A stretch of DNA of 63,617 nucleotides, counting the filler. It is 7 parts of 7 records of this genome, joined end to end, with 100 filler letters (N's around TTAATTAATTAA, not from the genome) between each part and the next. Parts side by side here need not be neighbours in the genome. Positions count along the whole stretch, not along the records: positions 58,299 to 63,617 come from SRR20825019_1625; 6 more parts are not named here. One strand, written 5' to 3'. A program made the position numbers and the translations under genes. Every line of letters begins with the position of its first letter. The first letter of the stretch is position 1. The notes under the pieces are model-generated. The model ran no database searches. It had not been told where the DNA came from and was given only the letters and a program-made list of their open reading frames with translations. This document shows, piece by piece, positions 1 to 63,617 of the stretch.

Positions 1-1
1 C

Positions 2-3000
2 GGCCCGACCGAGGCGACGGTGGATGTCACCTGGCATGCCTGCTCGCCGCTTGAAAATCCCGATATCGTTCCGATTGGCAAACCGATTGCCAACACCACC
101 ATTCGCATCCTTGATGACAGGCTTGGCGACATGCCGATTGGCATTGCGGGTGAAATCGTGCTGGGTGGGCCGCAAATTGCACGCGGTTATCGCAACCGCC
201 CGGAACTGACCGCTGAAAAATTCCCCGACGATCCCCGCAACCCGGGACATAAACTGTATCGCACCGGCGATCTGGGGCGTTTCCTTGCCGACGGATCGGT
301 CGAATATCTTGGCCGGATCGATCATCAGGTCAAAATTCGCGGCTTCCGCATCGAATGCGGCGAAGTCGAAACCACGATTGAAAGCCACGATCTGGTTGAA
401 CGCGCCCTGGTCAAGGCGGTGCGGGTTGGCGAACTTGATGAATTGCATGCCTTTGTGCTGGGCGATGGCGACCTGACCATTGGTGTCCTGCGCGATCATC
501 TGCGCACCCGCCTGCCCGAATATATGATCCCTGCGCGTTTCTTTGCCCTTGATCATCTCCCGCTTACCAGCAGCGGCAAGGTCGACCGAAAGACCCTTTC
601 GGGCACACCGATGGCCGGTTCACCCAAAACCGCCAGCCGGAAATCAAAACCGGCTATCGCGGCAAAGCCCGACGCCGAAAATCATGATGTGGCAAATCTG
701 GAACGCGTTCTGCAACGATTGTGGCAGGAAATCCTGCCCGGTGTGATGGCGGATCGCGAAGACGGTTTCTTTGATGTCGGCGGCAATTCGCTTTTGCTGC
801 TGCGCCTGCATGAAAAAATCAATGCCCGCTGGCCCGGCAAGGTCAGCATTGCCGATCTGTTCGCCAGTGCCACCATCGCCCGCCAAGCTGAACTTCTGGC
901 CGGGCTGGATCTCGCAACCGACGATCTTGCGTCGGCGCAGGGTGCCCGGCTTGCCACCGACGAACCGATTGCGGTGATCGGTATCGGACTTCAGCTTGCC
1001 GGGGCGGACGATATCGAAACATTCTGGGCCGATGTTGCTCGCGGGGCGGATCGCGTCCGTCCGCTTCCGCCCGAACGCGATCATGAAACCCGCGACATGA
1101 TGGCCGCCATTGGCCGTTCGGTTCCGGCCCGCTTCCGCGAAGCGGCCTATCTTGACCGCATCTTTGATTTCGATCCGGGCCGTTTCCGCATGGCACCCGC
1201 CGATGCCGCCCTGATTGACCCGGAACAACGCCTGTTTATCGAAACCGCCCTGATGGCGATGGAAAATGCCGGTTATGGCGGGCAGGCCCTGCGCGGTAAA
1301 AAGGTCGGCATTTTTGCCGGTGGCGGGGCAAACCCGGCATGGCGCGTTGCCATGGAACATGTCGCACGTGACAAGGCCGAACAGGTCTTTGCCCTTAACG
1401 TGCCGTCAAACATGGTCACACGCCTGTCCTTCCTAAAGGACTGGCGCGGCCCGGCAAGTATCGTCGATACCGCCTGCTCGTCATCGCTGGTCGCGGTTCA
1501 TCAGGCCTGCCAGAATTTGCGCAGCGGCACATGCACCATCGCCCTTGCTGGTGGCGCAAAACTGATCCCCTGCCCGCCCGATGCGGACGGCGGCTTTACG
1601 ATTGATTCTTCCACCGCCCGCACCCGCGCCTTTGACGACGGCGCCGATGGTACCGGCATGGGCGAAGGCAGCGTTGTCTTTGTCCTCAAACCGCTTGGCA
1701 ACGCCATCGCCGATGGTGATCCCGTCCATGCCATCATCCGCGGCAGTGCCGTCAATCAGGATGGCGCCTCAAGCGGGGCGGCCGCCCCCAACCCAGCCAT
1801 GCAGGCCGATGTCATTAGGCAGGCCGCGCAAACGGCGGACATCGAACTGGGTTCCATATCCTATATCGAAGCCCACGGTACCGGCACATCGCTTGGCGAT
1901 CCGATTGAAATCGATGGCCTGACCCGTGCCTTTGCCGGAAGCACGGATGAACATGGCTTTGCCCTGATCGGCTCGGCCAAGGGGAATTATGGCCATCTTG
2001 ATGGGGCGGCGGGGGCCCTTGGCCTTGCGCGCGCCATCATGGCACTCCGCTTTGATCAAGCCCCGCCACAACCCTTCTTTGAAACCCCCAACAGCAGGAT
2101 TGATTTCGCCCGGGCCCCGGTGCGCCCGACCAATCGCCTTGAACCCTTGGCAGATCGCGGTGCGCCCAAACGCGCCGGTGTCAGCTCCTTCGGGCTAAGC
2201 GGCATCAACGCCCATGTGATCCTTGAAGCCGCCCCGAAACGCAGCGCAAATCCACAGGATGAAACACAGGATGAAGCCGCGCGAAACGGGACCTTCATCC
2301 TTGCGCTGTCTGCTGCCAACGAGGCGGCATTATCCGACTATGCCGCCAAACTGCATCGCGACATCGCCAGGGACACCACCCTTGATGTCCGTGACATCTG
2401 CCACACGCTTGCCAACGGTCGCGATCAGCTAAAGCATCGCTTCGCCGTTGCGGTGTCGGATCGCGACAGCGTTCTTAACGCTCTTGCCGGATTGATCGCC
2501 GGTGAAACGGCAAATTGCGCGGCCCCCAAACCTGCCACTAGGGCATCATCGGTTTCTGCGGTTTCGACCAATCCTGCCGATGCAACCGCCAACGCTCGTG
2601 AATGGCTGGCCGGTGCGAACCTGATCTGGCCCGACGACATGCGCGCGCGCCGCGTGTCCCTTCCCCATGCACCTTTTGCGAAAATCGTTTGCAAACCGGT
2701 CTTTGGCGACACCCGGGCACCTGATACCGCCATCATGACCGGCCCGGTCGAAACCGAAAGGGGCCGCTGCTTTGCCATTCCGGTCGCCTCCCCGTCCTTC
2801 TGGCCGACAAATGAACATCACCTGAACGGACAACCGACACTGGTCGGCATGGCGGTTCCCGCCATGATCGCAGCAGCGGCCCGAAACGGGACAGGCGACC
2901 AAACCGTTCATATTTCCGACCTTAAATGGCAAAAGGCCCTTCTTCCCAATGCCCTGCCCGATGGTACGGCAACGCTGCTGCTTGGAAATGACGGTCATGT

Positions 3001-6000
3001 CGAACTGGGTGGCCGTCTGAAAAATGGCAAATGGTCGGTCTTTGCCACCGCGCGCTGGGCCAATGACGCACCGGAAAAGAACCGGACAGACAATTCGCTG
3101 TCACTTGATCATGTGCGGGCAAAATGCACCTTGCAGGCCCATGTTCTGCCCCATGCCCCCCAGATCGGCCCGATTTCGATCAGCGACCGCTGGGATTGCC
3201 GGATGTCCATGCATTACAGCGCGGACGAAACCACGGCGATCACGCATCTGAAACTGAAACCGCAATATCATGCCGACCTGCGCGACTGGATCATTCATCC
3301 GGCCATGGCTGATATTGCATGCAGCATGATTCTGACGACCGAGGATAATGGCTCTCTCCCCGTCGGCATTGACGAAATCACGCTGCACGCCCCGTTTAGC
3401 GGCGATATCATTGTATGTGCCGAACGTCGTCATCCGGGCCAGGCCGACTTCACCTTCTTTGATGCCGACAGCCAAAAACTGCTTCTGACCATACGCGGCA
3501 TTCGTTTCTCGGGGGATGTTAACGGCAAAGCCGCATCCGCCATACCGGAACTGCTCGAAATTGACTGGTTGCCGGGCACGGTTGAAATGCAACCGGTTCC
3601 CGAAAACACCATCATGATTGCCGATGGCGATTTCTGGCCGATCCCGCCTGCATGTCAACGCGTCCATCCCGATATGCTCGGCAAGGATATGCTGGCAAAG
3701 GCACAAAACGTCATTCTGGCGTTGCAGCCGGGCGAAGACATCGCCCTTCGCACCGCCCGATGCCTGCGCGATATCCTGCGCTCGATGCGCGGACGGATGC
3801 GGCTTGTCGTTGCCGGAAGCGGTGCCTATCAGATCGACCGCGATACCATTCCGGCCTCCCCGGATCAAAGTGCCGCTGCCGGTGTTGCCATCGCGGTGGC
3901 CGCCGAAGAACCGCGTCTTGCCCTTTCCTTTACTGATATCGCACCGGCTGATTTCATCGCGCATGTCGGTGGTGAACTGGCAGCCGATCCTGGCCGCGAT
4001 CCGGTTTCGGTTTATCGCAATCAGGTCCGTTATCACCGCAAACTGCGCCCGATTTCAGGGCACGATAACCTGCCGCAACCCAACTGGCCCGATCATGGCG
4101 TCTGTGTCGTGACCGGCGGCACCGGCGGCTTTGCCATAGCCCTTGCCGATGAAATGGCTTTGGGCGGCAAAATCACGCTTGCCCTTCTTGCTCGTCGCGG
4201 TGAAGACGGTCTTGATGCCATTGCGCAGTCTAAACTGGCCGACCTGCGCGCCAAGGGTATTAAAGTATCAATCCACACCTGCGACGTTGCCGATAAAAAC
4301 GCCCTGTCCGATACCCTTGCCACGATCCGAAATAGTCTTGGCCCGATCACCGCCATCGCGCACGCCGCCGGGCTTGCTGATGGCGGATTCCTTGCCGTGC
4401 GCGACATGGATGCGTTCGACGCCATCATGGCCGCCAAGATCAACGGAGCCCGTCATCTTGACGCCCTGACCCTTAACGACCCCGTGCAGGCCTTTGTCAT
4501 GTTCGGCAGCCTGACGGCCATCGTCGGTGTACCCGGTCAGGCCGCCTATAGTGCGGCCAACGCCTTCCTTGACGGTTTTGCCCGTTACCGCAGGTCACAG
4601 GGCCGCCCGGCACTGACCATCGACTGGTGTGCCCTTGCCGATCAGGGCATGGCGGCGCGCCACAATGTACCGCTTCAGGACGGGGCCGCCATCACCCCGC
4701 AACAGGCCCCGGTCTTCTGGCGCGATGCCATGTGCAGCACCGCTGCACAGCTTGTCGTGCTTGATCCGGCCCTTGCCGGTGAAACAGCCGTACAACCGGA
4801 AAAACCCGTGACCACACCGGCATCTGTATCCGTCACGGCACCGGATATCCCGCAAAAGATCGCGGCCATCTGGGCCGAAACACTCGGCTATGATGCCATC
4901 GCACCGGATGATGATTTCTTTGCCCTTGGCGGCGATTCCATCACCGGCATGCAAATCGTCGACCGCATGAATGCCGAACTGAACCTGTCGCTGGCGATTT
5001 CGGACCTGTTTGCCGCACCGACGGTATCCGATCTGACGGCCCAATTCGCCCCGTCACCGGCGGGCGATGTCAACATACCTGAAATATCCGATCATCATGA
5101 CGCGATATCGGACGAAAAGGCCACTCCTGCGGAAAAAATTGCAAAAATCTGGGCTGAAATCCTTGGTTATGACACCATCGACCCGGACGAGGATTTCTAT
5201 GCCCTGGGCGGCGATTCCATCACCGGCATGCAGATCGTTGATCGCATGAATGCCGAACTTTCCTGCAATATCGGTCTTGCCGATCTGTTTGAAACCCCAA
5301 CGATCACCGCACTGGCCGCAAAAATATCACCATCCGTTGAAACGGCGGAACTTCCCCAGTCATCGGCAAATCCCCCAGCCGAAGAAACATCTCTGCCATC
5401 GGCATCAAAACCCGTAAAGGCAGCAACAGAAACCGGGCTCAAAATCGATCCGCGCCGCGCGCCTGAAATGGAATTCTATCCGCTGGCCCCCGAACAGGTT
5501 TCCGTTCTGCATGCCGAACATAGCGGCAATATGGGTACGGCCTTCAACCTGCCGCATGCCTTCATGCTTGATGACAGTATCGATCTTGATCGCCTGCGCG
5601 ATGCCATCTCCCGCCTGACGGAACGCCACGAAATCCTGCGTACCCGATTGATTGCCGATGGCGATGACTGGGCGATGAAAATTCTGCCACTTCATGACGC
5701 CCTGCCCGATCTGACGCCGATTGAACTTGATGCTTCGCTATCACTTGAAGATGTCGGCGCGGACCTTGTCATGCCGTTCGATCTGGCAACGGAAATCCCC
5801 GCGCGCTGGCGTCTGATCTGCGCTGCCAATGGTCAAAAGGCACTGTTCTTTGATATCCATCACACGGTTTGCGATGGCTTTACCATTGAAATGCTGCTGG
5901 GGGATTTGCTGGCCCTTTATCGTGGGCAGGTCTTGGCCCCACTCCCTTATCAGCTTCGCGATTACGCGTATTGGAGCCAGCAACCCGAAAGCCTCAAGCG

Positions 6001-9000
6001 GCTTGAAACGGCACGTGATTACTGGCTTTCCCTCTATCAGGGGCCGCTTCCGAAACTGGATCTGCCGTCTGATCGCAGACGCCCGGCCTTCCACAGCTTC
6101 AGGGGCGAAATCGTCGCGTTTGATATTGATCCGGCCTTGCTGAAATCGGCACGGAAATTCGCATCAGATCAACGCGTCACCATGTTCTCGCTCATGATGG
6201 CAACGTGGTTTGCCGTGCTTGGCAGGATCACCGCAACCGACGATCTGGTGATCAGCGTCCCGGTCAACCAGCGCGACGGGACGGGTTTCCGCAACGTGCC
6301 GGGCATGATGGTATCGCTTTTGCCGCTCCGCATGCAGATTGCTAATGATGAAACCTTCGCATCCCTACTGCACAAGGTGCAAAACCACCATATCGATGCG
6401 CTACGCCACCGGGCCTATTTCCTTGATCTGCTGCTCGATGATCTCTCGCCACCTGCCACCCCCGAACGCACCCTGCTGTCCGAAATATCCCTGTCTTACA
6501 TGAACTATGCGCAGGGCGATTACGGACCGGATGATCAGGCCAAAGCCATGCTCCCCATCGGCCTTAGCCGGCAGCAATGCAAAAACGATCTGGCGATCTT
6601 TGTCCGTGATCTGCCCGAACGAATGTCCATCTCGTTTGACTATTATGCCGATATGTTCGATCAGGCGCGCATGATCGAACTCGGTCACATCTTCACAAAA
6701 ACCCTGCAAAAACTGGTTACGACGGAAACTACCGCGAAAACCATACCGATTGCCGATCTTGATCTTCTGCCCGATGATCAGAAAACAAATATCGAAATCT
6801 GGGAACAGGGTCCGCAACCGGAAACCAGCCTTGATGCGGACACGAATGCCGGGATCTTTGCGATATTCGCCAATCAGGCCTCCGTCACCCCCGATGCCCC
6901 TGCCATCCGCGATAGCAACAGCACATGGACCTTTGGGGAACTGCATGCCAAGGCGCGCGCCATTGCCCATTGCCTGCAAACTGCCGGAGTCAAACCGGGC
7001 GATCTGGTTGCGATGCATATTGAACGCGGTCGTCCGGCCATTGCGGCAATTCTTGGGATTACCGCCATCGGCGCGGGATATGTCCCGCTTGATCCGGCCT
7101 ATCCGGCGGCGCGCAATCAATTCATCCTGTCAGACAGCCGCGCCAAACTGGTTCTGGTCGATGACATCGGATATGACGCGCTTGATGCACTGTCCGAAAC
7201 CGGCGGTCCATCCCCGCAACGGATAAATATCGCGGGCATTGCCCCGGCACCGGCGGACTTCACCCTGCCCGAATTGACCAACCCGGACAGTTTGCCTGCC
7301 TATATCATGTATACCTCGGGCTCGACCGGAACGCCCAAGGGGGTTCTGATCGAACAGGGGGCCGTGCATCGGCTGGCATTTGGGGCGGATTACGCCAAAA
7401 TCGTCGCTGGTGATGTGGTGGCACAGGCGGGGCCGCTGGCATTTGATGCCTCGACCTTTGAAATCTGGGCGACCTTGCTGCGTGGGGCGGAAATCGCCGT
7501 AATTGACCGGGATGACCTGCTTGATCCGGCCAAATTCGGCGATGCTCTGTCGCAATTTGGTGTCGCGAAAATGTTCATGAGTGTCGGCCTGTTCAACCGT
7601 CAGGTCGATCATGATCCCCGCACCCTTGCCGGACTTGATATCCTGATGATCGGCGGGGATGCCATCAGCAAACAGCATGTCAGAACCTTTATCGCCACCT
7701 GCCCCGATGTCACGGTTCTGAACGGCTATGGTCCGACCGAAAGCACCACCTTTGCCGTTGTCGGCCCGATCGCCGAAAATGATCTGTCGGGCGATACCGA
7801 TGCCACCATTATCGGCAAACCGATCCCCTTCACCAAAACCCTGATCCTTGATCAGAACGGTCAACGCGCGCCCGTCGGCGTCTGGGGCGAATTGATGATT
7901 GGCGGCTCACGGCTGGCGCGCGAATACTGGCAACGCCCCGACCTGACCCGCGAACGGTTCATCCCCGATCCCGATCAGCCGGGCCAACGGCTCTATCGCA
8001 CCGGTGACCTTGCCCGCTGGACCCGCGATGGCCGGATCGAATTTGGCGGCCGCCATGACAATCAGATCAAATTGCGCGGTTTCCGCATCGAACTGGATGA
8101 AATCGAACAGCAGCTTCAATCCGCACCCGGCATCAAAAATGCCGTTGCCCTGTTTGATGCCACCGCGCCTGACGGCGGGGCAATCATCGGCTGTATTCAG
8201 ACGACACAGGATCAGGATATCGATATCCCTGCCCTGATGACGTGGCTTGGCACACATCTGCCAGGCTACATGATCCCGGCGAAATGGCATATCGTCGATA
8301 CCATCCCGATCACCGCCAATGGCAAGGTGGATCGCAAGGCATTGCTCGAAACGGTGCGCACGCAATCAAGTGCGCTGGCCCTTGACGGCGGCACAGATAC
8401 CCCGCCCGCCACCCCGGCCGAGGAACTGGTTGCCGATATCTTTACCGAGGTTTTCGCAAACCCCATCCGTAACCGCCACGCAAGCTTCACCCAGCTTGGC
8501 GGTCACAGTCTGATGGCAATCCGGATCGTAAACCGCATTGCGGACCGGACCGGCAAACGCATCAGCATGGCCGGCTTCTTTGCCGATCCAACGGTTGCGG
8601 GGCTGGCCCGCCATATCGAAAATGCCACCATTGATATCGCCGCCACCGGTAATGGCCAAATCCCGCGCGCCCCGGCAATGGAATATTACCCGGCCAGCCA
8701 CGCGCAAAAACGGCTTTATCTGCTCTCAAAGATGGACGGCAACAGCGGTGCCTATGGCATGCTTTATGTCTTCCGCTGCACCGGTGATTTGCGGGCCGAT
8801 ATCCTGCAATCCGCCCTGACCCGTCTGGTGGACCGTCATGAAACATTGCGCACGGGCTTTGCCGAACAGGACGGCACGATCACGCAGAAAATCCACGCCA
8901 CCACGCCGCCTGCCGTCGCGTTTGATGATCTTTCCGGTCATGGCGATCCGGCCCGCGAAGCCCTTCGCCTGACACGGCTTGAAGCCGCAACACCGGTCAT

Positions 9001-10015
9001 CCTTGACCAGCCGCCCCTGATCCGCGGGCGTGTGATCAAGGTGGCGGCAAATGAATGCCTGATGATCCTGATGACCCATCATATTGTCGGCGATGGCTGG
9101 TCTTCGCGCATCCTGATCAATGAACTTGGCGCGCTTTATGACGCCGTTGTCCATGAACGGAACGCTGCCCTGCCGCAACTTCCGATCACGTATAAGGATT
9201 TCGCCCATTGGCAATCCAAACAGAACTGGGCCGATGCCGCCGATTACTGGCGTCAACAGCTTGCCAATGCCCCGGAACAGATCAATCTGCCAACGGATCG
9301 CCCTGTACCGGAAAAACAATCCTTCCGCGGCGCGCATGTACATCTTGCCCTGCCCGATGATGTTTTATCGGGCCTGCATCGGCTTGCCAGCCTGAACAAA
9401 ACAACCCTGTCATCGGTTGGTCTGTCGCTGTTTTCCGCCGTGCTCTATCGCCTGACGCGCCAAACCGATATGGTCATCGGCATGGGCGTTGCCGGGCGCG
9501 AACGCATGGAAACCGAAGGCCTGATCGGCTTCTTCGTCAATGTCCTGCCGATCCGCATGCAGCTTGACGACGACACCGATCTTGGCGATCTGATCCGTAC
9601 CACCCATATCAATATTGCCAATGCGCTGGACCGGCAGGATTTCCCGTTTGATGAACTGGTCCGGGCCGTCGCGCCAAAACGCAAATCCAACCGTCAGCCA
9701 CTGGTAAATGTGGTGTTCGAATATCAGCGCTTCGAAGCCGTAAGCGGATTGGCGCAAAACGGCTGGGCTCAATCCGGCCTGCCGTTACTTGCCCCCGATG
9801 CTACGGGCATCCTGCCATCCAATATGGATGCCTTTGTCGATAACACGACGGCCAAACATGACATCATTCTGTTCCTGACCGAAGAAGCCGGTCAGGCACG
9901 CTTCACCCTTGAATATGATACCGATCTGTTCGATGCGGAAACCATGCAGCGCTGGTTGGCCTTCCTTGGCAAATTCGCCGCTGCTGCCGCACAAAATGCC
10001 CAAAGGGACGCATAA
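2..10015 (+). CDS. Hybrid NRPS/AT-less PKS megasynthase, 5'-truncated: A(partial)-T-KS-DH-KR-ACP-ACP-C-A-T-C; thalassospiramide synthetase (TtcB)-like
   Basis: Frame is open from the window start (GPTEATVDVTW). Motifs: YRTGDL, T GGNSL, KS DTACSSS/HGTGT/GH, DH HHLNGQP and HPAMAD, KR GGTGGF and YSAAN, two GGDSI ACPs, C HHTVCDG, A YTSGSTGTPKG, T GGHSL, C HHIVGDGWS. No AT GHSxG motif. Confidence 0.92.
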   Translation, partial: GPTEATVDVTWHACSPLENPDIVPIGKPIANTTIRILDDRLGDMPIGIAGEIVLGGPQIARGYRNRPELTAEKFPDDPRNPGHKLYRTGDLGRFLADGSVEYLGRIDHQVKIRGFRIECGEVETTIESHDLVERALVKAVRVGELDELHAFVLGDGDLTIGVLRDHLRTRLPEYMIPARFFALDHLPLTSSGKVDRKTLSGTPMAGSPKTASRKSKPAIAAKPDAENHDVANLERVLQRLWQEILPGVMADREDGFFDVGGNSLLLLRLHEKINARWPGKVSIADLFASATIARQAELLAGLDLATDDLASAQGARLATDEPIAVIGIGLQLAGADDIETFWADVARGADRVRPLPPERDHETRDMMAAIGRSVPARFREAAYLDRIFDFDPGRFRMAPADAALIDPEQRLFIETALMAMENAGYGGQALRGKKVGIFAGGGANPAWRVAMEHVARDKAEQVFALNVPSNMVTRLSFLKDWRGPASIVDTACSSSLVAVHQACQNLRSGTCTIALAGGAKLIPCPPDADGGFTIDSSTARTRAFDDGADGTGMGEGSVVFVLKPLGNAIADGDPVHAIIRGSAVNQDGASSGAAAPNPAMQADVIRQAAQTADIELGSISYIEAHGTGTSLGDPIEIDGLTRAFAGSTDEHGFALIGSAKGNYGHLDGAAGALGLARAIMALRFDQAPPQPFFETPNSRIDFARAPVRPTNRLEPLADRGAPKRAGVSSFGLSGINAHVILEAAPKRSANPQDETQDEAARNGTFILALSAANEAALSDYAAKLHRDIARDTTLDVRDICHTLANGRDQLKHRFAVAVSDRDSVLNALAGLIAGETANCAAPKPATRASSVSAVSTNPADATANAREWLAGANLIWPDDMRARRVSLPHAPFAKIVCKPVFGDTRAPDTAIMTGPVETERGRCFAIPVASPSFWPTNEHHLNGQPTLVGMAVPAMIAAAARNGTGDQTVHISDLKWQKALLPNALPDGTATLLLGNDGHVELGGRLKNGKWSVFATARWANDAPEKNRTDNSLSLDHVRAKCTLQAHVLPHAPQIGPISISDRWDCRMSMHYSADETTAITHLKLKPQYHADLRDWIIHPAMADIACSMILTTEDNGSLPVGIDEITLHAPFSGDIIVCAERRHPGQADFTFFDADSQKLLLTIRGIRFSGDVNGKAASAIPELLEIDWLPGTVEMQPVPENTIMIADGDFWPIPPACQRVHPDMLGKDMLAKAQNVILALQPGEDIALRTARCLRDILRSMRGRMRLVVAGSGAYQIDRDTIPASPDQSAAAGVAIAVAAEEPRLALSFTDIAPADFIAHVGGELAADPGRDPVSVYRNQVRYHRKLRPISGHDNLPQPNWPDHGVCVVTGGTGGFAIALADEMALGGKITLALLARRGEDGLDAIAQSKLADLRAKGIKVSIHTCDVADKNALSDTLATIRNSLGPITAIAHAAGLADGGFLAVRDMDAFDAIMAAKINGARHLDALTLNDPVQAFVMFGSLTAIVGVPGQAAYSAANAFLDGFARYRRSQGRPALTIDWCALADQGMAARHNVPLQDGAAITPQQAPVFWRDAMCSTAAQLVVLDPALAGETAVQPEKPVTTPASVSVTAPDIPQKIAAIWAETLGYDAIAPDDDFFALGGDSITGMQIVDRMNAELNLSLAISDLFAAPTVSDLTAQFAPSPAGDVNIPEISDHHDAISDEKATPAEKIAKIWAEILGYDTIDPDEDFYALGGDSITGMQIVDRMNAELSCNIGLADLFETPTITALAAKISPSVETAELPQSSANPPAEETSLPSASKPVKAATETGLKIDPRRAPEMEFYPLAPEQVSVLHAEHSGNMGTAFNLPHAFMLDDSIDLDRLRDAISRLTERHEILRTRLIADGDDWAMKILPLHDALPDLTPIELDASLSLEDVGADLVMPFDLATEIPARWRLICAANGQKALFFDIHHTVCDGFTIEMLLGDLLALYRGQVLAPLPYQLRDYAYWSQQPESLKRLETARDYWLSLYQGPLPKLDLPSDRRRPAFHSFRGEIVAFDIDPALLKSARKFASDQRVTMFSLMMATWFAVLGRITATDDLVISVPVNQRDGTGFRNVPGMMVSLLPLRMQIANDETFASLLHKVQNHHIDALRHRAYFLDLLLDDLSPPATPERTLLSEISLSYMNYAQGDYGPDDQAKAMLPIGLSRQQCKNDLAIFVRDLPERMSISFDYYADMFDQARMIELGHIFTKTLQKLVTTETTAKTIPIADLDLLPDDQKTNIEIWEQGPQPETSLDADTNAGIFAIFANQASVTPDAPAIRDSNSTWTFGELHAKARAIAHCLQTAGVKPGDLVAMHIERGRPAIAAILGITAIGAGYVPLDPAYPAARNQFILSDSRAKLVLVDDIGYDALDALSETGGPSPQRINIAGIAPAPADFTLPELTNPDSLPAYIMYTSGSTGTPKGVLIEQGAVHRLAFGADYAKIVAGDVVAQAGPLAFDASTFEIWATLLRGAEIAVIDRDDLLDPAKFGDALSQFGVAKMFMSVGLFNRQVDHDPRTLAGLDILMIGGDAISKQHVRTFIATCPDVTVLNGYGPTESTTFAVVGPIAENDLSGDTDATIIGKPIPFTKTLILDQNGQRAPVGVWGELMIGGSRLAREYWQRPDLTRERFIPDPDQPGQRLYRTGDLARWTRDGRIEFGGRHDNQIKLRGFRIELDEIEQQLQSAPGIKNAVALFDATAPDGGAIIGCIQTTQDQDIDIPALMTWLGTHLPGYMIPAKWHIVDTIPITANGKVDRKALLETVRTQSSALALDGGTDTPPATPAEELVADIFTEVFANPIRNRHASFTQLGGHSLMAIRIVNRIADRTGKRISMAGFFADPTVAGLARHIENATIDIAATGNGQIPRAPAMEYYPASHAQKRLYLLSKMDGNSGAYGMLYVFRCTGDLRADILQSALTRLVDRHETLRTGFAEQDGTITQKIHATTPPAVAFDDLSGHGDPAREALRLTRLEAATPVILDQPPLIRGRVIKVAANECLMILMTHHIVGDGWSSRILINELGALYDAVVHERNAALPQLPITYKDFAHWQSKQNWADAADYWRQQLANAPEQINLPTDRPVPEKQSFRGAHVHLALPDDVLSGLHRLASLNKTTLSSVGLSLFSAVLYRLTRQTDMVIGMGVAGRERMETEGLIGFFVNVLPIRMQLDDDTDLGDLIRTTHINIANALDRQDFPFDELVRAVAPKRKSNRQPLVNVVFEYQRFEAVSGLAQNGWAQSGLPLLAPDATGILPSNMDAFVDNTTAKHDIILFLTEEAGQARFTLEYDTDLFDAETMQRWLAFLGKFAAAAAQNAQRDA

Positions 10016-13000
10016 TGAAAATCGCCGATTTCGATTTCGAAACCCTCGATACACCACCCGGGGCAGACAACCAACCCGATCTCCAGCCATTGGCAACAAC
10101 CGGCAGCATCACCGATCGGTTTGCGAAGATTGCCGCGGCTCATCCGCATCGCATCGCAACCCGCGATGAAACCGGCGAAATCAGCTATGCCGGACTGGAC
10201 CGCCAAAGCAATCGTATCGCGCATTTCATTGCCGGACTTAACCTGCCCGTCGGCTCGCTTGTCGGTGTGATGACCGGGCGCAACCGCCATTACATCGCAG
10301 CAACCCTTGGCGTCCTGAAGGCAGGCCTCGCCTTTGTGCCGCTTGATCCGAATGTGCCGCTGATCCGCCGCACCACACTGGTCCGCAATGCAGCGCTACC
10401 GCTGATCATATCCGAAGGCGCTCATATCGGCGATCTGCACCAGTTGCAGTGGCGCTGCAAAACCGTCACCGATATTCTATGCCTTGACCATGACGATATC
10501 GATACCCTGACGGAAAATCACGGCTCCCTGATGTCGGTCGAACTGTGGGATCATCTGGCGGGTGACGATGCCGACAACATTCTGGCGGGTGGCTGGAAAA
10601 GTGCATTCACCGGGCAACCAATTGCACAAAGTGCCATGGATGCCTTCGGGGCAAATGCGCGGAACAAGGTCGCCGGTCTGGTATCGCGCGATGCCCGTGT
10701 GCTTGAAATCGGCTGTGCGTCCGGCTTCACCATGAAACACGTCGCTCCCGTGGTCGGCACCTATGTCGCGACCGATCTGTCGCGCCGCAACGTCGAACGG
10801 ACCGAGGCCCTGGCGATCAATCTTGGCATGACCCATGTCATCGGTCGGCAGCTTGGCGCACATGATATCGATGTTTATGAACCGGGCTCATTCGACCTGA
10901 TCATTATGAACAGCGTCATCGAAAACTTCCCCGGCTACGGTTATCTGCGAACCGTCCTGGCAAAGGCAAAAAACCTGCTCGCCCCCGGCGGGGCCATTTA
11001 TCTTGGCAATGTCTGGGATGCGGATCGCCGCGATGATTACCTTGCCGATCTGGCGCAGTTTGCCCGTGACACGGCGGGCAAAGGCTACAACACCCGTCTC
11101 GATTTCCTCGAAGACCTGTTTGTCCCTCAATGCTTCCTTGAAGACTGGGCACGCGAACAGGGCGGCTTTGCCGCCAAACGATCCGCAATCGATGCGGACG
11201 GGTTCGACCCGGCCCCCTACACATTCGATTTCGTCCTGACAACGGATGCGGCCCAACAGCCCGCCCCGTCGCAAAAACGACGCCACGATCTGGCCGCCCT
11301 GAATGCCGCAAGTGATGCGCACACTGCAAGCATCACCAACGCAAACGATCTTGCCTATGTCCTGTTCACCAGCGGCACCACCGGCACGCCCAAAGGTGTT
11401 CAGATCGAACATGGCTCGGTTGTAAACCTGGCCCAGTCGGTTCTTGATACGCAGTTAAAACAGATCGGTGCCGATGATCCGGACCGCGTCCTGAACCTGA
11501 CCTGTATCGCGCCCTTTGCCTTTGACGGCTCCATCGTTCAGATTTTCGCCGCCATCCTGAACGGGCATTGCCTGAACATCACCGGATCGGCTACGCGAAG
11601 CGACCCCGAAGCCCTGCATAACCTGATGGTTGCCAACGCCATTGATCAGCTTGACGCAACGCCAAGCCTGTTTTCCCTGCTGCTCGACTACTGGGAAGAA
11701 AACAGGCTTTCCTGCCCGGCAAGGATGGTGGTTCTGGGCGGCGAAGCCGTGTCCACCCGAATGGTCGAACGTTTCTTTGCCCTGCCCGGCCAGACCGACC
11801 GCAAACTGGTCAATGCCTATGGCCCGACAGAATGCTGCGTTTCATCGGCGCAATATGTGATGACCGCGCACAACCATAAACAGATTCTGCCGCCCCCCAT
11901 CGGCAAGGCCATTCAGGGCGTTCATATTGAAATCTGCGACGATATGGGCCGTCCGTTACCCGATGGGGTTCCGGGCGAAATCCGCATTGGCGGTGCCGGT
12001 GTCGCGCGCGGCTATCTGAACGACCCGGCCCTGACCGCACAGAAATTTGTCACCGATCCCAACGGCAAACGGTTCTATCGCAGCGGCGATATGGGCCGAC
12101 GGCGCAGTGACGGTGAAATCATTTTCCTTGGCCGTGAAGACGGTCAGATCAAGGTCCGCGGCAACCGCATCGAACTGGGCGAAGTCGAACATGCCCTGCT
12201 CGCCCATCCCCATATCCGCCGTGCGGCCGTGGTGGCCCATGACCGTCACCAGAACGGCAATGTTGTTCTGGTCGCCTATGTCGTCACCGATGACGATGCC
12301 CATGCCGATTTCGATGTCGCGGCATGCCGGGCAAAACTTGAACAGGCCCTGCCGAACTATATGGTGCCCAACCACCTGATCACGATGGATGACCTGCCGC
12401 TGACCGTAAATGGCAAGATCGATCTTTCACGCCTTCCCATCCCCGAAAATACCGATCATGCCACAAGCACCACCGCAAAGCCGCTTGGCAGCGACCATGA
12501 ACGCACCGTTGCCCGCCTGATGGGCGAAGTCCTTGATTGCACTGTGGATGACGCCACCGCCGATTTCTTTGAACTCGGCGGTCACAGTGTTCTTGCGGTT
12601 CAGTTCCTGTCAAAAATCAACAAGGTTACCAACGTCAAAATCCCGCTCGGTGATCTGTTTACCTGTGCCTCGGTCGAAAAACTCGCCGCGCGCATTTCCG
12701 AACGCGAAAACGAAAGTGACGCCAAAAGCCCGATTGTCACTGTCAATGCTGCGGGTACCAAACCACCGATGATCTGCTTCCATCCGGTCGGCGGCAATGT
12801 GCTGTGCTATCAAAACCTTGCCCGTGAATTCGGCCCCGATCAGCCACTTTACATGGTCGAAGCCCAAGGCCTCGAAGAAGGCCAGAATTTGCAGCCAACG
12901 GTCGAGGAAATGGTGGCCGCCTACATGCCCGCCATCCGCGAAACCGTTCCCGACGGCCCGATTCATGTCATCGGATGGAGCTTCGGCGGATTGCTGGCGT

Positions 13001-13536
13001 TTGAGGCCGCCTTCCGCATGCAGCAGGCCGGCATTGATGTACGCAATATCATCCTGCTCGATGCGATTGCCGTGCCCGATGCGGTCCGTGCCATCCTGCG
13101 CAAGGGCGAGGCAGAATATCTTGCCGATATCTTTGCCGAGCTCGGCCTTGTCACGGTTGACGAATTGCGTCCGTTAACGCCTGAGGAACGCATCGACCTG
13201 TTGCTCGAACGCGGCAAGAATTGCGACCTTCTGCCCGACGAGGCAGATCGCGGCACCATGCGCCGCCTGCTCGCCGTGTTCCAGAATAACGCACTCGCCG
13301 CCGTCCATTATGTCCCGCCGAAAATTGACGGGATTGATGTCCTGCTGCTGCGTCCGACAACCGGAACCCGCGCCGCACCCAGCATCGAAGGCGATCAATA
13401 TAGCGGCTGGCAAAAGGTCGCGGGCGACAATCTGACCCTTGAATGGGTCAGCGGCACCCACGGATCGATGATGTTCGATCCCCATGTGATCGAAGTCGCC
13501 GAACGCATCCGCCTTCATATTGAAAAAAAGCTCTAA
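10015..13536 (+). CDS. Terminal NRPS module: A domain interrupted by a methyltransferase, then T and TE (TtcC-like)
   Basis: A2 LKAGLAFVPLDP, then SAM motif VLEIGCASG, then A3 FTSGTTGTPKG, NAYGPTE, YRSGD; T GGHSV; TE GWSFG. TAATG overlap with the upstream gene. Confidence 0.92.
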   Translation: MKIADFDFETLDTPPGADNQPDLQPLATTGSITDRFAKIAAAHPHRIATRDETGEISYAGLDRQSNRIAHFIAGLNLPVGSLVGVMTGRNRHYIAATLGVLKAGLAFVPLDPNVPLIRRTTLVRNAALPLIISEGAHIGDLHQLQWRCKTVTDILCLDHDDIDTLTENHGSLMSVELWDHLAGDDADNILAGGWKSAFTGQPIAQSAMDAFGANARNKVAGLVSRDARVLEIGCASGFTMKHVAPVVGTYVATDLSRRNVERTEALAINLGMTHVIGRQLGAHDIDVYEPGSFDLIIMNSVIENFPGYGYLRTVLAKAKNLLAPGGAIYLGNVWDADRRDDYLADLAQFARDTAGKGYNTRLDFLEDLFVPQCFLEDWAREQGGFAAKRSAIDADGFDPAPYTFDFVLTTDAAQQPAPSQKRRHDLAALNAASDAHTASITNANDLAYVLFTSGTTGTPKGVQIEHGSVVNLAQSVLDTQLKQIGADDPDRVLNLTCIAPFAFDGSIVQIFAAILNGHCLNITGSATRSDPEALHNLMVANAIDQLDATPSLFSLLLDYWEENRLSCPARMVVLGGEAVSTRMVERFFALPGQTDRKLVNAYGPTECCVSSAQYVMTAHNHKQILPPPIGKAIQGVHIEICDDMGRPLPDGVPGEIRIGGAGVARGYLNDPALTAQKFVTDPNGKRFYRSGDMGRRRSDGEIIFLGREDGQIKVRGNRIELGEVEHALLAHPHIRRAAVVAHDRHQNGNVVLVAYVVTDDDAHADFDVAACRAKLEQALPNYMVPNHLITMDDLPLTVNGKIDLSRLPIPENTDHATSTTAKPLGSDHERTVARLMGEVLDCTVDDATADFFELGGHSVLAVQFLSKINKVTNVKIPLGDLFTCASVEKLAARISERENESDAKSPIVTVNAAGTKPPMICFHPVGGNVLCYQNLAREFGPDQPLYMVEAQGLEEGQNLQPTVEEMVAAYMPAIRETVPDGPIHVIGWSFGGLLAFEAAFRMQQAGIDVRNIILLDAIAVPDAVRAILRKGEAEYLADIFAELGLVTVDELRPLTPEERIDLLLERGKNCDLLPDEADRGTMRRLLAVFQNNALAAVHYVPPKIDGIDVLLLRPTTGTRAAPSIEGDQYSGWQKVAGDNLTLEWVSGTHGSMMFDPHVIEVAERIRLHIEKKL

Positions 13537-14306
13537 CCCCAGAGCATGCTTGAGAGCAGGCTTGCCGGATCGAACTCCGTTTGATCCGGCAATGTCAGGC
13601 CAAGCCACCCCTGCGCACCGGGCCAGATGAGGGTGCGATACTGGCCGAAATTGGCATACCGCACCTCAAAACAGGCCCCCTTGCGATCAATTGATGACGG
13701 CGCGTAAAGTTCAAGCGGCGTCATCATCCCCGTGGTAATGGTCTTGGCCAGGCTTTCGCGCGCCACCCAAAGCAGGCAGGCCGCCCCGTGGTCGTCAAGA
13801 TCATGGGCACGGATCATGTCCCGCACGTCGGGGGCGATCCCGTCAAGAATTGCGGGCACATCCGTGATCGTCGGCAGATCGACATCAATGCCCAACGGAT
13901 GGGCACGATGAAAAACAAGGGCAACCGCAAACCGATCCGAATGCGACAGCGAAACCGACATGCCCTGCAAATCATCCCCGCCGCCAACAATTATCGGCTG
14001 ATCAAACACCCCCGATCCTATTTCAATCGATTGCGGATCAATCCCCGGAAAATACGCGCTCAACGCCGCCTTCGCCGCCAACCGTCCATGAATAAAACTT
14101 TTCCGGCGGCGATCATGCCGGAACCCCGCCAATCGGGTCTTTTCGGCGTCGTTCAACTGGCTTTCTGCCAGTGCGGTGCACCTGGCATCGTCAAGCCCCT
14201 CCAGATCAATAACCGCCAACACCGCGCGCAGGATATCGGACGGTGCAAATGTTCCTGTGCCTTTCGGGCGCTGGAACATAAGGCGATGGGTTGTGATCGG
14301 GAACAT
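13533..14306 (-). CDS. Sfp-type 4'-phosphopantetheinyl transferase
   Basis: Motifs GRLAAKAAL, SLSHS, GIDVD, WVARESLAK; convergent with the NRPS. Start may be a few codons downstream. Confidence 0.85.
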   Translation of the reverse strand: MFPITTHRLMFQRPKGTGTFAPSDILRAVLAVIDLEGLDDARCTALAESQLNDAEKTRLAGFRHDRRRKSFIHGRLAAKAALSAYFPGIDPQSIEIGSGVFDQPIIVGGGDDLQGMSVSLSHSDRFAVALVFHRAHPLGIDVDLPTITDVPAILDGIAPDVRDMIRAHDLDDHGAACLLWVARESLAKTITTGMMTPLELYAPSSIDRKGACFEVRYANFGQYRTLIWPGAQGWLGLTLPDQTEFDPASLLSSMLWG

Positions 14307-14340
14307 CCGGGTGGCCTTTTATGCATCATCAACAACAGAC

Positions 14341-14375
14341 AAAAAAGAATGCCCAAAGCACGCTTTGGGCATTCT
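14341..14375 (-). terminator. Intrinsic terminator after the DUF697 gene
   Basis: Perfect inverted repeat AGAATGCCCAAAGC-ac-GCTTTGGGCATTCT, with an A-run on the + side that gives a U-tract on the - strand. Confidence 0.8.
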
Positions 14376-14405
14376 CGAAATATGGTCTGAAAACCCGACG
14401 ATCAA

Positions 14406-14966
14406 TCAGGCTTTGGCGGTCGTTGCACCCGCTGCCGGTTTGGCCGTGGTTTTGCCGCCTTTGACAAATTCGGACGCCTTGCGTTTGCCGTCTTCGAATT
14501 CGTCCTTGAAACGACCCTTCATTTCATCGGCATCGAAATCATCAACCGTTCCGCCCTTGGCAAAGTGCCAGGCAAAAACACGCCCCAGCGCATAGGTGCA
14601 GGCACCAGCAAAGGTCGGCATTGCGACAACGCCAAAGATCGTGCCAACAACCGGAACCTTGCGAACCAGTGCCGCCGTTGCATAACCGACACCGGTCATC
14701 GGCAGGACCGTTGCAACTAGGGTCGAAATCGAACTCTTGATCGCGTTCTCAGAGAACGGAACACCGTAAATGTCGCAAAGCTTTGCAAGCATCCGCACCT
14801 GGATCGTGCTGCTGGTGGCCATTTCAAGGAACGGGATCGGGACAAGACCACCAACCGCAGCATAAACGCTATGACGATGGATGCAGTCACGGGACTGGGC
14901 ACGAATTTCATCCGCCTTCGCGACGGCCACTTCTTCAGTCTCTTCGATGGTTTCTGCTTCGCTCAT
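14406..14966 (-). CDS. DUF697/YcjF-like small membrane-associated protein
   Basis: GGLVPIPFLE...IQVRMLAKLCDIYGVPF...TYALGRVFAWHF pattern. Start MSEAET chosen for its RBS (AAGAGG). Confidence 0.75.
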   Translation of the reverse strand: MSEAETIEETEEVAVAKADEIRAQSRDCIHRHSVYAAVGGLVPIPFLEMATSSTIQVRMLAKLCDIYGVPFSENAIKSSISTLVATVLPMTGVGYATAALVRKVPVVGTIFGVVAMPTFAGACTYALGRVFAWHFAKGGTVDDFDADEMKGRFKDEFEDGKRKASEFVKGGKTTAKPAAGATTAKA

Positions 14967-15067
14967 TATCGCCTCTTGAATTTGTACCTGTAAGTTGATG
15001 GTCTGCACGCAAAATCTATTCTTCAACTTTACCTGAACTAACCTGAAGTAGCAACGTGCAACACCCT

Positions 15068-15700
15068 TTATTTGCTACCGGTTTTTGAAATTTCAGGCTG
15101 CCCTGCACTCTCACGTGTCGCGGCAGGTTCCATGTCGCTCTGTTTGACAACACCACCCCCGTCACCACTGGACGGATCAAACAGCGGGGCAATCGATTTC
15201 AGGACATCGCCGGCCGTTTTACCCGCCGTTGAAACATCCTCTGACGCGCCCGCTGTCGGGGCTGTCGGTTTCATCGACGGTGTTACCGGCGGTGTGGCCG
15301 AATTTGCCGCGCCGGGGCGCGCGCGTTTGTCCGACGGATCGACCGGGGCACGAACGCCCGGCGAAATCGCATTTTGCGGCGCGATTTCCTGCGACCGCGC
15401 ATTAAGCGCCCCGGAATTCGGCAGGCTTTCCGCCGTATCGTTCACAAGCTCCGCCCCCGAATCTGAATCCGTGGTGCTGGCCGTCGGCGAATCTGCGGTA
15501 TTGAGGATCACGGGCAGGCCATCTTTGCCGCCAATGATGATCGTCTTGCTGTTTTTCGATGTCGCAAGCGTCATGGTGGCTTCGATACCGCGCAGGCGAA
15601 GATATTCCTCGGTAATCGTTTTGGCGACGATATCCTGGAATTCCCGAATACCTTCCGCCTCGATCTTCTTGCGTTCCTTTTCCTTTTCCTCGCGCGCCAG
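15068..15700 (-). CDS. Prohibitin/SPFH-family protein, C-terminal part (truncated by gap), with a long low-complexity tail
   Basis: Read from the contig edge: LAREEKEKERKKIEAEGIREFQDIVAKTITEEYLRLRGIEATMTLATSKNSKTIIIGGKDGLPVIL, typical of a bacterial prohibitin C-terminus. Confidence 0.75.
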   Translation of the reverse strand: MAREEKEKERKKIEAEGIREFQDIVAKTITEEYLRLRGIEATMTLATSKNSKTIIIGGKDGLPVILNTADSPTASTTDSDSGAELVNDTAESLPNSGALNARSQEIAPQNAISPGVRAPVDPSDKRARPGAANSATPPVTPSMKPTAPTAGASEDVSTAGKTAGDVLKSIAPLFDPSSGDGGGVVKQSDMEPAATRESAGQPEISKTGSK

Positions 15701-15800
15701 NNNNNNNNNNNNNNNNNNNNNNNNNNNNNNNNNNNNNNNNNNNNTTAATTAATTAANNNNNNNNNNNNNNNNNNNNNNNNNNNNNNNNNNNNNNNNNNNN
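15701..15800. other. Artificial contig spacer; the same spacer is at 26131-26230, 36706-36805, 44834-44933, 50967-51066 and 58199-58298
   Basis: N-runs flanking TTAATTAATTAA, a linker with stops in all six frames; genes are truncated on either side. Confidence 0.98.
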
Positions 15801-16325
15801 GCCCTGCCAGTCATCCCAGGCGCGGGCCGCGCGCATCCAGGCGTCGATCCGGGCATGCACTTCCGGGTCGCTCCAGTGGCCGGCGACGACCTTGCGGCCA
15901 AGCCGCATACGGGTGTGGATGAAGCCCGCCTCGCGGTCGCCATGGGCGGCCTGGTTCAGGTTCATGTAGTCCATGTCGATCGTATCCCACGGCAGTTCGC
16001 GGGCATATTGGGTATGGAGATGCAGAAACGGCTTGTTGAGCTGCGATAGCCCGCGGATCCACATTTTCGACGGGGAGAAGGTGTGCATCCACAGGATCAG
16101 CCCGCCGCATTCGGGATCGGAATTGGCGCGGATCATCAGTTCGGTCGCCTCGGCCGGGCTCTTGACCACCGGCTGCGGCACGATCTCGAGCGGCAGATTG
16201 CCGTCCTTCGACAGCGCGTCGGCGATCGCGGTGAACTGCGCGTCGACTTCCGCCAGCGTCTCGGGGCCGTAGAGATGCTGCGAGCCGCAGACAAACCAGA
16301 TCTTCAGGGGTTTCAGGCCAATCAT
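15801..16325 (-). CDS. araA: L-arabinose isomerase, N-terminal part (truncated by gap)
   Basis: [42 protein letters not shown] before ATG 16325. Confidence 0.93.
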
Positions 16326-16423
16326 GGGTATCCTCCGGAAAATGAGCGCGTCCAGGAAAAGCGGGTGTCGGCTTTCCGTCCGGACGCGCATGAAAACAAA
16401 TGGACGCGCGGCGCTGGCGCCTG

Positions 16424-18085
16424 TTATGCGGTTCTAACCCTGTCGCGGATATCGATCAGGTCCTTCATGATCTTCGACAGGTCTGAATCGCGGGTAATGC
16501 CGCCGAAACCGTCATGCAGCGTCAGGTAGAGGCCGTAGAGTTCCTCGTAGATCGCGACGTTTTCGGGTATCGGGTCGTAGCGGATATCCTTCAGCCCGGT
16601 CATCGCCCGTGTCGTTGCCTTGATGCCGTCATGGGCGCCGGCAACGGAGGCGGCGGCCACGGCCGCTCCCAGCGCGCAGGTCTGCGCCGAGCGGGCGACG
16701 AGCATGGTCCGGTTCATGACATCGGCGTAGATCTGCATCAGCATCGGATTTTTCTCGGCAATGCCGCCGGCGCAGACGACCTTGTCGATCGGTACGCCGT
16801 AATCGGTCATGCGCTCGACGATGGCGCGCGCGCCGAAGGCGGTCGCCTCGACAAGCGCGCGGTAGATTTCGGCCCGGGTCGAATACAGCGTCTGGCCAAG
16901 GAGAACGCCGGTCAGGCGCTGGTCGACGAGGATGGTACGGTTGCCGTTGTTCCAGTCGAGCGCCAGCAGCCCGCTCTGCCCGGCCTTCATCGCCTCGGCC
17001 TCGCGCGAGAGCTGTTCGTGGAGTGCGGCACCACCCTCGCAGACGCGTTCGACCCACCATTTGAAGATGTCGCCGACGGCGGACTGTCCGGCCTCGATGC
17101 CGTAAAAGCCGGGCAGGATCGAGCCTTCGACAATGCCGCAAAGGCCCGGAATGGTGTCCGATTTCGTGAGGTCGACGATTGCGCAGTCGCAGGTGGAGGT
17201 GCCGATGACCTTGACCAGCATGCCCTCCTCGATGCCGCAGCCGATCGAGCCGAGATGATTGTCGAACGCGCCGGTGGCGATCGCGATGCCCTCCGGCAGG
17301 CCGAGCTTTTCGGCCCATTCGGGAGAGAGCGTACCGGCGGGGACCGAAATGTCCTGGGCGGTGTCGTAAAGCCGGTCGCGCAGCTCCGCGATCGCGGGAT
17401 CGAGCATGCTCAGGAACGCCTTGTCCGGCAGGCCGCCCCATTTGGAATTGTAGAGGCCCTTGTGGCCGGCCGCGCAGACGCCGCGTTTGATATCGGCGGG
17501 GGCCTTGACGCCGGCAAGCACCGAGGGGATCCAGTCGGCAAGCTCCACCCAGGAATGGGCGGCGTCGAACACGGCGCGGTCGACATTCAGGCAGTGCCAG
17601 ATCTTCGACCACCACCATTCCGAAGAGTAAGTATCGCCGACCATGGCGAGGTAATGCGGCCGTTCGGCCTTGCCGAGGGCGGTGATCTTCTCCGCCTCGC
17701 GCCAGCTTGTATGGTCCTTCCACAGCCAGCAGAAGGCGTTGAGATTGTCGGTGAAATCCGGGTCCATCGCCAGCGCGCCGTTTTCGGCGTTGACCGGCAG
17801 CGGGCTGGAGCCGGTGGTATCCACGCCGATGCCGATCACTTTCGAGACGTCGAATTTTTCATGCCGGGTCGCCTGCTGCAGCGCGCCGCGAATGCTTGCT
17901 TCCAGGCCCTGCAGATAGCCGGCGGGGCTCTGGCGGGCGAGCAGCGGATCGTCGGCGTCGAGCAGCACGCCCTGATCGCCGCTGGGATAATCGAAGACAT
18001 GGGTGCCGTATTCAAACCCGTCATCGCAGCCGACGACCAGAGCGCGCACCGAGTTTGTGCCGTAATCGATACCGATGGAGAACAT
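16424..18085 (-). CDS. araB: Ribulokinase (FGGY family)
   Basis: [53 protein letters not shown]; adjacent to araA. Confidence 0.92.
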
Positions 18086-18158
18086 TCGTGCCTCGCCTAA
18101 ACCATTCGTTTTTTATCGGATCTCCGGCGACCGATCGCCGGAAATCGTCCTGTTGTTG

Positions 18159-19130
18159 TCAATGCGTCGCCGTCCGGTCCATAGTCAACCGGAGCAGGCC
18201 TTTTTGCAGCAGGATGAAGAGCAGCAGCAAGACGCCGATGGCGATCTTGGTCCACCAGCTCGACAGCGTGCCGTCGAAGACGATGTAGGTCTGGATCAGG
18301 CCCATGGTCAGGACACCGAACAAGGTCCCGAAGACATAGCCCGCGCCCCCCGTCAGAAGCGTGCCGCCAATGACGACGGTGGCAATCGCCGTCAGTTCCG
18401 TGCCGACGGTCGCCAGCGGATAGCCCGAGCCGGTGTAGATCGCGAACACGATGCCGGAAAGCCCGGCCATGAACCCGGAAAAGGCATAGATCGAGACCGT
18501 GGTGTGCCCGATCCGCGATCCCATCAGTCGCGCCGTCTGCTCGCCGCCGCCCAGCGCGAACACATTGGCGCCGAACCGGGTCTTGTGGGCGACGACATGA
18601 CCGACGACGAAGGCGAGCAGCATGACGATGCCGATCAGCGTGAGCCGACCCTTGCCGGGCATGACCCAGTAGGTCTTCTGCAGCATGTCGAAAAACGGAT
18701 TGTCGATCGGCACGGAATCGATGGTCAGCATGTAGGCGACGCCGCGCGCCAGAAACATGCCGGCAAGGGTGACGATGAAGGCCGGCATGCCGAGCGTATA
18801 TATCAGCCAGCCCATGGCCGCGCCGAAGGCCGTGGTGACGACCAGCAGCAGCGCGAATACCACCAGCGGATGAAGCCCGGTATCGCGCAGCAGCACCGAG
18901 ATGAACACGCCCGAAAACGCGATCACGGATCCAACCGAGAGATCGATGCCGCCCGACAGGATCACCACCGTCATGCCGACGGCGACGATGCCGAGATAGG
19001 CGTTGTCGGTGAGCAGATTGCCGGCGACCCGGGTCGACAGCATGAACGGGAACTGGATGTAGCAGATCGCATAGGCGACGATGAAGATCGCAATCGTTGC
19101 ATAGAGCGGGTAGAGGCGTGGATTTTTCAT
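18159..19130 (-). CDS. yjfF: Sugar ABC transporter permease, YjfF-like
   Basis: GMTVVILSGGIDLSVGS, PAFIVTLAGMFLARG, VVIGGTLLTGG. Start MKNPRL overlaps the ytfT stop. Confidence 0.85.
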   Translation of the reverse strand: MKNPRLYPLYATIAIFIVAYAICYIQFPFMLSTRVAGNLLTDNAYLGIVAVGMTVVILSGGIDLSVGSVIAFSGVFISVLLRDTGLHPLVVFALLLVVTTAFGAAMGWLIYTLGMPAFIVTLAGMFLARGVAYMLTIDSVPIDNPFFDMLQKTYWVMPGKGRLTLIGIVMLLAFVVGHVVAHKTRFGANVFALGGGEQTARLMGSRIGHTTVSIYAFSGFMAGLSGIVFAIYTGSGYPLATVGTELTAIATVVIGGTLLTGGAGYVFGTLFGVLTMGLIQTYIVFDGTLSSWWTKIAIGVLLLLFILLQKGLLRLTMDRTATH

Positions 19131-20143
19131 TCGCCCGCCCCTTGCGCGTTTCTGCGGCCGAGCAGGTTCTGCCGGAGATATTTCAGGTCGCCGGTGATGT
19201 TGGGCGATTGCAGCACCAGGATGAAGATCACCAGCACCGCCTTGATCACGAGATTGTATTCGGACGGGAAGCCGGCCAGCAGAATGCCGGTGTCGATGGT
19301 CTGGATGATCATTGCCCCGATGACCGCCGCCGAGATCGAGAACCGCCCGCCCATCAGCGAATTGCCGCCGATGACGGTTGCCAGCACCGCGTCGAGCTCG
19401 AGCCACAGCCCGGCATTGTTGGCGTCGGCCCCGCGGATATCGGCGGTGATGATGATGCCGGCGAGAGCCGCGCAGAAGCCGGACGCCATGTAGACGGCGA
19501 TCAGCAATACCCGGGCATTGATGCCGGCAAGGGCGCTAGCCCGCCGGTTGACGCCGATCGCCTCGATCAGCAGCCCGAGCGCGGTGCGCCGGACGAGCAC
19601 GATGGCAAGCGCTGTCGTCAGCACCCAGATCCAGACGGGCACGGGGATGCCGAGAACAACGCCGGAGCCGAGAAAGGCAAAGCCCGGCAGGTTGAAGGTC
19701 AGGATCCGCCCCTCGGTGATGAGCTGGGCGATGCCGCGCCCGGAGATCATCAGGATCAGGGTGGCGACGATCGGCTGGATGCCGATGAAGGCGACCAGCA
19801 CGCCGTTGAAGAGGCCAGCCAGAAGACCCGTGATGATTGCCATGGCGATCGCTGCGGCTATGCCATAGCCGGCGCCGATGGTGGCGGCCGCCATCGCGCC
19901 GGTGATCGCGATCACGGTGCCGACGGAAAGGTCGATGCCGCGGGTGGCGACCACCAGCGTCATGCCGATTGCCAGAAGTGCGACCGGCGCGCCGCGTTTC
20001 AGCACATCGACCACCGGCCCGACGAAGCGTCCGCCCGAATATTCGACCTGGAGGAAGCTCGGGAAGAACAGGCTGACGAGAGCCACCAGAACCGCAAGCG
20101 TGATCAGCTGCGGAATGACGCGTTTCAGTCCGGCGGGCATCAC
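19127..20143 (-). CDS. ytfT: Sugar ABC transporter permease, YtfT-like
   Basis: GMTLVVATRGIDLSVG, IQPIVATLILM, ADANNAGLWLELDA. Confidence 0.85.
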   Translation of the reverse strand: MMPAGLKRVIPQLITLAVLVALVSLFFPSFLQVEYSGGRFVGPVVDVLKRGAPVALLAIGMTLVVATRGIDLSVGTVIAITGAMAAATIGAGYGIAAAIAMAIITGLLAGLFNGVLVAFIGIQPIVATLILMISGRGIAQLITEGRILTFNLPGFAFLGSGVVLGIPVPVWIWVLTTALAIVLVRRTALGLLIEAIGVNRRASALAGINARVLLIAVYMASGFCAALAGIIITADIRGADANNAGLWLELDAVLATVIGGNSLMGGRFSISAAVIGAMIIQTIDTGILLAGFPSEYNLVIKAVLVIFILVLQSPNITGDLKYLRQNLLGRRNAQGAGE

Positions 20144-21651
20144 ACGGCCTCCTTTTTGTCGGAGGCTGCAATCGCCTTGACGATATTCTCGGTGTCGATC
20201 GCCGAACCTGTCAGCTCGGCCACGTGATGGCGGTCGCGCACGACGATGACCCGGTCGGAGACCGCGATCAGTTCGTCGAGTTCGGATGAGATGATCAGGA
20301 TCGCCATGCCCTCCTCGGTAATGCTCTGGATCAGATGCAGGATCTCGGCATGGGCGCCGACATCGATGCCGCGCGTCGGCTCGTCAAGGATCAGGAAGCG
20401 CGGGTTCATCGCCAGCCAGCGGGCCAGCACGACCTTCTGCTGGTTGCCGCCGGACAGTTCGCCGATCGGCTTTTCCGCGCTGGAGGTGCGGATATCGAGC
20501 TTCTTGATGTATTCGGCGGCAAGCCGGTCCTGTTCGGCGCGGCTGATCGGCCGCGCCCAGCCGCGCCGCGCCTGGAGCGCCAGCGCGATATTCTCGCGCA
20601 CCGACAGGTCGGCGATGATGCCGTCGGTCTTGCGGTCCTCCGGCGCGAAGCCGAAGCCGGCGGCGATCGCCTCGCGCGGATTGGCGATCGAGATCTTGCC
20701 GTTGCCATCGGAGATCGTGCCGGACTGGGCGCTGCGCACGCCGAAGATCAGCTCCGCGGTTTCGGTGCGGCCGGAGCCGAGCAGTCCGGCAAGCCCGATG
20801 ACTTCTCCCTGGTGGATATCGAGGTCGAAGGGTTCGACGAAATTGCGCTTTCCGAGGGCGCGGACGGAAATCAGCGGCTCGCTGCCAACCCGGCCCTCGG
20901 TGTCGCGGCGCTGGCCGTGCTGGTCGCTCTCGTCGAGCTCGCGCCCGAGCATATGGGAAATCAGCCGGACCCGGTCGAGTTCGGCGGTGTTTTCGGTGAC
21001 GATCTTGCAGCCGTTGCGCAGCACCGTCACGCGGTCTGTCAGCGCGAAGACCTGATCGAGGAAATGGGAAACGAAGATGATGCCGAGACCCTGATCGCGC
21101 AGCTTGCGCACGACGGCAAACAGCATCTCGACCTCGCGGGCATCGAGGCTGGCGGTCGGTTCGTCAAGGATCAGCACCTTGCCGGAAAGTGCCACCGCGC
21201 GGGCGATGGAGACGATCTGCTGGACCGCGACCGAATAGCTGCCAAGGTCGCGGCCGACATCGATATCAAGGCCGTAGCCGGCGATCATCGCCTCGGCGTC
21301 GCGACGCATGGCGGCGCCGTCGATAATGCCGAAGCGGCGTGGTTCGCGGCCGAAGGTGAGGTTCTGCGCCACCGTGAGATTGGCAAGCAGGTTCACCTCC
21401 TGATAGACCGTGCCAATGCCGAGGTCCTGGGCTTCGAGCGTTGATCGCGGAGAAATGGTCCGGCCGTCCAGCGTGATCGTGCCTTCATCGCGGCTGTAGG
21501 CGCCGGTCAGGCATTTGATCAGCGTGGATTTGCCAGCGCCGTTTTCGCCGAGAAGAGCGTGAACCTCGCCGGCGGCAAGCTCGAAATCGACATTGTCGAG
21601 CGCCTTCATGCCAATGAAGCTCTTGGTCAGATTTTGAATTGTCAGAAGCAT
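20140..21651 (-). CDS. ytfR: Sugar ABC transporter ATP-binding protein (CUT2 type, two ATPase halves)
   Basis: [37 protein letters not shown]; start MLLTIQ. Confidence 0.88.
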   Translation of the reverse strand: MLLTIQNLTKSFIGMKALDNVDFELAAGEVHALLGENGAGKSTLIKCLTGAYSRDEGTITLDGRTISPRSTLEAQDLGIGTVYQEVNLLANLTVAQNLTFGREPRRFGIIDGAAMRRDAEAMIAGYGLDIDVGRDLGSYSVAVQQIVSIARAVALSGKVLILDEPTASLDAREVEMLFAVVRKLRDQGLGIIFVSHFLDQVFALTDRVTVLRNGCKIVTENTAELDRVRLISHMLGRELDESDQHGQRRDTEGRVGSEPLISVRALGKRNFVEPFDLDIHQGEVIGLAGLLGSGRTETAELIFGVRSAQSGTISDGNGKISIANPREAIAAGFGFAPEDRKTDGIIADLSVRENIALALQARRGWARPISRAEQDRLAAEYIKKLDIRTSSAEKPIGELSGGNQQKVVLARWLAMNPRFLILDEPTRGIDVGAHAEILHLIQSITEEGMAILIISSELDELIAVSDRVIVVRDRHHVAELTGSAIDTENIVKAIAASDKKEAV

Positions 21652-21796
21652 TTTCGAGCACCTTGGATCGATCGCGCGGCGCTTATGCGAGCCGAGGCGG
21701 CCGGGGCCCCGATGACCCCGACCGCACCCGGGAGGAGAGCTCGGTTTTGACGCAAGTCCAGACGCAAAACCGGTGTCCACTGTTACTGGACTTGCT

Positions 21797-22747
21797 CTAG
21801 TAGCCGAGGCTCTTGCGGCGCTCGGCCTCACCCTGCGGATCGTCTGCCTGGGTATAGAGCTTCGATTCCGTCTGGATGAATTTCGGCGGCATGGTGCCGT
21901 CCTTCATGTAGGCGGCAAGCGCGTCGAAGGCGGGACCGGCCATGTTCGGCGTCAGTTCCACAGTGGCATTGGCCTCACCGGCGGCCATGGCCTGGAAATA
22001 GTCCGGAACACCGTCGATCGCGACGACCAGAATGTCGGAACCGGGCTTGAGGCCGGCCTCCTTGATCGCCTGGATGGCGCCGACGGCCATGTCGTCATTG
22101 TGGGCATAGAGCGCGCAGATGTCGGCGCCGCCGTTTTCGGCCTGCAGGAAGCTTTCCATGACTTCTTTGCCCTGCGAGCGGGTGAAGTCGCCGGTCTGGC
22201 TGCGGACGATTTCGATATTGGCATGGCCATCGATCGCGTTGCGGAAGCCGGTGGCGCGGTCGATCGCCGGCGAGGAGCCTGTGGTGCCCTGCAGTTCGAC
22301 GACGCGGCAATCATTGTCGCCGACCGTGTCAACCAGCCATCCACCGGCGACTTCGCCTTCATGGACGAGGTTGGAGCCGACGGCCGTCAGATAGAGGTCG
22401 TCGGAACTGTCGACCTGGCGGTCGAGCAGGATGACCGGAATATCGGCATCCTTGGCTTCTTCCAGCGCGCTGTCCCAGCCGGTCGCAACCACGGGAGCGA
22501 GCAGGATGGCGTCAACGCCCTGGGCCACGAAGGCGCGGATCGCGGCGATCTGGTTTTCCTGTTTCTGCTGGGCATCGGAGAATTTCAGGTCGATGCCGCG
22601 CTCTTCAGCCTGTTGTTTGGTGAGCGTGGTTTCTGCCGCGCGCCAGCCCGATTCGGAGCCGATCTGCGAAAAGCCGACGGTCTGTGCCGAGGCGGCTGCC
22701 GCCGTCATGGTGATCGCGGCCACGGTTGTAAGAAATAGCGTTTTCAT
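21797..22747 (-). CDS. ytfQ: Periplasmic sugar-binding protein, galactofuranose-binding YtfQ-like
   Basis: Signal peptide followed by VGFSQIGSESGWRAAET, DAQQKQENQI, AHNDDMAVGA. Confidence 0.9.
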   Translation of the reverse strand: MKTLFLTTVAAITMTAAAASAQTVGFSQIGSESGWRAAETTLTKQQAEERGIDLKFSDAQQKQENQIAAIRAFVAQGVDAILLAPVVATGWDSALEEAKDADIPVILLDRQVDSSDDLYLTAVGSNLVHEGEVAGGWLVDTVGDNDCRVVELQGTTGSSPAIDRATGFRNAIDGHANIEIVRSQTGDFTRSQGKEVMESFLQAENGGADICALYAHNDDMAVGAIQAIKEAGLKPGSDILVVAIDGVPDYFQAMAAGEANATVELTPNMAGPAFDALAAYMKDGTMPPKFIQTESKLYTQADDPQGEAERRKSLGY

Positions 22748-23009
22748 CTGTTATGTCCTCCCGTTAACAGAACGCGGCAAGGCTTTGCCGCAGGCGCGGG
22801 CGGCGCGGTATCGAACCACCCGGCAATACGCCAGGACAGTCACATACGGCCGGAGGTATCTCCTCCCGTCACAGCCGTTGTGCCTTGCGACAACCGGCGG
22901 GTTCCCCGTTCCGGCTCCCGCAAAAAATGTCCTTGCGATGAGGAGATTGTTGCAATTTACCGTTATACAGACAAATGAATAATCGTGTTTCCGATATAGC
23001 AGAAATGGT

Positions 23010-24023
23010 ATGGATATGACGGGAAACGGCGAGCGTTACAGCGGGCAGGACGAGTTCATCCGGCGCGGGCTGCGGTTTTCGCAGATGCGTCTGATCGCGC
23101 TGCTCGACCGCAAGGGCCAGATTTCGTCGGCCGCCGCCCAGCTCGGCATGACCCAGTCGGCCGCCTCGCGGCTGCTGTCGGAACTGGAGCACACCGTCGG
23201 CGCCAAACTCTACGAACGCCACGGTCGCGGCGTCGAACTGACCGAGGCGGGCCAAGCGATGGCCGAGCAGGCGCTGGTGATCCTCAACCAGCTCGATTAT
23301 GCCCATCGCGAGATCGCCCAGATCGTCGAGGGCGCGCGCGGGCTGGTGCGCATGGGCGCGGTGACCGGCCCCTCGCTGCAACTGATCATGCCGGTTATCC
23401 GGCAGCTCCGGAAAAACTTTCCCGAGATTGAGCTTTCGGTGCTGGTCGACACTTCCGACAAGCTGGCCGAGGCGTTGTTTTCCCACGACATCGATTTCTA
23501 TATCGGCCGCCTGCCGGAGGATATGGATGCCAAATCCGTGAGCTTGCGGCCGCTCGGGGTCGAGCCGGTAGCCATGATCGCGGGCGTCCACCATCCGCTC
23601 GCCGGCAGGGAGTCGATCTCGATCGGCGAATGCCTGGAGTATGACTGGGTGCTGCAGCCGGTCGGCGCGCCGATGCGGCGTTCGGTCGAGGCCCATCTGA
23701 TGGCGAACGGCTTCCAGCTTCCCCGCCATGTGTTCGTCACCACCTCGCCGCTGCTCTCCTTCGCCATGATCGCGGAGACCGACGCGGTGACGCCGGTCGC
23801 CAGACCGGTGGCGGACTTCTTTCATACCGGCGGCAAGCTCGGCGCGGCGATCTGCCAGTTGCCCGTGCGCGAACGGATCGATGTCAGCGCCTACTCGATC
23901 ATCCAGCGGGCCAACGCGCTGCAGCCGCCGCCGGTCAAGCGCGTGCTGGCACTGATCGAGCGCGAGATCGCGCTTCACCCCGACCAGTTTCCCGAAAGCG
24001 GATCGCGGGGGTCGCAGAATTGA
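23010..24023 (+). CDS. LysR-family regulator (GbpR-like), divergent from the sugar operon
   Basis: HTH AAAQLGMTQSAASRLLSELE...LYERHGRGVELTEAG plus a substrate-binding domain. Confidence 0.9.
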   Translation: MDMTGNGERYSGQDEFIRRGLRFSQMRLIALLDRKGQISSAAAQLGMTQSAASRLLSELEHTVGAKLYERHGRGVELTEAGQAMAEQALVILNQLDYAHREIAQIVEGARGLVRMGAVTGPSLQLIMPVIRQLRKNFPEIELSVLVDTSDKLAEALFSHDIDFYIGRLPEDMDAKSVSLRPLGVEPVAMIAGVHHPLAGRESISIGECLEYDWVLQPVGAPMRRSVEAHLMANGFQLPRHVFVTTSPLLSFAMIAETDAVTPVARPVADFFHTGGKLGAAICQLPVRERIDVSAYSIIQRANALQPPPVKRVLALIEREIALHPDQFPESGSRGSQN

Positions 24024-24095
24024 TCTTAGTCAATGCGCGGTTCGGTGGGACGCGCAGATTGAGGACATCAAGCCTGCATAAGGGAGCAAACAGAC

Positions 24096-24506
24096 ATGTT
24101 CAGGAAGATCATCGTTCCGGTTGATATTTCGACCCTCGACAAGGGCGTCGACATTTTCAGGAAGGCCGCCAGCCTTCTGGATGACGGCGGAAAAATCGTT
24201 CTCCTGCACGTTGTCGAGGAAGTGCCGTCCTATCTCGCGATCGACGTGCCGGCCGATCTCATCGAAAACGCCGCCAACGAGGCGCAGGACAAGCTCGCCA
24301 AGCTGCGCGACGATACCGGCGTCGATGCCGAGATCGAATTGCGCAGCGGTCCCCCGGCGCGTGAAATTCTCGCCTGCGCCAAGGAGCAGAACGCCGACCT
24401 GATCATCATCGCCTCGCATCGGCCGGATTTCTCGAATTATCTGCTGGGCTCGACCGCCGACAGGGTGGTGCGTCATGCCGGTTGCTCGGTGCTGGTGCGC
24501 CGATAG
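24096..24506 (+). CDS. Universal stress protein (UspA family)
   Basis: MFRKIIVPVD...ADLIIIASH...LLGSTADRVVRHAGCSVLV. Confidence 0.93.
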   Translation: MFRKIIVPVDISTLDKGVDIFRKAASLLDDGGKIVLLHVVEEVPSYLAIDVPADLIENAANEAQDKLAKLRDDTGVDAEIELRSGPPAREILACAKEQNADLIIIASHRPDFSNYLLGSTADRVVRHAGCSVLVRR

Positions 24507-24560
24507 CCGAATTACCGTGGGGCTTTCTGCCGTGAGGCACGGATAGCCGAGGAGAACATC

Positions 24561-24881
24561 ATGGACGTTGCACATTACAAGGCCGTGCTGGAAGCGCGAC
24601 AGGCAGAAATCCTGAAACGGCTGCACCGGATCGACGACGATCTCGGGCGGACCCGCCACGCCGATAGCGAGGAGCGGGCGACCGAATCCGAAAACGACGA
24701 GGTGCTGGAAGAGTTCGGCCATGTCGGTTCGGACGAATTGAAGGCACTTGCCGCCGCCCTGCAGCGCGTTGAAGACGGAACGTACGGCAAATGCGTGAAA
24801 TGCGGCAAACCGATTTCCGCGGAGCGGCTTGAAGTCGTGCCGCAGACACCGTTCTGCAAGGCCTGCGCCGCCAAGCTCTGA
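24561..24881 (+). CDS. DksA/TraR C4 zinc-finger protein
   Basis: AALQRVEDGTYGKCVKCG...RLEVVP...CKAC. Confidence 0.92.
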   Translation: MDVAHYKAVLEARQAEILKRLHRIDDDLGRTRHADSEERATESENDEVLEEFGHVGSDELKALAAALQRVEDGTYGKCVKCGKPISAERLEVVPQTPFCKACAAKL

Positions 24882-24953
24882 CCTGCCAAAAACGGCTTTG
24901 ACAGCAACTGCCAACGCAACCACTATGCTGCCTGACAACATGCAAGCAGGGAG

Positions 24954-25472
24954 GTGCGCGTGACGATATTGAGATTGGGTCTGGCGGCGGCGTTGTTGGT
25001 CGCGGGACCGGCTTTTGCTCAGGATGAACAGGTGCAGTATTCCGACGCGCCGACGGCGGATTGCCTTGCCGCGGCCGATACGCCCGAGGCGATGCGCGCC
25101 TGCGCAGGGCTTGCAGCCGCGCAATGCGTTGACGCCTCGGATTATGGCTCGACCACGATCGGCATGATGGAATGCGCCCAAAAGGAAACCGCCTTCTGGG
25201 ATGGCAGGCTGAACCAGGCCTACACGGCGATGATGGCGCGCGCGAAAAAGGCCGATACGGTGAACGAGGGCGATCCGCGTATCGTCTACAAGATCGCCGA
25301 CAGCCTGCGCGACATGCAGCGCGCTTGGATTCCCTATCGCGATGCCACCTGCACCTTTGCCTATTCGACCGGCATGGGCGGCACGATCGCGCAGACGATC
25401 ACCTCCAATTGCCAGCTCGATATGACGGCCGAACAGTATATTTATCTGGAGGGCGCCTGGCCTTCCTACTGA
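24954..25472 (+). CDS. Secreted DUF1311/LprI-family protein
   Basis: Signal peptide; TTIGMMECA...WDGRLNQAY...LRDMQRAWIPYRDATC. Confidence 0.85.
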   Translation: MRVTILRLGLAAALLVAGPAFAQDEQVQYSDAPTADCLAAADTPEAMRACAGLAAAQCVDASDYGSTTIGMMECAQKETAFWDGRLNQAYTAMMARAKKADTVNEGDPRIVYKIADSLRDMQRAWIPYRDATCTFAYSTGMGGTIAQTITSNCQLDMTAEQYIYLEGAWPSY

Positions 25473-25532
25473 GGCAATGGACGCGCCGTCGCCGGCGTTG
25501 TAAAGGCGGTGAGACCCATTTCAGGTGAGCTC

Positions 25533-26027
25533 ATGCTGATACGCGACGCCGGCGAGGCCGATCTTCCGGCCATCCTCGAAATCTACAATGATGCCGTGAT
25601 CCATTCGACCGCGATCTGGAACGAGATCGTCGTCGATCTAGACAACCGCAAGGCCTGGCTTGCCGCGCGCCGCGACAAGGGCTTTCCGGTGCTGGTCGCC
25701 GAACGCGACGGCGTCGTTGTCGGCTATGCGAGCTATGGCGACTGGCGGGCCTTTGACGGCTACCGCCATACCGTCGAGCATTCCGTCTATGTCCGCAGCG
25801 ACGCGCGCGGCGGCGGCATCGGCCGGGCGCTGATGGAGGCCTTGCTCGTCTATGCCAAAAACGCGGGCGTCCATGCGATGATCGCCGCGATCGAGGCGGG
25901 TAACGCGCCCTCGATCGCGCTGCATGAACGGCTCGGCTTTTTCCACAGCGGACGCTACCGCCAAGTCGGCACAAAGTTCGACCGCTGGCTCGATCTCGTC
26001 ACCATGCAGTATCTGTTCTCGGAGTAG
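25533..26027 (+). CDS. GNAT acetyltransferase (phosphinothricin/methionine sulfoximine acetyltransferase-like)
   Basis: ILEIYNDAV, GYRHTVEHSVYV, RGGGIG, SIALHERLGF, GTKFDRWLD. Confidence 0.9.
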   Translation: MLIRDAGEADLPAILEIYNDAVIHSTAIWNEIVVDLDNRKAWLAARRDKGFPVLVAERDGVVVGYASYGDWRAFDGYRHTVEHSVYVRSDARGGGIGRALMEALLVYAKNAGVHAMIAAIEAGNAPSIALHERLGFFHSGRYRQVGTKFDRWLDLVTMQYLFSE

Positions 26028-26104
26028 GGCATCAGGCTGAGAAAGGTTGAGACTGCTGACCAAGCCGCGGCCTCAGCGTTTTGTCCCACGCAGCCCCGCA
26101 GTAT

Positions 26105-26130
26105 GGATCCTCGGGTCAAGCCCGAGGATG
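26105..26130. repeat. REP-like palindromic element at the contig end
   Basis: ATCCTCGGG-tcaag-CCCGAGGAT hairpin, resembling interspersed repeats of rhizobial genomes. Confidence 0.6.
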
Positions 26131-26412
26131 NNNNNNNNNNNNNNNNNNNNNNNNNNNNNNNNNNNNNNNNNNNNTTAATTAATTAANNNNNNNNNNNNNN
26201 NNNNNNNNNNNNNNNNNNNNNNNNNNNNNNGCCGGGCCGCCCCACGGCACGGCGATTTGGGTTCTGTGGTGCGCGATAGACAGGTTGGATGTGCTTGGCT
26301 GCCATAAAGTGGCAGTCACGCAGGTTGCATCGCCGCACCACGGCACGGCGATGCGCGGCTTTGTGGTCGATTATGGACGGCAGCTAGGCCCCGCGTGGCC
26401 GAACCTGCCCTC

Positions 26413-26934
26413 TTACCCATCACCCTCAAGAAACGCCACTTCGGACACCACCCGCGCCTTGTCGTCGGGGCGGGTCAGGTCGATTGTCACGATCCTGCGC
26501 GTGGTGTTGTCGGTGCTGATGCGACGGAAGCGGAATGTCGTGTCCGCGAACTGGCCCGGCACCATCACCCAGCGGGTGATGCTGGAGGCCAGCCCCTTGT
26601 AGGGGGCGATCATGTCGATCAGCCACAGCCGGTCGCCCGAGTGCCAGTCCGCAGGGTCCAGCAGGTCGCCCGACACGTACTTGCGTTCGGCCTCGACGTT
26701 CATCCACGCCCATGTGATCAGCCCGCGCGGGACGCCGTCAAAGCGGAAGATCCGGTATTGGTCCAGTGCGATAGGTGTCTCGAAGGCCGAGCGCAGGTTG
26801 GCCATGGTCATGCGCTGGTGCCAGTCGCTGCGGAAGGCCAGGAACAGGAAATCACCGTAGGCGCGCAATCTGGCGGCCGTTGGCGTTTCGCTTTCGGGCA
26901 GGGTCACGCCTGCGGTGTCGGTCAGGGGGGCCAT
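26413..26934 (-). CDS. Toxin-activating lysine acyltransferase, HlyC/CyaC family
   Basis: RSDWH (catalytic Ser/His region), P-I-LDQYRIF, ITWAW, DWHSGDRLWLIDMIAPY. Confidence 0.88.
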   Translation of the reverse strand: MAPLTDTAGVTLPESETPTAARLRAYGDFLFLAFRSDWHQRMTMANLRSAFETPIALDQYRIFRFDGVPRGLITWAWMNVEAERKYVSGDLLDPADWHSGDRLWLIDMIAPYKGLASSITRWVMVPGQFADTTFRFRRISTDNTTRRIVTIDLTRPDDKARVVSEVAFLEGDG

Positions 26935-27878
26935 CAGTGGACCTCGCGGCGCAAAACGGCGGCCTCTGCCACTTTGACCGAGGCCCGTGCTGCGGGGCCG
27001 AAACCTGCGGGATCGGTAAAGAGCGCCGGGAAAAGGGTCGCCAGTTCGTCGCGCACCGGTTGGTCAAAGGCGTCCATCACATAGTCGCCGGGGAAAAAGC
27101 TTTCGGTCGGGGCGCCGTTGGTCACCATGATTTCGTGATGGTCGAACAGCACGTGAAAATATTCCACATCATCCAGATCATGGGCGGTGGTGATGTCCAG
27201 ATCGTTGACAAGGCTTTTGGCCGGCACCAGCACTTCGGGCTGGCCGAAATGCAGTTCGGCCTTCCAGCCGGTGACCAGCACGCGGTGCTGCGGCGAGACC
27301 ACCAGCGCATCATCCGGGCACTGCGGACCCAAGGCCCCTGCGGCCAGCCGGATCGGGCGCAGGTCGGGCGCGCGGTCCAGATCGTGCCGGTTCAGCCGCC
27401 GCGACCCCAGCCAGCGGATCGGTTGAAGCCCCGAATCCAGCGTGTGGACGCAGTCGCCCACCGCAAGATCCTCGACGGCGACGCGACCCTTTGCGGTGTC
27501 GATGCGGGTGCCGCGCAGCACGCAGATGGCAATGTTGATCACCACGCGGTCCGCATCCGAATTGAACCCGCGCGTGCCCGTGACGGTGAATTCGACGGTC
27601 TGGCTGGACCCCGAGGCGATCACCGCCGCCTGATTGATGGTAAAGGTGAACTGGCCCGTCCGGGTGTTGAAGCTGAGCGTGCCGAATTGCGTCGTGCTCA
27701 GTGCCGAGAACTGATAGCTTGAGGCTTCGCCGTCGCTGATGCCGTCCTGGTTTGTGTCTTCGTTGAAATCACCACGGACGGTGGCATCGGACAAGGCCAC
27801 GTTGAAGGTCCAGGCGTCATAGCCCGTTGATGCGCCACCCGTGGAATTGCCGGATGTCTCACTGATATTATAGGCCAT
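26934..27878 (-). CDS. Hint (bacterial intein-like, Hint_2) protein with an N-terminal VCBS-like beta domain
   Basis: CVLRGTRIDT...VEDLAVGD...VSPQHR...YFHVLFDHHEIMVTNGAPTESF. N-terminal GTLSFNTRTGQFTFT resembles VCBS repeats. Confidence 0.88.
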   Translation of the reverse strand: MAYNISETSGNSTGGASTGYDAWTFNVALSDATVRGDFNEDTNQDGISDGEASSYQFSALSTTQFGTLSFNTRTGQFTFTINQAAVIASGSSQTVEFTVTGTRGFNSDADRVVINIAICVLRGTRIDTAKGRVAVEDLAVGDCVHTLDSGLQPIRWLGSRRLNRHDLDRAPDLRPIRLAAGALGPQCPDDALVVSPQHRVLVTGWKAELHFGQPEVLVPAKSLVNDLDITTAHDLDDVEYFHVLFDHHEIMVTNGAPTESFFPGDYVMDAFDQPVRDELATLFPALFTDPAGFGPAARASVKVAEAAVLRREVH

Positions 27879-28270
27879 AACGAACCTGCTTGCCTTCGGT
27901 GCCTGCCGCGGTTGAATTTATTTCTTGGGGTTGTGCAGTGCTGCTTCAGTATCCCATAGGTTGAAACCTGCGTCCAGTTTCTTTCCCCGGAGATTGTGCT
28001 GAAAACCGCCAATCGGGGTGCGGGCTTGCCCTGTATCAATGGCAGGTGTGCTCATGCCCGGCATCGCGGTCCGAAGCGCCGCCGTCGGGGTGGCTTTGGC
28101 CGCGTTCCGGCGGATCTGCGCGCGGCGTCGAGCCTGCTCTCGCCGTAAGGTCACGGGTTGATCGCTGCGAGGCCCCTTGTCACAGTGACGGAGCGTCAGC
28201 CGATGGCGGCGCATCAGGGCTTGGGGTATGGTCCCTCGGCTTCGGGACCAGACAGAGAGGGAGACCTGTC

Positions 28271-29563
28271 ATGACCACCACCTTGAAATCCGTGACGCTG
28301 GGGCTTGCCGGCATGGGCGCCGCCGGGATGCTCTGTGCCAACCCGATTGACCAGATCCGCCCCGATGCGCCTGCGCTGGCGCCTTATGGCGACTATGTCA
28401 TCGGTGTGCAGACGCTGGAATTCACCCATGCAGGCCAGATCGACATCCTGAACACCACCGCAGACAACGCCCCCACCTATGACCGTCCGCTGACGGTCGA
28501 GGTGTGGTATCCCGCCGCGACAGGCACCGAGCCGGGCGGCGAATATGTCACCACCCTGCGCGACGGCAAAAGACAGGCGACGCTGACGGGACGGGCCGCG
28601 CGCGATGCGGCGCCGGTGGAGGATGCGCTGTTTCCGTTGATCGTGATCAGCCACGGCTATCCCGGCAACCGGTTCCTGATGAGCCATCTGGGCGAGAACC
28701 TGGCCTCCAAGGGCTATGTCACCGTGTCGATCGACCACACCGACAGCACCTATTCCGACAAGGGCGCGTTCGGGTCGACCCTGTTGAACCGGCCCATCGA
28801 CCAGCGGTTTGTCATCGACAGCATGGCGTCGCTGAACGGGCCGCTGGGCGCGATCATTGATGGCGATACCGTGGGGGTGATCGGCTATTCCATGGGCGGC
28901 TATGGCGCGATGATCTTTGGCGGTGCCGGGGTCACGCAGGCGTCGACGGAATACAGCTGGGGCACGCCGAACGGATTGCTGGCGGCGCATCTGGCGGGGT
29001 CGGAGAGCCACGAGGCGTTGATCGACGACCGCGTCAAGGCGATCATCGCCATCGGGCCGTGGGGCAACAACGCGGGGTTCTGGGATGCCCAAGGGCTGGC
29101 CGGTTTCCGCAAGCCGCTGATGCTGATGGCGGGCAGCGTGGACGACACGTCGATCTATGACGCGATCCGTGGCATTTTCGACGGCACCACCGGCACGGAC
29201 CGGCATTTGCTGACCTTTGACAATGCGGGCCACAATGCCGCCGCGCCGATGCCGGCACCCCGCGAAAGCTGGGGCATTGACGAAGGGCTGGGCTATGCGC
29301 CGTTCGAGCATTACGCGGATGCGGTTTGGGACACCAACCGGATGAACAACATCGCCCAGCACTTTGCCACGGCGTTCATGGACGTGCATCTGAAGGGCAT
29401 GGTGGACGAGGCGGAGTATTTCGATCTGGTGCCGGTGTCGGGCGACGGGGTTGTGGCGCTGGATGAGGCGGGCAAGCCGACAGATGACCACACCTATTGG
29501 AACGGGTTCGGAGCGGGCACCGCCGCCGGGCTGCGGTTCGAAAGCAAGGCCAAGGGGGAATGA
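28271..29563 (+). CDS. Secreted alpha/beta hydrolase (PAF-AH/dienelactone hydrolase-like)
   Basis: VEVWYPA, ISHGYPG, nucleophile motif GYSMGG; start MTTTLK with RBS. Confidence 0.85.
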   Translation: MTTTLKSVTLGLAGMGAAGMLCANPIDQIRPDAPALAPYGDYVIGVQTLEFTHAGQIDILNTTADNAPTYDRPLTVEVWYPAATGTEPGGEYVTTLRDGKRQATLTGRAARDAAPVEDALFPLIVISHGYPGNRFLMSHLGENLASKGYVTVSIDHTDSTYSDKGAFGSTLLNRPIDQRFVIDSMASLNGPLGAIIDGDTVGVIGYSMGGYGAMIFGGAGVTQASTEYSWGTPNGLLAAHLAGSESHEALIDDRVKAIIAIGPWGNNAGFWDAQGLAGFRKPLMLMAGSVDDTSIYDAIRGIFDGTTGTDRHLLTFDNAGHNAAAPMPAPRESWGIDEGLGYAPFEHYADAVWDTNRMNNIAQHFATAFMDVHLKGMVDEAEYFDLVPVSGDGVVALDEAGKPTDDHTYWNGFGAGTAAGLRFESKAKGE

Positions 29564-30441
29564 CCATGCAGGCGGGGATGCGCGATCTGAACGGGCAACC
29601 GTTTTACGTGCGCACGTGGGGCGACCCCGCCCTGCCCCGGTTGCTGTTGTTGCACGGGTTTCCCGAGTATGGTGGCGCGTGGGACGACTTTGCCCCGCTG
29701 CTGGCCGAGCGGTATCACGTGATCGCCCCCGACCAGCGCGGATACGGGCGCAGCTGGGCGCCTGCGGATGTGGGGGACTACACCGCATCGGCGCTGGTGT
29801 CGGACATGGTGGCGCTGATTGGCGATGGGGGGCCGGTGACGGTGTTGGGGCATGACTGGGGGGCCGGCGTGGCCTATGCGCTGGCCTTCATGCACCCCGA
29901 ACTGGTGTCGCGGCTGATCATTGCCAACGGGGTGCACCCCGCCCCCTTCCAGCGCGAGATGGCCAAGGGCGGCAGGCAGTCCGAAGCGTCGCAATACATC
30001 AACTATCTGCGCGCCGAAGGGTCCGAGGACCGGCTGGCGGCCAATGACTTCGAGAAGCTGCTGGCGCTGTTTTCGGCCAAGATGGATATGTCATGGCTGA
30101 AGGGCGATGTGCTGGCGCGCTACAAGGAAGCATGGGGGCGTCCGGGGCGGTTGCGCGGGATGATCAACTGGTATCGCGCGTCGCCCTTGGTGGTGGCCGA
30201 TCCGGGCAAGCCTGTGACCGATCTGCGCCCGATGCCGGTGGAGCGGTTGCAGGTGCGCTGTCCGCATCTGCTGATCTGGGCGGCGGGCGATGTGGCGTTG
30301 ATGCCCGAGGCGACCGAGGGGCTGGAGGACTATGCGCCGGACCTGACGCGGGTGGAGATTGCGGATGCCGACCACTGGCTGTTCCACCAGAAGCCGCAGG
30401 AGATTGCGGGGGTTGTGCTGGATTGGTTGGCGGAGGGTTAA
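29560..30441 (+). CDS. Alpha/beta hydrolase, epoxide hydrolase-like
   Basis: HGFPE, DQRGYG, GHDWG, NWYRA, DHW; ATGA overlap with the upstream gene. Confidence 0.88.
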   Translation: MTMQAGMRDLNGQPFYVRTWGDPALPRLLLLHGFPEYGGAWDDFAPLLAERYHVIAPDQRGYGRSWAPADVGDYTASALVSDMVALIGDGGPVTVLGHDWGAGVAYALAFMHPELVSRLIIANGVHPAPFQREMAKGGRQSEASQYINYLRAEGSEDRLAANDFEKLLALFSAKMDMSWLKGDVLARYKEAWGRPGRLRGMINWYRASPLVVADPGKPVTDLRPMPVERLQVRCPHLLIWAAGDVALMPEATEGLEDYAPDLTRVEIADADHWLFHQKPQEIAGVVLDWLAEG

Positions 30442-30564
30442 GGGTGTTGGCTTTGACCTGTGCGGCAGGGGCTGAGGGGGAATGGCATAGCGGGTCGCAG
30501 CGAAGGTCCGGTTTGAGCCCTTTTCGACGGATGCTGCAAACCGATCCAATGTCTGCTACCTCCC

Positions 30565-31044
30565 TCAATCGTAGAGATGACCTACTGCACTGGCAGATTT
30601 ACATCTCTCTGATACGGCATCATCTGATTCAACGGATACGATGTCGATGCCTGCAATCTTAGCTTGGAGGGCCATGCCGAAATTGCGATCATAAGTGAGC
30701 CAAGCGCTTGTTATTATTACTGCCCATAAGATACTAAAGAGAGATCCAACTAAGAAATATTCCGCGAAACTTTGGTCATCCAATTCCTTAAAACGGGCGA
30801 CGGTCTTTAGGGCGATTACAGCAGCGAGCACTTCCCAACTATGGGTCATTATACCAATGGCAATAACAAGTCGCTCAAGCCATCCGATAATCCATCCTGC
30901 TGGCTTCACCTCGCTTGCATTTATTTCAGGCTTGTTCGCAAGATCAGCATACTGGAATAGCCGTCGGCAAACCACGTTGCCGAAGCCAGTTAATAGAACG
31001 AGCGCGATAAGTGAATAGGCAGCGGCATGTACGTATTCCATCAA
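30565..31044 (-). CDS. Membrane protein, DUF3307-related partner of SatD
   Basis: AGWIIGWLERL...ALKTVARFKEL...AEYFLVGSLFS, with hydrophobic segments. Confidence 0.75.
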   Translation of the reverse strand: MMEYVHAAAYSLIALVLLTGFGNVVCRRLFQYADLANKPEINASEVKPAGWIIGWLERLVIAIGIMTHSWEVLAAVIALKTVARFKELDDQSFAEYFLVGSLFSILWAVIITSAWLTYDRNFGMALQAKIAGIDIVSVESDDAVSERCKSASAVGHLYD

Positions 31045-31706
31045 CTCAGCTTTCCTTTTTTTTCAAACTCACTGAGAGCTTTATTGACCGCGCTCCACTG
31101 AAGCGTATAAGCGTCAAAATCACCCGATCTGCGAACTTTGTAAATGCTGTGTACAGAAACATTTCTGTGCTCTGATAGCTCAGCAGGGCTGAGACCGCCG
31201 AGTAGAGCAGAAATATCTTCGCGTTGCTGATCTGTCCAACTGCGCTCGATTGTGCTAAGCCCTACTCCGATAGCATCAAGTAATGCTTCGGTGACAGGGG
31301 CTTCTGCAATTGAAAACCTATAAAGCTGGTTGGTCTTCTTCTGGTTAAGTTTATTACGCGCTCGCGCTAAGCCAGGCCCCATCATATTCCATGCTTTTGA
31401 CGAGTTTATCGGACTCTTAATTTCAACAGTACCGACTACAAAACGACAATCGATTTCTTCTGCTAACAACGCTAGACGCAGACCACGCACAATCTCAATG
31501 GCTTGGGTTAGCGTATGTGTAAGACCTTGAAACTCGTCTCCAAGCGTTATTGTCAGAGGTGAGATTAAACTCGCTGCATGCTCGAGGTTTTGACGATCAA
31601 CCGCTTGGTTGAACCCCGCATGAAGCAACTCAACTGGTAGGGAGCTTTCGCTCCGGACGAGGTCCCCCATCACCACCGCGCAACGTTGTCCGTTTGTATC
31701 CGTCAT
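31041..31706 (-). CDS. SatD-family protein with a C-terminal HTH-like region
   Basis: AVVMGDLVRS, TITLGDEFQG, GPGLARAR, WTDQQRE, then an HTH-like segment. Confidence 0.82.
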   Translation of the reverse strand: MTDTNGQRCAVVMGDLVRSESSLPVELLHAGFNQAVDRQNLEHAASLISPLTITLGDEFQGLTHTLTQAIEIVRGLRLALLAEEIDCRFVVGTVEIKSPINSSKAWNMMGPGLARARNKLNQKKTNQLYRFSIAEAPVTEALLDAIGVGLSTIERSWTDQQREDISALLGGLSPAELSEHRNVSVHSIYKVRRSGDFDAYTLQWSAVNKALSEFEKKGKLS

Positions 31707-31720
31707 AGGGTCACTTTAAA

Positions 31721-31772
31721 CATGTAACCAAAAATGGGTCAATAATGACAGTGACCCTAAAATGGTTACATG
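31721..31772. promoter_or_regulatory. Large inverted repeat (tandem operators) directly upstream of satD
   Basis: CATGTAACCA-aaaat-GGGTCA-N10-TGACCC-taaaa-TGGTTACATG. Confidence 0.65.
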
Positions 31773-32133
31773 GCTTCACATCTACAGCCTCAGACGTTTG
31801 AAGGCATGCACCTTACGCATCGCCATCAACGGTGCGAGAGCTTCTACCTGAGACCTTTTCAGCCATGACTAGATAGCCCGACGTCACAAAGCGGCTATTG
31901 ATGCAGCCGCAGCGAAAGCTCCCTTCGTCGCTCATAGCGGACCTCTGTGAAAATTGCGTCGAAGCTCATCTTCGTTTCCTTTCCGCTCAGTCCCCTGCGC
32001 AGGATTTCGCCTGCCCGTCCCCCTTGGGATCATCGAATTTTAAGACAGGAATGCGGCGCGGTGCTATGCTTCGCGACCGCCTGTTTGGCCCCATTTCGGG
32101 CGTCGGCGTATCCTTGTTTGAAAGATCCTGAAA

Positions 32134-32685
32134 ATGCTCTCCATGCATATGATTCCGCAGGCCTTTAGCGTGGGCGAATGCGACGCGATCGTGGCTGCCA
32201 TATCGCAAGCCCCCAGTGACCCTGCCCTGCTGGTGGGGCGCAACCGTGACCACAACATGCGCAGTGCCGATCTGGTGTGGACGGACGAGGTCGAGGGGCT
32301 GGCTTGGGTGATGGACCGGCTGATTGATCTGGTGCGGGTGGCGAACCGCGATCACTTCGGGTTTGATCTGACGGCCTTCGAGGAAAGCCCGCAGGTGGCG
32401 ATCTATCGCGCCAGTGCGGCGGGGCATTTCGTGTGGCATTCGGACATCGGCGGCGGGCCGATCTCGGCCAAGCGCAAGCTGACGCTGGTGCTGCAACTGT
32501 CGCAGCCGGAGGATTACGAAGGTGGCACGCTGGAGGTGATGCCCGGCGCGCAGGTGCTGGAGGCCAGTCGCGCGCAGGGCTGTGTGACCGTGTTCCCCAG
32601 CTTCATGTTGCATCAGGTGACGCCGGTGCGCAGCGGCGTGCGCCATTCGCTGACGGTCTGGGCGCACGGGCCTGCGTTCCGGTGA
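32134..32685 (+). CDS. 2OG-Fe(II) oxygenase (PKHD/prolyl-hydroxylase-like)
   Basis: WHSD, RKLTLVLQLS, YEGG, FPSFMLHQVTPV, RHSLTVW. Confidence 0.9.
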   Translation: MLSMHMIPQAFSVGECDAIVAAISQAPSDPALLVGRNRDHNMRSADLVWTDEVEGLAWVMDRLIDLVRVANRDHFGFDLTAFEESPQVAIYRASAAGHFVWHSDIGGGPISAKRKLTLVLQLSQPEDYEGGTLEVMPGAQVLEASRAQGCVTVFPSFMLHQVTPVRSGVRHSLTVWAHGPAFR

Positions 32686-32754
32686 AACTGTAATCCATCA
32701 CCACGCCTGCGCGCGACGTCGAGACATGGCGCGCAGGCGGTTTTGCCGGTCGTG

Positions 32755-33084
32755 TCAGCGCAGCCGTTTGCCGCGCGGCGGGGACTGGCGCATTTTTTCC
32801 AGAAGTGCGGTTTTCAGCAGTTCGCTGTGTCCAATCAGGCTTTGGTCCTTGCAGACCGACCGCGCGATGGCGTCGGCGTTGGCAAAGTCATAGCCGAAAT
32901 CCACCAGATCCTGGACAAAGTGGCCTTCGGGTGCGTCCCAGATCGTGGCCTGCAGCGGGCCGCGGTAGCAGGCGATGCGGATGGGCTGTTGCGCGCCCAG
33001 CGCGGATCGGCCGCTTTCGGCCGCCAACACAGGGTGCGCGGTGAATGTGCCGACGGCAAGCGCTGCAAGCATGAGAGCTTTCAT
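32755..33084 (-). CDS. Small secreted hypothetical protein with two Cys
   Basis: Signal peptide MKALMLAALAVG...VLA; AGGAG RBS; same strand as and downstream of the Hint gene. Confidence 0.7.
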   Translation of the reverse strand: MKALMLAALAVGTFTAHPVLAAESGRSALGAQQPIRIACYRGPLQATIWDAPEGHFVQDLVDFGYDFANADAIARSVCKDQSLIGHSELLKTALLEKMRQSPPRGKRLR

Positions 33085-33108
33085 GATGGTCTCCTGAGGG
33101 GACAGTGC

Positions 33109-33843
33109 CTAGCCGATTTCGAATGCGGCCAGCATTTCCCTGGGTTTCAATGTGGGACGGGCAGAGGCAAATGCAGTTTGTGCGGACCTGTCTCTGTCAG
33201 GGGCGCGCAGGCAGGGAAACAGGCTGTGCAGTTCGGTTTGCACGCGGCATTCCATGCCATCAACCATGCGCGCGGCAGGCTGAAAGCTTTCGGTCCACAG
33301 GCCGTCAGATAGCACGATTTCATGGCGTTTGAACAGGAGATGAATGTAGCTCACGCCGGTGTCAGGTGCGATTTGGGTGACACCTTGCCGGGTCTTGAGG
33401 CCCGTTGCCGGGACCAGCATCTCGGGTTCGCTGAACTCGACCGCCAGACCGGGACCGCGCACCAGAAAGCGGTGTTGGGGCGACACCAGCATGTCGCGGC
33501 ATGGCAGGTCATCGCCCAGCGATCCGCGCGCGATGCGGATCGGGGCCAGTGCCGGATCGGCGGCGATTTCCGCGGCGGACAGGGTGCGCCGTCCGACCCA
33601 GACCACCTGTTGCATGCCGCTGTCACGGGTCAGCAGATGGTCGCCGGGCCGCACGTCCTGGACCGCGATGCTGCCTGCGGGGGTGTAGACGCGCGTGCCG
33701 GGGGTAAAGCAGGGCACCGGATCGCAGTCATCCTTGCCGCCGCCCCAATGTGGCGGGTGCCAGGGTTTCCACCAGTGGAACCAGTGCCATTTGGCATGGC
33801 CCGGCAGGCGAGAAAACGTACAGTGTTTGAAGGTCAGGGTCAT
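33109..33843 (-). CDS. Hint (Hint_2) protein with a short Trp/His-rich N-terminal peptide
   Basis: PCFTPGTRV...VSPQHR...YIHLLFKRHEIVLSDGLWTESFQP. Confidence 0.88.
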   Translation of the reverse strand: MTLTFKHCTFSRLPGHAKWHWFHWWKPWHPPHWGGGKDDCDPVPCFTPGTRVYTPAGSIAVQDVRPGDHLLTRDSGMQQVVWVGRRTLSAAEIAADPALAPIRIARGSLGDDLPCRDMLVSPQHRFLVRGPGLAVEFSEPEMLVPATGLKTRQGVTQIAPDTGVSYIHLLFKRHEIVLSDGLWTESFQPAARMVDGMECRVQTELHSLFPCLRAPDRDRSAQTAFASARPTLKPREMLAAFEIG

Positions 33844-33872
33844 GGCAGTGGTCCGTGATCTGGGAGCGGAAA

Positions 33873-34649
33873 TTACGCGGGTGTGAACGAGGCCATCAGT
33901 TGCGTGGCGTCATCGTCCAGCGGGTCGCGGGCCTGGCGGCCGATCAGCACATAGTCGGCGCCGCCGTGCCGGAACCATGCGCCCCTGCCGTCGGCCAGTG
34001 TCAGGCGGCTGGGTGCGTGGGCGGCGTCGTCCTGTGCCTGTGCGACATAAAGGGTGACCATGCCGTCGGCGCCCGCGTCGAATGTCATCAGCACCGACGC
34101 GCCGCTGTCCGACGGGATCACCTGGGTGTCGCGCAGGACCCATGTCGCGGGGTGGCCGGGCAGCGACAGGCCCGCCAGACGTTTGATTTCGGCCAGGTCG
34201 ACCGAGGTGTCCTCGTCCATCGAGACCATGTTGAGACGCAGTTCGGCCAGGGCGTTGGCGCGCAGGGCTTCGCCGATCAGGTCGTCGCCTGCACGCGGGC
34301 TGGTCCCGAAGGGCAGCAGCGTCAGCCCCGCCACAAGGACGACCGAGGCCAGCGAAATGCCAAAGCCGAAGCCCACGGCCATCTTGCTGAACGCCTTGGG
34401 TTCGGGCGCTGTTGGCAGCGGCCCCGGCAGGGTCGGATAGTCGTCCAGCACCTTGCGCAGGCCCAGCGCCAGAAGCAGCTCTTCGCGTTCGGCGATGTGG
34501 CGGAAGGTTTCGGCGGCGGCCTGGGGCTGGTCGGCCAGCACGCGGGCGACGGTGATGCGATCCTCGACGTCCAGCGTGTCGTTGGCAAAGTCCAGCATCA
34601 GGTCCGGGCGCAGGGCTGTCTGGTCCTGCGGCGCGTTGTGATCGGTCAT
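33873..34649 (-). CDS. Transmembrane anti-sigma factor
   Basis: N-terminal anti-sigma-like LDFANDTLD...RVLADQP, one TM helix and a periplasmic domain; ATGA-coupled to the sigma gene. Confidence 0.72.
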   Translation of the reverse strand: MTDHNAPQDQTALRPDLMLDFANDTLDVEDRITVARVLADQPQAAAETFRHIAEREELLLALGLRKVLDDYPTLPGPLPTAPEPKAFSKMAVGFGFGISLASVVLVAGLTLLPFGTSPRAGDDLIGEALRANALAELRLNMVSMDEDTSVDLAEIKRLAGLSLPGHPATWVLRDTQVIPSDSGASVLMTFDAGADGMVTLYVAQAQDDAAHAPSRLTLADGRGAWFRHGGADYVLIGRQARDPLDDDATQLMASFTPA

Positions 34650-35165
34650 GGTTTGGGTCCTTTCACCATTTCGATGGCGGGGTCGTTTTCAAAGGCGCGC
34701 AGGCGCTGGCGGGCGCGTGCCAGCCGCGACAGCAGGGTGCCCATGGCGATGCCTTCGAGATCGGCGGCGTCGCGACAACTGAGCCCGTCGATGGCCACCA
34801 GTTGCAGGGCGCGGCGCTGGTCGGGGGGGCAGATGGGCAAAGGCGGCGCGGATCTGGCCCAGCCGGACCTGCATGTCCTGCATGGCCGGTTGGTGGTCGT
34901 CCTTGATCCATTGCAAGGCGTCCTCGCGGCCCGCGCGCGCCTGTGCGGTGCGGCGCAGGTCGATCAGACGGCGGCGCATGATCTGGAACAGCCATGCGCG
35001 CAGGCCCTCGGGGTCCTTGAGCAGGTCACGGTTTTCCAGCGCGCGCAGCACCGTTTCCTGCACCAGATCGTCACGCATCGCTGGATCACGCGTCAGCATC
35101 ATCGCGAAACGGCGCAAATCGCCCATCACGTCCGTGATCGCCTGAGGAAAGGGTGCCTGTGTCAT
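34646..35165 (-). pseudogene. ECF sigma factor split by a +1 frameshift in a C7 tract
   Basis: Region 2 (DDLVQET, RAWLFQI) is in ORF 34689-35165 and region 4 (PPDQRRALQL...GTLLSRLARAR) is in ORF 34646-34840. The junction is G7 at 34823-34829; G6 restores the frame. Confidence 0.8.
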
Positions 35166-35173
35166 ATGAGAGT

Positions 35174-35199
35174 AACGGAGCCGCTGCGGGGATTAATCC
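35174..35199 (-). promoter_or_regulatory. Putative autoregulatory ECF promoter GGATT-N17-CGTT
   Basis: Minus strand reads GGATT-AATCCCCGCAGCGGCTC-CGTT, 8 nt before the sigma ATG, so the transcript may be leaderless. Confidence 0.45.
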
Positions 35200-35235
35200 G
35201 TGCGGTTTCACATTTTTTCGCGGGTGTCGCGCGTC

Positions 35236-35748
35236 TCAGCCCCGGAATGCAGGAAGCGGGAACGGGGAGGTCACGTCCTCGGGGCGGCGCTTTTCGTAAA
35301 AAGCGTTGCCCCCGGTCGTCACCACGTAGTGCATGTTGTTGTAAGATGCCTGATACCACGCCGCGTGAAAGAACTTTGCGCGTTCGATCTTGGGGTGTCT
35401 TTCGCCTGCATAGACCGACAGGGCGGCCTCTCTGGCAAGTGCGGCCGAGGGGCCGGACATTGTCTTGGTCATCACGCCGGGGGCGAACTGGTTCGGCTGG
35501 CCCACCACGCCGCAGACGGTATTGGGGAAGGCCTCGGAGGCAACGCGGTTCATCACCACGGTGCCGACCGCGATCATGCCGTCGCGGCTGGAGCGGTGGG
35601 ATTCGAAATACATTGCCCGTGCCAGGCATTCGACCTCGGCCGCGGGGGCCGGTGTCCGCGAGTCGCGACCGCCGCACCCGGCGAGAACCGCAAGGCTGGC
35701 CAGGAGTGTGATGATCCGTCCTGTGGCGTTCCACTGCAGCAAATTCAC
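35236..35748 (-). CDS. Cell wall hydrolase (SleB/Hydrolase_2) lipoprotein
   Basis: Lipobox LAGC; CLARAMYFES, AVGTVVMNRV, FPNTVCGVVGQPNQF. Confidence 0.88.
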   Translation of the reverse strand: MNLLQWNATGRIITLLASLAVLAGCGGRDSRTPAPAAEVECLARAMYFESHRSSRDGMIAVGTVVMNRVASEAFPNTVCGVVGQPNQFAPGVMTKTMSGPSAALAREAALSVYAGERHPKIERAKFFHAAWYQASYNNMHYVVTTGGNAFYEKRRPEDVTSPFPLPAFRG

Positions 35749-36036
35749 GGGCGTCCCTGCGCTATGGCTTTTTTGTTCCGATTGCCGGGCAATCTTTCAG
35801 CAATACCCGCGCGCAGGCAAGAGCGCCGCGCGGCTTTTCCGTCTGCACGTGCATAAGCCCTGCGGGACAGGCCCAAGTCGGCAGATGTCCGCCTGCAGGC
35901 AAGGGGATGCCGATGCGGTTTCGGCGGTGGTTGCGTGCGGGGCCGCTGTGCTATGCTATGGGTGACGCCCTGCCCCCGTGCCGCGACAGGGCAAAGCGCC
36001 TGTCTTGTCCACCTAACAGAAAGGCCCGATACCGTG

Positions 36037-36432
36037 ATGACTGTGACCAAACCGGCGGCCAACCGTGTCGATCTTATCCTGTCCGGCCCGCTGGATTCCG
36101 AGATGATGGGCGATGCGCTGGACCGGATCATCGCCGCATCCGAGGATGTCCGGCACGGGCAGATGCTGTTTGCCATCGAAAGTTTCGAGATGCCGACGAT
36201 GGGAGCCTGGGCGGCAGAGCTGGTGCGGATACCAAAGCTGTTGGCAGCGGTGATGCGGTTTGACCGCTGCGCGGTGCTGTCCGATGTGGCCTGGCTGCGG
36301 ACGACGGCAGAGATCGAGGGCAAGGTGATTCCGTCGCTGGAGATCAAAAGCTTTGCGCTGGCGCAGGGGGATGCGGCGGAGGCGTGGCTGACGGGGGAGG
36401 ACGGGGAAGAGGACGAGAATTTTCCGGTTTAG
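36037..36432 (+). CDS. SpoIIAA-like (STAS/SEC14) protein
   Basis: FDRCAVLSDVAWL...EIKSF...AEAWL. Confidence 0.82.
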   Translation: MTVTKPAANRVDLILSGPLDSEMMGDALDRIIAASEDVRHGQMLFAIESFEMPTMGAWAAELVRIPKLLAAVMRFDRCAVLSDVAWLRTTAEIEGKVIPSLEIKSFALAQGDAAEAWLTGEDGEEDENFPV

Positions 36433-36588
36433 GGGCGCGGTGCGCCTTGGGGTCGGGCTTTGGGGTGCGCTGCGTGCCCAGGTGATGTGCGCGCGGTGGT
36501 TGCTTGCGGCGCATCGCCTCTTCCCCCTTTCGTCATCCGCCCTGCTCTGCCATTATACCCGCCAAGTATAAAAAAGTGAGCAGCCCTT

Positions 36589-36705
36589 ATGAGCGACCTT
36601 CTGTCCGGGTCCGAACCCGCTTCGGATTATGATGCCTCCTCGATCCAGGTGCTGGAGGACATGGAACACGTCCGCCTGCGCCCCGGCATGTATATCGGCG
36701 GCAAG
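36589..36705 (+). CDS. parE: DNA topoisomerase IV subunit B, N-terminus (truncated; not in the ORF track)
   Basis: Manual translation [39 protein letters not shown]. Confidence 0.85.
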
Positions 36706-36806
36706 NNNNNNNNNNNNNNNNNNNNNNNNNNNNNNNNNNNNNNNNNNNNTTAATTAATTAANNNNNNNNNNNNNNNNNNNNNNNNNNNNNNNNNNNNNNN
36801 NNNNNC

Positions 36807-37400
36807 GGCATCGGCTTTCCCGAAATGGTCGCCAAGTTCCAGCCGCCGGGCAAGCAGGCCATCTTCCACACCGAAAACGGCGTGCTCAATTTTGGTGAAG
36901 CCCCCGCGCCCGGCGAGGAGGACTGGGACCTCATCAATGCCGGCAAGAAAGCGATCACGCTTCGGCCCGGCGCGGCCTTCTTCCATCACGCCGACAGCTT
37001 CGGCATGGTGCGCGGCGGGCATCTGGATGTTGCGATCCTGGGCACCTATGAAGTGGCCGAAAATGGCGACCTCGCCAATTGGTCGACCGGCCCCAAGGGC
37101 GTGCCGGCGGTGGGCGGCGCCATGGACCTGGTGCATGGCGCCAAGCGCGTCGCGGTCATCACAGATCACGTCACCAAGGATGGACGGCCAAAGCTGGTCA
37201 AGCGCTGCGCCCTGCCGCTCACCGGGGTGGGGTGCGTTACCCGCGTCTATACCAGCCTTGCGGTCCTGGACATCGAAGATGAACGCTTTGTGCTGCGCGA
37301 AAAGCTGCCCACAATGAGCGTTGCAGAATTGCAGGCCGTCACCGGCGCCGAACTCGTCCTGCCCGACCAGATCGGCAACCTCGTCGCCCCGGAGCTGTGA
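36807..37400 (+). CDS. pcaJ: 3-oxoacid (3-oxoadipate) CoA-transferase subunit B, 5'-truncated
   Basis: GIGFP, TENG, LINAGK, RGGHLD, GDLANW, GGAMDL; precedes pcaF. Confidence 0.88.
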   Translation, partial: GIGFPEMVAKFQPPGKQAIFHTENGVLNFGEAPAPGEEDWDLINAGKKAITLRPGAAFFHHADSFGMVRGGHLDVAILGTYEVAENGDLANWSTGPKGVPAVGGAMDLVHGAKRVAVITDHVTKDGRPKLVKRCALPLTGVGCVTRVYTSLAVLDIEDERFVLREKLPTMSVAELQAVTGAELVLPDQIGNLVAPEL

Positions 37401-37401
37401 G

Positions 37402-38604
37402 ATGACCGACGCCTTTATCTGCGCCTATAAGCGCACCCCCATCGGCCGCTTCGGCGGTTCGCTCTCCGCTGTTCGGCCCGACGATCTTGGCGCCATCCCC
37501 CTCAAGGCGCTGATGGCCGAGCACGCATCGGTGGATTGGGAAGCCGTTGACGACGTCATCTTCGGCAATGCCAATGGCGCTGGCGAAGAAAACCGCAATG
37601 TCGCCCGCATGAGCGCCCTGCTGGCCGGCCTGCCGGTCGGCGTCACCGGCACCACCATGAACCGCCTCTGCGGCTCGGGCATGGATGCGGTGATCACCGC
37701 GGCGCGGGCCATCAAGTCGGGTGAAGCGGACCTCATCATCGCCGGAGGCACCGAAAGCATGAGCCGGGCCCCCTTCGTCATGCCCAAGGCCACCTCTGCC
37801 TTTTCGCGCAATGCCGAAATCTACGACACCACCATTGGCTGGCGTTTCGTCAACCCGCTGATGAAGGCACAATATGGCGTCGATTCCATGCCCGAGACCG
37901 GCGAAAACGTCGCGCAGGAATTCGGCGTCAGCCGCCAGGCGCAGGATGAATTTGCCGTGCGCAGCCAGGACAAGGCCGTCGCCGCTCAACAGAACGGACG
38001 GCTGGCAAAAGAAATCGTCCCGGTCACTATCCCGCAGCGCAACGGCGACCCGGTCGTGGTCGATACCGACGAGCACCCACGCGCCGGCACAACAATCGAA
38101 ACGCTTGCCAAGCTCAAGGCGCTGTTCCCCAATGGCACCGTCACCGCAGGCAATGCTTCGGGCGTCAATGACGGCGCGGCTGCGCTGATCATTGCTTCGG
38201 AAGCGGCCGCGAAGAAACATGGCCTCACCCCCATTGCGCGCATTCTGGGCGGCGCCACCGCCGGTGTGCCGCCGCGCATCATGGGTATGGGCCCGGCACC
38301 CGCCAGCAAAAAACTCTTCGCGCGCCTTGCTCTCACCCAGGTCGATTTCGATATCATCGAACTCAACGAGGCCTTTGCCAGCCAGGGCATCGCCGTGCTG
38401 CGTGATCTTGGCATTGCCGAGGACGACGCCCGCGTGAATCCTAATGGCGGTGCTATTGCCCTCGGGCATCCACTCGGCATGAGCGGCGCCCGCATCACCG
38501 GCACGGCGGCGCTGGAACTCAGCCTTTCCGGCAAGCGACGGGCGCTGGCCACCATGTGCATCGGGGTGGGGCAGGGCATCGCCATCGGTCTCGAACGGGT
38601 CTAG
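37402..38604 (+). CDS. pcaF: 3-oxoadipyl-CoA thiolase
   Basis: NRLCGSG, YDTTIGWRFVNP, NEAFA, GHPLG, MCIGVGQG. Confidence 0.9.
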   Translation: MTDAFICAYKRTPIGRFGGSLSAVRPDDLGAIPLKALMAEHASVDWEAVDDVIFGNANGAGEENRNVARMSALLAGLPVGVTGTTMNRLCGSGMDAVITAARAIKSGEADLIIAGGTESMSRAPFVMPKATSAFSRNAEIYDTTIGWRFVNPLMKAQYGVDSMPETGENVAQEFGVSRQAQDEFAVRSQDKAVAAQQNGRLAKEIVPVTIPQRNGDPVVVDTDEHPRAGTTIETLAKLKALFPNGTVTAGNASGVNDGAAALIIASEAAAKKHGLTPIARILGGATAGVPPRIMGMGPAPASKKLFARLALTQVDFDIIELNEAFASQGIAVLRDLGIAEDDARVNPNGGAIALGHPLGMSGARITGTAALELSLSGKRRALATMCIGVGQGIAIGLERV

Positions 38605-38702
38605 CATTTGCGTGCCGGGCGACGCGCCAGCCATTCTTGATCGCCCGCGCTTGATCGTGCGGGCGCAACCGGACTAAATGCCGGGCAAAAAGGCCCCGGC
38701 AC

Positions 38703-39617
38703 ATGATTACCTGCTTCGATATTGGCGGCACCACCATCAAGGCGGCTACCGCAACCGGCCCCGACGCGCTGGTGGCGCTGGGCCGTGTGCCGACCCCGCG
38801 CGATGATTTCGATGCCTTTGCCGCGGCGATTGCCGGTCTCATCGAAAAGGGCGGCGCCCCGGAAGGCAGCCCCATCTCAATTTCCGTCACCGGCGTTGTC
38901 GATCCCGAAACGGGGCTGACCACAGTGGCCAATATTCCCTGCATCGATGGGCGCAACCTCGCCGGCGATCTTGGCGCGCGTCTCGGCTGCCAGGTGCTGG
39001 TCGCCAATGATGCCGATTGCTTTGCCCTGGCCGAGGCCTTTGCCGGCGCCGGGCGCGGTCACCGTGTGGTCTTCGGCGCCATTCTGGGTACGGGGGTGGG
39101 TGGCGGCATCGTCGCCGATGGCCGCTTGTTCCGCGGTGGCGGCGGCCTGTCCGGCGAGTGGGGCCATGGCACGGCCGTGGCCACTCGGGTCAGCGTGCCG
39201 CCCTTCGACATGCCGCATCTGCCCTGCGGTTGCGGCCTTGAGGGCTGCGTGGATACAATTGGCGGCGCGCGCGGCATCGAGAAACTGCACAAGCACCTGC
39301 ATGGTGCCGATCTGCCAAGCACGGACATTGTGACGCAATGGGAACGGGGTGATGCGCATGCCACCCAAACGCTCGATCTCTATGTCGAGCTGGTGTCCCT
39401 TCCCCTGGCGCTGACCGTCAATATCGTCGGACCCGACATCATCCCGGTCGGCGGGGGCCTCGGCAATGCCCATGGTCTTGTTGCCCGGTTGGATGTGGCG
39501 GTGCGCGGGCGTATCCTGCGCAGCATTGATCGCCCGCTGGTCGTTCCCGCGCAATTGACGGTCGATGCCGGATTGATCGGCGCGGCGAGCCTGGCATTCT
39601 CGGAGGGAGTGGCATGA
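38703..39617 (+). CDS. ROK-family sugar kinase (NagK-like)
   Basis: FDIGGT, ANDADC, GTGVGGG, GEWGH, CGCG. Confidence 0.88.
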   Translation: MITCFDIGGTTIKAATATGPDALVALGRVPTPRDDFDAFAAAIAGLIEKGGAPEGSPISISVTGVVDPETGLTTVANIPCIDGRNLAGDLGARLGCQVLVANDADCFALAEAFAGAGRGHRVVFGAILGTGVGGGIVADGRLFRGGGGLSGEWGHGTAVATRVSVPPFDMPHLPCGCGLEGCVDTIGGARGIEKLHKHLHGADLPSTDIVTQWERGDAHATQTLDLYVELVSLPLALTVNIVGPDIIPVGGGLGNAHGLVARLDVAVRGRILRSIDRPLVVPAQLTVDAGLIGAASLAFSEGVA

Positions 39618-40333
39618 CCCTGCTCGAAGTCTGCGTGGACACTGCCGAAGGCCTGGCCGCTGCGATCCTGGGCGGTGCCGACCGGGTGGAACTGTGTTCG
39701 GTGCTCGAACTGGGCGGTTTGACACCCTATGCCGGGCTGATGGCGCTGGCGGGCAGGGCACCCGTGCCGGTGCGCGCCATGATCCGCCCCCGTGCGGGCG
39801 ATTTTGTTTTCACCGCCGGCGACCTCGAAATCATGCTGGGCGATATCGAGGCGGCCCGCCAGGCCGGGCTCTCCGGCGTGGTGCTGGGCGCCAGCCTGCC
39901 GGATGGACGGCTCGACATCGAGAAACTGGAGCGCCTGGTCGATGAAGCCGGCGAACTGCAAAAGACCCTGCATCGCGCCATCGATCTGGTGCCGGACATG
40001 GCCGAAGCGGTCGAACAGGCGATTGCCCTGGGTTTCGACACCATCCTCACCTCAGGCCGCGCATCCAGCGCGCTGGAGGGCATTGCCGATCTCGAGCTGG
40101 CCCATAATGTCGCCGACGGGCGCATCGCCATCATGGCCGGGGCAGGCGTCAATGCAGCCACTGCGCCGCATATCCTTGGCCGCGTCCCTTTGGCGGCCGT
40201 GCATGGCTCCTGCTCAGAGCCGGTGCCGCCCGATAGCGATGTCGCGCAGCGCCTTGGCTTCGTCAGCCCGACGCGTCGCGCCACCAGTCCCGACAAGGTT
40301 GCCGCCCTCAAGGCCGCCTTAGCGGTCCACTAG
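39614..40333 (+). CDS. cutC: CutC-family protein
   Basis: LEVCVD, GADRVELC, GGLTP, MIRPRAGDF, TLHRAID, ILTSG. Confidence 0.92.
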   Translation: MTLLEVCVDTAEGLAAAILGGADRVELCSVLELGGLTPYAGLMALAGRAPVPVRAMIRPRAGDFVFTAGDLEIMLGDIEAARQAGLSGVVLGASLPDGRLDIEKLERLVDEAGELQKTLHRAIDLVPDMAEAVEQAIALGFDTILTSGRASSALEGIADLELAHNVADGRIAIMAGAGVNAATAPHILGRVPLAAVHGSCSEPVPPDSDVAQRLGFVSPTRRATSPDKVAALKAALAVH

Positions 40334-40900
40334 AAATTCGGAAGTCACCTCAAGCGCCCGGTCATCGCGGGCCGCAATGCCTTCTGGCGGCTGATGCGCT
40401 GCAATCACCGCGTCGCGCTGGCGCACCAGCGCGGTAATCTCGTCCTCATAGGCCACCAGCACCGCCGTCAGCCAGCGATTGACGAGGTAGGATGGCCGCG
40501 GCATCTGCATGTCGAAGCGGGCCAGCAGGGGAATGGTCACTTCCGCGTCCGCCCAGTCATCGCCAACCACCCATTGATTGACGGTGAACAGCCGCAACAG
40601 CCGCCCATGCGCGTCAACGCCCACCGCGCAGAGGTGATGGATCGGGCCCTCCGGTCCATCGGGACGAAGGAAGCAATGGAAATGCCCATGCTCCTCCGAT
40701 CCCTCTTCGGCCGGATGGCAATGATAGAACCATTGCGCATTGCTGGCGGGGTCGAACACGTCGCCCGGCGGATAGTGCTCCCAGGCGGCAATGTCGGTGA
40801 TGCCCGCAAAGGTTTCGCTCAGCACGTTGAGACCGCCCTTGGCGAGAACGGCCTCGCAAAAGGCGATTTCCGTTTGGGCCTGGTCCTGGGCTGTGCTCAT
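40319..40900 (-). CDS. His-rich conserved hypothetical protein (DUF6969-like)
   Basis: WEHYPPGDVFD, WFYHCHP, EHGHFHCF, HHLCAV, LFTVNQWV; family name is from recall and unverified. Confidence 0.65.
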   Translation of the reverse strand: MSTAQDQAQTEIAFCEAVLAKGGLNVLSETFAGITDIAAWEHYPPGDVFDPASNAQWFYHCHPAEEGSEEHGHFHCFLRPDGPEGPIHHLCAVGVDAHGRLLRLFTVNQWVVGDDWADAEVTIPLLARFDMQMPRPSYLVNRWLTAVLVAYEDEITALVRQRDAVIAAHQPPEGIAARDDRALEVTSEFLVDR

Positions 40901-41331
40901 CAGTCAGAGACCACCAGATCCGGCGCTTCGCCCGCCCCGTCCGGAAGCGGCATTGGAGCCGGGGGCGGCGGCGCCAATTGCGGCGCAGCTTCGTCCGGCG
41001 GAGTGGCCGGTGGCGGGGGTGGAGGCGCCTTCTGTGACGCGGCGGGCGGTTGAGCCGGTGGAGGGGGAGGCGCGGCCTTGGCCGGGGCGCCGGCAGAACA
41101 AGGGGCAACAGCTGGCGGCGGCGGTGGCGCGGCCTTGGCGGGCGCGCCAGCGGCGCAGGGTGCGCCGGCTGCACACGGGGCGGCGCCCGCAGAGCAGGGC
41201 GAAGCGCCCGCGCTCACGCTGGTTTCCGCCGTCGGACGCGGCGGCACCGGATTGTTCACATGGTCATAGGCGATGGCAGCGGTCGACACGGCCAGCGCGG
41301 CACCAAACAGAAGTGTGTTGCGCGAACTCAT
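40900..41331 (-). CDS. Secreted or membrane-anchored Pro/Ala-rich protein with four PC(A/S)AG repeats
   Basis: Hydrophobic N-terminus; SPCSAG, APCAAG, APCAAG, APCSAG. Coupled on both sides (ATGA and TGATG overlaps). Confidence 0.78.
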   Translation of the reverse strand: MSSRNTLLFGAALAVSTAAIAYDHVNNPVPPRPTAETSVSAGASPCSAGAAPCAAGAPCAAGAPAKAAPPPPPAVAPCSAGAPAKAAPPPPPAQPPAASQKAPPPPPPATPPDEAAPQLAPPPPAPMPLPDGAGEAPDLVVSD

Positions 41332-42554
41332 TTGCGGCTCAATCCATCAAGACCAAACAGTGGGCGCGCCCAGACCCCGGCATAGGAGCCCGCAAAGGCT
41401 GCCGCGAACCACAGCCAGCCATGCAGGCTCCCCGTGGCGATGCCCGAAAACAGCGCGCCGATATTGCAGCCGAAGGAGAGGCGGGCGCCGTAGCCCATCA
41501 ACAGGCCGCCGATAATGGCGGCCAATAGCGACCCCAGCGGCAGTTTGGCCTTGGGCGCGAATTTGCCGGCGATCGAAGCGGCAATCGCAGCGCCCAGCAC
41601 CAGGCCGAAATCCATCACCGAAACCGTGTCGGCCAGCACCGAGGATTGTAGCGCCTGGGCCTGCGCCGGCCAGGTCCAGAATTCCCAGCTGGCGACATCA
41701 ATGCCCACGCCTTGCGCGATTTTCGCGCCCCACAGGCCAAAGCCATAGGTGATCGACCAGGGATGCCCGGCGGTCAGCAGGGTGGCGATATTGAGCAGCG
41801 CCAGGGCGAGCCCGGCGCCGACCAGCGGCCAGGGGCCAAGCCACAGCCAGCTCCAGCCTGGACGGGCCGGCACGGGTTCGGCTTCAAGATTGCCATGCGC
41901 GCGGCGTTCGATCAGCGCGGTGACAAGGGCCACCAGCGCCAGGGCGGCAATGGTCACGGCCAGGGCGCCGGCAATGCCGATTTCCGCCCCCAGGCTGAAC
42001 GTGCCCAGCGAGGGTTGCTCCAGCCAGAAGGGCAGGTGCGCAGTGCCGATCAGCGCCCCGATGATGAAGAATGCCAGCGTCACCAGCATGCGAGCCGAGC
42101 CGCCACCGACGGTGAACAGCGTGCCCGAGCCGCAGCCGCCGCCCAATTGCATGCCCAGGCCGAACATGGCCGCGCCCAGCAGCACCGAGACGCCCACCGG
42201 GGCAGCAGCCCCGACAATGGCCTGTCCACCGATCGATCCGGCCGCAACCAGCGGGATCATCGCGATGGCAGCGACCCCGATCATCAGCATCTGCGCCCGC
42301 ATCGAGCGGCCGCGCTTTTCCACCACCATGCGGCGCCAGCCGCCGGTAAAGCCGAAGCTGCCGTGAAACAGGGCAGCGCCCAGTGCGCCGCCGATCAGGA
42401 ACAGCGCGCCCTGGCGCAGATCGACGAGGCCGGTGATGAGCAAAAAGCCCAGACCCAGCACTGTTGCGGCAATGATAAGGGGCCAGCGGTCAGACGTGAC
42501 CGGCGGCAGGTATTTGGGGGCGGATGCGGAAATGTCGCTCATGGTGCTTTGCAA
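41328..42554 (-). CDS. YeeE/YedE (TsuA-like) sulfur-compound transporter
   Basis: FGLGMQLGGGCGSG and GYGARLSFGCNIG, multiple TM helices; start may be 42542. Confidence 0.9.
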   Translation of the reverse strand: MQSTMSDISASAPKYLPPVTSDRWPLIIAATVLGLGFLLITGLVDLRQGALFLIGGALGAALFHGSFGFTGGWRRMVVEKRGRSMRAQMLMIGVAAIAMIPLVAAGSIGGQAIVGAAAPVGVSVLLGAAMFGLGMQLGGGCGSGTLFTVGGGSARMLVTLAFFIIGALIGTAHLPFWLEQPSLGTFSLGAEIGIAGALAVTIAALALVALVTALIERRAHGNLEAEPVPARPGWSWLWLGPWPLVGAGLALALLNIATLLTAGHPWSITYGFGLWGAKIAQGVGIDVASWEFWTWPAQAQALQSSVLADTVSVMDFGLVLGAAIAASIAGKFAPKAKLPLGSLLAAIIGGLLMGYGARLSFGCNIGALFSGIATGSLHGWLWFAAAFAGSYAGVWARPLFGLDGLSRK

Positions 42555-42682
42555 ACTCTAGCGCTCAAGACGTTTTGGATGCTGCGCCGGCCTGGCGCAA
42601 CATCCAACTTGAACCAATGCGGTCTCTGCTGTCACCGCCCGCAGGAGCCGGCCAGTGACAACAGGGAGGAAAGGTGTGTCCC

Positions 42683-43585
42683 TTACTGGATGGGACGGGC
42701 CGGATCGGCTGCCCATTCGGCCATCGAGCCGTCATACATGGCAGTATTGGTGTTGCCGCCCACTTCGTGCAGCGCGAACCAGACCACCGAAGCCCAGTGC
42801 CCGGTATTGCAGAACACGATGTTCTCCTCGTCGGCCGCCAGCCCAAGGCCTTCGGCCAGCGCGGCAATGGTCTCAGGCTGCGCAAAGCTGGCATATTCCG
42901 AGCTGTAGAGCTTGGAGTTTTCCAGGTTCAGCGAGCCGGGAATGGTGCCTTCGATGCGCACCACCGGGCTCTTGGATTCCCCGACAAACTGGGCATGCGG
43001 GCGTCCGTCGATCAGCTTTGTCCCGGCAGCAAGGGCGGCTTCGACATCGGCTGTGGTGGCGCGCAATTCGTCGCGCACTTCAAAGGGGAAGGTGGTTGCT
43101 TCGGGCACGGCGGCCTCGGCCACGCGTTCGCCGCCCTGGGCGTCATACTGGCGCCAGCCGCCATCCAGGATCGAGACTTCGTCATGGCCGAGATATTTGA
43201 AGGTCCAGTAGACGCGGGTGGCGCCACCGAATTCGGAACTGTCCGTGCCCCAGGGCACGATCACCACATGGTCGTCGCCATCGATGCCCAGGCTCCCGAT
43301 CAGTTCGGCGACCTGCTCGGGCGCCGGAATCTGACCCGGCACGCCTTCGATTTCGGTGCGCCAGCCGGCAGTGTTGTAGGGAGCAACAACGGCATTGGCG
43401 ATATAGGGCAGATCACCCAGATCCGTGTTTTCGATGTCGGCGCGAATGTCCAGGATGACGAGGTTCTCGTCGCTGGCATGGGCTTTGAGCCATTCCGCGC
43501 TCACCAGCGGGGTGACGTCCTGAGCCTGCACGGCAATCGGGGTCACGGCCAGCACAGCGGCGGTGGCAAAGGTGGAAAGGCGCAT
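42683..43585 (-). CDS. Periplasmic tandem-domain rhodanese/sulfurtransferase
   Basis: Signal peptide, ATRVYWTF, LDGG, active-site loop FCNTGHWAS, YDGSMAEW. Confidence 0.9.
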   Translation of the reverse strand: MRLSTFATAAVLAVTPIAVQAQDVTPLVSAEWLKAHASDENLVILDIRADIENTDLGDLPYIANAVVAPYNTAGWRTEIEGVPGQIPAPEQVAELIGSLGIDGDDHVVIVPWGTDSSEFGGATRVYWTFKYLGHDEVSILDGGWRQYDAQGGERVAEAAVPEATTFPFEVRDELRATTADVEAALAAGTKLIDGRPHAQFVGESKSPVVRIEGTIPGSLNLENSKLYSSEYASFAQPETIAALAEGLGLAADEENIVFCNTGHWASVVWFALHEVGGNTNTAMYDGSMAEWAADPARPIQ

Positions 43586-43713
43586 GGGGGAACTCCAAAG
43601 TCTGTTTGTCACAAACCTATAGAATGCCAGCGATCAAATCGAAGTCTGGAGAACCAAATTCCGTTCCAAAGGCGGAATATTTCGCTTGAGGCATGCGCCC
43701 CCCATGCAAGCCT

Positions 43714-44406
43714 TTACTCCCAGGTCTCGAGCATGGCGGTCGCGACAAATTCGAGATGCTGCGCCATGGCCTGGCGGGCGCCCTCGGCATTGCCGCTGAC
43801 CACCGCGGCAACAATGGCCTCGTGATCGGCCAGGATGTGGTCGCGAATGTCCCGGATTGCGGCCAGGTGCTGGTGGAAGCGCTTGTCGACCGCGCCATGG
43901 CGGGCATTCCACAGCGCCTCGATGGTTTCGCGCAGCACCGCATTATTGCAGGCATCGGCCAGCGTCATATGCAGCACCTGGTCGCTTTCCGAGCTCCACT
44001 GGTCGAGCACGGTTTCTGCGCGCATCGTCTTGAGCGCGTCTCGCAGCCGCGTGGTGCCCTGGGGCGAAATGTTCTGGCTGGCCAGCGCGGCCGCCTCGGG
44101 CTCGAGCAAGCGGCGAACGGCCATCACTTCAAGCGGCGACGCGCTCAGTTCAGGCAGGCTCACGCCGGAAACGTCGCGCTGACGCACAAAGGCGCCGGCG
44201 CCGACCCGCACCTCGACAAGTCCCGCCACTTCGAGCGCAATCAGCGCCTCGCGCACCGTGGGGCGTGACACCCCCAGGCTCATGGCCAGGTCGCGTTCCG
44301 AAGGCAATTGCCGGCCCGCTTCCACAGCGCCATTGAGAATCTGGTCGCGGATCTGGTCGGCGATCTGGATGTAGAGTTTGCGCTTGGATACGGCTTGCAG
44401 CTTCAT
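43714..44406 (-). CDS. GntR/FadR-family transcriptional regulator
   Basis: LPSERDLA...GVSRPTVREAL plus an FCD domain; start MKLQAV. Confidence 0.92.
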   Translation of the reverse strand: MKLQAVSKRKLYIQIADQIRDQILNGAVEAGRQLPSERDLAMSLGVSRPTVREALIALEVAGLVEVRVGAGAFVRQRDVSGVSLPELSASPLEVMAVRRLLEPEAAALASQNISPQGTTRLRDALKTMRAETVLDQWSSESDQVLHMTLADACNNAVLRETIEALWNARHGAVDKRFHQHLAAIRDIRDHILADHEAIVAAVVSGNAEGARQAMAQHLEFVATAMLETWE

Positions 44407-44454
44407 TTGGGCCCTCTTGCCTTTCTCATAGCCTCGCCCAGACAGCCTGTCCAC

Positions 44455-44465
44455 TGGTCTGACCA
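44455..44465. promoter_or_regulatory. FadR-type operator TGGTCTGACCA
   Basis: Palindrome TGGTC-N-GACCA in the divergent region between the regulator and the ABC gene; matches the FadR-subfamily TGGT-N3-ACCA pattern. Confidence 0.65.
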
Positions 44466-44689
44466 CTTGACAGGTTTTTGGAAACCTCGTTAGCTGACTG
44501 ACGAGCGTACCTCACCGCACCCTGCTGCATTAAATCATATTGTAGTATAATTTGTGCCGTGATACGGTCATGACCACGTCGGGGGAGGACCGGCGTGGTG
44601 CAGCAGTAATCAGAAGTGCGTGTTCATCGCCTTCCACCGTCAGGTGGGGGTGCTGCTTGCCATGACGACCATCGCCAACAAGGGAGGAC

Positions 44690-44833
44690 GTGTTGGCACT
44701 TTTGGAATTGAAGGGCGTGACCAAGGATTTTGGGGCCATTAGAGCTCTGTCCCACGTCAGCTTTGCTATCCAGCCCGGCGAAGTGGTCGGGCTGATGGGG
44801 GATAACGGGGCGGGCAAGTCCACCCTGGTCAAG
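44690..44833 (+). CDS. Sugar ABC ATP-binding protein, N-terminus (truncated)
   Basis: GTG start after GGAGG; Walker [10 protein letters not shown]. Confidence 0.85.
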
Positions 44834-44935
44834 NNNNNNNNNNNNNNNNNNNNNNNNNNNNNNNNNNNNNNNNNNNNTTAATTAATTAANNNNNNNNNNN
44901 NNNNNNNNNNNNNNNNNNNNNNNNNNNNNNNNNGT

Positions 44936-45280
44936 GGTGACCTGTCGCTGAACGCCAAACCCTCGGGCGAGGATGACGGGATGGAATGGATCGACCTGAT
45001 CGAGGACGATGGCCCCGCCCCGGCCGAAGGGGTGGCGGCGCGGCAGGACGGGTTGGTCCTGCGCGGTTGGCTGCTGGAGGCAATGGCGGCGCTGACGCCC
45101 CGCGAACGGGCGATCATCGCCGCGCGCAAGCTCGATGACGAGCCGCGGACGCTGGAGGCTCTGGGTGTGGAACTGGGCCTGTCCAAGGAGCGCGTGCGCC
45201 AGATCGAGGCCAGCGCCCTGGGCAAGATGAAGCGCGATCTTGCCAGCCGCGCGCCGGGGGTCTATGCCCTTCTCGCATGA
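44936..45280 (+). CDS. rpoH: RpoH (sigma-32 family, probably RpoH2) C-terminal fragment
   Basis: GDLSLN...EWID...LTPRERAII...RTLEALGVELGLSKERVRQIE. Confidence 0.8.
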   Translation, partial: GDLSLNAKPSGEDDGMEWIDLIEDDGPAPAEGVAARQDGLVLRGWLLEAMAALTPRERAIIAARKLDDEPRTLEALGVELGLSKERVRQIEASALGKMKRDLASRAPGVYALLA

Positions 45281-46080
45281 GAAGCGCGATCCTGTTGACG
45301 TTCCTCGCCGCCATGCCCGCCGGGGCAGAGCCGATTTCCGAAACCGACCTCGACCGACTGCCCGCCGCGCAAGTGGTGGTGCTGGGCGAGGTCCATGACA
45401 ATGCGCAGCACCATCTGAACCAGGCCCGGGCGGTCGGGGCGATGCGTCCCGCGGCGGTGGTCTGGGAGATGCTGACGCCCGATCAGGCGGCGCGGATGCC
45501 CGAGGACCGGGCGGACCCGGCGCTGGTCGAGGCCGCGCTGGGCTGGGCGGGCAGCGGCTGGCCCGATTTCGCCCTGTATTATCCCATCGTTCAGGCCGCC
45601 GGTGCAGCGCGCCATTATGGCGCCGCCGTCCCCCGCCCCGAAGCCCAGCGCGCCTTTGCCGAGGGCGCGGCGGCGGTCTTTGGCGCTGAGGCCGCGCGGT
45701 TCGGGCTCGACCGGGCTTTGCCAGCCGACGATCAGGCAGCGCGCGAGGCAGAGCAGTTCGAGGCCCATTGCGAAGCGATGCCGATGGCAATGATGGGCGG
45801 CATGGTCGAGGCCCAGCGCCTGCGCGACGCTGCGCTGGCGCGGGCGGCCCTGCAGGCGCTGGCGGAAACCGGCGGCCCGGTGGCGGTGATCGCCGGGGCG
45901 GGCCATGCACGGCGCGATCAGGGGATGCCGGATCTGATGACCGAGGCCGCGCCCGAGGTCACGGTGCTGGCGCTGGGCCAGACCGAGGCCGACCCGGGCC
46001 CCGAGGCGCCCTGGGACCTCTGGCTGGTCACGGCGCCGACCGAGCGCCCCGATCCCTGCGCCGCCTTCCGTCAGGAATGA
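45277..46080 (+). CDS. ChaN-like (EreA/ChaN superfamily) exported protein
   Basis: VVVLGEVHDN, WEML, WPDF.LYYPI, AQRLRD, AGAGHAR. Confidence 0.82.
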   Translation: MRSAILLTFLAAMPAGAEPISETDLDRLPAAQVVVLGEVHDNAQHHLNQARAVGAMRPAAVVWEMLTPDQAARMPEDRADPALVEAALGWAGSGWPDFALYYPIVQAAGAARHYGAAVPRPEAQRAFAEGAAAVFGAEAARFGLDRALPADDQAAREAEQFEAHCEAMPMAMMGGMVEAQRLRDAALARAALQALAETGGPVAVIAGAGHARRDQGMPDLMTEAAPEVTVLALGQTEADPGPEAPWDLWLVTAPTERPDPCAAFRQE

Positions 46081-46243
46081 CGCGGCGGGGACCAGCGGGG
46101 CAGCGCCCTGACGCCTTCCGGTCCGGTCAGTAAAACGCGCGGGAGGGGGTATCTATGCCCCCTGCCCGCGCAGCGATCGATAAGAACTTTCCCGGCCAGA
46201 CAGGGCCGCTCGGGACAGAGCGGCACCCGGTCCGGCCGGGAAG

Positions 46244-46738
46244 TCACCATACCATGACTTCATACTCGTTAACGGTCACTTCGTTGCCGCCGTAGCCGAT
46301 GTTGCAGCCGCTGAACCCCGGGCGCACCTTGCCCGGATGGGTTCCGCCCGCATACCAGGCCCGACAGAAATACAGTGCCTCGCCCGAGGCTTCGGCCGCG
46401 GCGCTCAGGGCGTTGCCGGGAACCATCCCGCCCCGCGCCCGAACCCAGTTGGCCTGCCCCATGGCGACATCATACTCGGCCACGGCAATCTCGCGGCCGC
46501 CGTAACCAATGTTGCACCCGTTAAACCCGGGGCGCACCTTGCCCGGATGATACCCGCCCGCATAAGCCGCAACACATACATAAAGCGCGGCCCCGTTGCT
46601 TTCGGCGCCTGCCACCATCGCCCCCCGCGGCACCGACCCGCCCGAGGCATGGCGCCAGGCAATGTCGGTCTGCGCCTGCACCGGCTGCGCCAGGACCAGA
46701 ACGGCCGCGGCAACCACACCGGAAAGAACGGTCTGCAT
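46244..46738 (-). CDS. Secreted protein with two DM9 (DUF3421) repeats
   Basis: Signal peptide, then two copies of W...G.VP..A....E..G..LY.C.A.YAGG.HPGKVRPGF.GCNIGYGG.E.....Y.V. Confidence 0.85.
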   Translation of the reverse strand: MQTVLSGVVAAAVLVLAQPVQAQTDIAWRHASGGSVPRGAMVAGAESNGAALYVCVAAYAGGYHPGKVRPGFNGCNIGYGGREIAVAEYDVAMGQANWVRARGGMVPGNALSAAAEASGEALYFCRAWYAGGTHPGKVRPGFSGCNIGYGGNEVTVNEYEVMVW

Positions 46739-46980
46739 CGAAACACACCATCGGACGTGAACCTGCATTCAAGATGGCAGATTCGACCGGCTTGAGGAAC
46801 TGGACAGGTGTACAGTCCCGCCCTGTCTGGCCGGGCTGGTCAGCTGTCCAGTGTTCCCGGCCCGCCGAATGCGCTAGGACAGGGATCGAGGGGTCCGCTG
46901 ACCCGCCCGCGGGCGGGGCCTCACCCCTTTCCCGTGCCGCCGATACCGCCCCCGGCGGTTCTCTCGTGGGGGTGAGAGCG

Positions 46981-49413
46981 ATGCCGAGCCTGTATTGGGG
47001 TCCCCTGGCGATCAACGCCCTGCTCTTTTCGTTGCTGGGGACGGTGATCGCGGCCTATTTCGGGGTCCGGGTGATCGTCGCCCGGCGGCAGGGAACCCCG
47101 ACCGACGGGCTGATGCCGCCGCTCTGGATCTTCGCCATGGCCGCCCTCTGCGCGGTACTGGTGACGCTCAGCCATGTGCTGGACCGCGACGTCGCCGCCT
47201 GGATCCTGCCCTGGGCCGCCCCCTCGGGCAGCGCCGCCATGGCCGCCTCGATCCTGTTTGCCGAACGGCTGTTTGGCGAGGGCATCCTGTCCCGCCGCGG
47301 CCGCAAGGCGCTGGCGCTGGCGCTGGCCCTCTTCGTCGCGGGCGAGGTCGCCATCGCGGCGGCGCGCACCATCTATCTGTCGCAAGGCACGGTCTATTTC
47401 CGTGACGCCTGGCTGCGGACCGCCTTCGTCACCGGCTTCGTCGTCGCGCCCGCCTTCTGCCTTGTCAACCTGCGGCGCGCGCTCGGCCCCGACGGCTGGC
47501 GGCGCATCGGGCCAGTGCTGCTGAACCCGTTCCGCCCGCTGACCGATCACCCCGGGGCCTCGGCCGCGCGGGGCATCTTCTATTTCTCGCTGATGCCGGT
47601 GGCCCTGGCACTGGTGCTCTTGGCCCGCAGCACCGGCATCCTCGGCTGGAGCGTCGCCGAAACCATCCTCAGCTGGCTGGTGCTGCTGGTCTTCTCGGGC
47701 TTCGTCTGGACCTTCCTGAGCTACCTGCCCGAACGCTCCGGCGCCACGACCAAGATCGCGGCCATGGTCCTTGTCGCCTTCCTGATGATCGTCTCGGCCC
47801 TGTCCTGGCTGGTGGCGCCCGCCATCCTCGACGGATTCCGCGACCGCGGCGCCCCCTACGCCGGGCAGGCCTATCGACTGGCCCCGGCCCCGGACGGCGG
47901 CTATGACATCACCACGATCGAGGCGCAGCGCGTGGTTCCCCTGCTGCACCGCCCGGGTCCCGAGACGGAGCCCGTCGCCCTGCCCTTCGAGCTGCCCTTC
48001 CTGGGGCAGCGCCACAGCAGCCTCTATGTCCGCGATACCGGGCTGGTCGGCCTGGGCGCCTTCCCCCGGCTCGAGGATATCCAGTACCGTTATGGCCCCG
48101 AAGCCGCGATCTTCGTGCTGGCCGCGCGCCTTACCCCGCCCCAGGCCCCCTCCGCCGACAGCGGCGTCTTCGTCGACGCCCTGCCCGGCCGCGTGGTGAT
48201 CAGCTGGGCGCATATGGCCATCGAGGGCGCCCCCGACCAGCGCTATGACGCGCAGCTGACGCTCTATCCCGACGGCACGCTCGACATCGCCTTCTTCGAG
48301 ATCCCGCTGCATCCAAGGGCCAATCTCTACCGTCCCGACGATGTGGCGATGCTGGTCGGGCTGACCCCCGGCTCGCGCCATGGCACGGTCCTGGAGGGCG
48401 CGCTGGCCGGCCGCCACCTGCCGCCGGGCACCGGCGCGGTCGATGACCGGCGGCCCGCCTTCTACAAGGCGATGAACGCGGCTTTCGGGCCGATGGCCGC
48501 CTTCCTGCTGCTGGCGGTGCCGGGGCTTTTGGTGCTGTTCTCGCTGCTGGTGCAGCTGAGCGTCCAGCGCCCGCTGGCAGCGCTGGCGATGGGGGTCGAA
48601 CGGTTCCGCAAGGGGCATCTGGGCACGCCGATCCCGGTCTATGCCCAGGACGAGATCGGCGCGCTGGCGCGGGCCTTCAACGAGGTCGCGGCCGAGCGCG
48701 AGCGCCTGCTGCAATCGCTGGAAGCCGAGGTCGAGCGGCGCTCGGCCGAGGCGGTCGAATTGTCGGCGCGCAACGCCCGGCTCGAGGAACGCGCGGACCT
48801 CGGACGCGAATTGCACGACGCGGTCAGCCAGAGCCTGTTCGCCGCCTCGCTGATCGCCGACAGCCTGCCGCGCCTGCAGCAGAACGATCCTGCCAAGGCC
48901 GCCGAGGCCGGTCGCCAGGTGGCCGCGCTGAACCGCGCCGCGCTGGCCGAGACGCGCAACCTGCTGATGCATCTGCGCTCGCAGGAGATGCTAAGCCAGC
49001 CCTTCGGCACCCTCCTGCGCGGCGTGGCCGAGGAGATGGCGCGCAGCTACGGGCTGCAGGTCACGGTCAGCGTCGACAGCGACGCGCAATTGCCGGGCGA
49101 GGTGCAATACGCCTTCTTCCGCGTGGCCCATGCCGCCCTGACCAATGTCGCCCGCCACGCAGGCACCGACCGCGCCGAGGCCAGTTTCGACGCCGTCGAT
49201 GGACAGGCGATGCTGACCGTCACCGACGCCGGGGCCGGTTTCGACCCCGATGCGGTGCCGCCGGGTCATTTCGGCCTCGCGATCATGCGTGAAAGGCTGG
49301 ACAAACTGGGCGGAATGCTGGAGGTCGAGACGGCACCCGGCAGAGGGTGCAGGATCACGGCGATCTGGTTTTCGGATGACAACGGCGACGGCGATTCGGG
49401 TGATGCTGGTTGA
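46981..49413 (+). CDS. Multi-TM sensor histidine kinase (HAMP, HisKA_3, HATPase) with a large extracytoplasmic domain
   Basis: DEIGALARAFN (HAMP), ELHDAVSQSL, ALTNVARHA, DAGAGF, GHFGLAIMRER. Confidence 0.9.
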   Translation: MPSLYWGPLAINALLFSLLGTVIAAYFGVRVIVARRQGTPTDGLMPPLWIFAMAALCAVLVTLSHVLDRDVAAWILPWAAPSGSAAMAASILFAERLFGEGILSRRGRKALALALALFVAGEVAIAAARTIYLSQGTVYFRDAWLRTAFVTGFVVAPAFCLVNLRRALGPDGWRRIGPVLLNPFRPLTDHPGASAARGIFYFSLMPVALALVLLARSTGILGWSVAETILSWLVLLVFSGFVWTFLSYLPERSGATTKIAAMVLVAFLMIVSALSWLVAPAILDGFRDRGAPYAGQAYRLAPAPDGGYDITTIEAQRVVPLLHRPGPETEPVALPFELPFLGQRHSSLYVRDTGLVGLGAFPRLEDIQYRYGPEAAIFVLAARLTPPQAPSADSGVFVDALPGRVVISWAHMAIEGAPDQRYDAQLTLYPDGTLDIAFFEIPLHPRANLYRPDDVAMLVGLTPGSRHGTVLEGALAGRHLPPGTGAVDDRRPAFYKAMNAAFGPMAAFLLLAVPGLLVLFSLLVQLSVQRPLAALAMGVERFRKGHLGTPIPVYAQDEIGALARAFNEVAAERERLLQSLEAEVERRSAEAVELSARNARLEERADLGRELHDAVSQSLFAASLIADSLPRLQQNDPAKAAEAGRQVAALNRAALAETRNLLMHLRSQEMLSQPFGTLLRGVAEEMARSYGLQVTVSVDSDAQLPGEVQYAFFRVAHAALTNVARHAGTDRAEASFDAVDGQAMLTVTDAGAGFDPDAVPPGHFGLAIMRERLDKLGGMLEVETAPGRGCRITAIWFSDDNGDGDSGDAG

Positions 49414-50029
49414 CGACCATCTGGTCGTGCGCCGTGGCATCGAACACGTGCTGGCCGATGACCCGGATTTCAAGATCGTGGCCGAACTGGGCGAGGGACA
49501 GGCCGCCGTCGCTGCCTATCGCGCCAGCCGGCCGGATGTGGTGCTGCTGGATGTGCGGATGCCGGGCATGAGCGGGATCGACACCGCCCGCGCCCTGCTG
49601 GCCGAGGATCCCGACGCGCGGATCGTGGCGCTGAGCTCCTTCACCACCGATGATCTGATCGACGCCATGATGGCGGCCGGGGTCCGGGGCTATCTGCCCA
49701 AGGAAGTCTCGGAACTCGCGCTGAAAGAGGCGCTGCGCCGCGTCGCCCGAGGCGAAAGCCTGGCCCGTCCCGCAGGCAGCGAGGCCGCGGCGCGCGGGGC
49801 GGATACCGGCGATCTGGCTCAGGTGCTGGGGGCGCAGCAGCTCAAGGTGCTGGCGCTGATGGTCAAGGGCCTGACCAACCCCGAGATCGCCGCGCTGCTC
49901 AGCATCACCCGGCCCACCGCGCGCTACCATGTCAGCGCGATCCTGAAGAAGCTCGATGTCTCGAACCGGGCCGAGGCCGTGGCGCTGGCGGTGCGCAGCG
50001 GGCTGGTGCGGGACGAAGACGGCTTCTGA
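49376..50029 (+). CDS. NarL/LuxR-family response regulator
   Basis: VDDH, LLDVRMP, GYLPK, GLTNPEIA...HVSAILKKL. Confidence 0.92.
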   Translation: MTTATAIRVMLVDDHLVVRRGIEHVLADDPDFKIVAELGEGQAAVAAYRASRPDVVLLDVRMPGMSGIDTARALLAEDPDARIVALSSFTTDDLIDAMMAAGVRGYLPKEVSELALKEALRRVARGESLARPAGSEAAARGADTGDLAQVLGAQQLKVLALMVKGLTNPEIAALLSITRPTARYHVSAILKKLDVSNRAEAVALAVRSGLVRDEDGF

Positions 50030-50134
50030 CCCCGGGCACCCCTGCCCCCCTGCCCGCGTGACACAAGCGCCGCCCGGCAAGGGTCTCACAGGATTTCGCT
50101 TTCCTCACGCCGACTTGGGGCGTAGGAAACGGGA

Positions 50135-50966
50135 ATGCGGATTCTGTTTCTTGGCGATGTGATGGGCCGGGCCGGTCGCACCGCGGTAGCCGAGCGGCTG
50201 CCGGGGATGCGTCGGGACTGGGCCTTGGATTTTGTGGTGGTCAACGGCGAGAACGCGACCTCGGGCATGGGGCTGTCGCCCGATCATGCCGCGGGGCTCT
50301 TCGCCGCGGGCGCCGATGTGGTGACGCTGGGCGACCATGCCTTCGATCAGAAGGCGATGACCGGCCATATCGACGGCGAGCCGCGGCTGATCCGGGCGAT
50401 CAACTTCTCCAAGGTCGCGCCCGGCGTCGGCGCCCGGGTCTTCAGCGCGCCGGACGGTCGGCAGGTGCTGGTGGCGCAGGTCATGGGGCAGGTCTTCATG
50501 AAACGCCCCTTCGACGACCCGTTCAGTGCCATCGAGCCGGTGCTGCGCGCCCATCCCCTGGGCGGGCGGGTGCAGGCCACCATCGTCGATGTCCATGCCG
50601 AGGCCACCTCCGAAAAGATGGCCATGGGCCATTGGTGCGACGGCCGGGCCTCGCTGGTGGTAGGCACCCATACCCATGTCCCGACCAGCGACGCCCAGAT
50701 CCTGAACGGCGGCACCGCCTATCTGACGGATGCGGGCATGTGCGGCGATTATGACAGCGTGATCGGCATGCAGAAGGAAGAGCCGCTGCGGCGCTTCATC
50801 ACCGGCATGCCGCGCGCCCGGTTCGAGCCGGCGCTGGGGCAGGCCACCGTCTCGGGCATCTTTGTCGAGACCGACGACCGCACCGGCAAGGCGCTGTCGG
50901 TGGCCATGGTCCGCCAGGGCGGGCGGCTGCAACCGAGCGGCCCCGCCCCCGTCACGCCATCCGTCG
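50135..50966 (+). CDS. YmdB/TIGR00282 metallophosphoesterase (runs into the gap)
   Basis: FLGDVMG, NGEN, DVHAEATSEK, GTHTHV, TDAGMCG. Confidence 0.92.
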
Positions 50967-51066
50967 NNNNNNNNNNNNNNNNNNNNNNNNNNNNNNNNNN
51001 NNNNNNNNNNTTAATTAATTAANNNNNNNNNNNNNNNNNNNNNNNNNNNNNNNNNNNNNNNNNNNN

Positions 51067-51683
51067 CCGCCACCACCGTGGCCACCGCCACCACCGTGGC
51101 CGTCATCGTCGTCATATTCGTCAGGCTCTTCGTCGTCGTAGTCGTCCGGATCATTGCCGCCACCACCATTGCCGCCGCCGGGGTCGCCACCACCAGTGCT
51201 ACCGCCACCACCACCACTCGTGGTCGGCGAGGCCGGGCCCCCGACATTGCCACTGACTAGACTGGTCGGCGGGCCGTCAGGATTGGGTCCCCCGCCAGTG
51301 GCGGCCGTCGTAAAGCCTCTGGTGCAGAGGCTTTCGGCCAGTACCTGTAACGCTTCGCGGTCGGATGCACTGGTGCTGGCCTGGGCGGCGACGCGAATTC
51401 CATTGGCAATATCGAGACAGGTCAGAAATGGCGTTTGGGGCTGGCGGGCAATCTCGGCCAGAGCGACACTCAGCGTTACCAGATCGGCATTGCGTTGGGC
51501 GCCGGCTGGATAGTTTGAGACCGCAGCGCGGACCACAGGGACACAGCTCTGCAGGAAGCCGGCCGGACAATCGTTCAGGACCGTCTGGACCAGACTGCCG
51601 CCCTGTTGGGCCGTCGCAATCGAGGGTATTCCGGCCACGGATAGAGTCGAGCCGATGAGCAAAGCAAATGCAAGCTTCTTCAT
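51067..51683 (-). CDS. Secreted hypothetical protein with four Cys and a Gly/Asp-rich tail (truncated)
   Basis: GGAGG RBS, signal peptide MKKLAFALLIG..., GGGG/DDYDDEE low-complexity end. Confidence 0.7.
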
Positions 51684-51917
51684 GACATCCTCCCTGGGCG
51701 ATCTGAACGATGTCGCCACAGTAAATGGGTTACGCTGGACCAAATTTATCTTTGGAAAACTCGGTCATTTATATTGTTAGCGTATAGATGTCGGAAGTTT
51801 TGTGGTAGCTACGGGAGGCTAGCCATTTTACAGACCTTAGGCGGTGCTTTGGTTAGACTTTAGTCCCGGACCAAAGTCCGAATCTTTTCATCGATCAATG
51901 GCAGCAGGGGGTGGCGC

Positions 51918-52526
51918 TCAGGCTGCGGTGGACCAGGCGATCCAGCCGGCGACTGCCACCAACAGCAGAGTGAAAAGGACACCCATCTGTCTCCGACTCT
52001 CCGGTGCGGTCAGGAATGGTTGTACGCTTCCAGCCAGCAATACGACGCCAGCATGGACGAGCGTGGCGACCAGCACATAGATCGAACCAAACGCCAGGGC
52101 CTCCCCCAGAGAAGTACTGGTGAGAAAGCTCGGCATGACCGTGACGTAGAACAGGGCGGCCTTGGGGTTGAGCAGATTGGTGATCAGCCCGCGGAGGAAA
52201 AAGCGTCGGGTGCCCTCGGTTGGATCGAGGGCAGCAATTGATTTGCGAGAGTCGCCCCAGGCCTCCCAGGCGAGATAAAGCAGGTAGGCCACCCCGCCCC
52301 AGCGCAGGATCTGGTAGAGCCAGGGCTGCTCAAGCACTAGCGCGCCGAGACCGAAAACGGCCAACAGGCCAAGCCCCGCCAAGCCCAGAGCAACGCCGGC
52401 GACAGCCGCCAGGCCAGCGACGCGGCCCCGATCTGCCGCCAGGATGGCGAGATAGGCCATGTTGGGGCCGGGGGTGAGTTCAATCAGCAGGCTCGCCAGC
52501 GCAAAAGCAAGAAGCGCGGCACTCAT
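51918..52526 (-). CDS. LysE/RhtB-family exporter
   Basis: TPGPNM, GVAYLLYLAW, NLLNPKA. Confidence 0.9.
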   Translation of the reverse strand: MSAALLAFALASLLIELTPGPNMAYLAILAADRGRVAGLAAVAGVALGLAGLGLLAVFGLGALVLEQPWLYQILRWGGVAYLLYLAWEAWGDSRKSIAALDPTEGTRRFFLRGLITNLLNPKAALFYVTVMPSFLTSTSLGEALAFGSIYVLVATLVHAGVVLLAGSVQPFLTAPESRRQMGVLFTLLLVAVAGWIAWSTAA

Positions 52527-52617
52527 GGCCGCGCTTTTGGTGATGTTGTGCCGATTACTGACATGAAATTGGCTAAGTCTCCCGCCATTCGAGCGTAGCT
52601 TTCATGGCCCCTGACCT

Positions 52618-52642
52618 CAAATCCCTCCACCGGAGGGATTTG
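52618..52642. terminator. Hairpin after pntB
   Basis: CAAATCCCTCC-acc-GGAGGGATTTG inverted repeat 13 nt past the pntB stop; the U-tract is weak. Confidence 0.6.
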
Positions 52643-52655
52643 CCTCATAGGACGG

Positions 52656-54062
52656 TCAGTGGCCAAAAGCCTTCACAATATCCTCGGTGACCTTCTTGGC
52701 GTCGCCGAATAGCATCATGGTGTTGTCGCGGAAGAACAATTCGTTCTGCACGCCCGCATAGCCCGCGGCCATGCCGCGCTTGATGAACAGCACAGTGCCC
52801 GCATCCTCGACGTTGAGAACCGGCATGCCGTAGATCGGCGAGGTCTTGTCGGTCTTGGCCGAAGGGTTGGTGACGTCATTGGCGCCGATGACGAAGGCGA
52901 CATCGGACTGGGCGAATTCGGAGTTGATGTCTTCGAGTTCGAACACTTCGTCATAGGGCACATTGGCTTCGGCGAGGAGCACATTCATGTGCCCGGGCAT
53001 CCGGCCGGCCACCGGGTGGATGGCATATTTGACCTCGACGCCTTCGGCCTTGAGCAGGTCGGCCATTTCGCGGAGGGCATGCTGGGCCTGAGCCACGGCC
53101 ATGCCGTAGCCGGGGACGATGATGACCTTGCCGGCGTTTTTCATCAGGAAAGCCGCGTCGTCGGCGGCGCCCTGCTTGACCGGACGATCATCCTCGCCAG
53201 CGGCAGCACCGCCAGAAGTGTCGCCACCAAAGCCACCCAGGATCACCGAGATGAACGAGCGGTTCATGGCCTTGCACATGATGTAGCTCAGGATCGCACC
53301 CGAGGAGCCGACCAGCGCGCCGGTGATGATCAGCGCGGTATTGCCCAAGGTGAAACCGATGCCGGCGGCCGCCCAACCCGAATAGGAATTGAGCATGGAA
53401 ACCACGACCGGCATGTCCGCGCCGCCGATGGGGATGATCATCAGCCCGCCCAGGATCAAGGCGAGGATGGTGATCATCCAGAACAACCAGGGATTGCCGG
53501 TGACGGTAAAGGCCCAGACCAGCAGGACGATGGCCAACCCAATCGCAATATGAAGCAAATGGCGCATGGGCAGGATAATCGGCTTGCCGCTCATATTGCC
53601 GTTGAGCTTGGCGAAGGCGATGACTGAGCCGGTAAAGGTGAAGGCGCCGATGGCGGTGCCGATCGACATTTCGATCAGCGCCTGGGCGTGGACGGCCCCG
53701 ACCTCACCAATGCCGAAGGCCTCGGGCGCATAGAGCGCCGCTGCGGCCACGAAGACGGCGGCAAGGCCGACCAGGGAGTGGAAGGCGGCCACGAGCTGGG
53801 GCATGTCGGTCATCTTGACCGAGCGGGCGATATAAGCGCCGATGCCACCACCAAGGGCGAGTCCGCCGATAATCAGCAGCCAGCTCATGAAATCGCTGGG
53901 CGAAGCCACCATCAGCGTGGTGACCACGGCAATGCCCATGCCGATCATGCCAAACAGATTGCCCTGGCGCGATGAGGAGGGGTGGGACAGGCCCCGGAGG
54001 GCCAGGATGAACAGAACGCCCGAAACCAGATAGAGAAGGGCGGCGATATTTGCGTCGATCAT
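52656..54062 (-). CDS. pntB: NAD(P) transhydrogenase subunit beta
   Basis: MPQLVAAFHS, IGGADMPVV, PGYGMAVAQAQ, HPVAGRMPGHMN. Confidence 0.97.
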   Translation of the reverse strand: MIDANIAALLYLVSGVLFILALRGLSHPSSSRQGNLFGMIGMGIAVVTTLMVASPSDFMSWLLIIGGLALGGGIGAYIARSVKMTDMPQLVAAFHSLVGLAAVFVAAAALYAPEAFGIGEVGAVHAQALIEMSIGTAIGAFTFTGSVIAFAKLNGNMSGKPIILPMRHLLHIAIGLAIVLLVWAFTVTGNPWLFWMITILALILGGLMIIPIGGADMPVVVSMLNSYSGWAAAGIGFTLGNTALIITGALVGSSGAILSYIMCKAMNRSFISVILGGFGGDTSGGAAAGEDDRPVKQGAADDAAFLMKNAGKVIIVPGYGMAVAQAQHALREMADLLKAEGVEVKYAIHPVAGRMPGHMNVLLAEANVPYDEVFELEDINSEFAQSDVAFVIGANDVTNPSAKTDKTSPIYGMPVLNVEDAGTVLFIKRGMAAGYAGVQNELFFRDNTMMLFGDAKKVTEDIVKAFGH

Positions 54063-54067
54063 TTCGA

Positions 54068-54427
54068 TCAGCCCTTCTTCTTGTACATGGCCAGCATGCG
54101 CTGGGTCACCAGGAACCCGCCAAAGATGTTCACGCTTGCGAACACCAGGGCGATGAAGCCGAAGAGTTTACTGACCCAGCTGGCGTCATTGGCCAGTTGC
54201 ACGCCGACGGCGAGCAGGGCGCCCACCACGATCACCGAGGAGATTGCGTTGGTGACGCTCATCAGCGGTGTGTGGAGGGCCGGGGTGACGCTCCAGACCA
54301 CGAAATAGCCCACAAAGATCGCGAGCACGAAAATGGCGAGGCGGAAGGTGAAGGGGTCGATGGCGCCGCCGATGGCCCCATGGGCCACGGCCGCGGCGTT
54401 GGCGACAGTTTCTGCTGTAGCTTCCAT
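54068..54427 (-). CDS. pntA: NAD(P) transhydrogenase alpha subunit, part 2
   Basis: [31 protein letters not shown]. Confidence 0.95.
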
Positions 54428-55969
54428 TTACTTTTCTCCTCCCTCGGGGGCGGCAGGTTTCTTGACCGCGGGCTTCTTCGCCGCCGGCTTTCTGGCAGCC
54501 GGCCTCTTGGCTGCGGGTGCCTTGGCCGCCGCATCGGTCTGCGGGTGCGCTTCGGCAGCGGCCGCTTTGGCTGCAGGTTTGCGGGCCGCAGACTTGCGCG
54601 GGGCCGGCTTGGCTTCCGGGTCGTGGGCGACATCGGGTTTGGGTGCCGCAGCGGGTTTGGGCGCCGCATCGGATTTGCCGGCAGCGGCCTTGCTTGCGGC
54701 CGGCTTGCGCGTCGCCGGTTTTTTGGCCGGTGCCGGTTTGGCCTCCGGATCATGGGCAATGTCGGCCTTAGCCGGCGCCTTTTTCGCGGCAGGCTTCCTG
54801 GCCGGTGCGGGCTTGGCTTCGGGGTCGTGTGCCGTATCGGCCTTGGGCGCGGCGAAGGCTGGATGCACCACGGCGCCCTCACGGGTCAGCACGGTAGCCT
54901 TGACCAGTTGGTCATCCCAGTTGATGGCCAGTTTCTTCTCCTTGGCGTCGATCAGCGTGGTGATGAAGGCGAGGAGGTTGCGGGCATAGAGCTGGCTGGC
55001 AGTGGTTGGGATATGACCGGCCAGGTTCGTGTAGCCGATGATGGTCACCCCATTATGGGTGATGACCTTGCCCGGCTGGGTCAACTCGACATTGCCGCCG
55101 CGTTCGGCAGCGAGGTCGACGATCACCGAGCCCGGCGCCATGGATTCGACCATGGCTTTGGTGACCAGCTTCGGTGCAGGCCGGCCGGGAATGAGCGCGG
55201 TGGTGAAGACCATGTCTTGCTTGGAAATGTGCCCGGCAACCAGTTCGGCCTGGGCCGCTTGCTCGTCCTTGGTCAGTTCGCGCGCATAGCCACCGGTGCC
55301 CGATGCGTCTTTGAGCGCTTCGGTCATGATGAATTTGCCGCCAAGCGATTCCACCTGCTCGCCGGCTGCAGCGCGGACATCGGTGGCCGAAACCACGGCG
55401 CCAAGGCGCTTGGCGGTGGCGATGGCCTGCAGGCCCGCCACGCCGGCGCCCATCACAAAGGCCTTGGCCGGACGTACGGTGCCGGCTGCGGTCATCATCA
55501 TGGGCATGGCACGATCGAAGACCGCGGCTGCCTCGATGACGGCCTGATAGCCCGCCAAATTGGCCTGGGAAGAGAGGATATCCATGACCTGTGCGCGGGT
55601 GATGCGCGGCATGAATTCCATGGACATGGCCGCCACACCCGCCTTGGCGAGCGCTGCAACGTCCTTTTCATTGCCATAGGGGTCGAGCGCGCCGATCAAC
55701 AGGGCGCCGGCGTTGACGCCCTTGAGCTCGGCAGCGGCCGGACGGCGCACGCAGAGTACGATATCGGCACCCTTCAGGGTCGCGGCCGTCGTGGCGCCAA
55801 TGGTCGCGCCGGCCTCTTTGAACTGATCGTCGGAAATGCGCGAGCCGGTGCCGGCGCCTTTTTCAACGGCGATCTCGGCGCCCAGTGCGACATATTTGGC
55901 GACGGTTTCGGGTGTCGCCGCAACGCGGCTTTCACCTTCGAACCGTTCGCGCAAAACGGCAATCTTCAT
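54428..55969 (-). CDS. pntA: NAD(P) transhydrogenase alpha subunit, part 1, with a long basic repeat tail
   Basis: RVAATPET, PRITRAQ, GAGVAGLQA, TALIPG, DLAAERGGN; start MKIAVL. Confidence 0.95.
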   Translation of the reverse strand: MKIAVLRERFEGESRVAATPETVAKYVALGAEIAVEKGAGTGSRISDDQFKEAGATIGATTAATLKGADIVLCVRRPAAAELKGVNAGALLIGALDPYGNEKDVAALAKAGVAAMSMEFMPRITRAQVMDILSSQANLAGYQAVIEAAAVFDRAMPMMMTAAGTVRPAKAFVMGAGVAGLQAIATAKRLGAVVSATDVRAAAGEQVESLGGKFIMTEALKDASGTGGYARELTKDEQAAQAELVAGHISKQDMVFTTALIPGRPAPKLVTKAMVESMAPGSVIVDLAAERGGNVELTQPGKVITHNGVTIIGYTNLAGHIPTTASQLYARNLLAFITTLIDAKEKKLAINWDDQLVKATVLTREGAVVHPAFAAPKADTAHDPEAKPAPARKPAAKKAPAKADIAHDPEAKPAPAKKPATRKPAASKAAAGKSDAAPKPAAAPKPDVAHDPEAKPAPRKSAARKPAAKAAAAEAHPQTDAAAKAPAAKRPAARKPAAKKPAVKKPAAPEGGEK

Positions 55970-56034
55970 GGAAACTCTCCTGCCCACCTGCCCGGGGGCA
56001 GGCGCGTTTCGTGTGCCTGCGGGTTATTCTGCGA

Positions 56035-56199
56035 TCAGGGATTGATCACGAAGTAGAGGATGATCATCAGCACCGCCGTGGCATAGACCGACCACTTCAC
56101 GCCGGTGATGAAGCCATTATAGGTCTTCTCGTGTTCGGCGTAGTCCATACCAGATTCCAGTACCGGCTCAGGGTGGTGTTCGGGGCGGTTTTTGGCCAT
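56035..56199 (-). CDS. aa3-type cytochrome c oxidase subunit IV family small protein (not in the ORF track)
   Basis: Manual translation MAKNRPEHHPEPVLESGMDYAEHEKTYNGFITGVKWSVYATAVLMIILYFVINP. Confidence 0.85.
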   Translation of the reverse strand: MAKNRPEHHPEPVLESGMDYAEHEKTYNGFITGVKWSVYATAVLMIILYFVINP

Positions 56200-56249
56200 T
56201 GGGTCCTCGAAAGTATAGTCGTCTATTCGGGTTACGCCGAAAGTCCCAC

Positions 56250-58052
56250 TCAGGGCGCGGTGGCTTCCAGCTCGTCAATCAGCCGCTCGATCATGGAAAG
56301 GCCGAGCGACCAGAATTGGGGATCTTTGGCATCGAGCCCGAACGGCGCGAGTAGTTCGGAATGATGCTTGCTGCCCCCGGCCTTGAGAAGCGCGAAATAG
56401 CGCTCCGCAAAGCCATCACTGGCCTTCTCATACTGTGCGTAAAGCGAGTTCACAAGGCAGTCGCCAAAGGCATAGGCATAGACATAGAAGGGCGAGTGGA
56501 TGAAATGGGGGATATAGGCCCAGAAGGTTTCGTAGCCTTGATTGGCAATGATGCCCTCGCCTAGGGACTCGGCCTGCACCTCGAGCCAGAGGGCGTTGAT
56601 CTCCTCGGTGCGCAATTCGCCCAAACGGCGGGCGGTGTGCACCTTGCGTTCAAAGGCATAAAAGGCGATCTGCCGCACGACGGTATTGAGCATGTCCTCG
56701 ACCTTGCCCGAGAGCAGGGCGAAGCGCTGCTTGGGATCGGTGGTCTTGTCGAGCAGGGCGCGGAAGGTCAGCATTTCGCCAAAGACCGAGGCGGTTTCGG
56801 CCAGGGTCAGTGGTGTATTGGCAAGGATCGGGCCCTGTGCCGCCGCCAGGCGCTGGTGCACGCCATGGCCCAATTCGTGGGCGAGCGTCATGATATCGCG
56901 GGTGCGCCCGAGATAGTTCAGCATCAGATAGGGGTGGGCACTGGGGACGGTGGGGTGCGCGAAGGCGCCCGAGAGTTTGCCATTGCCGGTGGGCGCGTCG
57001 ATCCAACCCGAATTGAAGAAGGGCTTGGCGACGTCGGCCAGCTCAGGGGAAAACCGACCATAGGCGTCGAGTACGGTGGTGACCGCCGTGTCCCAGTCCC
57101 AGATACGCTCGTCGCTCGTGGGCAGGGGCGCATTGCGGTCCCAGGCATTGAGCTTGTCCTTGCCGAACCACTTGGCTTTCATCTTGTAGTAGCGGTGCGA
57201 AAGACGCGGATAGGCGTCCTGCACGGCAACCTGCAGCGCATCGACCACTTCGCGCTCTACCGAATTGGCCATATGGCGGCTATCGGCAATATCCTGGTAG
57301 CCGCGCCAGCGGTCGGAGATTTCCTTGTCCTTGGCCAGGACATTGGTGATGTGGGTGAACAGCCGCCCATTCGCCTTGAGAGTGGTGGCCAGGGCCTTGA
57401 AGGCGGCCTCGCGCTTGGTCTCGTCCCTGTCCGAGAGCAGATGCAGGGTGGATTCGAGATTGAGCGTTTCGCCATCAACCTCGAATTCGAGGCTCGACAG
57501 CGTTTCGTCAAACAGACGGTTCCAAGCTGAATAGGCAGTGACCGACTTGTCGTGGAACAGCTCCTCGAGCTTGTCGTCGAGCTGATAGGGCTTGGCCTTG
57601 CGCAAATCGGCGAACCAGGTCTTGTAGCGCGCCAGCTCCGCATCCTTATCGAGCGCGGCATCCAGATCGGCATCGGCAATGCGGTTAAGCTCAAGTTCGA
57701 AGAACAAAACGCGCGTCGAGAGGTTGGTCAGCGCTTCATTGGTGTCGCCCATGAATTTGGCGCGGTCGGGGTCGGTCGATTTCTGCGCATATTGCAGGAA
57801 GGAGAACGAGCCAATGCGGCCGGTCAGATCGCCCAGCGTCTCGCTGTCCTTGATCGCCTCGATCAGCCGGCCGGTTTTGGTCAGCTCGGCCAGCTTGCCC
57901 TTGTATTTGGCCTCGAATTCGGTGGCCAGGGCCTTGGCCTGGTCCATTGCCGCCTTGAATTCGGGGCTGTCCTTGCCGGGATAGAGATCGTCGAGATCCC
58001 AGACCGGCAGGTTGCCGAACTGGTTGTGGCCTTTTTGAGCGGCGGCGGACAT
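56250..58052 (-). CDS. M3-family oligoendopeptidase F
   Basis: WDLDDLY, TLAHELGHGVH, LAETASVF, HFIHSPFYVYAY. Confidence 0.93.
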   Translation of the reverse strand: MSAAAQKGHNQFGNLPVWDLDDLYPGKDSPEFKAAMDQAKALATEFEAKYKGKLAELTKTGRLIEAIKDSETLGDLTGRIGSFSFLQYAQKSTDPDRAKFMGDTNEALTNLSTRVLFFELELNRIADADLDAALDKDAELARYKTWFADLRKAKPYQLDDKLEELFHDKSVTAYSAWNRLFDETLSSLEFEVDGETLNLESTLHLLSDRDETKREAAFKALATTLKANGRLFTHITNVLAKDKEISDRWRGYQDIADSRHMANSVEREVVDALQVAVQDAYPRLSHRYYKMKAKWFGKDKLNAWDRNAPLPTSDERIWDWDTAVTTVLDAYGRFSPELADVAKPFFNSGWIDAPTGNGKLSGAFAHPTVPSAHPYLMLNYLGRTRDIMTLAHELGHGVHQRLAAAQGPILANTPLTLAETASVFGEMLTFRALLDKTTDPKQRFALLSGKVEDMLNTVVRQIAFYAFERKVHTARRLGELRTEEINALWLEVQAESLGEGIIANQGYETFWAYIPHFIHSPFYVYAYAFGDCLVNSLYAQYEKASDGFAERYFALLKAGGSKHHSELLAPFGLDAKDPQFWSLGLSMIERLIDELEATAP

Positions 58053-58150
58053 GGGCGACTCCAGGAACTGTTTTCGGGGCGGACCTTAGCGAGCGGGAGT
58101 CCGGCTGTGAAGGCGGCGCGGTGATGCGGTTTCCCGTTCTGTCGGGACAT

Positions 58151-58198
58151 CCCCCTCATCCGGCTCTGCGCGCCACCTTCTCCCCGATGGGGAGAAGA
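58151..58198. repeat. Interspersed palindromic repeat at the contig end
   Basis: CCCCCTCATCCGG...CCACCTTCTCCCC-gat-GGGGAGAAG, resembling rhizobial intergenic mosaic elements. Confidence 0.55.
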
Positions 58199-58324
58199 NN
58201 NNNNNNNNNNNNNNNNNNNNNNNNNNNNNNNNNNNNNNNNNNTTAATTAATTAANNNNNNNNNNNNNNNNNNNNNNNNNNNNNNNNNNNNNNNNNNNNAT
58301 TTTCCGCGCCACAAAATGAATCGT

Positions 58325-58400
58325 GCTGATGTAGCTCAGCTGGTAGAGCGGCGCATTCGTAATGCGTAGGTCGTAGGTTCAAATCCTATCATCAGCACCA
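58325..58400 (+). tRNA. tRNA-Thr(CGT)
   Basis: Cloverleaf: GCTGATG/CATCAGC acceptor, GCTC/GAGC D-stem, anticodon loop TT-CGT-AA, GGTTCAAATCC T-arm, encoded CCA; 76 nt. Confidence 0.97.
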
Positions 58401-58404
58401 CTAT

Positions 58405-58439
58405 AACCCCGTCGGGCGAACAGCCCTGCGGGGTTTTTT
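58405..58439 (+). terminator. Intrinsic terminator after the tRNA
   Basis: AACCCCG...GGGC-gaaca-GCCC...CGGGGTT followed by a T-run. Confidence 0.8.
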
Positions 58440-58473
58440 GTTGCCTTTCCCCGGACGCGATTTGACGTTTTTT

Positions 58474-58498
58474 GTCACAACCTCCGGTGCTCCCCGTC
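58474..58498 (+). promoter_or_regulatory. ECF-type promoter, copy 1: GTCACAA-N14-CGTC
   Basis: About 100 nt upstream of ORF 58598; same spacing as the other three copies. Confidence 0.75.
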
Positions 58499-58597
58499 CT
58501 TTTGACATGTGAACCGTCGCAATCCTTGTGAAATCCGGTTCGGCGCAGGCGTGCACCCTCCGCAGCGTTTCGCAAGTGCAACCAGGGGATTGTCAGC

Positions 58598-60352
58598 ATG
58601 ACCGACAAAGACCAACAGCCCAACAGCACCGAAAATGGCGGAAGCAATCCCGCCGCCACCAACGGCCCCAAAAGCCCGGCCGTCGATAACTGGCCGTGGG
58701 CCCATGTGCTGGGTTTCGACACGGCAAAGGAATGGGGTCTTGACGCCGTCATTCCCCGCCCGTCATCGGCCTCCCCGATCCCCGATCCGTCCAGTGGCGC
58801 GACCGGCGGCAACAATCCGGGGCCGCTCGATGGGCTATCGGGCCATACACCACTGCAAGGCCAGAATCTGATCGAATATGCCATGCAGAAAATTGAACAA
58901 GCCCTTGGCCAGCCGATGCAGGCGGTCCCGCCACTGTCATCTTACAGCTACGACGAATACGGCAACCTGACCACAACGGCGAGCACGACCGTACCGGCCC
59001 CGGCCCCGCAAAACGCGGCACCGGAAACATCATCTACCGGCTCCCCCCCTACCGCTGCCGACACCCCCGACAGCGGAGACGACCGGGACGACGATCTCAC
59101 CGACGAAGAAGTCCCCCCCCGCTTTCAGGATCACGACGACACCGTAACCACGCCAAGCCGCCCGACATCCGGCATGTCCAGCCCCACAGGCCCGCAATCC
59201 TATCGCGTTGACCTGATCCGTGATGACGGCCGTGTGACACGGCTCGAAGGCAGCGTGACGTATGGCGATCTTTATCGCCCGCTTCTGCCCGAGCTATCTG
59301 GCAATGCCCAAAATGCCCAGACGCCGGACTGGTCGATCACACTTGATCAATTGCCCAACCCCGGCCCTACCGGCAGCGACACGGATGCCATTGTCACCGC
59401 ACGGCTTGATGCCGCCGAAACCCCGGCTGATATCCGGCAATGGGCGCTATCGGTAGGGCCACAAGACATCAACACCGCCCGGCTGGCACTTGATATCCCG
59501 GCAACCCTGCCGTCTCTGACACGGGCCAGCATCATCGGTGGATTACCATCTAGCGAATGGCACATGGCCGCGGCAACACTGGCAGCGGGCGGCGTCAGTA
59601 CGGACAACTCCGGCACTTCGATCCCGGACGCTGCCGAACCCGTTGCTCCGGCAAGCCTTGGCATGGATCAGCAACTCGGTACGATTGACAGCACGCAGGA
59701 TCCGTTCATCGCCACCCTGCGCATCACATCGGCCATCACCAGCATCCCGACCTCGATCCCGGTTCAACTGCAATATACAGGTGCTTTGCCCAGCCCGATC
59801 TTGCAGGGTGACGTCCCCCTCACGACCGAAACCAGCCTGTCGCTTCGCATGCAGGTCATCGCCCCCAACGACGGTAAATCGGGCGCAACCCTTGTCGCGC
59901 TGATCCTGCGCGGGGCTGCGTCGGGCTTTTCGGTCACCGCACAACTGCGCGGCGATCACAAAATCTCGACCCCGACCGCGATGCTCGGCTGCATCGATCC
60001 GGGCCAGGATACCGAATGCCGCGCCGAAAGCATGATCGCCAATGCAACATCCAGCCTGCAAACCAGCCTGATCAGCATCACCGATACCCCGGACGATGAC
60101 GGGCTTGCCGCCTATGGGTTTGTGCTGCCCGCACCGTCCGGTAACGACAACACCACCGACGCAACCCAGACCGACAAACCGGACAAAGGCACAAATATCG
60201 CCAAATCAGCCCCGGCGAAGCCAGCATCGGTAAAAGGCAAGGCCGCCATCACTGACAACACCAACAGCCCCCCCGATGCTGACAGCAGTAACGGCGATAC
60301 CGGCACTACCGCCACCAACAGTCCCGGAAAACCCGACAAGGGAGCCTCCTGA
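58598..60352 (+). CDS. Hypothetical 584-aa Pro/Thr/Ser/Asp-rich protein in the reb locus
   Basis: Long ORF, TGATG-coupled to the next gene; disordered ends and a possible beta-rich core; no family recognised. Confidence 0.7.
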   Translation: MTDKDQQPNSTENGGSNPAATNGPKSPAVDNWPWAHVLGFDTAKEWGLDAVIPRPSSASPIPDPSSGATGGNNPGPLDGLSGHTPLQGQNLIEYAMQKIEQALGQPMQAVPPLSSYSYDEYGNLTTTASTTVPAPAPQNAAPETSSTGSPPTAADTPDSGDDRDDDLTDEEVPPRFQDHDDTVTTPSRPTSGMSSPTGPQSYRVDLIRDDGRVTRLEGSVTYGDLYRPLLPELSGNAQNAQTPDWSITLDQLPNPGPTGSDTDAIVTARLDAAETPADIRQWALSVGPQDINTARLALDIPATLPSLTRASIIGGLPSSEWHMAAATLAAGGVSTDNSGTSIPDAAEPVAPASLGMDQQLGTIDSTQDPFIATLRITSAITSIPTSIPVQLQYTGALPSPILQGDVPLTTETSLSLRMQVIAPNDGKSGATLVALILRGAASGFSVTAQLRGDHKISTPTAMLGCIDPGQDTECRAESMIANATSSLQTSLISITDTPDDDGLAAYGFVLPAPSGNDNTTDATQTDKPDKGTNIAKSAPAKPASVKGKAAITDNTNSPPDADSSNGDTGTTATNSPGKPDKGAS

Positions 60353-60993
60353 TGACAAGCGGCCCGAACTTTCCCGGCGTCGAAACGGCAAGCAGTAAAA
60401 AGGATGCGGTAAAAAAGGCCTTCAATCAGGAATATCAGGCCACCATGAAAGCCATGGCGAATGCCGCGGACCGTGCGCGTGCGCAAGTTTTGAACCAGAA
60501 ACTCGCCGCGGGAAGCCACGCACAATCAAGCCAAAGCACAAAAGCCGTCGCAACCGCCCCGAATGCACCGGGCACCAACAACGCGCCATCAACCCCGATC
60601 GAGCCGGGCGCAATGGTCATGATCGAAATCGCCAATGAATTGCGCCGCATCATCGTCGCGGAAATTGACATGCGCATGAACCATCTGGCGGGACAGGTCG
60701 AACAGGCAATCGCACAGTCAATTCCGCCTGTGGCATCAAATGCACCTTCCGATGCAAAACCTGCGGCCGCCCAGCCTGCCGGAAGCGAAACCGGCACTGC
60801 CCCACAAACGTCTCAACCAAATATTCCCGCCACGCCGCAAAGCAACGCGCAAAACCCAAGCGCCGCAGCGCCTCCCCAACCTACACCTTCTCCGGAAACC
60901 GCCCCTTCGGAAAACACCCGGCTCACAGCACCACAAACTGCCAATGCCGGTTCCGAAAATCCACCAAACGCCGCCCCACCGGCGGATGGATGA
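60352..60993 (+). CDS. Hypothetical 213-aa protein with two helical segments and a Pro/Ala/Gln-rich tail
   Basis: GGAG RBS, TGATG overlap; amphipathic helix MIEIANELRRIIVAEIDMRMNHLAGQVEQAI. Confidence 0.7.
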   Translation: MTSGPNFPGVETASSKKDAVKKAFNQEYQATMKAMANAADRARAQVLNQKLAAGSHAQSSQSTKAVATAPNAPGTNNAPSTPIEPGAMVMIEIANELRRIIVAEIDMRMNHLAGQVEQAIAQSIPPVASNAPSDAKPAAAQPAGSETGTAPQTSQPNIPATPQSNAQNPSAAAPPQPTPSPETAPSENTRLTAPQTANAGSENPPNAAPPADG

Positions 60994-61166
60994 TTCGGCT
61001 TTTGCCAAAGGTTGCAAGTCCGACCTGCAACTCGATCCCGCAGGACGTGGGTCACGACCTAGGCGAGAAATCTGAAAAACATCTTTTAAAACAGAAGGTT
61101 AAAGGGTGTCATTCGCGACTTTCCCAGCCAAGAATTGCGCAACCTTAAATAGTATTTTTCTTTTTC

Positions 61167-61191
61167 TTCACAATTAAGACTGCGCGCCGTC
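61167..61191 (+). promoter_or_regulatory. ECF-type promoter, copy 2 (upstream of the sigma gene): TTCACAA-N14-CGTC
   Basis: About 60 nt upstream of the sigma GTG start. Confidence 0.72.
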
Positions 61192-61252
61192 ATAATAGTC
61201 GCGAGAGACCTAAACAGCCTTTGGTTGTAATCTTTCTGAGGAGGGGTCCGAA

Positions 61253-62467
61253 GTGCAGTACGAAAAGAATACCGAACAGGGACAGACAGAACTATCGGAA
61301 AACGAAATCACGTTTGCCCAATCCCTAGACGATGCCTTGGAAAAGGCATTGGGGACAGGCGACAATGTCACATCAATCTGGTCGCACCTCAAAGATGAAC
61401 AGCGCGCCAGACTGGCTGCGGACTACCTTGCTGCATTGAATACCGATTCTCGTAAAAGTAGTAATTTTGAAAGCAATTCGTCAGCCTCACCCACCACGCC
61501 AGAGGCACCGCCAGAAGCACAGCAAGGAACAGCAGCAGCCTACACAGCCCCCCCGCAAACCGGGCCAGAAACCTCTGCCGTGCCGCGTGGTTATCCGGCG
61601 AATTTCAATCCATTGGCCGGATTTCCGGGACTGGAACCATCGTCAAACGGCCCAAGCCCAACCGATATCATCGCCGGTAGTCTTGGCAATCCTGGCAGTC
61701 TTGCCGGGCTGGCCGGGTTGCAGGGAATGTCGGGAATGCCCGGCTCGCGAGGATCGGGCAACACCGGCAATCAGATCGACCAGATGCAGCGATCCCTGCA
61801 GGATGCGATGTCGCTGCTGGGCAATCTCGGTTTCGAACAACCGGCTCCTTGCCAGCCCCTTGGCACCCCGCCAACACACGCCCCCCATCCACGAGCATGG
61901 CAATCCGATCCCCTCGATGATTCCGACCTTCCCGGTATGGAACCGGCCGCGCCAAATTTCTGGCCGCTCTGGATGGATCAACAGGACAGCCTTCTCAAGC
62001 AATGCCTGAAACTGATGTCTGGCAATATGGATGACGCGCAGGATGCACTGTCCGAAGCCATGCTAAAGGCATCGGTAAAGTTCGAGGATTCAATGGACGA
62101 AATCCGTAATCACCGCGCCTGGCTGTCACGGATCGTGCACAATGCCTGCATTGATCTGCATCGGCAAAACCGCCGAAAGGCGGAATACAAGGAAGAAAAC
62201 CACGGCACCGCGGATGCCGCCCTGCCGCCGATTTCCGGTCGCAACGAACCCAGCCCTGAGGAATCCTTCCTTGCGACCGAAATGTTCGACCATCTTGAAC
62301 GCGCCTTACGCGCCCTTCCTGAAAAACTGCGCAAACCGCTTCTGATGCGATGTGTCGAAGACCGCAGCTACGATGATATCGCGGTCAATCTCGGACTAAG
62401 CAATTGTGCCGTGCGTAAACGCGTTCAGCTTGCCCGCGACCATCTGCGTGGCGCAGGCATCCAGTAA
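61253..62467 (+). CDS. ECF sigma-70 factor with a long N-terminal extension, reb-associated
   Basis: Region 2 GNMDDAQDALSEAMLKA...RAWLSRIVHNACIDLHR; region 4 LPEKLR...SYDDIA...AVRKRVQLAR; GAGGAGG RBS before GTG. Confidence 0.88.
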   Translation: MQYEKNTEQGQTELSENEITFAQSLDDALEKALGTGDNVTSIWSHLKDEQRARLAADYLAALNTDSRKSSNFESNSSASPTTPEAPPEAQQGTAAAYTAPPQTGPETSAVPRGYPANFNPLAGFPGLEPSSNGPSPTDIIAGSLGNPGSLAGLAGLQGMSGMPGSRGSGNTGNQIDQMQRSLQDAMSLLGNLGFEQPAPCQPLGTPPTHAPHPRAWQSDPLDDSDLPGMEPAAPNFWPLWMDQQDSLLKQCLKLMSGNMDDAQDALSEAMLKASVKFEDSMDEIRNHRAWLSRIVHNACIDLHRQNRRKAEYKEENHGTADAALPPISGRNEPSPEESFLATEMFDHLERALRALPEKLRKPLLMRCVEDRSYDDIAVNLGLSNCAVRKRVQLARDHLRGAGIQ

Positions 62468-62600
62468 CCGCACGTGAAACCTGTTTAACGGGCAGAATGA
62501 CAAATGCCATTCTGCCCGTTTCAACGCCGGGCTTGGAAAAGATCCGGCCCGCAAAAGACTTACAGAAATCCCCTTGCTGGCAAAAAAAATCATCCGTCCT

Positions 62601-62625
62601 GTCACAACCCCGAATTGCCAGCGTC
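62601..62625 (+). promoter_or_regulatory. ECF-type promoter, copy 3: GTCACAA-N14-CGTC
   Basis: About 72 nt upstream of the first rebB ATG. Confidence 0.78.
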
Positions 62626-62697
62626 GATAGGGTGAATTCGGGACGGAGAAACCCCGTCAGGATTTCCACCGCAAGCAGCATACGAAGGAGTTTTGAA

Positions 62698-63021
62698 ATG
62701 GCGATTCCGACCCCGGTAAACGGTCAAATCACCGATGCCGTCACCCAGGCAAACGTCAAGGTGCTCGGTGATGCCCCGGCCATGGCTATGGGCTCGATCT
62801 TCCAGTCACTGGCCCATTCCACGGGCATTCTCTATGAAAATGCCGTCAGCGCCCAGCAGCAGCTTGGCATTTCTTCTCAGGCGGCAACCAACCAGGGTGT
62901 CATCCAGATCTATTCGATCGACACCATGGCCGATGCCGTCGCGACCTCGAAAATTGCCCAGAGCGACGTCCCCGACAACATGCTTTCGCTTCTGACCACC
63001 CTTCAGGCCGTCAAAAGCTAA
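62698..63021 (+). CDS. rebB: RebB-family R-body protein
   Basis: VNGQITDAVTQANVKVLGDAPAMAMG..FQ...AHSTGILYENAVSAQQQ...QAATNQGV; AAGGAG RBS fixes the start at MAIPTP. Confidence 0.93.
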   Translation: MAIPTPVNGQITDAVTQANVKVLGDAPAMAMGSIFQSLAHSTGILYENAVSAQQQLGISSQAATNQGVIQIYSIDTMADAVATSKIAQSDVPDNMLSLLTTLQAVKS

Positions 63022-63045
63022 GCCCCGTCCTCCAAGACCTCCCCG

Positions 63046-63079
63046 ATTGGGCGGCCCGTTTTCCGACCGGCCGCCCAAT
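63046..63079 (+). terminator. Hairpin between the two rebB genes
   Basis: ATTGGGCGGCC...GGCCGCCCAAT inverted repeat; the U-tract is weak. Confidence 0.55.
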
Positions 63080-63122
63080 ATCGTTTCCCGGCAATTCCGC
63101 CCGCAGTTTTTGACGGTTTGAC

Positions 63123-63147
63123 GTCACAAAGGCATATCCTCACCGTC
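63123..63147 (+). promoter_or_regulatory. ECF-type promoter, copy 4: GTCACAA-N14-CGTC
   Basis: About 76 nt upstream of the second rebB ATG. Confidence 0.78.
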
Positions 63148-63223
63148 AAATGACTGATCGCCGCGCACCACGCGGAACGGGCCGGTTTCCGGCATATTTA
63201 TCCAGGCAACCAGGAGACAGATT

Positions 63224-63559
63224 ATGGCTGATAATACCCCGGTCAATGGCATGATTACCGATGCAGTGACCCAGGCCAATGTCAAAGTACTGGGCGATGC
63301 ACCGGCCATGGCCATGGGCTCGCTGTTTCAGTCGCTGGCACATTCCCACGGCATTCTTTACGAAAACGCCGTCAGCAACCAGCAGCAGGTCGGCATCTCG
63401 TCGCAGGCTGCAACCAACCAGGGCGTCATTCAGGTCTATTCCGTCGACACCATGGCAGGTGCCGTGGCAACGCAGAAAATCGCAACCAGCGACGTTCCGG
63501 ACAACATGCTTGCATTGCTGTCCGCCCTGAAGGCAACCACCGGCACCGCAGTGTCGTAA
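63224..63559 (+). CDS. rebB: RebB-family R-body protein (paralogue)
   Basis: VNGMITDAVTQANVKVLGDAPAMAMG...; closely similar to the upstream copy; AGGAG RBS. Confidence 0.93.
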   Translation: MADNTPVNGMITDAVTQANVKVLGDAPAMAMGSLFQSLAHSHGILYENAVSNQQQVGISSQAATNQGVIQVYSVDTMAGAVATQKIATSDVPDNMLALLSALKATTGTAVS

Positions 63560-63587
63560 ACCTTCATTGGTTTCGCCGCCCGAACCG

Positions 63588-63617
63588 GCCCGGCATGCAA
63601 AAGCTTGCCGGGCTTTT
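63588..63617 (+). terminator. Intrinsic terminator after the second rebB
   Basis: GCCCGGCAtGC-aaaa-GCtTGCCGGGC-TTTT at the window end. Confidence 0.7.

Follow-up and report, generated by a model that had tools for sequence, protein, structure and literature searches.

Organization of the reb Locus

Which sigma factor transcribes the R-body (reb) cluster of Thalassospira, a marine bacterium? The window analyzed here (63,617 nt) consists of seven contigs joined via N44-TTAATTAATTAA-N44 spacers, and the left part of such a cluster occupies a single 5.3-kb piece of it (positions 58299-63617). This contig stops 58 nt beyond rebB2, so the phrase "all four transcription units," used in an earlier note for the genes preceded by a shared element, refers to the four held by this contig. 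From the comparisons described below, we consider it probable that the transcription units of the cluster carry promoters for an ECF sigma factor encoded by the cluster itself.

The locus is bounded on its left by a tRNA-Thr(CGT) gene (58325..58400, + strand; ARAGORN; 74.9 bits against the Rfam tRNA model), followed by a short hairpin and a T-run found in a scan for terminator-like sequences (58422-58435). All four Thalassospira loci that were scanned (L001, L006, L014, and L026) likewise have this tRNA gene 5' of the cluster. Two genes for orphan proteins come next on the + strand: orfA (58598..60352, ATG at 58598, 584 aa) and orfB (60352..60993, 213 aa), which begins on the last nucleotide of the orfA stop codon. 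Neither product matches a family in Pfam or NCBIfam, and OrfA has no match among PDB sequences or in Atlas. OrfA is predicted to contain two beta-rich domains (about residues 200-312 and 353-494) between disordered low-complexity stretches; its AF2 model, built from 19 sequences, has a mean pLDDT of 58.3 (80-90 in the core) and gave no Foldseek match in the PDB at E<=0.001. Among the 87 fetched loci searched, HMM matches to OrfA were confined to 25, all of the Thalassospira type. OrfB has two conserved, putatively helical segments (about 12-50 and 88-120) and a disordered tail.

The sigma factor gene (61253..62467, + strand, GTG start) encodes a 404-aa ECF-type protein, recognized by Pfam (Sigma70_r2 at 247-308, r4_2 at 348-398) and by the ECF superfamily model TIGR02937 (68.5 bits, cutoff 42.9), and 100% identical to a Thalassospira sp. 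protein. An N-terminal extension (about 1-235) precedes the sigma2-sigma4 region (about 236-404), and there is no C-terminal extension. In the AF2 model, the sigma domains exceed a pLDDT of 90, and the extension, apart from helices at 16-68, 136-143, and 174-189, is for the most part disordered. Downstream, rebB1 (62698..63021, + strand, 107 aa) and rebB2 (63224..63559, + strand, 111 aa) encode RebB family paralogues (PF11747, E = 1.4e-28 and 1.1e-27, respectively) sharing 85% identity. A sister strain, whose cluster is complete, has five further reb genes in apparent operons behind two more putative promoters.

The hairpins that the earlier note placed after each rebB gene were borne out by folding: one follows rebB1 (63046..63079, + strand, z = -3.86, matched in 0 of 200 shuffles), and another, with a U tail, follows rebB2 at the contig end (63587..63614, + strand, z = -2.69). 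A third, terminator-like with a 12-bp stem and lacking a long U run, lies 3' of the sigma gene (62488..62519, + strand, z = -3.07), an equally good fold occurring in 1 of 200 shuffles. The hairpin 3' of orfB is weak (z = -1.46).

A Bipartite Element Upstream of Four Transcription Units

Searching both strands of the window for KTCACAA-N14-CGTC returned four matches (58474, 61167, 62601, and 63123), all on the + strand, all within the last 5.3 kb, and all co-directional with the genes. Dinucleotide shuffles yielded 0.09 matches on average, and none of 100 reached four. The looser pattern TCACA-N15/16-CGTC, expected 0.84 times, retrieved the same four sites and nothing more. Measured from the last C of CGTC, P_orfA (GTCACAA, 58474..58498) lies 99 nt before the orfA ATG at 58598, P_sigma (TTCACAA, 61167..61191) 61 nt before the GTG at 61253, P_rebB1 (GTCACAA, 62601..62625) 72 nt before the ATG at 62698, and P_rebB2 (GTCACAA, 63123..63147) 76 nt before the ATG at 63224. 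The four sites, the fixed 14-nt spacer, and the distance of about 60-100 nt to a start codon given in the earlier note are thus confirmed.

Conservation in Related Loci

We extended the search to 79 related loci. From N12 to N19, TCACA and CGTC were found 8, 5, 4, 288, 102, 9, 5, and 5 times, and the control cores TCACT, TCAGA, and ACACT occurred 0-11 times at each spacing. Five first-order Markov simulations, each of 1,198,326 nt, contained 6-18 copies of TCACA-N15-CGTC, compared with the 288 observed. The earlier note had proposed a motif search upstream of the reb genes of homologous clusters. We enumerated dyads (a 5-mer, a spacer of 12-19, and a 4-mer) in 160-nt reb upstream regions, a procedure that does not presuppose the motif, and TCACA-15-CGTC ranked first both outside Thalassospira (71 of 230 regions, antisense control 0) and within it (86 of 159, control 0). 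The Thalassospira loci, being related, do not give independent counts, and more weight falls on those from outside the genus.

In the 80 sequences formed by the 79 loci and the window piece, 388 of the 394 N15/16 matches are followed, 10-260 nt downstream, by the start of an ORF of at least 45 aa. These comprise 222 matches before Reb-family ORFs (in 62 of the 63 reb-bearing sequences), 66 before the sigma ORF (in 64 of the 80 sequences, the exact motif being absent there in the other 16), and 25 before orfA, that is, in every sequence holding this gene (24 Thalassospira loci and the window). Of the 399 Reb-family tblastn segments, no more than 161 lie within 250 nt of an N15 motif, so many reb genes must be internal to operons or depend on variants. 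Motif density is 0.80 per kb within the cluster spans versus 0.08 per kb outside. The resulting consensus combines a -35 element (T)GTCACA and a -10 element CGTC, with a TCACA-CGTC gap of 15 nt in Thalassospira (165 matches versus 0-8 at other spacings) and of 16 nt in some others, such as Nisaea and Myxococcota. When 16 Thalassospira promoters are aligned, TCACAA and CGTC show no variation, unlike the spacer and the DNA further upstream, and the leaders downstream are partly conserved too; upstream of rebB1, GTCACAA and CGTC form the invariant blocks on either side of a variable spacer. Two loci from gammaproteobacteria encode a homologous sigma factor and have another conserved element 5' of most reb genes.

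The motif goes with the sigma gene and not with the reb genes. It is kept before the sigma gene in 11 of the 17 sequences without reb genes, as in the syntenic locus of T. mesophila, which has lost them. Conversely, no copy of the TCAC[AG] motif was found in five of six plasmid reb loci without a detected sigma gene, as judged by annotation and by tblastn with the window sigma; the sixth has three motif copies, none before a reb gene. A plasmid-borne Azospirillum-type reb locus has neither sigma gene nor motif. TCACGA-N14-CGTC replaces the TCACAA form in the two loci with a distant sigma factor. These are the Ruegeria and Burkholderia reb loci, the only ones examined that carry a Crp/Fnr gene together with a sigma gene, and their sigma factors are 18% and 29% identical to that of the window, respectively.

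Comparison with Known Sigma Factors and reb Clusters

By its published description in the ECF classification 2.0 (Casas-Pastor et al. 2021, PMC7826278), subgroup s4 of ECF237 fits the window sigma factor. The description gives s4 several RebB ("killing trait") genes beside the sigma gene, an N-terminal extension of about 220 aa (about 235 aa here), and a glutamine amidotransferase at -3, as in L001, where a class-II GATase is encoded three protein genes upstream of the sigma gene. It has s4 lack an anti-sigma factor gene, and none is visible in the reb cluster; a cyanobacterial relative exists in both cases (here, L070). The same entry reports no conserved promoter for ECF237 and infers that autoregulation is absent. 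On this point the putative promoters of the window and of the related loci contradict it, a conserved one preceding the window-type sigma gene in most sequences.

The earlier note knew of no description of this promoter consensus. This claim is contradicted by the ECF41 signature, TGTCACA-n16±1-CGTC (Wecke et al. 2012, PMC3426412; repeated in the supplement of Casas-Pastor et al.), a proven ECF promoter type whose -35 element was called "specific for group ECF41" (PMC3426412). The likeness extends to both elements, the spacing range, the absence of a separate anti-sigma factor, and two traits predicted here, namely regulation via an extension of the sigma factor itself and autoregulation (PMC3426412). 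However, ECF41 factors are described with a C-terminal SnoaL-like extension and a neighboring COE gene as only target (PMC3426412), whereas the window sigma has an N-terminal extension and no C-terminal one, putative reb targets, and more than one promoter in each locus. The spacing favored here is also 1 nt below that of ECF41 (TGTCACA-N15-CGTC, 288 matches versus 102 with N16). What is new is thus the assignment of a TGTCACA/CGTC promoter to the reb-linked sigma clade, which the sequences support; sigma-dependent stochastic reb expression is already known in Pseudomonas aeruginosa PA14 (PMC8322103; PMC4362757).

In PA14, fecI2 overexpression raises rebB1 and rebB2 by log2 11.8 and 13.1 (PMC4362757 supplement), and PrebP1 is reported to require FecI2 and RcgA and to fire in 0.26% of cells (PMC8322103). 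For the FecI2 motif, the published account says no more than that it is AT-rich (PMC4362757 supplement). Both clusters contain a sigma gene, sigma-dependent reb genes (by prediction in the window), and non-Reb genes, one PA14 toxin being reportedly delivered by R-bodies (PMC8322103; PMC4362757; PMC13733733); both are also adjoined by tRNA genes (PMC4362757 supplement). Unlike PA14, the window cluster has no partner transcription factor gene, and its sigma factor has a long N-terminal extension, FecI2 being about 197 aa from its coordinates (PMC4362757 supplement). From their gene order, we infer that the Ruegeria and Burkholderia loci are of the PA14 type. In Azorhizobium caulinodans, the reb operon is described as controlled by PraR and RebR (cited in PMC13430693 and PMC8322103): R-body genes are there, too, kept tightly off by dedicated regulation, but through repressor- and activator-type transcription factors and not, in these accounts, a dedicated sigma factor.

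Alternative Explanations

As ECF41 sigmas use an identical consensus, a sigma factor encoded elsewhere could read or share these promoters. An ECF41-type protein (SigJ-like, with a SnoaL-like C-terminal domain) might be their main reader, the local sigma sharing the sites or acting otherwise; the full TGTCACA is present at two of the four window sites. We regard this as quite unlikely. In 64 of the 80 sequences, the motif is found 5' of the local sigma gene, which it accompanies even where reb genes are missing; it is lacking in five of the six plasmid loci without a found sigma gene and becomes TCACGA where the local sigma belongs to a different family. There is no second sigma gene in the whole window, and the local factor is itself not an ECF41 protein (no C-terminal extension; 42 bits against the SigJ model, cutoff 271). 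ECF41 sigmas are, moreover, reported to control essentially one COE operon (PMC3426412). It is unlikely, too, that the housekeeping sigma drives the sigma gene, leaving only the reb and orfA promoters ECF-dependent and the circuit without feedback. P_sigma does overlap a sigma-70-like TTCACA-N18-CATAAT (61167-61196, match 10/12), a T precedes TCACA at 50 of 65 sigma promoters versus 59 of 220 reb promoters, and 25 of the 32 sigma promoters from Thalassospira have CATAAT after CGT. However, an 18-nt spacer is suboptimal for sigma-70 promoters, and CGTC is kept at the exact N15/16 spacing before the sigma gene in those 64 sequences, including 33 sites outside Thalassospira, at which CATAAT shows no conservation. 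The ECF237 entry speaks for this reading in stating that the group is not autoregulated (PMC7826278), and against it Schulz et al. found auto-regulation in all the alternative sigmas that they studied in PA14, FecI2 included (PMC4362757).

Two further explanations were weighed. TCACA is identical to the CRP half-site, and a Crp/Fnr-family gene adjoins the sigma gene in other reb clusters, so that the element might be an operator for such a DNA-binding regulator instead of a promoter. This is very improbable: the element is asymmetric, strictly co-directional with the downstream gene, fixed in spacing, and ends in CGTC, a common ECF -10; a TGTGA partner 6 nt upstream is lacking at all four window sites, and no Crp/Fnr gene was found in the window piece or in L001. 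The Crp/Fnr-type reb loci examined have a separate palindrome, TGTTACGCGKGTAACA, before the sigma gene. That the copies arose by chance, or are left over from segmental duplication of reb genes with their upstream DNA, could draw on the paralogy of rebB1 and rebB2 and is scarcely credible. Apart from the shuffling results, the four promoter regions, when aligned, have nothing in common beyond TCACAA, CGTC, and isolated single bases, which shows that they do not stem from one duplicated segment; the motif also lies 5' of the sigma gene and orfA, which are not paralogous, and it persists in distant genera despite intergenic DNA that cannot be aligned. The data therefore support the reading in which the element behaves as a promoter of the locally encoded ECF sigma factor.

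A Putative Self-Activating Switch

Under the reading that the local sigma factor uses the element, RNA polymerase carrying it would start transcription a few nucleotides past CGTC, and in the window would do so upstream of orfA-orfB, the sigma gene itself, rebB1, and rebB2, as units set apart by the hairpins found 3' of sigma, rebB1, and rebB2. The earlier proposal that the sigma drives itself, the reb genes, and the two orphan genes gains comparative support from the position, strand, and spacing of the sites, all of them kept in many genera. That each reb gene is driven separately holds for rebB1 and rebB2 but not for the complete sister-strain cluster, where the five remaining reb genes would depend on two extra sigma-driven promoters.

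With this promoter in front of the sigma gene as well, a positive feedback loop is expected; in Thalassospira, the sigma-70-like sequence might provide the basal level of sigma that sets it off. The activity of the sigma factor would most likely be held back or released via its conserved, largely disordered N-terminal extension of about 235 aa. Positive autoregulation alone does not yield bistability, which requires non-linearity. By analogy with PA14, where expression is reported in a small subpopulation (PMC8322103), bistable, all-or-none R-body production in a subpopulation of cells would be expected. This arrangement, shared with dozens of other bacteria, points to a self-activating switch for producing spring-like protein weapons.

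Two further features lie near these promoters. A block of the ACAAC...T.GTA type (61137..61154, + strand), about 13-30 nt upstream of the P_sigma -35 element, has invariant columns across 16 aligned Thalassospira sigma-upstream regions; no such block was present in the rebB1 or rebB2 alignments, and it is a candidate site for an extra regulator. The rebB2 leader (63161..63193, + strand) contains two small hairpins, CCGCG...CGCGG and then GCCGG-TTT-CCGGC, the first stem being kept in 14 of 14 sequences (RNAalifold) with one pair changed on both sides, which lends it weak support.

Organization of the reb Locus

The reb locus occupies the last piece of the window (58299-63617), with its features on the plus strand. 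A tRNA-Thr(CGT) gene (58325-58400) is followed by two orphan genes, orfA (584 aa, 58598-60352) and orfB (213 aa, 60352-60993), the start of the second overlapping the stop of the first. Next comes the sigma factor gene (404 aa, 61253-62467), whose neighbors are orfB and rebB1, and then two RebB-family genes (PF11747), rebB1 (62698-63021) and rebB2 (63224-63559), which match the Pfam model with scores of 99.2 and 96.3 bits (cutoff 24). Only 58 nt of the contig remain past rebB2. The source had been described in an earlier note as a marine alphaproteobacterium, rightly so, as the sigma factor shares 100% identity with a Thalassospira sp. protein. The window consists of seven contigs joined by N44-TTAATTAATTAA-N44 spacers (15701-15800, 26131-26230, 36706-36805, 44834-44933, 50967-51066, and 58199-58298). 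Because these spacers separate contigs, the genes left of 58199, such as a 600-aa ORF at 56250-58052, are not neighbors of the reb locus.

The complete cluster is found in a sister Thalassospira strain (locus L001), whose sigma factor and RebB1 are respectively 96% and 100% identical to those of the window. It comprises seven Reb-family genes and six copies of the promoter motif described below. The segment L001:9425-12163 continues the locus past window position 63617 with five more Reb-family genes, and the two motif copies beyond rebB2 (L001:10350 and 11456) head apparent operons, one with three reb genes and the other with two. As the window contig breaks inside the cluster and L001 shows the remainder, the full locus consists of six promoters and seven reb genes. 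On its left side, the true neighbors in L001 are a class-II glutamine amidotransferase gene (GATase_4, L001:4070-4861), located three protein genes upstream of the sigma gene, a DeoR regulator gene, and ABC-transporter genes. The nearest regulator gene in this strain is the DeoR-type one, which lies past both the tRNA and amidotransferase genes.

An Oriented, Spacing-Specific Promoter Motif

The earlier note had reported four KTCACAA-N14-CGTC sites, and all four stand where it placed them. They are the only matches in the window, all on the plus strand, for 0.09 expected, and none of 100 shuffled sequences reached four. Relaxing the motif to TCACA-N15/16-CGTC added no site. The motif ends 99, 61, 72, and 76 nt before the start codons of orfA, the sigma gene, rebB1, and rebB2, respectively, and TCACAA and CGTC are the only sequences common to the four promoter regions.

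We aligned 32 homologs of the sigma factor and scanned genome contigs with the resulting profile. The best 80 of 397 confirmed relatives provided 79 loci, from Thalassospira (31), Magnetovibrio, Nisaea, Kordiimonas, Tistlia, Rhizomicrobium, Caulobacter, and Paracoccaceae, as well as from two gammaproteobacterial metagenome-assembled genomes (MAGs), Myxococcota, one cyanobacterium, and one acidobacterium. In 63 of the 80 sequences formed by these loci and the window piece, tblastn with the window's proteins placed Reb-family genes at most 8 kb from the sigma gene. We then enumerated all pairs of a 5-mer and a 4-mer separated by 12-19 nt in the 160-nt regions upstream of reb genes, an approach that does not presuppose the motif. 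The top pair was TCACA-15-CGTC, present in 71 of 230 regions outside Thalassospira, in 86 of 159 inside this genus, where the loci are closely related and the counts not independent, and on none of the antisense strands.

The spacing is specific. Across the 79 loci drawn from the best 80 of 397 relatives, TCACA-Nx-CGTC occurs 8, 5, and 4 times with spacers of 12, 13, and 14 nt, 288 times with 15 nt, 102 times with 16 nt, and 9, 5, and 5 times with 17, 18, and 19 nt, and unrelated cores gave 0-11 matches at any spacing. Five first-order Markov simulations yielded 6-18 matches at N15, compared with the 288 observed. Spacing varies by clade: Thalassospira favors N15 (165 matches vs. 0-8 for any other spacer length), and Nisaea and Myxococcota favor N16. 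Motif density is 0.80 per kb inside cluster spans and one-tenth of that, 0.08 per kb, elsewhere. For 388 of the 394 N15/16 matches in the 80 sequences (best 80 of 397 relatives), an ORF begins 10-260 nt downstream. These ORFs encode Reb-family proteins in 222 cases, spread over 62 of the 63 reb-bearing sequences, the sigma factor in 66 cases, spread over 64 of the 80 sequences, and OrfA in 25 cases. Motif copies adjacent to minus-strand reb genes are almost all on that strand as well. Among 16 aligned Thalassospira promoters, TCACAA and CGTC are invariant, the spacer and upstream sequences variable, and the leaders partly conserved. A TGA is weakly conserved 8-10 nt downstream of the motif.

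The coverage is incomplete. The exact motif was not found before the sigma ORF in 16 of the 80 sequences (best 80 of 397 relatives), and of 399 Reb-family segments, just 161 have the N15 motif at a distance of up to 250 nt. We show by sequence comparison that a conserved, oriented, spacing-specific bipartite element of proven extracytoplasmic function (ECF) type precedes not only the sigma and reb genes but also a two-gene operon confined to one genus, which strongly supports the wiring of the locus as an ECF regulon. In the two gammaproteobacterial MAGs (L060 and L069), another conserved element, TTGAACCGTGGAG...GGTTATC, lies upstream of most reb genes. These two loci nonetheless hold a homologous sigma gene, whose product is 41-43% identical to that of the window.

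Relation of the Motif to Sigma and reb Genes

The motif might belong either to the reb genes or to the sigma factor that accompanies them. It precedes the sigma gene in 11 of the 17 sequences devoid of reb genes (among the 80 sequences representing the best 80 of 397 relatives). In the Thalassospira mesophila locus L026 (7373-9131), the tRNA-Thr gene persists together with an intact sigma gene and both motif copies, and no orfA, orfB, or reb gene occurs within 8 kb. The same motif pattern was seen in four other Thalassospira loci without reb genes (L025, L027, L028, and L035). We considered whether the sigma genes of these five loci could be paralogs of the reb-linked ones. Against this, L026 is syntenic with the reb-bearing loci, sharing with them the tRNA on its left side and cyclase, kinase, and regulator genes on its right side, and its orfA, orfB, and reb genes have been lost. 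The sigma factor of such loci may be an orphan or may control reb genes located elsewhere.

Conversely, eight plasmid-borne reb loci were retrieved by tblastn with RebB1. Those of Azospirillum, Caedibacter, Bealeia, Ralstonia, Vibrio, and Eleftheria show no sigma gene in their annotation (two records are unannotated) or by tblastn with the window sigma factor. Five of these six have no copy of the motif in its TCAC[AG] form; the Eleftheria locus has three copies, none preceding a reb gene. The eight loci do not constitute a clean motif-free contrast, as those of Ruegeria and Burkholderia encode distant sigma factors (18% and 29% identical to that of the window), adjoining a Crp/Fnr-family gene, and use a related element, TCACGA-N14-CGTC, before their reb genes (L080:3924, 6575, and 7565; L085:7846). 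Their sigma genes are themselves preceded by the palindrome TGTTACGCGKGTAACA (L080:3300-3357 and L085:10480-10544). This arrangement suggests a cascade from regulator to sigma factor to reb genes with a sister promoter, and may correspond to the architecture of Pseudomonas aeruginosa PA14. Judged by these comparisons, the motif tracks the sigma factor and not the reb genes. The −35 element thus changes with the sigma family, as it would if the local sigma factor were the one reading the motif.

Classification of the Sigma Factor

The window sigma factor contains the Pfam domains Sigma70_r2 (residues 247-308) and Sigma70_r4_2 (348-398) without region 3, as expected for an ECF (group 4) sigma factor, and scores 68.5 bits against the ECF superfamily model TIGR02937 (cutoff 42.9). 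The NCBIfam search returned no equivalog. The GTG start of the sigma gene and its Shine-Dalgarno sequence are conserved.

According to the published group description of the ECF classification 2.0, ECF237 factors share their neighborhood with several RebB proteins (Casas-Pastor, PMC7826278), and the group's supplementary entry gives no anti-sigma factor and, for subgroup s4, an N-terminal extension of ~220 aa and a glutamine amidotransferase at position −3 (Casas-Pastor supplement, PMC7826278). The window carries two RebB-family genes and L001 seven. An extension of ~235 aa precedes region sigma2 and is conserved among the Thalassospira homologs, and Pfam and NCBIfam detected no anti-sigma domain in OrfA or OrfB. 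The amidotransferase gene occupies position −3 in L001; the window contig ends before that position. Judged by the published group description, the sigma factor is a probable member of ECF237 s4. One point differs. The same entry lists no conserved promoter and no autoregulation for ECF237 (Casas-Pastor supplement, PMC7826278), whereas the motif precedes the sigma gene in 64 of the 80 sequences (best 80 of 397 relatives). Our data contradict the entry on this point, and we read the mismatch as a correction to it, bearing on a descriptive rather than a defining property. The motif provides a concrete candidate promoter for a widespread clade of reb-linked sigma factors.

The promoter itself resembles that of another group. 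The signature TGTCACA-n16±1-CGTC, for which transcription starts were mapped and reporters tested, is attributed to ECF41 in the published text (PMC3426412) and again in the group descriptions (Casas-Pastor supplement). It is matched by (T)GTCACA-N15-CGTC at the four window sites and by the prevailing spacings across the loci of the best 80 of 397 relatives (N15 288, N16 102). The proposal that the consensus was undescribed therefore fails for the sequence as such. It holds for the reb-linked clade, as a literature search of incomplete coverage found no prior promoter description for reb-linked sigma factors. Despite the shared promoter, other traits separate the window protein from ECF41. The C-terminal SnoaL-like extension (~100 aa) of ECF41 is absent: the window protein ends five residues past sigma4, and Pfam found no SnoaL domain in it. 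None of the neighboring COE genes that ECF41 factors target (carboxymuconolactone decarboxylase, oxidoreductase, or epimerase) occurs in the window piece or within 8 kb on either side in L001. The SigJ model gives 42 bits, below its cutoff of 271, and no chain named SigJ appears among the 15 PDB sequence matches, whose top entries are SigW, SigH, and SigE. By domain content and neighborhood, the sigma factor is not an ECF41 member. As a −35 element thought to be specific to ECF41 is also used by another ECF lineage, cross-talk with ECF41 factors is possible.

The Sigma Promoter and the N-Terminal Extension

In Thalassospira, the promoter of the sigma gene differs from those of the reb genes in two ways. 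TCACA follows a T in 50 of 65 sigma promoters, compared with 59 of 220 reb promoters. CGT is followed by CATAAT in 25 of 32 Thalassospira sigma promoters, and the six most frequent hexamers at the corresponding site of reb promoters do not include it. Together, the T and CATAAT form a sigma-70-like promoter, TTCACA-N18-CATAAT (61167-61196), superimposed on the ECF motif. We tentatively suggest, as the less probable alternative, that it supplies the basal expression needed by a feedback loop. A block specific to the sigma promoter, ACAAC...T.GTA (61137-61154), is conserved ~13-30 nt upstream of the −35 element and in several species has a partly palindromic form (TACA-N9-TGTA). A further regulator may use this block as its operator.

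No anti-sigma gene is apparent. Structure prediction gives three helical segments in the N-terminal extension, which is otherwise largely disordered. By analogy with the extensions of other ECF factors, it is likely the control point of the sigma factor. Within its otherwise disordered sequence, a PSPxDIIAGSL motif is conserved at residues ~130-145 (window ~61640-61687; columns ~255-275 of the sigma alignment A1). This motif recurs in distant homologs with shorter extensions, sometimes doubled (LSPAAVIARSL...SPTDIIARS), and may act as a degron or bind a partner.

Orphan and Accessory Proteins

OrfA gave no match in Pfam, NCBIfam, a PDB sequence search, or the ESM Atlas, and its AF2 model compared with the PDB by Foldseek had no match with E<=0.001, the TM scores being below 0.15. 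Pfam, NCBIfam, and PDB searches were likewise empty for OrfB. Profiles built from alignments A2 and A4 of the two proteins recognized 25 of the 87 fetched loci, all of Thalassospira type. In other genera, ten accessory proteins preceded by the motif have no Pfam match above the curated cutoff, and two large ones have no PDB sequence match. Proteins of 987-1380 aa without a Pfam family are encoded directly behind the motif in four loci (L042:9783-13913, L045:2058-6197, L058:1633-4752, and L061:13417-16377). Some motif copies before such large proteins sit in divergent promoter pairs. These family-less proteins of other genera are candidate R-body accessory or cargo proteins. The motif offers a handle for listing the genes co-regulated with R-bodies, and a route to cargo and assembly candidates in non-model bacteria.

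Control of R-Body Production

R-bodies are pH-triggered protein pistons. To our knowledge, control of their production is known only for PA14 and Azorhizobium. In PA14, overexpression of fecI2 raises rebB1, rebB2, and PA14_27680 by log2 10-13, and ChIP enriches the fecI2 region (PMC4362757), the FecI2 motif being described only as AT-rich (PMC4362757 supplement). The published account of the PA14 rebP1 promoter reports that it requires FecI2 and RcgA and is active in 0.26% of cells (PMC8322103), and according to a 2026 preprint, the cluster encodes a toxin for which PA14 R-bodies act as the delivery vehicle (PMC13733733). Unlike the PA14 type, which has the partner transcription factor RcgA, the window has no partner regulator gene beside that of the sigma factor. 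Thalassospira figures among the reb-prevalent genera in a 2026 survey of reb genes, which deliberately ignored co-localized sigma genes (PMC13430693).

In the arrangement that we propose, the local sigma factor would read the motif, transcription would start a few nucleotides past CGTC, and the sigma factor would activate its own gene. By analogy with PA14, bistable R-body production is plausible; such a self-activating layout would explain the presence of R-bodies in only some cells. A wider, speculative reading, which we regard as rather unlikely in its entirety, is that a reb-dedicated ECF clade of Alpha-, Gamma-, and Deltaproteobacteria acts as the master switch of R-body production without an anti-sigma factor. 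The hybrid sigma-70/ECF promoter would give basal sigma factor, the disordered N-terminal extension with its conserved PSPxDIIAG would gate activity, and self-activation would commit a minority of cells. If so, the 24-bp promoter would be a portable tag on every gene co-expressed with R-bodies, and the tagged orphans (orfA, orfB, and the genes for the 987-1380-aa proteins elsewhere) could encode R-body cargo or assembly factors.

Hairpins and the Adjacent tRNA Gene

Strong hairpins are predicted 3' of the sigma gene (z = −3.07), rebB1 (z = −3.86), and rebB2 (z = −2.69), that after orfB being weak. A U run (UUUU) follows only the rebB2 hairpin, at the contig end; a terminator consensus scan omits those of the sigma gene and rebB1. 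The rebB1 and rebB2 leaders also contain small conserved hairpins (62643-62659 and 63161-63193), with the stems GACGG...CCGTC, CCGCG...CGCGG, and GCCGG...CCGGC. The rebB2 leader shows just one covarying pair, G-C to A-U. An Rfam search of the leaders identified no RNA family, the tRNA being the sole match.

Genomic islands commonly insert at tRNA genes. A tRNA gene abuts the Thalassospira reb cluster, and the PA14 reb cluster is also adjoined by tRNA genes (PMC4362757 supplement).
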